In this document: positions 1 to 34,026 of the stretch, one piece after another
Layout of the letters: every line of letters starts with the position of its first letter
How positions within the stretch are numbered: the stretch's first letter is position 1
NCBI GenBank assembly: GCA_963926085.1
Contig: CAWUWV010000188.1
Span: 1-34,026, forward strand
Direction: 5' to 3'
DNA length: 34,026 bases
Origin: an uncultured Alphaproteobacteria bacterium
GTDB lineage: Bacteria > Pseudomonadota > Alphaproteobacteria > Bin95
Notes under the pieces: generated by a model
Database searches by the model: none
Seen by the model: the letters and a program-made list of their open reading frames with translations, nothing else
What the model was told of the DNA's origin: nothing
Made by a program: the position numbers and the translations under genes

Positions 1-1314
1 ATCGCCGCCGCTATCGAAATTCTAGACGAGCAGGCTACCAACCCAGGGCCACTCGACTTGATTTTGCAACGCTATGTTCGTGCCCGCCGGTATATCGGCT
101 CCAAGGATCGATCATCTTTGGGGGATCACGTGTTCGGCGCAGTCCGACGCCAGGGCCGCTTGGATTGGCGCCTGCGCGCTGCCGGTGCTGAACCCGGCCC
201 TCGCGCGCGCATTCTGGCAGATGCTGTTCTGACCGGCGGCGCATCCATGTACGACTTAAGCGCTATGACTGCCGATGCCCAATACGGCCCACCACCGCTG
301 ACGACAGAAGAGCTCGGTTGGCTGGGTTCACTTGGGCCCCCACCGCTTGCCGGTGCGGGCATGCCGCTTCAGGCAGAACTGGAATGCCCAGATTGGGCCT
401 GGCCTGGGTTCAACGCTGCATTCGGCGACCATGCTGCCGACGAGCTGGCCGCCCTCCGTGAGCCTGCCCCGCTCGATCTTAGGGTCAACACCCTGAAAAC
501 CACCCACGAGCATGCCCTCGCCGAGATCCGCGCCGCCGGGTTCGAAGCACGTGGCATGCCGTATTCACCCTATGGCATTCGATTGATGGAGCGCGTCGCA
601 CTTGGGCGACTGCCTGGGTTACTGGATGGTGCCGTTGATCCGCAAGATGAAGGCTCCCAACTCGTCGCCATGATGGTCGGGGCGCAACCTGGTGAAAGTG
701 TGGTTGATTTTTGCGCTGGGGCCGGCGGCAAAACCTTGGCGCTCGCTGCAGATATGCAGAACAAGGGCCGCCTTTTCGCACTCGATAGTGATGCACGGCG
801 GCTGGAACGATCCGCTCCCCGATACGCTAAGGCTGGGGTTGATAATGTGCAGCGCCGGGAGATTTCAACTGGCGCTGATTCCTGGCTGAAACGCCGGAAA
901 CGCCGCTTTGACCGCGTGCTTGTCGATGCACCATGCACTGGCGTTGGCGCATGGCGGCGCAATCCGGATGCCCGCTGGAGTCGCAAAAGCCCGCCGCTTT
1001 CAGAATTGGTCGCTTTACAGGCCGTCATCCTGGAACGGGCGGCGCGTCTCGTTCGGCCAGGCGGCCGCCTCGTTTACGCCACGTGCTCCATGCTGCCGGA
1101 GGAGAATGAGGCGCAGATCGACGCGTTTTTGAGCAGCCATCCAGACTTCCGCCTCGATCCGCCAGCGCGCTTTCCTGCCCCCCTCACCGGCCCCTATCTG
1201 AAGCTAACGCCAGCCCAACATGGCTGCGATGGGTTCTTCGCAGCAGCGCTTACGCGCACAGAGGTAGAGAAGGCACCAGAAGAAAATTCTGCAGAAACTG
1301 ATCCATCGGACTGA
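1..1314 (+). CDS. RsmB/NOP2/Sun-family SAM-dependent RNA cytosine-C5 methyltransferase; 5' end lies outside the window
   Basis: The frame of ORF 58..1314 stays open back to base 1. Motifs DFCAGAGGKT (SAM pocket), DAPCTGVG and YATCSMLPEENE (the two catalytic-Cys motifs of m5C RNA methyltransferases). Confidence 0.85.
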   Translation: MAAAIEILDEQATNPGPLDLILQRYVRARRYIGSKDRSSLGDHVFGAVRRQGRLDWRLRAAGAEPGPRARILADAVLTGGASMYDLSAMTADAQYGPPPLTTEELGWLGSLGPPPLAGAGMPLQAELECPDWAWPGFNAAFGDHAADELAALREPAPLDLRVNTLKTTHEHALAEIRAAGFEARGMPYSPYGIRLMERVALGRLPGLLDGAVDPQDEGSQLVAMMVGAQPGESVVDFCAGAGGKTLALAADMQNKGRLFALDSDARRLERSAPRYAKAGVDNVQRREISTGADSWLKRRKRRFDRVLVDAPCTGVGAWRRNPDARWSRKSPPLSELVALQAVILERAARLVRPGGRLVYATCSMLPEENEAQIDAFLSSHPDFRLDPPARFPAPLTGPYLKLTPAQHGCDGFFAAALTRTEVEKAPEENSAETDPSD

Positions 1315-1405
1315 ACCGCCCGTTCAGCTGACACACCGAGCCGCCTGAAGGCTCTTCTTGAAATGCGACCGACACTGCTCCAGCATTGGCTGAGAGAGAG
1401 TTTTT

Positions 1406-2060
1406 ATGGGACTGAACTGGCACCCAAGCGATGATCTGCTGGCGGACTATGGCGCAGGTGCCTTAGCCGAAGGCTGGAGCTTGGCTATGGCCTCGCATTT
1501 GGCCATGTGCGCGGACTGCAGAGCCGACGCAATCGCACTTGATGCTATTGGTGGTGCGGCACTTGATAGCCTGCCAGCCGTCCCAATGACCAACTCTACG
1601 CTGGATTACGCGCTCGCCGCTATCCAAGACGCCCGACAGCTACAGCCGGAGCCGCCCAAGCCTTCCAATCCGAACGCCATTCTACCGGCCCCGTTGGCTG
1701 ATTATCTGGGCGGAGATGTGGATGCAATAAAATGGCGGTCTATTGGCGGTAATGTCCGGCAGTGCATTCTGCCAACGACCGATGGCAAGGCATCCGCCCG
1801 CCTGCTGACGATCCCGCCCGGTGCTGTGGTGCCCGAACATACCCATAACGGCCAGGAAATCATTCTGGTGCTGCAAGGCAGCGTTGTTGATGGGGATGCA
1901 GTCTATGGTCCAGGCGGATGTACAGCAGGCCGATGCGGATGTGACCCACATGCCCGCCGCAGGGCCGGGAGACGTGTGCATCTGCTTACTGGTGACAGAC
2001 GGTCCGCTGAAGTTCACTGGGCTGTTGCCGAAGCTGGCCGGATTAATCGCTAAGCTCTAA
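1406..2060 (+). pseudogene. chrR: ChrR-family anti-sigma factor (zinc-binding N-domain plus cupin C-domain), split by a 1-nt frameshift near 1913-1917
   Basis: The N-terminus HPSDDLLADYGAGALAEGWSLAMASHLAMCADCRADAIALDAIGG matches the ChrR anti-sigma domain. ORF 1406..2053 loses similarity after ...DAVYGPG. The expected C-terminus DVQQADADVTHMPAAGPGDVCICLLVTDGPLKFTGLL continues in ORF 1821..2060, one frame over. The junction is at ggc-g-gat. Confidence 0.7.
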
Positions 2061-2758
2061 GCGCGCCAGATCGGCTCTTTCAATCCATCGACGAACGCGG
2101 CATGGGCAGCCTTTTCAGCTTCGGACGCCGTGTGGGGTCGTGCTGGGCGGAATTCGCGCTTGATCTGGGCCATTTGGCCAGAAGCAGACCGGTTTTGCGT
2201 CTTGGATGTATCCTGGGCATCAGCGACAAGTGACAGACCCGGCTGGCGCCCGCCAATGAGTTCCAGATAAACCGCCGCCAGTAGCTGACAATCAACCAGC
2301 GCACCATGCTTGTCACGAACGCTTAGGTCGACGTCGAAGCGACGACAAAGGGCGTCCAGGCTGTTTGCACCGCCTGGAAAGCGACGACGGGCGATTTCCA
2401 GCGTATCGATCAAACGAACTTCAGGCAGTGGTGGGCGATTCAGCCATTTCAGCTCAGCATTCAAAAACTTGGAATCGAAGCTGGCGTTATGGATGACCAA
2501 TGCAGCGTCATCGCCAATGAATTCCAGAAAATCATCAACGATATCAGCGAATACTGGCTTGTCGGACAGAAATTCTTCGGAAAGGCCATGAACGCCGAAC
2601 GCCCCTTCCGGCATGTCACGTTCGGGGTTGATATAGCAGTGATACTCATTCCCGGTCGGCACATGAAAATTAAGCTCGACGCAGCCGATTTCTACCACGC
2701 GGTCGCCTGTTTCAGGGTCAAAGCCTGTGGTTTCGGTATCAAGCACGATCTCGCGCAT
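2057..2758 (-). CDS. dnaQ: DNA polymerase III epsilon subunit (3'-5' proofreading exonuclease)
   Basis: Exo motifs VLDTETTG, IHNASFD and HGALVDCQLLAAVY. Start moved to the internal Met (MREIVLDTETTG, ATG at 2758) from the 2830 ORF start. Confidence 0.9.
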   Translation of the reverse strand: MREIVLDTETTGFDPETGDRVVEIGCVELNFHVPTGNEYHCYINPERDMPEGAFGVHGLSEEFLSDKPVFADIVDDFLEFIGDDAALVIHNASFDSKFLNAELKWLNRPPLPEVRLIDTLEIARRRFPGGANSLDALCRRFDVDLSVRDKHGALVDCQLLAAVYLELIGGRQPGLSLVADAQDTSKTQNRSASGQMAQIKREFRPARPHTASEAEKAAHAAFVDGLKEPIWRA

Positions 2759-2771
2759 CTGGTCTGATCCT

Positions 2772-3398
2772 TTAGGTTCTGGCGTAGTGTTTAGCTGCTT
2801 TGCGACGTGCAACCCGAAGCGCCTTCGCAAGCGCTTCTCGGGTCACGCGCTTGCCGAGGCCACTTGGCAAAATATGATCAGCCCGGCGGCGTTTGACAGC
2901 ATCTGTTGTTTGCTTGGCGCGGATTTGCTCTAACCGCTCCAGCGTGACACCGGGCCGGGCAAGTACGCGGTGCGTTTGAATGTGCTTTGGCGCACTGACC
3001 ACAAGCACCATATCGCAGCGCGTCTCACCGCCGGTTTCAAACAACAATGGCACATCACGCGCAACAATGGGTTGGCGGTTTCGGGCAGCCCGGGCCATGA
3101 AAGCACGCTCACCACGCCCCAGCATGGGATGGATGATGCCTTCAAGCTGCTTGAGTGCAACATCATCCCCAAAAACACGAGCACCAAGGGATGGCCGATC
3201 GACCGCACCATCTTTCACGACGCCTGGAAATGCTGCCTCAATGGGTGCAACAGCACGGCCACCCTTAGCCAGCAGCTTATGGACTTCAGCGTCTGCGTCG
3301 ATCACTGGAATTCCAGCCTGGCGCAGCATCCGCGCAGCCTCACTTTTGCCCATGCCGATAGAGCCCGTAAGGCCGATGACAAATCGTCCGTTCTTCAT
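2772..3398 (-). CDS. coaE: dephospho-CoA kinase
   Basis: P-loop GLTGSIGMGKS near the N-terminus at the internal Met (MKNGRFVIGLTG, ATG at 3398). ATGA overlap with the aroE stop. Confidence 0.85.
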   Translation of the reverse strand: MKNGRFVIGLTGSIGMGKSEAARMLRQAGIPVIDADAEVHKLLAKGGRAVAPIEAAFPGVVKDGAVDRPSLGARVFGDDVALKQLEGIIHPMLGRGERAFMARAARNRQPIVARDVPLLFETGGETRCDMVLVVSAPKHIQTHRVLARPGVTLERLEQIRAKQTTDAVKRRRADHILPSGLGKRVTREALAKALRVARRKAAKHYART

Positions 3399-4240
3399 GT
3401 GAGATCTGCCAAAATGACGTCCCTGAGCGTTGCATCTACAACGGGCTTCACGCCAAACCATGCTTCAAAACCGGGTGTTGCTTGGTGCAACAACATTCCT
3501 AAGCCATCAACACCCTGATTGCCCTGCGCCCGCGCCGCCGCCAATAGCGGCGTTTCTAGCGGGCTATAGACAATGTCATATACAACGGCGCTGCCAGGAA
3601 GATCCTCCAGCACGATATTTAGGGCCGGTTGTCCCGTCATGCCAAGGCTAGTGGTGTTCACCAGAAGGCCGCAGCTTGCGAGCGCGCTAGACCGTTCTAA
3701 CCAATCGATAACTTTGACTTTCTCACCGAATGCATCTGCCAGAGCCTCAGCCTTAGCCCGGGTTCGGTTGGACAAACGGATTTCAGGTGCGCCCGCTTGG
3801 AGCAGCGCGAAAATCGCAGCCCGAGTAGCACCTCCAGCACCAAGGACCATCACTGGCGTCGCTGACGCATCCCAATCCGGTGCCGACGCTTGCAAATGCG
3901 CTAAGAGGCCGGGTGCATCCGTATTTGACCCATGTAGTGACCCATCAGACTGCACAAAAACGGTATTTACGGCACCAATGGCTTCAGCAGCTGCGTCACG
4001 AATATCGACAGTTTGGAAGGCTGTCAGCTTGTGCGGTAGCGTTACATTCGTTCCAGAAAATCCTAGTTTTGGAAGCGCCCGGAATGCCGCTGCGCCGTTT
4101 TCTGGTTCAACCGAAAAAGGGATATAGGCCCCATCAATGCCATATCGTTCTAACCAGTGACCATGAATCAATGGCGAGCGAGAATGACTGATCGGCCACC
4201 CCATCACGCCCGCGATTTTTGCTTTTCCCGTAACAGTCAT
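3395..4240 (-). CDS. aroE: shikimate 5-dehydrogenase
   Basis: The N-terminus GVMGWPISHSRSPLIHGHW and the VLGAGGATRA dinucleotide fold are typical of AroE. ATGA overlap with the maf stop. Confidence 0.9.
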   Translation of the reverse strand: MTVTGKAKIAGVMGWPISHSRSPLIHGHWLERYGIDGAYIPFSVEPENGAAAFRALPKLGFSGTNVTLPHKLTAFQTVDIRDAAAEAIGAVNTVFVQSDGSLHGSNTDAPGLLAHLQASAPDWDASATPVMVLGAGGATRAAIFALLQAGAPEIRLSNRTRAKAEALADAFGEKVKVIDWLERSSALASCGLLVNTTSLGMTGQPALNIVLEDLPGSAVVYDIVYSPLETPLLAAARAQGNQGVDGLGMLLHQATPGFEAWFGVKPVVDATLRDVILADLT

Positions 4241-4842
4241 TGATCAAGCACCCCGGCTTTCCGCAAGGCGCCCAGGAGTGGCGTTAGTGGGAGGCCCAAA
4301 ACTGTGAAAAAGTCGCCATCCACGCGGTCGAAAAGCTGTACGCCAATGCCTTCCATGAAATATCCGCCAACGGATCGCATAGCGTCTTCTCCCACCTCTG
4401 CCAAATATCTGTCTAAGAACGTGTCAGAGAAGTCTCGCATGTGGATATGAGCAGGCTCCACATGGCCCCAAATTTTACCTTGGGGACCAAGCAATACAAC
4501 AGCAGAATGTAAGGTATGCCGCTTCCCACGAAAGGTTTTAAGCTGACTGCGTGCAGCAGACATACTAATGGGTTTGTCAAATCTTTCAGACCCTAAGGCC
4601 AACATTTGATCGGCACCAACGATCAAACTATTAGGATGCACTGATTGTGCCGCCAGCGCTTTTGCCTCAGCCAACGCAAGCGCTGTATCTTCCACGGAGA
4701 GACCATCCGCTAACGCTGTCACTTTGATCGCGTCTTCATCGACATTTGTTGCCAGCGCTTCAAATGCGACGCCAGCGTTTTCCAGTAATTGACGCCGGGA
4801 ACGGCTGGCAGTGGCTAGAACCAGCGGTTTATACGTTCGCAT
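4237..4842 (-). CDS. maf: Maf-like nucleoside triphosphate pyrophosphatase / septum formation protein
   Basis: LVLATASRSRRQLLENAGV at the N-terminus and a Maf-like length from the internal Met at 4842. Overlaps the upstream gene by 14 nt. Confidence 0.8.
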   Translation of the reverse strand: MRTYKPLVLATASRSRRQLLENAGVAFEALATNVDEDAIKVTALADGLSVEDTALALAEAKALAAQSVHPNSLIVGADQMLALGSERFDKPISMSAARSQLKTFRGKRHTLHSAVVLLGPQGKIWGHVEPAHIHMRDFSDTFLDRYLAEVGEDAMRSVGGYFMEGIGVQLFDRVDGDFFTVLGLPLTPLLGALRKAGVLDQ

Positions 4843-5668
4843 GCCGGCCCTCCTGGTGCCGTTCATATAGCTGGATGATTGAAGCCGCCGTTTCCTCAAT
4901 TGAACGTCGGGACACATCAATCACAGGCCAATTCCGCGCTAGAAAATAACGTCTTGCTTCAATCACTTCCTGGCGCACCTGGTCTGTGTCCACATAATCG
5001 GTTTCCGTATCTTCCCCATGCAGATGCACAAGGCGGTGTCGGCGAACTTGGATGAGGCGGCTAGGGTCTGCCGTCAGCCCGACAACAAACGTATCCTTAG
5101 CGCCTAATAATTCTTGCGGCGGTGGTGACGTTGGTACAAACGGCACATTCGCAGCCTTGAGGCCACGGTTCGCCAGATACACACAAGTTGGCGTTTTTGA
5201 TGTGCGGGAGACTCCGCATAAAATTACATCAGCTTCATTCAACGACCAAAGCGACTGACCATCATCGTGGGCCATGGCATAGTTCATTGCTGAAATTCGG
5301 TTGAAATAAGCCTCATCCATTGCATGCTGAAGGCCTGGCTGATTTTTGGATTGTTCACCCAGCACAGATCCCAGCGCCGAAATAGCCCCATCCAGCAACG
5401 ACACTGCCGGCATGCTCATGGACCGGCAGGCGCTCAGCAATCGGCTACGCATGTTATCATCCAGCATCGTCAGGAATACGACGCCTGGTTTATCGGCAAT
5501 GCCTTCGATAACCCGATCGATCTGAGCCGGGCTGCGCACCAGGGTCCAGAAGTGCTCCGTTACCTCAGCCTGCTGGAATTGGGCAAGGGATGCACGGGCG
5601 ACGCTTCGGACCGTATCGCCAGTCGAATCGGAGACCAAATGGAGGTGAACTTTCTTATTCGGCATCAA
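4829..5668 (-). CDS. DUF299-family bifunctional kinase/pyrophosphorylase (pyruvate,phosphate or pyruvate,water dikinase regulatory protein)
   Basis: HLVSDSTGDT N-terminal motif and GVSRTSKTP P-loop. First gene of the minus-strand block next to the origin, as for CC0001 in Caulobacter. Confidence 0.8.
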   Translation of the reverse strand: MMPNKKVHLHLVSDSTGDTVRSVARASLAQFQQAEVTEHFWTLVRSPAQIDRVIEGIADKPGVVFLTMLDDNMRSRLLSACRSMSMPAVSLLDGAISALGSVLGEQSKNQPGLQHAMDEAYFNRISAMNYAMAHDDGQSLWSLNEADVILCGVSRTSKTPTCVYLANRGLKAANVPFVPTSPPPQELLGAKDTFVVGLTADPSRLIQVRRHRLVHLHGEDTETDYVDTDQVRQEVIEARRYFLARNWPVIDVSRRSIEETAASIIQLYERHQEGRHANV

Positions 5669-6133
5669 TCAGGTCCAAAATACGGCGTGGATAGCTTGTA
5701 TAACAGCTGGAAAACCCGGGCATGGAATGGTCATAACTTTCATCTTGGCGAATGCATGGGGATAAGCACCCTAAAGAGGCAGATTCAGCTATGGAGTTTC
5801 TCACATGTTGACGGTGGGTTTAAGAGGCTGGGGATGAACAACATAATTTAATGCTTATCCCCATGATTCACGTTGCCACCCATGTAGGGCAACCGGGATT
5901 TAAGTTGGAAAATCCACACGGAATGCGCAATCTAAGACCACGGATTAAAGCTGTGCATATCCAACTTTAAATCAGTGCTAAACAAGGTTTTCCACGCGAC
6001 TCGACCCCCCAACTACCTTCACTATCAAGATTCAAATTAGAATCTTTAGTTAAGGAAGGGTTTATTGGTTCGGTGGAAAAGGTATCATCCTTGTCATTCC
6101 TCCAATCCTGGTTTGAAGGCAGATATTTCCACC
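5669..6133. other. probable chromosomal replication origin (oriC/Cori-type)
   Basis: 465-bp non-coding gap between divergent DUF299-maf-aroE-coaE-dnaQ and hemE. Seven 9-mers match TTATCCACA or its complement at 7/9 or better: 5686, 5757, 5829, 5855, 5910, 5988 and 6072. Five GANTC sites at 5782, 5865, 5998, 6029 and 6040. AT-rich stretch about 6020-6065. Confidence 0.7.
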
Positions 6134-7150
6134 ATGCTGATTTGCGATGTCCTGGCTGGCCAACCCACCGAACGCCGACCAATCTGGCTCATGCGCCAAG
6201 CAGGTCGGTACTTGCCTGAATATCTGGAATTACGGAAAGCCGCCCGTGATTTCCTGAATTTCTGCTACACGCCGGATATGGCGACAGAGGCAACGTTGCA
6301 GCCTATCCGTCGCTTTGGGTTTGACGCCGCTATCATTTTTTCCGATATCCTGGTCATTCCAGATGCGCTTGGCGTGGATGTGAAATTCATTCCAGGCACT
6401 GGTCCAGTACTGGAAACCATCAAATCCCCAGCAGATATCCAAGCGCTAACACCAAGCGCTGTCGAAGAACATCTGCAACCTGTCTACACAGCGCTTCGGC
6501 AAACACGTGCAGCTCTGCCGGATGAAACGGCGTTGATTGGGTTTGCGGGTGCTCCATGGACATTGGCGGCCTACATGGTCGAAGGCTCTGGCAGCCGGGA
6601 TTATGCAACTGCCCGGAAATTCGCTGTCAATGAACCGGATGCGTTCATGGCGCTGATCAGCATGCTTGAAACTGTTATTGCAGACTATCTGATCCGCCAG
6701 ATAGATGCTGGTGCCCAGATTGTTCAAATTTTTGATAGCTGGGCTGGTGCGCTTCCCGCCTACGGGATTGAACAATGGAGCTTGGCACCGATCCAACGGA
6801 TTGCTGGTGCGGTTAAAGCTGCTCGTCCAGATGCCTATGTGATTGCATTCCCGCGGGGGGCAGATTCCTACCTTGAAGCCTATGCCTCCACTAAATCGAT
6901 CGATGCGGTATCCTGCGGTCAGAGCCTACCAGCTGAACAGATGGCCCGTGTGGCCAATGCGGGGGCTGTCCCACAAGGCAATCTTGATCCGACGGCGCTT
7001 GTTAAAGGTGGCGATATTTTGGATCGTGAGCTTCGCCGTATCCTTGCTGCTACGGAAGACCATCGCCATATTTTCAATCTCGGCCATGGCATCACACCAG
7101 ATACGCCAATTGCCCATGTTGAACGCCTGATTGAGACGGTTAGAGGCTGA
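6134..7150 (+). CDS. hemE: uroporphyrinogen decarboxylase
   Basis: RRPIWLMRQAGRYLPEY signature near the N-terminus. The first ATG (6134) is preferred over the TTG at 6065, which would extend into the origin. Confidence 0.9.
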   Translation: MLICDVLAGQPTERRPIWLMRQAGRYLPEYLELRKAARDFLNFCYTPDMATEATLQPIRRFGFDAAIIFSDILVIPDALGVDVKFIPGTGPVLETIKSPADIQALTPSAVEEHLQPVYTALRQTRAALPDETALIGFAGAPWTLAAYMVEGSGSRDYATARKFAVNEPDAFMALISMLETVIADYLIRQIDAGAQIVQIFDSWAGALPAYGIEQWSLAPIQRIAGAVKAARPDAYVIAFPRGADSYLEAYASTKSIDAVSCGQSLPAEQMARVANAGAVPQGNLDPTALVKGGDILDRELRRILAATEDHRHIFNLGHGITPDTPIAHVERLIETVRG

Positions 7151-7152
7151 TT

Positions 7153-7602
7153 ATGCTGGAGTTTCTGGCAGATATATATCTCTGGACCAAAGCGCTCCAT
7201 GTAATTTCTATGATCGCCTGGATGGCGGGATTGCTCTATTTGCCGCGCCTTTTTGTCTATCACACTGAAGTTGACGCTGGATCGCCAGAATCTGAACGTT
7301 TCAAGATCATGGAACGACGATTATTGCGGGCGATTATGAACCCAGCCATGATCGCAACATTCTTGTTTGGTGGGCTGTTATTGGCGACACCAGGCGTGAT
7401 TGATTGGTCTAGTGGCTGGATCTGGGTGAAGCTCGTATTGGTGTTGGGTCTCAGCCATTTCCATCACTTGATGGGACGTTGGCGGAAGGATTTCGCAGTG
7501 GATCAGAATACGCGGTCCAGCCGATATTTCCGTGTCGCCAATGAAGTTCCAACTTTGGCAATGATCGTGATCGTGATCATGGTTATTGTTCGACCGTTTT
7601 GA
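7153..7602 (+). CDS. hemJ: protoporphyrinogen IX oxidase HemJ (UPF0093/CopD-like membrane protein)
   Basis: KALHVISMIAWMAGLLYLPRLFVYH signature, four predicted TM segments, 2 nt after hemE. Confidence 0.8.
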   Translation: MLEFLADIYLWTKALHVISMIAWMAGLLYLPRLFVYHTEVDAGSPESERFKIMERRLLRAIMNPAMIATFLFGGLLLATPGVIDWSSGWIWVKLVLVLGLSHFHHLMGRWRKDFAVDQNTRSSRYFRVANEVPTLAMIVIVIMVIVRPF

Positions 7603-7828
7603 TCCCATGGATCTACAGCAATCTGCTTGACAAACGTCTTCAAACGCCGCACTAAACCAGCGTTCCTGCGGCGATCGCCCTTTTAGGGTCCCGCCTCTGC
7701 CGCAGATTGGGTCTATTCGCTGCTTGACGGCAAGCTGAGTAGAAACCAGACAAGCCACCCTTAGCTAAACTCGACCTTGACGCCACAAAACATGGAATTT
7801 GATCGTGCTGGATAACGCTCCCCAGACG

Positions 7829-9085
7829 ATGAACCTGCAAGAACTCAAGCAGAAAACTCCGGCCGCTCTCCTAGAGATCGCCGAAGAGCTTGAGATCGAA
7901 AACGCAAGTTCACTCCGCAAGCAAGACCTGATGTTCACCATTCTAAAAGAATGGGCGGACCAGGACGTCGTCATTACTGGCGATGGTGTGCTGGAATTGA
8001 TGCCGGATGGCTTCGGATTCTTGAGATCCCCGGATTCCAATTATCTGCCAGGTCCAGATGATATTTATCTCTCACCTGCGCAAATCCGTCGGTTCAGCTT
8101 ACGGACCGGGGATACGGTCGGTGGTGAAATTCGGGCGCCGAAAAATGGTGAGCGCTATTTCGCATTGGTCAAAATGAACCATGTGAATTATGAGGTGCCG
8201 GAGAAAGTTCGCCAGCGCGTTAATTTTGACAATCTGACGCCGCTTTATCCAGAAGAACGCTTAAAGCTTGAGGTTGATGACCCGACCTCCAAAGACCTGA
8301 CGACGCGGGTGATTGACCTTGTGTCACCGATTGGTAAGGGACAGCGCGCGCTTGTTGTGGCGCAACCCAGGACCGGTAAAACGGTGATGTTGCAGTCTAT
8401 CGCCCATGCGATTGCGACCAACAATCCGGAAGTGAAGCTTCTGGTGCTGCTCATTGATGAGCGCCCGGAAGAAGTCACGGACATGCAGCGCTCTGTTCGA
8501 GGCGAGGTCATTTCCTCGACCTTCGATGAGCCGGCCTCGCGTCACGTGCAAGTCGTTGAAATGGTGATTGAAAAAGCCAAACGCTTGGTTGAGCATAAGC
8601 ATGATGTCGTCATCCTGCTTGATTCCATCACTCGTCTTGCCCGGGCTTACAACACGGTCGTGCCGTCATCCGGCAAGGTGCTGACAGGTGGTGTTGACGC
8701 CAACGCCCTGCAACGCCCGAAGCGGTTCTTCGGTGCGGCCCGAAATATCGAAGAAGGCGGCAGCTTATCTATCATTGCTACGGCGCTGATCGATACTGGC
8801 AGCCGCATGGATGAAGTCATCTTCGAAGAGTTCAAAGGTACGGGCAACGCGGAAATCGTGCTGGATCGGAAGCTCGCTGACAAACGTATCTGGCCTGCCA
8901 TTGATATCGGCAAGTCTGGTACGCGTAAGGAAGAGTTGCTGGTTGACCGTCAGGATCTCAACAAAATGTGGATGCTTCGCCGTGTGCTGATGCCCATGGG
9001 CACCCAGGACGCGATGGAATTCTTGGTTGGCAAGCTACGTGAGACGAAGAGCAACGCAGACTTCTTCGACCAAATGAACCAGTAG
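7829..9085 (+). CDS. rho: transcription termination factor Rho
   Basis: [26 protein letters not shown]-terminus, GFGFLR RNA-binding motif, Walker A AQPRTGKT. 418 aa counted from the ATG at 7829. Confidence 0.95.
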
Positions 9086-9091
9086 TAGGCG

Positions 9092-10117
9092 CTATTCGGC
9101 GGCTGACTGCTGCAGCATGCGGCGGCGATATGTCGGTCCCCACTCGCGGGTTGTTTCATAGATCTTTGGCAATGGGCGGCCGTTTGGCAGCGTTAGCCAG
9201 AGGCGCAGCATGCATCGGCGGGCTGCAGGGTCAGCATGATCGGTATAGGTGTCGCGGGCGTGGAAACAGGTCGCGTTATTGCCAATCTCTAGATCCCCAG
9301 GTGCCAGCGTCAATGAAAGATGAAAGCGCGGATCATTCGCGGTTTTATCCAGATAATCGAGCGCTTCAATCTGTTTATCCGTCAGGCGCGGCAATTCCGG
9401 GAAGCGTTGCGCAGTTTCAATGTATCGGCGTTTGTAAAGCGCTGACATAAGCCCGTCATGCGCGGTAAATATCGGCAATGTCTGGACTTTCGCGTCATCT
9501 GGATTTTGTACGCGTGCATCAAAATGGAACGGGGCGCGGAGTTCAGCTGCAAGATCAGGCCGTTCCTCCAGGATCGCATTATAGATCGCAACGGATGAGA
9601 CAAGCCGTGATCGCCCGCCAGATTTAGCCGTCCGAAGGCACATCAGAGCAAAGATATCTGCGCCGTCGGTATGGAAATTCAGTTCTTCGTTGGTTTGAAA
9701 CCCGCGGATATTATCTGACTTATCAACTTCAGCGCCGGTATCTGTGACCACATGTAAAAGCGCACCAGCTTTGTCTTGTGGCTCTGGAATTCCTAGATAT
9801 TGCCCGATACCCCATAGCAGCACAGGCGCTTCCGCATCTGTGAAATCCTCGACCGGTAGCCCTTGCAACAAAACAAAGCCCCTCCCGCCCTCAAGCTCAT
9901 CCCGAAAGCCAATGAGCCGTGGCCCGAGGGTTGGTAGCGGGAAGTTCTTTGCAGTCAGCGCCGTAGTGGGTTTCCCGGTGCTGAGCGCGGTTCTAGCAGC
10001 TGTACGAACCTCATCGCGCTCAGCATCAGTTAAACGCACCCGCCAGGTTTGGTCTTGGTCCAAATCGGCTGCAGTCCATGCGACAGCCCCCTGGAATGGA
10101 CCTATTTCCTGAGCCAT
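9092..10117 (-). CDS. TauD/TfdA-family Fe(II)/2-oxoglutarate-dependent dioxygenase
   Basis: FHTDGAD (HxD iron ligands) and overall TauD-like layout. Strong SD (AAGGAGGT) upstream of the ATG at 10117. Confidence 0.7.
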   Translation of the reverse strand: MAQEIGPFQGAVAWTAADLDQDQTWRVRLTDAERDEVRTAARTALSTGKPTTALTAKNFPLPTLGPRLIGFRDELEGGRGFVLLQGLPVEDFTDAEAPVLLWGIGQYLGIPEPQDKAGALLHVVTDTGAEVDKSDNIRGFQTNEELNFHTDGADIFALMCLRTAKSGGRSRLVSSVAIYNAILEERPDLAAELRAPFHFDARVQNPDDAKVQTLPIFTAHDGLMSALYKRRYIETAQRFPELPRLTDKQIEALDYLDKTANDPRFHLSLTLAPGDLEIGNNATCFHARDTYTDHADPAARRCMLRLWLTLPNGRPLPKIYETTREWGPTYRRRMLQQSAAE

Positions 10118-10158
10118 ATCAGACCTCCTTCAAGTGAGTGCGTACTTAGCAGTATGTT

Positions 10159-10863
10159 TTATGAAAGTGCTGCTCTGAAAGCATCGAGTGTGCGCCCATT
10201 CGCAAGGTTCGCATTCTCTTCGTCGTATGGAATGCCGCCGATCCGCGCGAAAGCGTGATCCATACCCGGATAGCTGAAAATACTGGCTGCACCGGTGCTT
10301 GCCAGCCCGTCTTTGACTTTCGCCTGGGCTTCTTTCGGCACAAATCCATCTTCTTCAGCTATGTGTAGTACCAGCGGTTTCGTGATCTTGCTTGCCTCGC
10401 CCAAAAGGTCCTCGATCCCAACGCCATAGTAGCCGACATTGCAATCCGCATCTGTCCGGGTCGCCAGCAAATAAGCCAGCTTACCGCCAAGACAGAACCC
10501 AACTGAGCCAACTTTGCCATTGGCACCGTCCATCTGCCGTGCATGGGCGATGGTGGCCTTCAGGTCATCAATGCCCTTCTCAACGTCGAAGCCTTGGTAA
10601 AGCTCAAATGCTTTCTTCCACTCGGCTTCAGACTGGTCGGTGATATCGACACCGGGGTCCTGGCGCCAGAATAGATCCGGCGCAACGGTGATATAGCCTT
10701 GATTCGCCCAATGTTTTGCAATATCGCGCATGGCGTGATTGACGCCGAAGATTTCCTGAATGCAGATGACGACTGGACCTTGGCCGCCTGCTGGTTTTTC
10801 TACATAGGCTTTGAAAGACCCGCCATCATTCGCCTGAAGATCGATCCACTCGGCCATGCTCAT
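10159..10863 (-). CDS. dienelactone hydrolase family protein
   Basis: GFCLGGKLAY nucleophile-elbow motif and alpha/beta-hydrolase length (234 aa). Confidence 0.75.
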   Translation of the reverse strand: MSMAEWIDLQANDGGSFKAYVEKPAGGQGPVVICIQEIFGVNHAMRDIAKHWANQGYITVAPDLFWRQDPGVDITDQSEAEWKKAFELYQGFDVEKGIDDLKATIAHARQMDGANGKVGSVGFCLGGKLAYLLATRTDADCNVGYYGVGIEDLLGEASKITKPLVLHIAEEDGFVPKEAQAKVKDGLASTGAASIFSYPGMDHAFARIGGIPYDEENANLANGRTLDAFRAALS

Positions 10864-10908
10864 ATCCTTCCAGAAGTCTTGGTTCTTTCTGAAAGCATAA
10901 CCGTGGCG

Positions 10909-11649
10909 CTACTTGGCGCGCAACGCCTTCAACCGTCCGACAATTGCCTTCAGCTCAGCATTCGCTTCTTCTACACCGAGTGTCAGTTGCTCTTCGGAGA
11001 GGGAAAGGTCGAGTGACGCCCGATGCGCCTGCGCTTCGTGGGATATAATGGCGTCAGCCTCACTCTTGGTCCGCCGATAGCTTTGAGCGGCGAAGGCGGC
11101 GGCGAGGGAATAGCGAACATAGGCGCTGCGCAGCCGCTCAGGTGCCTTCTCGCCAGCGGCTTGGTCTTCTTTTGCAAGGGCGATCAGTGCTGCTGCGTCG
11201 CCATAGGCTGCAGCTGCTTTCCGCCAGCGCATGGCGGCTTCAGTGTCTTCGCCTGCTTGTAGGAGCTTGGCCAGGAGTGACATCGCTTCAGGGCGCTTCT
11301 GCTCAGCCGCGCGTTTGGCCCAGTTGATGGCGGCAGCTTCGTTCTTGGCGATCACACCGCCTGTCGCCAGCATATTCGCTAGGGTGGACTGCGCCGGTGC
11401 GTATCCGGCCATTGCTGCATCTAGAAGCAAGGCCTCACCCTGTGGGATGTCCGGGTCACCGCCAAAGCCACGCAGCAGCAAATGGGCGAGAAGTGCTTTT
11501 TCTTGTGGGGTTGAAGGGTTCTGCAGTACGGCGCGCGCAGCGGCTGGTGAGCCGGCTTTGTAGGCGTCCATTGCCGTTTTGAAATCAGCCTGCGCACCGC
11601 TAACGGGCAGTATCACCGCCATTGCTAGCGCGTAGAGGTCGACCCGCAT
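10909..11649 (-). CDS. secreted Sel1/TPR-like repeat protein with a C-terminal coiled-coil
   Basis: Signal-peptide-like MRVDLYALAMAVILPVSGAQA at the internal Met (11649). Ala-rich repeats of the Sel1 type (INWAKRAAEQKRPEAMSLLAKLL). The start is uncertain: 11697 would overlap ogt. Confidence 0.55.
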   Translation of the reverse strand: MRVDLYALAMAVILPVSGAQADFKTAMDAYKAGSPAAARAVLQNPSTPQEKALLAHLLLRGFGGDPDIPQGEALLLDAAMAGYAPAQSTLANMLATGGVIAKNEAAAINWAKRAAEQKRPEAMSLLAKLLQAGEDTEAAMRWRKAAAAYGDAAALIALAKEDQAAGEKAPERLRSAYVRYSLAAAFAAQSYRRTKSEADAIISHEAQAHRASLDLSLSEEQLTLGVEEANAELKAIVGRLKALRAK

Positions 11650-11660
11650 CCCATTAATCT

Positions 11661-12134
11661 TCACAGTAATAGCGCTCCTTCGTGTTGCAGCAGCCATTGC
11701 TTTGTTTCAACGCCGCCTTTGCCTGAATACCCTACCATGCGGCCACCCGCCCCGACGACCCTGTGACACGGAATGATGATCGGAATTGGGTTCCGACCGC
11801 AGGCACCACCAACTGCCCGTGCGGGCTTACCGACGATCGCTGCCAAGTCGCCATAAGTGGCCGTAACGCCATATGGAATTTCACACATGGCTGCCCATAC
11901 GGCTCGCTCGAATGCGTCGCCTGCGGGCAAGCAGGCAACAGTGAAGTCTTTGAGATCACGTGCGAAATAAGCATGAAGTTCAGCCGTTGCATCGGCAAGC
12001 GACTGCGAATTCACCGGCGTTGTTGGTTCTTCGTCCACCCAGTTGAGGGTGGTTACTGCGCCGTTCTCGGCTGTGATCTCAAGGCCGCCAAGGGGCGAGC
12101 TTACTATGGCCTTCGCAATCTTCTCGTCCATCAT
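11661..12134 (-). CDS. ogt: methylated-DNA--protein-cysteine methyltransferase
   Basis: Active-site IPCHRVV and the downstream GGxxxKxWLLxHEG-type tail (GGVETKQWLLQHEG). Confidence 0.9.
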   Translation of the reverse strand: MMDEKIAKAIVSSPLGGLEITAENGAVTTLNWVDEEPTTPVNSQSLADATAELHAYFARDLKDFTVACLPAGDAFERAVWAAMCEIPYGVTATYGDLAAIVGKPARAVGGACGRNPIPIIIPCHRVVGAGGRMVGYSGKGGVETKQWLLQHEGALLL

Positions 12135-12245
12135 CGCTCCTTTGCGCCAGCTTGATGGGGATGTGCCACATTGGCTTCAGCCGTAGGCACGGCTTGCTTC
12201 AATGGCTATATAGTACCTGCGCTACAAGCAAGGAATGGGTCTGCG

Positions 12246-12536
12246 ATGAAGATCACCATAGATTTCGATGCAACGCCCGACGAAGCCCGTCGGTTTTTTG
12301 GCCTGCCTGACATCGCGCCGATGCAGGAAGCGCTTGTTGCAGACATGACAGCCAAAATGCAGGAAGCGCTAGGGTCTATGGACCCTGAGCAGATGTGGCG
12401 GCAATGGATGCCAGTAGCAGGCGCTGGCATCGGCGGCGCTGGTGCAGACATACCTGGGGGTATGGATGCCATGCGGCAGTTCTGGGAACAGGCTATGCGG
12501 ACGGCCATGACCGGCAGTAAATCGAACGACAAATGA
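12246..12536 (+). CDS. small conserved hypothetical protein
   Basis: ORF with AAGGAA 12 nt upstream of the ATG at 12246. MKITIDFDATPDEARRFFGLPDIAPMQ; no recognisable catalytic motif. Confidence 0.5.
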   Translation: MKITIDFDATPDEARRFFGLPDIAPMQEALVADMTAKMQEALGSMDPEQMWRQWMPVAGAGIGGAGADIPGGMDAMRQFWEQAMRTAMTGSKSNDK

Positions 12537-12551
12537 TAGTAGCGCTATAGT

Positions 12552-13895
12552 ATGAGCGCCGGAGACGTCATATTCGCCTGCGCCACAGCATCCGGCCAAG
12601 CAGGCGTCGCCGTTATTAGGGTGTCTGGCGATGCTGCAGGTGATCTGTTCCCGGTATTGACGGGTAACTCCCCCCCAACCGCGCGCAGAGCCAGCCTGCG
12701 CCGATTAATAGACCCTACCGATAGCGCCGTGTTGGACCAGGCGCTGACGCTTTGGTTCCCGGCCCCGCATAGTTTTACCGGTGAAAATACGGTGGAATTG
12801 CATGTACATGGCGGCGCTGCCGTCATCACGGGCGTCATGGATGCATTGGCGGGCATAGCAGGGTTTCGACCAGCGGAAGCTGGAGAGTTCACGCGCCGAG
12901 CGTTCCGAAATGGCAAGCTGGACCTGGCGGAGGCAGAGGGCCTCGGGGATTTGATCGCAGCGGATACGGCTGCGGCCAGGCGGCAGGCGCTCTGGCAGTT
13001 GGAAGGGGGGCTGAGTGCGCTCTATGCAGATTGGCGTGAGCGCTTGGCGGTTAGACTGGCATTCGCGGAGGCCAGCTTAGATTTCGCGGACGAGCCTCTG
13101 CCAGATGACCTAGAGGCGGCTAACCGAGAAGCCATCCTGGCCCTACGGACTGAACTCGAAATGCAGCTTGGCTCCAACCGTCCTACCGAACGGATGCGCG
13201 ATGGGTTGTATGTTGCACTGGTGGGTCCGCCAAATGTAGGAAAATCAAGCCTGCTGAACGCGCTAGCAGGTCGCGACGCTGCGATTGTTACAGATATCCC
13301 TGGCACCACGCGGGATGTGATGGAAGTGCGTCTAGATATCGGTGGATATCCTGTTCTCGTTGCCGATACTGCTGGCTTGCGTGAGAGTGAGGATGTAGTT
13401 GAGCAAGAAGGTATGCGCCGGGCACGAATAGCTGCGTCGAGTGCTGATATCGTCGTAACTGTAGCTGAATGCCAAAACTGGCCGAATGCTCTGGCTGACC
13501 TCACGCAGGGTTCTTTCGAAAAGGACTCGCCAAACCTTGTCTTCTGGAATAAGTCAGATGCTGTACAGGTGCGGCCATTCCTGGGTGATATGAAGCATGC
13601 AATCTGGGGCTCCGCCAAAACGGGTGCTGGCCTGGATCTTTTAGAAGATGCCATAAGACATGTGGCTGGGCATGCGTTTGAAACGGGCCCACCACCAGGT
13701 ATCACGCAAGCACGCCATAGGGTAGCGCTTGAAGATTGTGTCGCAGCTTTGCATCGCTGGGAACACGCGCCAGCACCTGAGCTCGCTACAGAGGATTTGC
13801 GGCTAGCGATGCGGAGTCTGGGGCGTGTTGTCGGACTCGTTGATGTTGAAGATCTATTAGACCGCATATTTAGTGCGTTCTGCATTGGAAAATAG
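12552..13895 (+). CDS. mnmE: tRNA modification GTPase MnmE
   Basis: G1 GPPNVGKSSLLNAL, G3 DTAGLR, C-terminal CIGK. Confidence 0.95.
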   Translation: MSAGDVIFACATASGQAGVAVIRVSGDAAGDLFPVLTGNSPPTARRASLRRLIDPTDSAVLDQALTLWFPAPHSFTGENTVELHVHGGAAVITGVMDALAGIAGFRPAEAGEFTRRAFRNGKLDLAEAEGLGDLIAADTAAARRQALWQLEGGLSALYADWRERLAVRLAFAEASLDFADEPLPDDLEAANREAILALRTELEMQLGSNRPTERMRDGLYVALVGPPNVGKSSLLNALAGRDAAIVTDIPGTTRDVMEVRLDIGGYPVLVADTAGLRESEDVVEQEGMRRARIAASSADIVVTVAECQNWPNALADLTQGSFEKDSPNLVFWNKSDAVQVRPFLGDMKHAIWGSAKTGAGLDLLEDAIRHVAGHAFETGPPPGITQARHRVALEDCVAALHRWEHAPAPELATEDLRLAMRSLGRVVGLVDVEDLLDRIFSAFCIGK

Positions 13896-13909
13896 GATAA
13901 GCAGGGACA

Positions 13910-15799
13910 ATGTTTCACGTGAAACATCATGATTATCAATACGATGTCATCGTGGTTGGTGGGGGTCATGCCGGCTGCGAAGCTGCCGCTGCCTCCGCGC
14001 GCATGGGCGCACGCACGGCTCTTGTTACTCACAAGCTCCACACAATCGGTGAAATGTCCTGCAATCCAGCGATTGGTGGCCTTGGTAAAGGTCATCTCGT
14101 TCGGGAAATTGACGCCTTAGATGGATTGATGGGCCGCGTCGCGGATGCAGCCGGAATCCAGTTCCGGCTCCTCAATCGGAGTAAAGGACCAGCAGTCCGA
14201 GGCCCGCGGGCACAGGCTGACCGAAAGCTATATCGGGAGGCAATGCAGACCGCCCTCGCAGAACAAGATCGATTGTCGCTTATCGCGGGTGCAGTTGATG
14301 ACATTCTGATGGATGGGCTTCAGGCGTGCGGTGTTCTTCTTGAGGATGGTCGGGAGATCCGGTCCGGTGCCGTCGTTGTAACCACTGGGACATTTTTGCG
14401 CGGTATCATTCATATTGGCCACAAACAGATCGCGTCTGGCCGGATTGGTGAGGCTGCTGCAACAACCTTTGGCCAGCGACTTGAGTCCCATGGCTTTGCG
14501 ATGGGACGCCTTAAGACTGGTACACCTGCTCGGCTTCTGCGGGATACTATAAACTATTCAACATTGACGGCCCAGCCGGGGGACGATCCGCCGGAACCGT
14601 TTTCTGCGATGACAAAGGCAATCACAACGCCACAATTGGATTGCCATATCACCTTCACGAACGATCAAACCCACAAGATCATCCATGAGCATCTGCATGA
14701 GTCGGCGATTTATGGTGGTGGGATCACTGGTCCAGGTCCACGCTATTGCCCGTCTATCGAGGATAAAGTTGTTCGATTTCAGGAGAAAAACGCGCATCAG
14801 ATCTTCCTCGAACCGGAAGGATTATATAGTCCTCTTGTCTATCCAAATGGGATATCGACCAGTTTGCCTGAAGCAGTCCAGATAGAATTCCTTCGAACCA
14901 TTGAGGGCCTTGAGAGCGTTGAGATCGCCAAACCTGGTTATGCTGTAGAGTATGATTTCGTTGATCCCCGTGAGCTCGATCACGGCCTGCAGACGAAACG
15001 CATCCCTGGCCTTTACCTAGCAGGTCAGATCAATGGCACGACTGGGTATGAGGAAGCAGGCGCACAAGGTTTGATCGCCGGTCTAAATGCGGCCTGTGCG
15101 GTTTCCGGCCAAGCGCAGGTTACCTTTGATCGCTCGGAGGCCTATATGGGCGTCCTGATCGATGATTTGGTAGTACGAGGGGTCGATGAGCCCTACCGAA
15201 TGTTCACGTCCCGAGCTGAGTTTCGATTGCACCTGCGAGCCGACAATGCTGATAGTCGCCTGACAGCCCGCGGGATTGATATTGGATGCGTTGGTAAAGC
15301 GCGGACCGATTTGTTTCACGTGAAACATGCGGTACTCCAGAGCGCTCGGACGACTCTTGAGGCATGGACGGCCACGCCTGGAGAGCTCAGTCGAATAGGC
15401 GCGCCCGCTAATGATGATGGGCGCCGCCGATCTGCCCTGGAGCTTATGGGGCGCTTTGGGGCTGAGGACCGGCATCTCTGCATGCTCTGGCCCGATCTGG
15501 CGGAGATTCCGCTATGGGCCCGTGAGAGCCTGACAGTGGATGCACAATATGCCTCTTACTTAGAACGCCAGCGGGCTGACGTTGAGGCTTTCAAGCGTGA
15601 CGAGGCTTTACAATTGCCGCAGGACCTTGATTACGCAGATATTGGCAGTCTTTCTAATGAGGCGCGCCAACGTTTGGAACGTGTGCGTCCAGATACGCTT
15701 GGCGCTGCAGCGAGGATGCCAGGTATCACGCCAGCGGCCATAAGTGCCCTATTACGCTATATGCAGAACGGCCCCAAACGCCGTGCAGCGGCTCGATGA
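13910..15799 (+). CDS. mnmG: tRNA uridine 5-carboxymethylaminomethyl modification enzyme MnmG (GidA)
   Basis: [18 protein letters not shown] fold, 629 aa, ATGA overlap with rsmG. Confidence 0.95.
13911..13926. other. parS centromere-like site, perfect 16-bp palindrome TGTTTCACGTGAAACA
   Basis: Exact match to the canonical ParB/Spo0J parS consensus. Starts at the second base of the mnmG start codon and encodes FHVKH. Confidence 0.85.
15312..15327. other. parS centromere-like site, second perfect copy of TGTTTCACGTGAAACA
   Basis: Identical 16-mer inside mnmG, again translated FHVKH, about 2 kb upstream of parAB. Confidence 0.85.
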
Positions 15800-16434
15800 G
15801 CCCTCCGAAAGACGTCTTGAACGCCCTAACCAAGTTGGGCGTTTCTGACACGGCTTTTGAAGGCCTGACGACCTATGTCGCAGTGTTGGATAAGTGGCGG
15901 CAGCGGATCAATCTAATTGGCCCAGGCTCCATAGATGATATCTGGCGGCGGCACGTTTTGGATTCAGCGCAGGCCTGGCCACAAATAACGGAGACGGATG
16001 GGCCGCTATTGGACCTTGGCTCCGGCGCAGGATTACCCGGCTTGATCTTCTCAATCCTGGGCGCGAGCAATGTGACGCTGGTAGACAGCGATCAGCGGAA
16101 AGCCGTGTTTTTGCGGGAAGCGGCTCGTGCAGCGGGCGTAAAACCACGTATTGTCGCCCAGCGTTTTGATGCAGCACTGTCAAATGAAGCTGGTTCCTAC
16201 GATGTTGTGACGGCTCGGGCCGTCGCCAGCATTACAAAATTGATGCCGATGCTGAGGAAAGCTCTAAAACCTGAGGGTTATGCACTGCTGCTCAAAGGAG
16301 CGCAGACCGAAAAGGAATTGACCGAGGCGCAGAAATCCTGGACACTGCGATACGCTCTAACGCCCAGTATTACTGGGGGTGGCGGTCAAATTGTCAAAAT
16401 ATGGGGCATTGCGCAGCATGATAGAGGTTCTTGA
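15796..16434 (+). CDS. rsmG: 16S rRNA m7G527 methyltransferase RsmG (GidB)
   Basis: [14 protein letters not shown] motif. Position between mnmG and parA. Confidence 0.9.
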
Positions 16435-17287
16435 CGCGCCGTCGAGGCAAGCAGAACGAGCCACCGCGCGCCCGCGTATTATCGCCGTCGTCAATCAAAA
16501 GGGCGGGGTTGGAAAAACGACTACGGCCATAAACCTTGCCGCGGCGCTTGCGGCTTGCGGTAAGAAGACGCTGGTGATCGATTTGGATCCCCAAGGCAAT
16601 GCGTCCACTGGCGTCGGCATTCCTGCTAGCAAGCGTGCCATTGGCGTTTATGACGTTTTGATTGGGGAGGCGGCACTCCATGATGCGGCCATGCCAACAG
16701 AAACACCTGGCTTTCATATCATCCCGTCGACCATGGATTTGTCCGGGGCTGAGATCGAGCTGGTCGGCATGCCGCGCCGGGAGCGTCGGCTTGCGGATGC
16801 ATTGGATGCAAGCATTGGTGCGGGCGCGCTGGATTATGCCTACATTCTCATTGATTGCCCGCCATCGCTTGGCTTGCTGACGCTGAACGCACTCACAGTG
16901 GCTGATGGGGCGCTGGCGCCGTTGCAGGCGGAATTCTTGGCGCTTGAAGGGCTGAGCCATTTGAAGCGCACGATCGACCTTGTGTCAGAGCGGCTCAATC
17001 GGCGTTTGGCGCTTGAGGGAATCGTGCTGACAATGATGGACCGGCGGATGCGCTTAGCCGAAGCGGTCGCTGCGGATGTACGCTCGCATTTCGGCGACAT
17101 CGTCTATAAGGCCGAAATTCCACGCAATGTGCGGGTTTCTGAAGCGCCGTCGCACGGTAAGCCTGTGCTGCTTTATGATCTACAATGCTCTGGCAGCCGG
17201 GCTTATCTGAAACTGGCGCGGGAGTTCCTGCGGCGTGAGAAGATCTTGCCGCCAAAAGGTCAATCCGGAATGGGGCAGGCAGCGTGA
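16418..17287 (+). CDS. parA: chromosome partitioning ATPase ParA
   Basis: Deviant Walker A NQKGGVGKTTT. Start placed at the internal ATG 16418 (uncertain). Confidence 0.9.
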   Translation: MIEVLDAPSRQAERATARPRIIAVVNQKGGVGKTTTAINLAAALAACGKKTLVIDLDPQGNASTGVGIPASKRAIGVYDVLIGEAALHDAAMPTETPGFHIIPSTMDLSGAEIELVGMPRRERRLADALDASIGAGALDYAYILIDCPPSLGLLTLNALTVADGALAPLQAEFLALEGLSHLKRTIDLVSERLNRRLALEGIVLTMMDRRMRLAEAVAADVRSHFGDIVYKAEIPRNVRVSEAPSHGKPVLLYDLQCSGSRAYLKLAREFLRREKILPPKGQSGMGQAA

Positions 17288-18237
17288 GCGAAGACGGGAA
17301 GAGCGGTAGTAAAGCGACACGGCCAAAGCTAGGGCGCGGTCTTGCAGCCTTGCTGGGCGATGATGGTGACGCGATGGACGTTGGTGTGGAGGAAGTATCC
17401 GCCCGTTTGGCTCGTGCGATTCCTATCGCGGCTCTGCGACCTGGCGCTGGCCAACCAAGGCGGCATTTTGACGAGGATGCGCTCGATTCCCTAGCGCAGT
17501 CGATCCGCGAACGCGGAATGTTGCAGCCGATTATTGCGCGCCGTGTTGATGGCGCACCGGGCCAGTATGAGATCGTCGCTGGCGAGCGACGCTGGCGGGC
17601 AGCGCAGCGGGCCGGATTGGCTGAAGCACCGGTCATCCTTCGGGAGATGACGGACCGGGATGCGCTGGAAATCGCGCTCGTTGAGAATGTCCAACGTGAG
17701 GACTTGAACCCGGTCGAAGAGGCCGGCGGGTATCAGAACCTGATCGATACGTTTGAGTATACTCAGGATGATCTGGCGAAAGCGGTCGGCAAAAGTCGGC
17801 CCCATGTCGCGAATATGCTGCGACTGCTGAAATTGCCGGAGAAGACGCAAGCGCGGTTGGCTTCTGGTGAGCTTTCTGCCGGCCATGCGCGGGCTTTGCT
17901 GATGGCGAGTGACCCAGAGCGTTTGGCGGACATTGTGAAAGCGCGTGGCCTGAACGTTCGGCAGACGGAGCGATTGGTGCAAGAGGGCGGCATGCCAGCA
18001 GTCGCCAAACCGCCGCCAGCACCGAAGGACCCGAATGTCCGGGCGCTGGAGCGGGAGCTGACGGAAGCACTTGGCCTCAGCGTTAATCTGGCCGCAACTG
18101 GCAAAAAGGGCGGCAAGCTTACGCTGGCTTATACCGATCTCGACCAGCTTGATCTTTTGGTCCAGCGCTTAACCGGCCGTCCACAAAGGCCTGGCGCTGG
18201 GGTCGAGGATGACCCGCTGGCCCTGGTCGAGTCCTAG
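17284..18237 (+). CDS. parB: chromosome partitioning protein ParB
   Basis: IVAGERRWRAA ParB box and HTH region QDDLAKAVGKSRPHVANMLRLL. GTG start overlapping the parA stop. Confidence 0.9.
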   Translation: MSEDGKSGSKATRPKLGRGLAALLGDDGDAMDVGVEEVSARLARAIPIAALRPGAGQPRRHFDEDALDSLAQSIRERGMLQPIIARRVDGAPGQYEIVAGERRWRAAQRAGLAEAPVILREMTDRDALEIALVENVQREDLNPVEEAGGYQNLIDTFEYTQDDLAKAVGKSRPHVANMLRLLKLPEKTQARLASGELSAGHARALLMASDPERLADIVKARGLNVRQTERLVQEGGMPAVAKPPPAPKDPNVRALERELTEALGLSVNLAATGKKGGKLTLAYTDLDQLDLLVQRLTGRPQRPGAGVEDDPLALVES

Positions 18238-18245
18238 GGCGGTAA

Positions 18246-19412
18246 TCAGTAGCTTTTTGGCAAGTCCAGTTGGCGTTCGCCGATATAGGATAGCACCAGC
18301 TCGCGACTAATCGGTGCGATGCGCGCGATCATGATTTCGCGGAATAACCGCTCAACGTGGAATTCCTTGGCGTAGCCCATTCCGCCATGGGTAAGGACAG
18401 CGCGCTCGCAGGCCTCAAACGCGAATTCTGCAGCTAAATATTTCGCTGCATTGGCTTCGCCACCGCATGGTTCGCCCTGATCATATAGCCAAGCGCCTTT
18501 ATAGGTGAGAAGGCGCGCGGCCTCGAGCTTTGCCCAGCTATCGGCGAGGGGGTGTTGAATGCCTTGGTTCTGGCCGATGGGCCGGTCAAACACGACGCGT
18601 TCGCGGGCATAGTTGGCGGCACGGTCCAGTGCGCAGCGGCCAATGCCAATGGCCTCCGCCGCGATCAGGCAACGTTCTGGGTTCAAGCCATCTAACAAAT
18701 AGTAGAATCCACGGCCTTCTTCACCAATGCGATCTTCTTCTCGGATCTCTAACCCATCTATAAATAATGCATTGGTATCTACGCACTTACGACCCATCTT
18801 GGCGATTTCACGAATTTCAACCTTATTGCGATCAAGGTCGGTGTAGAACAGTGTGATGCCATCGAACGCGCGCTTGCATTGATCCCTGGGAGTGGTGCGG
18901 GCGAGCAGGAGGAGTTTGTCGGCGCGTTGGGCGGTCGTTGTCCACATTTTCTGGCCGTGCACGACATAGCCGTTGTCTGTGCGCTCAGCTTTGGTGGTGA
19001 TGGCGGATGTGTTGAGCCCGGCGTTCGGCTCCGTCACGCCAAAGCAGGCTTTTTCCTTGCCGGCGATCAGGGGCGGTAGAAACCGGTCCTTTTGCTCCTT
19101 GGTGCCATGCTTTACGACGGGGTGCGGCCCAAAGATATTAATGTGGACAGCGGATGCGCCCGAAAGCCCAGCGCCCGATTCCGCAATCGCTTCCATCATC
19201 ACGCAGCCTTCAGAGATGCCGAGGTTAGACCCGCCATATTCTTCCGGCATTGCGATGCCAAGCCAACCGCTAGCAGCCAGCGCTTGATAGAAATCTTCTG
19301 GGTATTCGCCGGTGTTGTCGCGATCTAGCCAATAGTCTGGTCCGAAACCTTCGCAGAGTTTCATGATAGCGTCGCGGATTTCGCGCTGCTGGTCGGTGAA
19401 ATTGAAATCCAT
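18246..19412 (-). CDS. acyl-CoA dehydrogenase family protein
   Basis: 388 aa with ACAD-type N, middle and C domains (GVTEPNAGLNTS, HGGMGYAKEFHVERLFRE). Confidence 0.85.
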   Translation of the reverse strand: MDFNFTDQQREIRDAIMKLCEGFGPDYWLDRDNTGEYPEDFYQALAASGWLGIAMPEEYGGSNLGISEGCVMMEAIAESGAGLSGASAVHINIFGPHPVVKHGTKEQKDRFLPPLIAGKEKACFGVTEPNAGLNTSAITTKAERTDNGYVVHGQKMWTTTAQRADKLLLLARTTPRDQCKRAFDGITLFYTDLDRNKVEIREIAKMGRKCVDTNALFIDGLEIREEDRIGEEGRGFYYLLDGLNPERCLIAAEAIGIGRCALDRAANYARERVVFDRPIGQNQGIQHPLADSWAKLEAARLLTYKGAWLYDQGEPCGGEANAAKYLAAEFAFEACERAVLTHGGMGYAKEFHVERLFREIMIARIAPISRELVLSYIGERQLDLPKSY

Positions 19413-19477
19413 AGTGTGCTAGTCCTGTGTGGCGTTCGATGGCGCTAATTCAGCACGTGGGCTATGGGGCTGGCAAG

Positions 19478-20398
19478 TCAGCTGTTTGGCGGTTCAGGCT
19501 GGTCCTCTAAAAACTGGCGCAGACTTAGTGCTGCCGCGGTTGGATATCGGTCTCGTATTTGAATTTTGACCGTGACATGGCCGTAGGTGTAACGAGGGTC
19601 AACCAGCTGCAATTGACCGGTGGAGAGAGCGTCCTTCACGCTGTGCTCAATCAATAATGCAGAGCTAAGGCCAGCCAGCGCTATTTCCCGAGCAACCAGC
19701 CGGTTATTCACGGCAAACCGCTGGGAAGCCGGTAGCTTCAGAACCGTGCTTGAGCGATTGCGGCGCAGAGGCAGAGCCCATATTTCTGCAGTGTCAGCAC
19801 GTATGCTGGGTCGCCCAACCAAGCCGATTCGTTTGATCCGCGCCGGCAATGTTTCCCGCGCGGGACCGCCAGTGATTAGATCTGGTGTTGCGACCAGGGC
19901 AAGGGGCAGCAGTGCGCCGGCGCGACTGGTTGATTGAGGGTTTAGATCGTAGCCAGCAGAAATCGCCATATCGATCGGACCAGCACCCAGGCTTGGCGGT
20001 CTATCATCCACCTGCATTTCGACCTGGACCTCTGGGCAGGCCGCTTCAAAGCGCTTTAGCAGGGGCGGTAGCCAGATTGCGGCGAGCTCTGTTGGTGCAG
20101 AGATGTGGACAGCGCTGGAGAGATTGGCCTATGTGCTGGCTCCAAAAGTGAGGGCGGCGTCTGCGGCGTCTAGGGAGGCGGTACCCTTTTTCAGAACAGC
20201 CTCGCCAAGTGGTGTCAAAGCAAATGACCGCGTCGTCCGGCGCGCCAGCGTGACGCCCATTTCCGCCTCAAGTTCAGACAGTGCTTCACTGACGACAGCG
20301 GAGGACAAGCGCAACTCTGCCGCTGCGCCGCTGATGGAGCCTGCCCTCGCAATGTGGACGAAGTAGCTGAGCAGGCGTAAGGATTTCGCCGAGGCCAT
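19478..20398 (-). pseudogene. LysR-family transcriptional regulator interrupted by a single in-frame TAG (20129-20131)
   Basis: ORF 20129..20476 carries the LysR HTH (FVHIARAGSISGAAAELRLSSAVVSEALSELE). ORF 19478..20017 carries the effector domain. The two are in the same frame, and the gap translates as ...GAST*ANLSSAVHISAPTELAAIWLPPLLKRFEAACPEVQVEMQV. Confidence 0.75.
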
Positions 20399-20400
20399 AG

Positions 20401-20415
20401 TTCGGAATATCCGAA
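20401..20415. promoter_or_regulatory. candidate LysR-type operator (TTCGGA-N3-TCCGAA; contains T-N11-A)
   Basis: Dyad 3 nt upstream of the lysR start, in the divergent intergenic region. A second half-site-like TATCCGA lies at 20438-20444. Confidence 0.4.
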
Positions 20416-20573
20416 GAAACAAGATGAATATAAGGGTTATCCGATATATGGCGCCGGAGCTAGACCTACCTGCCAAGCGTCACGGCGCTGCTGATGGCGT
20501 TTCTACTCCAAGCGCGAGCCACTTCCCGAACCCTCCAGCCTCCGCTTATGATGAGCCGAATACTGAAAACCGG

Positions 20574-21629
20574 ATGGGGATGTACGCGATGCGATTGGGA
20601 ATGTTGCTCAAATATAAGGGCGAGGCCGGTGGGCCGGATATGGATGTGGTGCTGGAAGCTGAGCGCCTTGGGTTCGATAGCGTTTGGTCCGGCGAAAGCT
20701 GGGGTGTTGATACAGTGACACCGCTGACATGGGTGTTGGCGCAGACCACTAAAATCAAAGCCGGTGCTGGCATTATGCAGATGCCTGCCCGCACACCCGC
20801 ATGCGCCGCAATGACGATGATGACGTTGAATGCCATGTCTGGCGGCCGTTTCCTCATGGGCGTCGGCCCGTCTGGCCCGCAAGTGATTGAGGGCTGGCAT
20901 GGCGAGAAATTCGGTAAGCCGTTAATGCGGACGCGGGAATATATCGAAATCCTGCGCAAAGCCCTGGCACGCGATGAACCGCTGATGCATGAGGGCGAAC
21001 ATTATCAGATCCCTTATGCAGGCGAAGGCGCGACAGGCCTTGGCAAGCCGCTGAAGAGCATCCTGCATGGTGACCCAACCAACCCGATCTACACGGCCTC
21101 ATTCTCTCCCGCAGGCCTCCGCACAGCGGGTGAAGTGGCTGACGGAACCTTGCCGATTTATATGTCGCCAGAACAGGCGGGTCTGATTACGGATCATGTC
21201 CAAGATGGCATCACCAAGCGCAAGGACGGCAAGACCATGGCGGATTTCGACGTCTCGCCCTATGTCCGCGTCGCCATGGGGGATGACCTGCAGGCCTGCC
21301 GTGACAAGATCAAGCCGGAACTGGCGCTTTATATCGGTGGCATGGGTGCACGGGAGAAGAATTTCTACAACGACTACGCCAAGCGCCTTGGCTACGAAGA
21401 TGCCGCCCGTGAGATTCAGGACAATTTCCTCGGTGGCCGCCGCAAGGATGCGATGGCTGCAGTGCCGGATGCATTGGTGGATGAGCTCTGCCTCGTCGGC
21501 CCGGCGGATCGGATCAAGGATCGGGTGCAAGTCTGGAAAGAAGCGGGCAAGGACGGTTCCGTTGGTGCCATCCTGCTTGGCGGTGCCAGCAAAGACGCGA
21601 TGCGTGTCATCGCAGAAGCGGCGCTATAG
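20574..21629 (+). CDS. LLM-class (luciferase-like) flavin/F420-dependent oxidoreductase
   Basis: RLGMLLKY...ERLGFDSVWSGESWG N-terminus typical of luciferase-like monooxygenases. The start is uncertain (20574, 20580 or 20589); the ORF's 5' extension from 20424 looks non-coding. Confidence 0.7.
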   Translation: MGMYAMRLGMLLKYKGEAGGPDMDVVLEAERLGFDSVWSGESWGVDTVTPLTWVLAQTTKIKAGAGIMQMPARTPACAAMTMMTLNAMSGGRFLMGVGPSGPQVIEGWHGEKFGKPLMRTREYIEILRKALARDEPLMHEGEHYQIPYAGEGATGLGKPLKSILHGDPTNPIYTASFSPAGLRTAGEVADGTLPIYMSPEQAGLITDHVQDGITKRKDGKTMADFDVSPYVRVAMGDDLQACRDKIKPELALYIGGMGAREKNFYNDYAKRLGYEDAAREIQDNFLGGRRKDAMAAVPDALVDELCLVGPADRIKDRVQVWKEAGKDGSVGAILLGGASKDAMRVIAEAAL

Positions 21630-21649
21630 CCAAACATTGAACTCCTCAG

Positions 21650-21673
21650 CGGCCAGGTAAGCCTTGGCCGTTT
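21650..21673 (+). terminator. weak hairpin plus TTT after the LLM gene
   Basis: CGGCCA-N9-TGGCCG followed by TTT. A second 8-bp stem (GTGCTGGC/GCCAGCAC, 21691-21718) lies between the convergent genes. Confidence 0.3.
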
Positions 21674-21726
21674 GGGAGGTGTTCGATGAGGTGCTGGCGA
21701 CTGTTGTGTTGCCAGCACGCCCTTAG

Positions 21727-23427
21727 CTAATGAGATCGCTCGATGAGCGTGACGGACCCGGGCGAAACTTGATAAAGCTTGTCTGCGATCTCCGTCCAAG
21801 CGGGACGGTGCGTGATGGCGATGATCGTGTAGCGGCCATTGAGTGCGGCGATGTTCTCTACAATCGCTGCTTCGCTTTCCGGATCAAGCGCGCTGGTGAC
21901 TTCATCTAGCACGAGCACTTCTGGCCCCGTGACCAGCGCCCGTGCCAAAGATATGCGCTGCCGCTGCCCGCCGGAAAGCTTGCCGCCCATTTCGCCGACG
22001 TCTGTATCCAGGCCGTCTGGCATCGCGCTGACAAACTCTTTGGCGCTCACTTGCTCCAATGCAGCCCAGACCAGATCGTCTGAAATCGCCTCATCGCCAA
22101 GCGTAATGTTCTCGCGGATATTGGCATGGAACAGGCTGAGTTCTTGTGGGACATAGCCGATCCGCCGACGCCAGGCCTTGATATCTACGTCGTCAATCGG
22201 CGCGTCCCCAATGATAACCCGCCCTGTATCCGCCGTATTCAGGCCGATCAGCAAATCAACGATTGTGGTTTTGCCGGACCCAGACGGTCCCATGAAAACT
22301 GTGATGCCGTTCGCTGGGATATCCAAGCTAAGGTCAGCCAGCACCTGGTTATCGCCATGGGCGAAGCTGACATTGTCTAGGCGGAGGCCATCATCAAGTG
22401 ACGGCACGTGGAGGCCTGTCCATTCTTCCTGGTTGGCTTCCGCCCGTTCAATCAGGCGTTCGGCGCGGAGATAAGCGCTTTCAACCTGCGCCGATTGCTG
22501 CAGGAATTTCTGTAGCTTGTTGGCGAAGGATACGAGTTGGAAGAAGATGACGCCGCTGACCATCAGTTCCGGCAGCGGCGTTTGCCAGACGGTATGGGCC
22601 AGAAACACGCCCCCACCGATCAGTGCGGCGACAAGGACATCACCGCCTTGCAACAGGCCTTGGCGGGAGATTTCTCGTGTCACGAGCGACTTCCGCAGCC
22701 GCTTCAGTGTGCGTGTCATCTGCGCCAGCATCGCGCCGTGGCGTGCCATGGCTTTCAGGGCTTTGATATTACCCAGCATGTCGACCATGTAGCTGGTCAG
22801 ATCAGACGTGCGATCCGTTTGCTTGTATCCGGCTTTGCGTGAAATGCGGATCAACCAGCTAAGCGCCAGGGCGATAAAGACACCGGCAGCCAAGCCTGCC
22901 AGTGCTAGCTTCCAGTCTATTAGAAGGGCCGCAATCACGTAAGCGACGGCCTGCACACCATAGGCCACAACGCGGGCGGCAAGCTGGTAAGCGTCCCCCG
23001 CGCGGCCTGCATCATTGGCGATGGTATTGGCAAAGCGGCCGCTGTTCTGGTCCGCATAAAAGCGCCAGCGCGCGTCGAATACAGCCGCGATCAAGCGGCG
23101 GCGGAGGCTGATCGAGACCCGCGCTGCCGTGATGCCAGCATAGCTCAACGCCGCGAACAGCAGTAGCGCACGAATGGCGATGAACGCCACGACAATGGCG
23201 ATCATAACGCCAAGCGATGGCTCAAGACCGGCTGATTGGATTGTGTCGCGCACGAACTGGTTCAACGGGGAGGAGTTTTCATCATCCCCACCGACGATTG
23301 ACGTCGCGACTGGCAGCAATGTGCTGATGCTGGCCAATTCTGCGATGCCGCCTAGCACAAGGCAGGCGAGCACCACGAATGGCCGCGTCTCCCGCGCCCG
23401 AAAGAAGATGTTGATTACTCTACCCAT
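21727..23427 (-). CDS. fused permease/ATPase ABC exporter (MsbA-like architecture)
   Basis: N-terminal multi-TM domain, then Walker A GPSGSGKTT, signature LSGGQRQRISLARA and Walker B VLVLDEVTSALD. Start at the internal Met (23427), with AAGGTGG between the znuB stop and this ATG. Confidence 0.85.
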   Translation of the reverse strand: MGRVINIFFRARETRPFVVLACLVLGGIAELASISTLLPVATSIVGGDDENSSPLNQFVRDTIQSAGLEPSLGVMIAIVVAFIAIRALLLFAALSYAGITAARVSISLRRRLIAAVFDARWRFYADQNSGRFANTIANDAGRAGDAYQLAARVVAYGVQAVAYVIAALLIDWKLALAGLAAGVFIALALSWLIRISRKAGYKQTDRTSDLTSYMVDMLGNIKALKAMARHGAMLAQMTRTLKRLRKSLVTREISRQGLLQGGDVLVAALIGGGVFLAHTVWQTPLPELMVSGVIFFQLVSFANKLQKFLQQSAQVESAYLRAERLIERAEANQEEWTGLHVPSLDDGLRLDNVSFAHGDNQVLADLSLDIPANGITVFMGPSGSGKTTIVDLLIGLNTADTGRVIIGDAPIDDVDIKAWRRRIGYVPQELSLFHANIRENITLGDEAISDDLVWAALEQVSAKEFVSAMPDGLDTDVGEMGGKLSGGQRQRISLARALVTGPEVLVLDEVTSALDPESEAAIVENIAALNGRYTIIAITHRPAWTEIADKLYQVSPGSVTLIERSH

Positions 23428-23437
23428 AGCCACCTTT

Positions 23438-24253
23438 TCAGGCGCTCGGGCCGCTCCTGTCAAGGCGACGGTAGAGCGATGCGGCGATATTGACGATAGC
23501 GAACAGGGCCGCTGCGGCTGCGACAATGCTTGGCCCCGTTGGCGTATCCGCAAGATAAGAGCCCACAAGGCCGGAGATCGCTGCAATTGCACCAATGCCT
23601 GCCGCCAACGCTGCCATCATCTCCGGCGTGCGGGCTAGGGGCCGGGCAGCGGCTGCTGGAATAATCAGCAATGCGGTGATGAGCAGTGCGCCAACAACTT
23701 TGATTGCGACGGCAACGACAATAGCCAGCGCCAGCGTGAGCAACATTTCCTCCCGCCGTGGCGGCAGGCCGGATGCAAAGGCGAGGTCGGCGTTGAGCGT
23801 CGCGGTTAGGAGTGCCCGCCAGCGCCACGCAAGCAGTGCCAGAACCAGAGCGGCACCGCCCCAAATGATCGCAAGGTCTGTTTTGCCGACCGCTAGGATA
23901 TCGCCGATCAGAAACGCCATCAGATCGACCTGCGCCCCTGCAATCAGGGATGCGGCGACGAGGCCGAGCGCCAAGCCAGTATGGGCGAGAACCCCAAGCA
24001 ACGTGTCCGTGCCGTATCCCCTGCCAGTCAGACCAGCGACGGTGACGGCCATCAACAGGGATACGGCGAGGACGCCTAGGAATGGCGAAACGGACAGCGC
24101 CAGCGCCAGTGCGACGCCTAGGATCGCCGCATGGGCGGTTGCATCGCCGAAATAGGCCATCCGACGCCACACAACAAAGCAGCCGAGTGGCCCTGCAGCC
24201 AGCGCCACGCCAATGCCTGCCAATCCAGCCCGCAGCATAAAATCGTCAAGCAT
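23438..24253 (-). CDS. znuB: zinc ABC transporter permease ZnuB
   Basis: ABC-3 family membrane protein with an FGDATAHAAILG motif. 8-nt overlap with znuC. Confidence 0.85.
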   Translation of the reverse strand: MLDDFMLRAGLAGIGVALAAGPLGCFVVWRRMAYFGDATAHAAILGVALALALSVSPFLGVLAVSLLMAVTVAGLTGRGYGTDTLLGVLAHTGLALGLVAASLIAGAQVDLMAFLIGDILAVGKTDLAIIWGGAALVLALLAWRWRALLTATLNADLAFASGLPPRREEMLLTLALAIVVAVAIKVVGALLITALLIIPAAAARPLARTPEMMAALAAGIGAIAAISGLVGSYLADTPTGPSIVAAAAALFAIVNIAASLYRRLDRSGPSA

Positions 24254-25028
24254 CAGGGGAAGTTTCTAAATGGCTGTGATCATGATTGTGGCCGTGGTCG
24301 TGATTATGGCCGTGCGCGTGATCATGTGCGTGATCATGGTCATGGCGATACAAGGCCAGCGCGCCTTGGCTGCCGAGGCCAAAGAGGGCGCGGTATTCCG
24401 GTGCTTCTGAAACGACCGTCGGCGCGCCCTGGCAGCAGATATGCCCATTGAGGCAGATCACGCGGTCAGACGCCCGCATCACCACATGCAGATCATGGCT
24501 GACCAGCAGCACCGCGCAGCCCATGTCTTGGCGGATGGTCTCAAGCAAGCTGTAAAATTCGGCCTCGCCCTGTTGGTCCAAGCCCTGGGTCGGTTCGTCG
24601 AGTACCAGAAGATCAGGCTTGCCAAGGAGCGCCCGCGCCAGGAGTGCCCGCTGAAATTGGCCACCTGAAAGCGCTGTAAGCTGGCGGTGCTCCATGCCTT
24701 CCAAGCCAGTCAATGCCACGGTTTCTGCGATGGCAGTGCGGTCTCGCCGGACAGGTAAATTGAGGAAGCGCTCGACCGTCATCGGCATTGTGCCATCAAC
24801 GGCTAAGCGCTGTGGGACATAGCCAATCGCTAATCCAGGTTGGCGCGCGACAGTGCCGGATGCGGCTTGGAGCGCGCCCACGAGCAGGCGCAGAAATGTT
24901 GTTTTGCCAGAGCCATTCGGCCCGACAATGGTGACGATTTCACCAGGATCAATGGCGAAGTCAATGCCGTGCAGCACAGTTCGCCCGCCCAGTTGGACAG
25001 CGGCACTGGTCGCTGTTAGCAGGCTCAT
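24246..25028 (-). CDS. znuC: zinc ABC transporter ATPase ZnuC with a C-terminal (His-X)12-His tail
   Basis: GPNGSGKTT, LSGGQFQRALLARAL, LLVLDEPTQGLD. The tail is HDHDHAHDHAHGHNHDHGHNHDHSH. Confidence 0.9.
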   Translation of the reverse strand: MSLLTATSAAVQLGGRTVLHGIDFAIDPGEIVTIVGPNGSGKTTFLRLLVGALQAASGTVARQPGLAIGYVPQRLAVDGTMPMTVERFLNLPVRRDRTAIAETVALTGLEGMEHRQLTALSGGQFQRALLARALLGKPDLLVLDEPTQGLDQQGEAEFYSLLETIRQDMGCAVLLVSHDLHVVMRASDRVICLNGHICCQGAPTVVSEAPEYRALFGLGSQGALALYRHDHDHAHDHAHGHNHDHGHNHDHSHLETSPDA

Positions 25029-25531
25029 ACGGCGGCATTCCCGCGGCAGCCAGGGCAGAGGCCCTCTGCCTCAATCGCAGTACTGGCGATGGCGAACCCA
25101 ACGGCACCGGCTGCCTGCCCAAGGGCTGCACCGACACCAGCTGCGGCATCTTCCGCGACGGCGTTGCAGGCGCTGCAGATCAGGAACACAGGCCGGTGGT
25201 CCTCGCCCGGTTGTGCGCAAGCGACGAAGGCGTTCATCCGTTCAAGTTTGTGCGCGAAGCCGTGGTTCACCAGGAACTCCAGCGCGCGGTAGGCGACGGG
25301 TGGATGCGCAGGCTGCCCTTCTGCAGAAAGGCGGGCCAGCACATCATAGGCACCCAGCGCGCGGTGTTCTTCCAGCAGAATCTCCAGCACACGGCGGCGG
25401 ATGGGCGTTAGGCGTAGGTTCTGGTCCGCACAGACTGCCTCAACATCCGCCGCAGCGGTTTGCACGCAGCGGCGATGGTCGTGGCTGTCGAAGGCGACGG
25501 GTTTGTTATCTGGATCGGATTTGGATGGCAT
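25025..25531 (-). CDS. zur: Fur-family zinc uptake regulator Zur
   Basis: Winged-helix region LTPIRRRVLEILLEE..GAYDVL, CxxC pairs (CSACN, CPGC). ATGA overlap with znuC. Confidence 0.85.
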   Translation of the reverse strand: MPSKSDPDNKPVAFDSHDHRRCVQTAAADVEAVCADQNLRLTPIRRRVLEILLEEHRALGAYDVLARLSAEGQPAHPPVAYRALEFLVNHGFAHKLERMNAFVACAQPGEDHRPVFLICSACNAVAEDAAAGVGAALGQAAGAVGFAIASTAIEAEGLCPGCRGNAAV

Positions 25532-25548
25532 TGGGCAAGGCCATTGAT

Positions 25549-25563
25549 TGTTATGTTATCACA
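25549..25563. promoter_or_regulatory. Zur box in the zur/znuA divergent promoter region
   Basis: TGTTATGTTATCACA matches 13 of 15 positions of the TGTTATAWTATAACA core. It lies in the 48-bp gap between the zur and znuA starts. Confidence 0.65.
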
Positions 25564-25579
25564 TTATATATCGACGCCC

Positions 25580-26500
25580 ATGTTTAAGCAATTCATTAGA
25601 ATAACGTCATCCCTGCTCGCCGCCTGCGCTATCGCAATACCAGCAGCAGCGGCACCGAAGGTCGTAACGGACATACCGGCAGTCCATGCGTTGGCGGCTA
25701 AGGCTATGGAGGGTGTTGGTGCGCCGGTGCGATTGCTGCCGCCGGGGGCATCGCCCCATGGCTATCACATGCGCCCGTCAGAAGCGTCGGCGCTGGCAGA
25801 AGCGGATATCCTTATCTGGATCGGGCCAGAGCTAACGCCTTGGCTGGACCGGGCGCGCCGGAAGCTCAATGCGAAAGCTCCAAGCCTGGCTCTGCTCGGG
25901 GTTCCAGGAACCACACGGCATGAGGCGCGGGAGGAAGCAGTTTTCACGGCCCATGCCGATGGCGGCCATGATCATGGTCACCACCATGGACCCGTTGACC
26001 CCCACGCATGGTTGGACCCGGTGAATGGTGCGAGGTGGCTGGGCGCAATCGCACGCGCCCTTGGGTCCATCGACCCCGCCAATGCTGGCACTTATACCGC
26101 CAACGCTGCGGCAGGCGAGGCGGAACTTTGGGTGCTGAAAGAAGCGCTAAACGCCGAATTGGCACCTGTCCGCAATCAGCCCTATGTCGTTCTGCATGAT
26201 GGGTTCCAGTATTTTGAGGACCGGTTCCGAATTTCAGCCCTTGGCGCGATCCGCCTGTCCGATGGCGCAGCGCCCAGCCCCCGCCGATTGGCAACACTGC
26301 GTCGTGGGATCAAAGCCAGCGGTGCGCGCTGCATATTCCGGGAGCCGCAATACTCATCCGCTCTGGCGGCTGGGCTCGCTGGGCCGGACGTGCGCACCGG
26401 CGTTCTCGACCCGCTTGGTTGGGATTTAGAGGCCGGGTGGTCGCTCTATCCAACCCTGCTTCAACAGCTTGGAACGAACCTCCGGCAGTGTTTGGAATAG
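25580..26500 (+). CDS. znuA: periplasmic zinc-binding protein ZnuA
   Basis: Signal peptide MFKQFIRITSSLLAACAIAIPAAAA at the internal ATG 25580. His-rich loop HADGGHDHGHHHGPVDPHAW. Confidence 0.9.
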   Translation: MFKQFIRITSSLLAACAIAIPAAAAPKVVTDIPAVHALAAKAMEGVGAPVRLLPPGASPHGYHMRPSEASALAEADILIWIGPELTPWLDRARRKLNAKAPSLALLGVPGTTRHEAREEAVFTAHADGGHDHGHHHGPVDPHAWLDPVNGARWLGAIARALGSIDPANAGTYTANAAAGEAELWVLKEALNAELAPVRNQPYVVLHDGFQYFEDRFRISALGAIRLSDGAAPSPRRLATLRRGIKASGARCIFREPQYSSALAAGLAGPDVRTGVLDPLGWDLEAGWSLYPTLLQQLGTNLRQCLE

Positions 26501-26504
26501 GCGT

Positions 26505-27617
26505 CTAGTCCAGCCTTCCAACGGTTTTTGCTTTGATCAGATCGAAATCGATATCGGCACCCAGGCCAGGGCGTTCGATGGCGTGGACGTGGCCGTCGAT
26601 GATTTCAATGTCTGGGTTCAGGCCGTACTTCTGCGCGCCTGAAGGCAATAGCACTTCGAAGAATTCCGTATTCGGGATCGCCATGGCGACATGCAGGTTG
26701 GCAACATTGTTGAGCGAATTGCCGCCGTGGTGGATTTCGAAGTTCATCTTGAATGCTTCCGCCAGATGCGCCGCCTTCAAAATACCAGTGATCCCGGCCT
26801 TCACCGCCACATCGCCGCGCAGATAATCCGTCGCTTGTTGGATGATCCAGGGCGCATAGGAATAGAGGCCGCCGGGTGAATATTCCGTCGCCATTAGGGG
26901 GATTGAGAGCTGCTGGCGAAGCTTTGGATAGTTTAGCATGTCCTCCTCATCCAACGGGTCCTCATACCAATAGAACCCAAGGCCTTCGATGACTTTGCCG
27001 ACGCGGAGCGCTTGCGGATAGTCGTAGCACCAGGTCGCATCCAGCATGATCTTGTAGTCGTCACCAACGGCTTTGCGGACGGCTTCACAGACCTTGATAT
27101 CGTCCGCCGGAATTGTTGGCGGATGGATTTTATATGCGGCCCACCCGTCATCCCGGAACTGCACGGCTTCCTCAGCATAGGCTTCGGGCGCTTGCAGCCC
27201 GGCAGAAGAAGCATAGGCGGGCAGCTTGTCCCGGTACTGGCCGATCAGCCGTGCGATCGGCAGGCCCGCCATTTTGCCAGCAATGTCCCAAAGCGCGATG
27301 TCCGCGGCGCCGATCGCCCGCAGTGTCGTCATGCGGCTTTTGCGGTACATCTGGCGGTATAGGCGCTCACGATCCAATGGGTTTTGGCCCATCAGGATCG
27401 GCTTGAGATAGTGGATCAGGCTGAGGCCATCCATATCCGCGCCCCGGCTGGCGGAGCCTAGAAACGCATGGCCTTCAACACCGTCACGGGTGCGGATCGT
27501 CAGCAGGCCCATCTTCGTAGAGCCGCTGAACAGGCCGGTGTGGTGGCCATATCGTGTCGCGGGAATATCGTCCCACGTGAAGATATCCAAGGGGATGTCG
27601 GTGATGATATCGGCCAT
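26505..27617 (-). CDS. enolase-superfamily enzyme (mandelate racemase/muconate lactonizing family)
   Basis: 370 aa with an N-terminal capping domain and a barrel carrying spaced acidic metal ligands (LDATW, YEDP). Specificity not assignable. Confidence 0.75.
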   Translation of the reverse strand: MADIITDIPLDIFTWDDIPATRYGHHTGLFSGSTKMGLLTIRTRDGVEGHAFLGSASRGADMDGLSLIHYLKPILMGQNPLDRERLYRQMYRKSRMTTLRAIGAADIALWDIAGKMAGLPIARLIGQYRDKLPAYASSAGLQAPEAYAEEAVQFRDDGWAAYKIHPPTIPADDIKVCEAVRKAVGDDYKIMLDATWCYDYPQALRVGKVIEGLGFYWYEDPLDEEDMLNYPKLRQQLSIPLMATEYSPGGLYSYAPWIIQQATDYLRGDVAVKAGITGILKAAHLAEAFKMNFEIHHGGNSLNNVANLHVAMAIPNTEFFEVLLPSGAQKYGLNPDIEIIDGHVHAIERPGLGADIDFDLIKAKTVGRLD

Positions 27618-27632
27618 GGGGGCGCTCCCTTT

Positions 27633-28514
27633 TTACAATTGCTTGAAGGCGATAATGCCGCCTGCCGCGTCTGGCCCGGCGGTGAATTCCAGGCCGTCAC
27701 TGCTGGATTCCAGCTCGATCTCATGGGCGGTCATGAATGCTCTCGCAGCGCCAAAGTCCTCAACGCCGACGACTGCGCCGATCACGGCTGGCCGCGCGGG
27801 CGCCTCGACGCCAGGAAAGCGCGCATCCAATGCGGCGAGGGTCATGATTGTGAGGGCGCCGCCGTCTGTATCAATCCGCCATCCATCCTGCGTTTCTACG
27901 GCTGGACGATTCGCCAGGCGGGCCAGGCGGTCCCGCGTTGGGCCAGGATCGGGTGCGGCGAAAATCGCCTCGACCAGGGCTTTGGCGCCGTTTGCGTGGA
28001 CCAGCAGGTCCGGCTGCCAAAGAATATCCGGCGTCTGGTGTTCGATCACGATGTAGCGGCCTTCGGGCCAGTGATCGTCCTGGCTGAAGATATTGCGGAA
28101 GCGCATTTCAGCCTCGCCGCCGTCCTCATGCAGCCCAAGCGGTGCCATGCGGCGACGTTGCACCGGCGGGTCAAACCCGTCCACACGGTCAGCGAGTGGG
28201 GGATAGGCTACATCAGCCTCATCCACCCGGAAGGCCGCGATATGCGCACCCGCGCCGCGGACGAGATAGGCCGTCCAGGGGTTAAAGCGCTCGGGTGCGA
28301 TGATGCCGATCAGCTCCAGATAACCCTGCTCGAACACGGCGCAGCGGTTGGCGGAGGCCCATGGCTCCAGCGCGCCGTCTGGCCCCGTGAAGCCCATTTG
28401 TGGGCTGGTGCGGCTTAGCGTGAAGCCCAGGCGTTCCCAGGCTGCGGCCCCTGCGGCCAAGTCTGGCCCGATCCATCCAAGGTGATCCAACGATGGCGCG
28501 TCGTTATTCAGCAT
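27633..28514 (-). CDS. VOC/glyoxalase-like domain protein
   Basis: SLDHLGWIGPDLAAGAAAWERLGF resembles the first beta-alpha-beta-beta-beta module of VOC proteins. Start moved to the internal Met at 28514. Confidence 0.5.
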   Translation of the reverse strand: MLNNDAPSLDHLGWIGPDLAAGAAAWERLGFTLSRTSPQMGFTGPDGALEPWASANRCAVFEQGYLELIGIIAPERFNPWTAYLVRGAGAHIAAFRVDEADVAYPPLADRVDGFDPPVQRRRMAPLGLHEDGGEAEMRFRNIFSQDDHWPEGRYIVIEHQTPDILWQPDLLVHANGAKALVEAIFAAPDPGPTRDRLARLANRPAVETQDGWRIDTDGGALTIMTLAALDARFPGVEAPARPAVIGAVVGVEDFGAARAFMTAHEIELESSSDGLEFTAGPDAAGGIIAFKQL

Positions 28515-28583
28515 CGGTTCTCGTATCCTTTTGTCGTTCGCAAACGCTAGCACGATGGGCGAATAGGCCCTATACGCCCTGGC

Positions 28584-29675
28584 ATGACTGATCCCGCGCC
28601 CACAATCTGGCTGCTGACCGATGGCCAGCCCGGCAACCTGACCCAGATCGAAGGGCTGGCGGCCCACCTGGCTGACCGGGGGGCGGATGTCCAGGTGAAG
28701 CGCCTGCGCTCAAACCGCTGGCACATGCTGGGCGCGGCGCTGCTAGGCGCTAGCGGGATGTCGATTGACCAATGCCGCTCAGATGCGCTGGCCGCACCTT
28801 GGCCAAATATGGTGATCGGCACAGGTCGCCGTTCTGCGCCCTGGGTTCGCCGCGTGAAGCGGTTAAGCGGCGGGCGGGCGCTGGCAGTGCAGTTCGGCCA
28901 GAAGGGTGCTAACCTGATGGAGGGCCTCGACCACGCGTTTGTTGTTGGCCACTGGCGTCTACCGCCACATCCCCGGCGTGAGAAGATTTTGACGCCGCCC
29001 ACTGGTGCCACGCCTGCACGGCTCGCGGCGGCTAAAGCAGCAGACACAGGCCTGCTTGATCTTTCGCGCGGCCCTTGGCTGCTGCTGGTCCTGGGCGGGC
29101 GGTGTTTTGATCACGACCTTCCGCCAGCGCTTGGGGCGGGTATTGCGGTGCAAGCGCGGGAGGCCGCAGAGCGTCTCGGCGGCAGCCTCGCCATTGTGTC
29201 CAGCCGGCGGAGTGGGGCTGCGCTGGAGCAAGCGGTAAAGAACGCCGCGCCCGGTGCCGTGTTCTTCCCATGGGACCAAACGCCCAACCCATTCCTGGCG
29301 CTGCTGGCATCGGCGGACACAGCCATCGTCACTGGCGATAGTGAAAGCATGGCGGCTGAAGCGATTGCGGCGGGCTTGCCAGCCTACCTGGCCCCCGTAC
29401 CAACGCGCAGCAGTCCGCGTATGGCGGTGGAGCGGGCGGCGGCGTGGCTGCATGGGCTTGGCGGGACTTGCGCATGGGCTATCCGGCAAGTCTGGGCGGC
29501 AGGGGTGCTGTTGCCGCCCCGGGACCTTGATCAGTTCCTGGATGATCTGGTCGCTGCAGGCTTCGCCCGGCGCTTGACGGAGGAGACTGAAATCAGGCTG
29601 GATTGGCACCCGCCGCCGCCGCCAGATACGGCGCTGGCGGACAGGTTAATGGCGATCATTCGTAAGCGTTCGTAA
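28584..29675 (+). CDS. ELM1/DUF1022-family (mitochondrial-fission-ELM1-like, glycosyltransferase-fold) protein
   Basis: IWLLTDGQPGNLTQIEGLA N-terminus and the VTGDSESM motif are typical of this family. Confidence 0.6.
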   Translation: MTDPAPTIWLLTDGQPGNLTQIEGLAAHLADRGADVQVKRLRSNRWHMLGAALLGASGMSIDQCRSDALAAPWPNMVIGTGRRSAPWVRRVKRLSGGRALAVQFGQKGANLMEGLDHAFVVGHWRLPPHPRREKILTPPTGATPARLAAAKAADTGLLDLSRGPWLLLVLGGRCFDHDLPPALGAGIAVQAREAAERLGGSLAIVSSRRSGAALEQAVKNAAPGAVFFPWDQTPNPFLALLASADTAIVTGDSESMAAEAIAAGLPAYLAPVPTRSSPRMAVERAAAWLHGLGGTCAWAIRQVWAAGVLLPPRDLDQFLDDLVAAGFARRLTEETEIRLDWHPPPPPDTALADRLMAIIRKRS

Positions 29676-29773
29676 ACCGGCTCGAATTACACTTGCTTCA
29701 AAGCCCGCCCGCTGGCATTGTCCCGCCGCATTCGCCGGGTGATTCCAATTCGGGTCAACCCAGTCGCTAGTAC

Positions 29774-29848
29774 GCTGCCGTAGCTCAGGGGTAGAGCACT
29801 CCCTTGGTAAGGGAGAGGCCCGGGGTTCAATTCCCCGCGGCAGCACCA
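29774..29848 (+). tRNA. tRNA-Thr (anticodon GGT), CCA encoded
   Basis: Folds by hand into a cloverleaf: acceptor GCTGCCG/CGGCAGC, D arm GCTC/GAGC, anticodon arm CTCCC-TTGGTAA-GGGAG, T arm CGGGG-TTCAATT-CCCCG, then ACCA. Confidence 0.9.
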
Positions 29849-29862
29849 GCTATCTTATTGAA

Positions 29863-29880
29863 ATATAAAGTATATAAAGT
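29863..29880. repeat. tandem 9-bp direct repeat ATATAAAGT x2 just 3' of the tRNA
   Basis: Read directly from the sequence. It marks the start of the AT-rich segment. Confidence 0.8.
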
Positions 29881-29925
29881 GAGTTGAGATTCCTGTTCAC
29901 GGCATGTGGCGGCGCGTGAATGTCG

Positions 29926-29962
29926 CTCAGAGGCACCTCAGAGCGTGAAAATAGCGTGAAAA
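29926..29962. repeat. phased short direct repeats: CTCAGAG x2 and AGCGTGAAAA x2, each pair 11 bp apart
   Basis: CTCAGAG at 29926 and 29937. AGCGTGAAAA at 29942 and 29953. A third GCGTGAA at 29914. Confidence 0.75.
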
Positions 29963-30051
29963 CTTTCTGATAGTCAGCGCTAAACTATTGCCGGGCTGAG
30001 CACACTGATTCTTCTAGCCTGATGCGCCACCCCCGCTGATCGAGAGAAAGT

Positions 30052-30270
30052 TTGATTACAATCCAAACCTACGGGGACCTGATTGAGCACGGGCTGACGC
30101 TCGCCTATCATTGCCAGCCCTGCAGGCGATGGGTTGATGTGGACCTGGCCGCCTTGGTCGAATCCGGACGGGGCAGCGAGATTTATATTGGTCGGACGGT
30201 GCGCTGCACTGTTTGTGGTGAAGTTGGAAGCGGTCAGGTGCGTCCGATTAACACGGCTGGTGGTGCTTGA
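30052..30270 (+). CDS. small zinc-ribbon-like hypothetical protein (CxxC ... CxxC)
   Basis: 72-aa ORF with a TTG start. CQPC and CTVC pairs are 29 residues apart. Coding status not proven. Confidence 0.4.
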   Translation: MITIQTYGDLIEHGLTLAYHCQPCRRWVDVDLAALVESGRGSEIYIGRTVRCTVCGEVGSGQVRPINTAGGA

Positions 30271-30322
30271 TTTGTCAACCGTGCTAATCCAGCGCCATAT
30301 AGTACAGGCGCTCTCCGCTCAA

Positions 30323-30796
30323 TCAGCTGCGGGCGGCTAAGACGAATAACTCTCGCTGTTGAGAGCGGGTCTGTTTGGCGATGATTTCAAAGCGCTCCCA
30401 GGCAGCCGCATTATCGACGACATCTAGGAGATCTTTGATATAGCGCTCGATCTCGCCCATCCGCACCTTTAACACCGCAACGTCGCCGCCCATAGCCGCC
30501 ATGCTCGCTTCGCTTGAGTCCAAGCGATCTCTGAGCTCGTTGATAAGCTTAATTTCCGCCTCACGCTGCGCGAGGAGATTATCTGCTGCGCTGCCGGGTT
30601 GAGGAATGTCTCGGCCCATTTTTTCGTATTCATCGACCCATTCGACAATCGCCTTTGAGGCGTCTTGCACGGCTTCAACCTGAGTCTCGCCATCGCCAAA
30701 ACCGCCTGGCAGATCGGGGACGCGCGCCAGAAAACCGCCGCCATCCTCTTCTGAAAGGGGAGCTACAACAATAAGATATTCTTGATACTTATTCAT
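30323..30796 (-). CDS. HicB-family antitoxin-like protein with a C-terminal coiled-coil extension
   Basis: From the internal Met (30796, GGGAAGAG upstream): YLIVVAPLSEEDGGGFLARVPDLPGGFGDGETQVEAVQDASKAIVEWVDEYEKMGRDIPQP matches the HicB/UPF0150 fold signature. The last ~80 aa are heptad-like and show no RHH or HTH. Confidence 0.7.
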   Translation of the reverse strand: MNKYQEYLIVVAPLSEEDGGGFLARVPDLPGGFGDGETQVEAVQDASKAIVEWVDEYEKMGRDIPQPGSAADNLLAQREAEIKLINELRDRLDSSEASMAAMGGDVAVLKVRMGEIERYIKDLLDVVDNAAAWERFEIIAKQTRSQQRELFVLAARS

Positions 30797-30863
30797 TTTT
30801 CTCTTCCCTTTCTGTTTCTCGCGTTCCTGAATGTGAGCCTCAGCGAAGCCGATGATCTGCTTA

Positions 30864-30893
30864 ATATAAAACACCTTAATAGGTCTTTTATAT
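30864..30893. promoter_or_regulatory. AT-rich inverted repeat ATATAAAA-N14-TTTTATAT in the divergent promoter region
   Basis: Lies between the hicB-like start (30796) and the ORF starting at 30928. CTTAATA is also repeated, at 30860 and 30875. Confidence 0.3.
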
Positions 30894-30927
30894 GGCACCG
30901 TTAGCGCCCCGTGCATGAGGTCGCAGC

Positions 30928-31200
30928 ATGAGCACGATCATCCCCATCCACTTCCGCACGCTAGCCTTGAGCCACCAAAACCCTGTGGCCCGCGCTGCTT
31001 TGTACTTCTGGCAGGCATCCAGCGCGCGCCGCCAGGCGATCGCCAAGGGCGAACGCCCAAATATCCGGGCTGATTTGACCCTGCATCAGCTGGCCGAATC
31101 CGCCCCCAGGCCCGTCGCCACCCGCGCCGCAGACCTGCTGGCAGCTGCGGTCACCAGCCTCGAGCCAAGCCAGCCCAGCCAAACGGGGGGCTGCGCATGA
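30928..31200 (+). CDS. hypothetical protein (90 aa), first gene of a translationally coupled cassette
   Basis: Strong G/C preference at third codon positions in this frame. GAGG 7 nt upstream. ATGA overlap with the next ORF. Confidence 0.55.
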   Translation: MSTIIPIHFRTLALSHQNPVARAALYFWQASSARRQAIAKGERPNIRADLTLHQLAESAPRPVATRAADLLAAAVTSLEPSQPSQTGGCA

Positions 31201-31568
31201 CCCTAACAATCGGTGACGAAGCGCTTCAAATAATTCGGGGCAGCGACCCCCATTCCTTTGCAGATCAAGCGCGCCGGGAAGGCCAGAACGCCCCAGAACG
31301 GATCGCCTGGCTCTCCGCGTTACTAGACGCTGCAAAGGCGGAAGACGCTCGTATGCGGATCCGGCTTGGCAGCGCAGAGGACCGGGTGGACGAGCTGGAG
31401 GCGTCTGCAGAACAACTTGTGACCCGAGCCCAATCCGCATTCGAGCAACGCGATCAAGCCTTTGCAGCAGTAGAACGCCGGGATGGCCGGGTGGAGGGCC
31501 TGCAGATGGCGATCGGCCTGCAGGCCGCATCCCTGCGGGGCGCGGCTCAGCCGGGAGAGGCGACATGA
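31197..31568 (+). CDS. hypothetical coiled-coil protein (123 aa)
   Basis: ATGA overlaps at both ends. Heptad-rich sequence (AEDRVDELEASAEQLVTRAQSAFEQRDQAF). Confidence 0.55.
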   Translation: MTLTIGDEALQIIRGSDPHSFADQARREGQNAPERIAWLSALLDAAKAEDARMRIRLGSAEDRVDELEASAEQLVTRAQSAFEQRDQAFAAVERRDGRVEGLQMAIGLQAASLRGAAQPGEAT

Positions 31569-31702
31569 ACCGCATCCCCGACCCGCGCTTGAAAGACTGG
31601 ATGCCGGACCTAGCCCCAGCCATCAACCGCCCACGCCGCATCGCCCTGTTCTACGCGGTCGCCACCGCCCTAATCCTCGCCGCCCTGTCTATCGGAGCCT
31701 GA
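31565..31702 (+). CDS. small (45 aa) single-pass membrane protein, not in the supplied ORF track
   Basis: ATG at 31565 overlaps the preceding TGA. Hand translation MNRIPDPRLKDWMPDLAPAINRPRRIALFYAVATALILAALSIGA has a hydrophobic C-terminal helix. Confidence 0.4.
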   Translation: MNRIPDPRLKDWMPDLAPAINRPRRIALFYAVATALILAALSIGA

Positions 31703-31707
31703 AAACC

Positions 31708-32262
31708 ATGAGCCCCAAAACGTCCATCCTGGATACATTCACTCTCAGCCACGCCGAACGCATCATGGCCATGCGTGACCCTGACGAACTTATCGGCCAG
31801 CGCGGCATGGCACCGTATCTCCGGCGGTGGATCCTTGAGAGGGATGACCGTGGTGCTGTCTATATCCACGAAATTCTAGGGCCGGACCCGTCCCCTGAAA
31901 CGCACAACCACCCGTGGGTTTCGTCCGCCAAGGTCCTAAAGGGTTGGTATGAGGAGCAAAGGGGCCGCCCCTATCTCGACACGCCCGGCACCTACGTCAC
32001 CAAGCTGCACGCGGGCACCGTCAAGCACCGCAGGCCGGATGACTGGCACCGCATCCAACGTGTCGCCCCAGGCGGTTGCATCACACTGTTCGTAACCGGC
32101 CCGGTATTGCAGGACGGATGGGGCTTCTGGTGCCCCGACAAAGGCTACGTGCCGAAGGAAGAATACGTCGACCCCGACAACCCCGGCGCTATCGGCGCTG
32201 GATGCGGGGAGGCCCTTAACCCCACCCCAAACGACGCCAGAACCCGGGAGGGCTTTCAATGA
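31708..32262 (+). CDS. hypothetical protein with a cupin-like His motif (THNHPW)
   Basis: Internal Met of ORF 31483..32262 (GGAG upstream). Contains YLRRWIL...VYIHEILGPDPSPETHNHPW...GWYEE...HRRPDDWHRI. The part of the ORF upstream of 31708 overlaps two better-supported genes. Confidence 0.55.
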   Translation: MSPKTSILDTFTLSHAERIMAMRDPDELIGQRGMAPYLRRWILERDDRGAVYIHEILGPDPSPETHNHPWVSSAKVLKGWYEEQRGRPYLDTPGTYVTKLHAGTVKHRRPDDWHRIQRVAPGGCITLFVTGPVLQDGWGFWCPDKGYVPKEEYVDPDNPGAIGAGCGEALNPTPNDARTREGFQ

Positions 32263-32423
32263 GCGAACAACCAAGCCCAGTGGAAGGCAGTCTCTGGCTG
32301 CACCGCAGCTCAGGCGGCATCTACGTCGTCGACGGGTCCTGCCAGCTGGAGGCGGAGAACGTTGAGGTGGTGCAGCCCATCGCAACCGCCCTCTCTGTCC
32401 GCCAACCGGCAGATGAAGGCTGA
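32259..32423 (+). CDS. small hypothetical protein (54 aa), not in the supplied ORF track
   Basis: ATGA overlap with the preceding gene. Hand translation MSEQPSPVEGSLWLHRSSGGIYVVDGSCQLEAENVEVVQPIATALSVRQPADEG. Confidence 0.4.
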   Translation: MSEQPSPVEGSLWLHRSSGGIYVVDGSCQLEAENVEVVQPIATALSVRQPADEG

Positions 32424-32757
32424 GCAGGCGACAATGACCCAGGGAACGCAGTCCGGCTTGACGCCGCTATTCGATGAAGCTGAACTGGCCACGCAGTTTC
32501 ATTTGAGCGAACGTGCGTTTAGAGACTTGCGGGCCGAGGTCGGTTGTGGATTTAAGGCGGGACGGAAATGGCTGTTCGAAAAAGCAGACGTGCAGGCGAT
32601 CATCCTACATCTGCGCCGGAAAACGCAGGAAGCCTTGAAGGCGGAGGAGCCGGGACTGATCGATCCCGCAGGGAAAGCGGCCTCGCGCTCTACCCGCCGG
32701 GGGCGCTCAAGCCGTCAAAAAACTGGTACATCCGGGGTGCCTACCTTGGGGTGGTAA
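32413..32757 (+). CDS. excisionase/AlpA-like helix-turn-helix protein; its 3' end runs into the IS and its stop codon is supplied by IS sequence
   Basis: ELATQFHLSERAFRDLRAEVGCGFKAGRKWLFEKADVQAIILHL resembles excisionase-family HTH_17 domains. Alternative start at 32434. The TAA at 32755-32757 lies within the IS left end. Confidence 0.5.
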   Translation: MKAEQATMTQGTQSGLTPLFDEAELATQFHLSERAFRDLRAEVGCGFKAGRKWLFEKADVQAIILHLRRKTQEALKAEEPGLIDPAGKAASRSTRRGRSSRQKTGTSGVPTLGW

Positions 32758-32791
32758 TCCCCCCGAAAATCAGTGGTGTTCAGCAGTAGAA
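32753..32791. repeat. IS left terminal inverted repeat
   Basis: GGTAATCCCCCCGAAAATCAGTGGTGTTCAGCAGTAGAA, compared with the right-end complement GGTAATCCCCCCATTTTTAATGGGGCTCGGCTGTAGAAC. Confidence 0.7.
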
Positions 32792-32967
32792 TTTTCTCGG
32801 CAAGATATCTGAGGAGATTTTCGATGAAGACAGCACGATATAGCGACGTCCAGATCATGGTAATTTTGAAGCAGGCAGAGGGCGGTGTTCCTGTGTCTGA
32901 GCTTTGCCGTGAACACGGCATGAGCAGCGCCTCATTTTACAAATGGCGGGCCAAATTCGGCGGTATG

Positions 32968-33004
32968 CCCTCTCAGTGATGCAAGCATCACCTGCCGGGT
33001 TATA
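32968..33004 (+). repeat. 37-nt hairpin element, copy A, inserted in orfA
   Basis: CCCTCTCAG-TGATGCAAGCATCA-CCTGCCGGG-TTATA. Removing it joins ...KFGGM to DASLIAEMK... in frame. Confidence 0.75.
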
Positions 33005-33114
33005 GACGCATCGCTGATTGCCGAGATGAAGGATTTGGCGGATCAGAACCGGCGGCTGAAGAAGATGTATGCCGAGATGAGCATGCAGAATGATTTACTG
33101 AAGGAGGCGCTCGG

Positions 33115-33121
33115 AAAAAAG
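33115..33121 (+). promoter_or_regulatory. A AAA AAG programmed -1 ribosomal frameshift heptamer of the IS3 transposase
   Basis: AAAAAAG at the end of orfA. The downstream orfB frame is -1 relative to the orfA C-terminal frame (positions checked modulo 3). Confidence 0.7.
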
Positions 33122-33134
33122 CATTGAGGCCGTC

Positions 33135-33173
33135 CGTTGCCCGGCAGGCGGATGCATGCATCCGCTGAGAGGG
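33135..33173 (-). repeat. 39-nt hairpin element, copy B, inverted relative to A, inserted just after the frameshift site
   Basis: The reverse complement reads CCCTCTCAG-CGGATGCATGCATCCG-CCTGCCGGG-CAACG. Removing it gives [17 protein letters not shown] in the orfB frame. Confidence 0.75.
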
Positions 33174-33986
33174 TCAGCGTCGCGAGATGGCCGTGCAAGC
33201 GGTCGTACGGCACGGGGTTAGTATAGCGCTGGCCTGCCGCGCCTTTCAGATCAGCGAGACTTGCTATCGCTACGAGCGCACGTTGAGCGACGCGAACGCG
33301 GAGATCGCCGAGTGGCTGGTCAAATTGACGACCAACCGGCGCACGTGGGGATTTGGCCTATGCTTTCTGTATCTGCGCAACGTCAAAAGCTTTGGCTGGA
33401 ACCATAAACGGGTTTATCGCATCTATTGCGAACTGGAGTTGAACCTGAGGATCAAGCCGAGAAAGCGCTTGAAACGAGACAAGCCTGATGCGCTGGCAGT
33501 GCCTGACGCGCCAAACCATACGTGGTCCATGGACTTCATGGCAGATCAATTGGCTGACGGTCGATCTTTCCGGGCATTGAATGTGCTGGACGACTTTAAC
33601 CGCGAGGGTTTGGGTATTGAGGTGGACTTCTCCCTGCCAGCGGAGCGTGTTGTGCGCAGCCTGAACCTGATCATGGAATGGCGCGGCAAGCCGACGACGA
33701 TACGTGTGGACAATGGCCCGGAGTACGTCAGTGGCAAGCTGATGGGCTGGGCAGAGAAACGGGGCATTCACATCGAATACATCCAACCCGGCAAGCCGCA
33801 GCAGAATGCTTATATCGAGCGCTACAATCGCACGGTTCGCGGCGAATGGCTGGCTCAATACATCTTTGAAACGATAGAGGAGGCACAGGAACAGGCCACG
33901 GCATGGCTGTGGACTTACAACAATGACAGACCCAACATGGGCATTGGCGGTATCACTCCCGCCATGAAACTGAAAATGGCCGCGTA

Positions 33987-34025
33987 GTTCTACAGCCGAG
34001 CCCCATTAAAAATGGGGGGATTACC
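33987..34025. repeat. IS right terminal inverted repeat
   Basis: Complement matches the left end (12 identical terminal nt plus a shared ...GTAGAA). Contains the hairpin CCCCATT-AAA-AATGGGG. Confidence 0.7.
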
Positions 34026-34026
34026 C

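Follow-up and report, generated by a model that had tools for sequence, protein, structure and literature searches.

In the IS200/IS605 family, classical members and the miniature elements derived from them have a different hairpin at each of their two ends, and one member, IS608, uses guide-target pairing. Other insertion sequences (ISs) hunt transposons or repeats: IS4321 and IS5075 (IS1111 group) are found in the ends of Tn21-family transposons and IS1397 in REP sequences, and these ISs are autonomous, 1.3-1.5 kb long, carry the gene for a DEDD transposase and target a single specific sequence. The palindromic elements of Rickettsia and the Correia elements of Neisseria are both about 100-150 bp; the former are kept in frame and translated, and the latter have inverted-repeat ends and a TA duplication. 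The SDRs of heterocyst-forming cyanobacteria, of about 21-27 nt, can reportedly form hairpins and are said to move without target duplication by an unknown mechanism, lying mainly in intergenic DNA and often nested in repeated or mobile sequences. We know of no report of SDRs as specific disruptors of transposase genes. ISPpu9 targets REP sequences and inserts without duplication (PMC12288879), and REPs themselves are extragenic, species-specific repeats that number tens to hundreds per genome, start with GTAG and flank a RAYT gene (PMC3116915, PMC3479197).

Here, we describe a family of hairpin elements, two copies of which (A and B) lie within an IS in the window, the 34,026-nt stretch of DNA analysed as a whole. 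The family is previously undescribed; a literature search gave no report of its arm sequences, and topic keywords returned nothing relevant. We propose, with a probability of about 0.75, that A and B are copies of a tiny non-autonomous element of single-stranded DNA type, recognised through its structure, that parasitises ISs. The reading of this DNA from sequence alone had likened the insertions to the REP/RAYT or IS200/IS605 type rather than to DDE transposition. The second half of that statement holds, with neither the usual terminal inverted repeats nor a target-site duplication, whereas the REP features fail and an IS200/IS605-type mechanism remains an analogy. The analogy consists in precise insertion without target duplication or classical terminal inverted repeats, in an imperfect hairpin, some of its bases bulged or unpaired, that is conserved in structure rather than in sequence, and in a short sequence motif adjoining the insertion; covariation of the tail bases next to the hairpin with the base at the insertion point recalls the guide-target pairing of IS608. 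In contrast to IS200/IS605 elements, which have distinct left and right end hairpins, ours has a single hairpin, is only 37-41 nt long and has a much weaker target motif, and the IS200/IS605 family is not known for near-exclusive residence within other ISs.

Like REPs, the element is an imperfect palindrome of only 20-40 nt that is probably non-autonomous and recognised by its hairpin form, and copies A and B are inverted as in a REPIN doublet. However, it is intragenic in ISs, crosses genera and is present in few copies per replicon (2 per 34 kb, 7 per 86 kb and at least 11 per 127 kb); its ends are CCCTCTC... and ...GGGCARYG, with no GTAG; and A and B are separate insertions made at different times, with 130 bp of genuine IS coding sequence between them. 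SDRs are alike in tiny size, hairpin, absence of target duplication and nesting, but differ in sequence, size and phylum. Transposon-hunting ISs likewise live in other mobile or repeated elements and insert without duplication, but our element is non-coding, 40 nt long and found in many unrelated transposase genes. Rickettsia and Correia elements are also small palindromic repeats able to sit inside coding genes, whereas this one destroys the open reading frame, with lengths spread evenly over the three phases. We rejected a DDE-type MITE, as there is no duplication and the ends CCCTCTCAG and CCCGGCAGG, themselves part of the hairpin, are inverted only loosely.

A search for the pattern CCCTCTCAG-N(10-22)-CCTGCCGGG finds exactly two matches in the window, at 32968-32999 on the forward strand and 33140-33173 on the reverse strand, and no occurrence across 100 dinucleotide-preserving shuffles of the window. 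Each 9-mer arm alone, with up to one mismatch, occurs there at chance frequency, so the signal lies in the pairing of both arms. Copy A reads CCCTCTCAG TGATGCAAGCATCA CCTGCCGGG TTATA and copy B, as its reverse complement, CCCTCTCAG CGGATGCATGCATCCG CCTGCCGGG CAACG, with both 9-nt arms common to the two. The sequence-only reading had reported the two copies with identical arms at these positions and no further one in the window, and the pattern search agrees on both counts. The features of the locus are collected in Table 1.

Table 1. Coordinates of the two hairpin copies and of the IS that carries them, in window positions.
Feature	Position	Strand	Remarks
Host element, IS3-family IS407-group IS	32753..34025	+	1273 bp; 1197-1199 bp without both inserts
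orfA, 5' part (HTH domain)	32824..32967	+	to ...YKWRAKFGGM, then interrupted by copy A
Hairpin element, copy A, 37 nt	32968..33004	+	pattern match; TTATA-tail sub-family; without counterpart in uninterrupted relatives and in L270
orfA, 3' part	33005..33127	+	DASLIAEMK...GKKH; stop 33125-33127
Slippery heptamer A AAA AAG, putatively joining OrfA to OrfB	33115..33121	+	read from sequence
Hairpin element, copy B, 39 nt	33135..33173	-	pattern match; main sub-family, tail CAACG
Rest of orfB (rve integrase core, DDE)	33174..33987	+	intact; 266-aa ORF, ATG 33187, open to stop

Alignment of the host IS with uninterrupted copies confirms that A and B are true insertions without target duplication, as had been claimed, and leaves the insert borders unambiguous. 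The left end of the IS was placed where five related copies begin aligning, and GGTAATCCCCCC forms the terminal inverted repeats of the IS (32753-32764 and 34014-34025). Uninterrupted relatives have the empty sites GGTATG|GACGC (site A) and GGCCGTC|TCA (site B), and relatives at 90% and 86% identity contain neither segment. IS lengths of 1273, 1236 and 1197 bp correspond to both inserts, to the loss of 37 nt and to the loss of 37 and 39 nt. The two copies also show presence/absence polymorphism: a 97.6% identical IS elsewhere (L270) has copy B and an empty site A, and copy B is absent from four other loci (H6, H7, L271 and L272) and identical in L270 and L260. A and B are independent insertions from different sub-families made at different times, B first and A later. 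The 1273-bp IS with both inserts has itself multiplied, being 100% identical at a second site with its own 4-bp duplication, CAGG, and more than 10 metagenome samples independently yielded assemblies of this same sequence.

Together, A and B abolish both the OrfA and the OrfAB transposase of their IS407-group host. Copy A shifts the frame and places a stop codon in that of OrfA (TGA, 32977-32979), with the result that the ORF at 32773..32979 terminates after ...KFGGMPSQ. Copy B lies 13 nt past the slippery site and keeps the frame, but carries a TGA (33166-33168, read from the sequence) in the frame reached after a -1 shift. Excising both in silico yields an 88-aa OrfA, the length that had been predicted, and a fully open 362-aa OrfAB that matches IS3-family transposases of 362 aa containing PF01527, PF00665 and PF13683. 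Knowledge of the IS3 family suggests a programmed -1 frameshift at the slippery heptamer, and fusion there gives an open 362-aa product collinear with its homologues. Uninterrupted 362-aa homologues are widespread and number in the hundreds, which shows that the two segments are not native to all members of the family; the earlier view that the IS is disabled also stands, each insertion disrupting the reading frame. We had suspected selection on a hairpin-bearing lineage from clusters of 266-aa OrfB proteins at 90-98% identity, and dropped this idea because these clusters are mostly uninterrupted ISs for which the gene caller uses the same ATG.

At least 200 distinct instances of the element occur in public genomes and metagenomes, mostly of Rhodobacterales, with about 34 genuine loci among the matches listed for one-genome-per-species contigs and at least 120 from metagenomes. 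At least 223 instances are of high confidence and at least 178 element sequences are distinct, in a sample partly ascertained through the exact arm sequences. A BLAST search with the consensus matches 66 plasmid records, the majority of Roseobacter-group origin, and the arms are identical over many genera. The consensus is CCCTCTC[A/G][G/T], a variable stem-loop, [C/A]CTGCCGGG and a 5-nt tail, 37-41 nt in total, where the tail is CARYG or, in a minor sub-family, TRAYA. One hairpin spans the full length of the element: three CCC/GGG base pairs at its base are followed by an invariant internal loop of TCT opposite CC, two pairs and a bulged C, a stem of 6-8 bp in which pairing is constrained and sequence is free, and a loop of 2-4 nt.

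The evidence for this structure is covariation across the family and not the folding energy of single sequences, which is unremarkable (z about -1 to -1.5). Stem pairing is 0.81-0.99 at each tested position, above all 1000 column shuffles, and the internal-loop and bulge bases are 96-100% invariant. The L9-R1 pair is G-C (n=138), T-A (n=33) or C-G (n=3), L3-R7 is C-G (n=164) or T-A (n=8), and C1-C-1 takes all four Watson-Crick types family-wide; the differences between the stems of A and B, which had been noted as still complementary, are indeed compensatory. The L8-R3 pair is A-T (n=131) or G-T (n=47) and never A-C, which suggests that it is the CCCTCTC strand that folds. Element lengths fall in all three phases (51/67/60), so insertion usually disrupts the frame or adds a stop. 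A known RNA was ruled out, since a tRNA (29774-29845) was the sole Rfam match to the window at E<=1, and five loci had none at the gathering score. A 5'-UTR or Shine-Dalgarno element, suggested in some loci by CTGAGAGGG-N6-ATG on the reverse strand, was also discarded: this ATG encodes an internal Met of IS407-group transposases, within their conserved WSM|DFMADQ site.

The habitat of the family is almost only other transposable elements, and the earlier idea of an IS parasite is strongly reinforced. Nearly all classified instances, on contigs, metagenome loci and plasmids, interrupt transposase genes, and these belong to at least 10 IS families: the flanks encode IS3, IS5, IS256, IS630, IS6, IS481, IS66, IS110, IS21, IS91 and ISNCY-like transposases, spanning DDE, DEDD (IS110) and HUH (IS91) enzymes and the IstB ATPase. 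Among 150 flanking ORFs, the 25 commonest Pfam families are all transposase families, a count of families over the ORF set and not a fraction of instances; some element flanks have no Pfam match. On the complete plasmid pROLI127 (127 kb), all of at least 11 copies lie within IS remnants, and on pDSHI04 (86 kb) an IS5-family element holds six of the seven. Density inside ISs is about one copy per 350-500 bp: on one contig (L198) the 4.3 kb of IS DNA contain 12 copies and the neighbouring 5.6 kb of other genes contain none, and another contig (L159) has eight in 4.1 kb; the 34-kb window has no copy outside the host IS. Viral contigs gave only four genuine copies, again in transposase genes, and one further match that was a chance match within a tRNA. 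At five loci, in five genomes and different gene contexts, the element sits in a non-coding MITE-like repeat.

Hairpin-carrying ISs have multiplied. In D. shibae, three IS copies are 100% identical, and every one of them contains two hairpins as well as a nonsense codon, a TGA in orfB; one D. shibae element lies just past the IS5-family frameshift region, and no relatives of this IS with empty sites were found above 87% identity. On pROLI127, removing the hairpin leaves IstB open over 253 aa. The IS21 frames in L198 and L159 are still broken after in-silico excision, partly because of a second insert family and of indels in the arms.

The target consensus, C|GAYG, is weak at about 3 bits. GACG had been seen after both window copies, and it is there, but it is one case of this loose preference and not a strict target. 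Elements with a TRAYA tail have G before the insert in 14 of 16 cases and those with CARYG tend to have C there, and the base at tail position 4 varies together with that at flank position +2. Identical sites in IS407-group ISs were hit repeatedly by different variants, site A in both orientations, and both orientations of the element occur within one gene. A 3-bit target cannot alone account for these recurrent hot spots or for the restriction to ISs.

We infer a single-strand DNA mechanism in which the element would fold as a hairpin when single-stranded, and a trans-acting enzyme would recognise this structure and insert it precisely, without target duplication, at a point with C (G for the TRAYA sub-family) on one side and GAY on the other. 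The enzyme would most likely be of the HUH/Y1 single-strand transposase type, or functionally similar. By knocking out the transposase, the element would act as a hyperparasite of ISs, and mobilisation of the crippled IS in trans would multiply and spread the hairpin along with it. A phmmer search with IS200 and IS608 TnpA queries over 1.45 Mb of loci gave no homologue of Y1 type and no Y1 transposase adjoining any copy of the element. We rejected as a partner the only IS200/IS605 tnpA found, at 62055-62453 of pROLI127, which is flanked by an unrelated long palindrome. As to the cause of the IS bias, we suggest tentatively that insertion may be directed at transposable elements as a class, whatever their transposase family. 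The element could then be a homing hyperparasite drawn to DNA in transposition, for instance to single-stranded or replicating intermediates, or a cellular system directed against transposons could use it to plug transposase genes.

Other explanations account for parts of these data. The IS bias might arise without any targeting if near-random insertion at C|GAYG took place in a few source genomes, after which only IS-borne copies were amplified and spread from genome to genome and insertions in genes were purged. Such a history would fit the weak target consensus, the copying and spread of hairpin-bearing ISs, the presence of the element in the MITE-like repeat of five genomes, and arms identical over many genera, as expected of horizontally moving DNA. 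We nevertheless consider it unlikely, as the same nucleotide positions were hit independently by different variants in both orientations, density in ISs is far above that in the intergenic DNA of the window and of two complete plasmids, and REP-like high copy number occurs in no genome among the matches listed. In the cellular version of directed insertion, a host enzyme would insert the hairpin cassette into active or multicopy transposable elements as a DNA-level defence. The extreme concentration of copies in IS DNA, repeated insertion per IS (L198 and L159) and the range of unrelated transposase chemistries that are hit all agree with this, as does the second, unrelated hairpin insert in the IS21 copies; the two hairpins are also the sole lesions in the window IS, from which hairpin insertion seems to be faster than ordinary decay. 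Host-encoded silencing is still distinctly unlikely in our judgement: we know of no mechanism that would let an enzyme single out 'transposon' DNA in families that are unrelated, the analysis turned up no associated gene, intact ISs share replicons with riddled ones (three IS3 on pROLI127; IS1182, IS3 and IS110 on pDSHI04), and hairpin-bearing ISs still multiply, so silencing would be incomplete.

If the element instead acted on RNA or translation, as a spliced mini-intron or a ribosomal 'hop', interrupted ISs would still yield transposase; the window IS without other lesions, the IstB frame restored on pROLI127 and the multiplied IS copies could all be explained in this way. Several observations make this highly improbable. 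The D. shibae IS multiplied despite its orfB TGA, so that an intact gene is not needed for multiplication, and the IS21 copies remain fragmented once the hairpins are removed. Flanks are unconserved, which would leave splice sites definable only by the element, and a signal in RNA that is strand-specific would be incompatible with both orientations in one gene; the lack of an Rfam match also speaks against it. Translational bypass of the T4 gene 60 or mitochondrial 'byp' type was rejected on the same orientation evidence and on mismatched take-off and landing codons (ATG vs ATA/ACA at site A, TCC vs GGT at site B). The remaining alternative, that the segments are native to the IS or an assembly artefact, is already refuted. 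A native IS3 frameshift-stimulating stem-loop might have been suspected from the position of copy B downstream of the slippery A6G and the similar placement in D. shibae, but it would have to be missing from the 90% and 86% identical relatives and from the 362-aa homologues, carry an in-frame stop and recur in unrelated IS families; an artefact would not be assembled independently in so many samples.

If the restriction of this element to ISs reflects real targeting, then a tiny DNA element or system finds and inactivates many unrelated IS families; bacterial genome dynamics would gain a level of control by parasites over parasites, and a hitherto unknown way of recognising mobile DNA would be implied. 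Directed insertion, if true, would mean that mobile DNA is recognised and disabled at the DNA level, which has not been described before. On a more modest reading, few mobile DNA units described are as small as this element. In either case, it explains many 'transposase pseudogenes' on the plasmids and chromosomes of Rhodobacterales that annotation pipelines leave blank, and removing inserts in silico restores IS reading frames and improves IS classification. With a 40-nt substrate, empty and filled sites defined to the nucleotide, and sub-families that differ in target base, the family is also a clean system in which to hunt for the enzyme. We note, finally, that the second small hairpin family, unrelated to this one and residing in the same IS21 copies, hints that directed insertion may be general.

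Copies A and B, the two hairpin elements lying in one IS3-family (IS407-group) insertion sequence of the window, are recent, separate insertion events, and both went in precisely and without duplication. Their sequences, as first read, match the window as written, and the composite arm pattern CCCTCTCAG-N10-22-CCTGCCGGG has two matches in the whole 34 kb, at 32968-32999 (+) and 33140-33173 (-), and none in 100 dinucleotide-preserving shuffles of the window; each single 9-mer arm, with one mismatch allowed, occurs in the window at chance frequency. Plasmids of Pseudohalocynthiibacter aestuariivivens and Sulfitobacter dubius carry uninterrupted relatives, in which the two insertion points run straight through as GGCGGTATG|GACGCG and GGCCGTC|TCATCG. 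Against these, the insert boundary is unable to slide at site A or site B (the points where the copies sit), so there is no target duplication for either copy; the sequence-only reading had claimed as much, and the plasmid relatives supply exact boundaries. In-silico removal of A and B from 32752-34026 leaves a 1199-bp stretch with an 88-aa OrfA, and a -1 shift at the heptamer then yields a 362-aa OrfAB that is fully open and collinear with the S. dubius protein. Uninterrupted IS3-family transposases of 362 aa number in the hundreds in a database search, with best matches that are 84-88% identical and come from Rhodobacterales and Rhizobiaceae; the alternative that the segments are native to this IS family therefore fails, and we reject it.

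Coordinates of the window features and of the compared loci
Feature	Location	Coordinates	Remarks
Window IS	window	32753 (GGTAATCCCCCC) to 34025 (GGGGGGATTACC)	holds copies A and B
orfA start	window IS	32824	
Copy A	window IS	32968-33004 (+)	37 nt; supplies TGA at 32977 in the orfA frame
A AAA AAG slippery heptamer	window IS	33115-33121	
Copy B	window IS	33135-33173 (-)	39 nt; 13 nt past slippery site; in frame, supplies TGA at 33166
orfB	window IS	open to 33987	
tRNA gene	window	29774-29845	72.7 bits; anticodon stem-loop CUUGGUAAG; ~2.9 kb upstream of IS
D. shibae IS5-family (IS427/IS1248-like) copies	pDSHI04 (NC_009958.1)	2060-2982, 55842-56760, 64735-65657	unannotated in record
~210-nt block	L018	1379-1617 (-)	
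~210-nt block	L073	6872-7110	
~210-nt block	L105	783-1021	
~210-nt block	L100	2724-2962	
~210-nt block	L051	1466-1707	
~44-nt second insert	L159	1288-1340	
~44-nt second insert	L198	6656-6708, 7421-7473, 7817-7869	
~44-nt second insert	L208	near 1798	- strand

The inserts are polymorphic for presence and absence among contigs that encode exactly the window's 266-aa OrfB. The IS on one of these, L270, is 97.6% identical to that of the window (30 mismatches) and 1236 bp long (1273 minus 37); it holds copy B, identical at 39 of 39 bases, and its site A is empty (GGCGGCATG|GACGCATCG). Two further ISs (L271 and L272), ~90% identical, are without both inserts and measure 1197 bp (1273 minus 37 minus 39). 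Thus, B arrived first and A later. Since the tail of copy A, TTATA, is of the minor sub-family and that of copy B, CAACG, of the main one, neither was copied from the other. The 1273-bp IS with both inserts is also present, 100% identical, at a second site, where its flanks (left ...cttccagg, right caggcacc...) form a 4-bp duplication, CAGG; the window IS has ...ccttggggt as its own left flank. On L265 a window-type left flank is joined to the right flank of the CAGG site, and on L270 a unique left flank is joined to that same right flank; compared with L260-L268, these mixed flanks result either from IS copies recombining with one another or from assemblies that are chimeric across the repeat.

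Scans of one-genome-per-species and of metagenome contigs gave at least 119 stretches, chance matches being expected among them, and at least 120, respectively. Among the matches listed, ~34 genome hits have the palindromic centre and conserved tail; they come mostly from Rhodobacteraceae or Paracoccaceae, and also from Cohaesibacter, Labrenzia and Pararhizobium. Among plasmids, BLAST with the consensus hit 66 records, mostly of the Roseobacter group, with a few from Shinella and Allorhizobium. With up to two mismatches per arm and a hairpin required, we collected 267 unique instances, 223 of them high-confidence, and used 178 distinct element sequences for structure analysis. The consensus is CCCTCTC[A/G][G/T], a centre of 12-21 nt, then [C/A]CTGCCGGG and a tail of five bases (CARYG in ~90%, TRAYA in the remainder), for a total length of mostly 37-41 nt. 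Two exact pattern matches on a viral contig (L249:783-821 and 1030-1068) lie inside tRNA genes and were rejected as chance resemblance to the tRNA T-arm (GGTTTGAATCC ... CCA).

The hairpin is structurally selected and its unpaired bases are fixed. Pairing in its centre runs inward, and the left arm's last base pairs with the right arm's first (L9-R1). At this pair 138 elements have G-C, 33 have T-A and 3 have C-G; the next takes four Watson-Crick types, and the outer CCC/GGG covaries too (L3-R7 is C-G in 164, T-A in 8). For L9-R1 and the six centre stem positions tested, observed pairing (0.81-0.99) exceeded all 1000 column shuffles. The inter-helix bases T4, C5 and T6, the opposing C5' and C6', and a bulged C are 96-100% invariant. 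A stem free to vary but kept paired, fixed unpaired bases and an asymmetric shape are the marks expected for a nucleic-acid hairpin recognised by a protein; a double-stranded binding site would not be expected to show them. At L8-R3 the pair is A-T in 131 elements and G-T in 47, with A-C absent throughout, which favours folding of the CCCTCTC strand. Taken singly, copies A and B have no unusual folding energy, and Rfam holds no family matching the element; RNA-level readings of the hairpin were rejected.

The element is nearly restricted to transposable elements. Flanks of the genome hits, as read, are transposase coding sequence of various IS families in almost every case, and excising exactly arm-hairpin-arm plus 5 nt restores the frame, with junctions across the insert in IS3 (...NLVHS|MSRRGNCHDNA), IS5 (...YR|IELMFGRLKDWRRVATRYD), IS256 (IIYTTNA|IESLNRVIRK), IS630 (PDLNP|IEMAFSKLK), IS6 (RVIVT|DKLRSYG), IS481 (KPNHP|WTNGQVERMNRTIK) and IS110 (SRPTM|RFVAVKSEEQQ); IS66 TnpB, IS21 IstA and IstB and an ISNCY-like sequence are also interrupted. 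When 150 flanking ORF fragments were scanned against Pfam, all 25 of the 25 most frequently matched families were transposase families (DDE_Tnp_1, rve, HTH_21, rve_3, DUF4096, Transposase_mut, IstB_IS21, HTH_Tnp_1, DDE_Tnp_1_5, DUF772, zf-IS66, Y2_Tnp, DDE_Tnp_IS240, DDE_Tnp_IS66 and others), a result that counts matches per family, not a fraction of instances, some fragments being without a match. Less biased tests of this restriction come from whole plasmids and long contigs. The complete pROLI127, a plasmid of 127 kb, carries at least 11 copies; every one falls in an unannotated IS remnant (IS5, IS427-group, IS21 istB, IS407-group) and none in ~100 kb of polysaccharide and other genes, IS-derived DNA making up ~14% of the plasmid by a rough sum from the annotation. 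On pDSHI04 (86 kb) six of seven copies lie in an IS5-family element, and contig L198 holds 12 copies within 4.3 kb of IS DNA and none across the 5.6 kb of ordinary genes next to it; on L159, 8 copies fall in 4.1 kb. In five genomes the element sits at the same position, just before GACGAAG, in a conserved ~210-nt non-coding block without an Rfam match, which is probably a MITE, given its long terminal inverted repeat (CGCCGCGCCTTYGTC ... GACGAAGGCGCGGCG) and neighbour genes that differ in each genome.

Flanks of the 223 instances carry ~3 bits in total, with C at -1 in 74% and G-A-Y-G at +1 to +4. Sub-family and target base are linked: 14 of the 16 elements with TRAYA tails have G at -1, spread over at least 12 different contexts, and the CARYG sub-family has it in only 3, being otherwise mainly preceded by C. 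Base 4 of the tail covaries with base +2 of the flank (T with A; C enriched for G). The same positions are also used repeatedly. In the window, P. turbinis and L215, site A (KFGGM|D) holds forward-oriented TRAYA elements; in R. litoralis it holds a CARYG element the other way round. The window, R. litoralis and L059 each have a different variant at site B, and homologous IS21 sites of L159 and L198 hold different variants. Together, these three observations suggest that target choice involves more than the weak flank consensus, and the tail-target link would offer experiments a natural handle on target reading.

All three phases are represented among element lengths (51/67/60), so most inserts shift the frame, and in-frame ones can still supply a stop, as copy B does. 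The interrupted ISs are not rescued, and they are nonetheless carried to new sites. Three IS copies on pDSHI04 are 100% identical with different flanks, each bearing two hairpins and, in orfB, a nonsense change from TGG to TGA; an intact relative, 83% identical, lies on the same plasmid at 25327-26084, and Paracoccus relatives (IS1248-like, 87% identical), annotated intact, are 82 nt shorter, or 2 x 41 nt. This triplicate and the second site of the window IS show that hairpin-bearing copies keep being duplicated, presumably by transposase supplied in trans. A second, unrelated insert of ~44 nt (...GAGCCATTGGAACGCCATTGGTCCGAGAGACAATGGCGAAC..., stem CGCCATTG/CAATGGCG, loop with CCGAGAGA), translating as ...PLVRETMAN..., interrupts istA and istB in the same IS21 copies that are riddled with the main hairpin; more than one family of tiny hairpins may invade ISs.

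The arm sequences were not found in the literature searched, and keyword searches gave nothing comparable. Small dispersed repeats of cyanobacteria (Elhai 2008, cited in PMC3116915) are among the nearest described things. So are miniature elements derived from IS200/IS605, REPs/REPINs (PMC3116915, PMC3479197) and ISs that target other mobile elements (e.g. PMC12288879). The hairpin element belongs with a known kind, the small hairpin elements that are non-autonomous, and lives in an unusual habitat.

As for movement, the element would travel as, or into, single-stranded DNA, moved by a structure-specific enzyme supplied in trans, and 'peel and paste' transposition of the IS200/IS605 type is the closest working model. 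That half of the resemblance proposed earlier stands as an analogy; membership in REP/RAYT fails, given where the element sits, its copy number and the missing GTAG motif. A single hairpin, where IS200/IS605 elements have two end hairpins, and a weak target both count against full membership in that family. So do two further results. A search of 1.45 Mb of flanking DNA with approximate IS200 and IS608 query sequences turned up no Y1 transposase, and an annotated IS200/IS605 tnpA in an IS-rich region of pROLI127 (NZ_CP143424.1, 62055-62453) has ends unrelated to the element; the long perfect palindrome that comes after this gene (TCTTCTCTCTTGAATTTTGAAACC...GGTTTCAAAATTCAAGAGAGAAGA) is likewise unrelated to the hairpin. 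Of three readings of why the copies sit in ISs, we rank first a hyperparasite of which we see the copies that ISs carry, perhaps with a genuine preference for IS DNA contributing. Pure hitch-hiking on ISs, without any targeting, comes next, and a host system directed against ISs last.

From position 29846 up to the IS, the window resembles an island that integrated at the tRNA gene, the IS marking its far edge, judging from contig L267, where the DNA just right of the IS repeats the tRNA 3' end (GGGGTTCAATTCCCCGCGGCAGCACCA).
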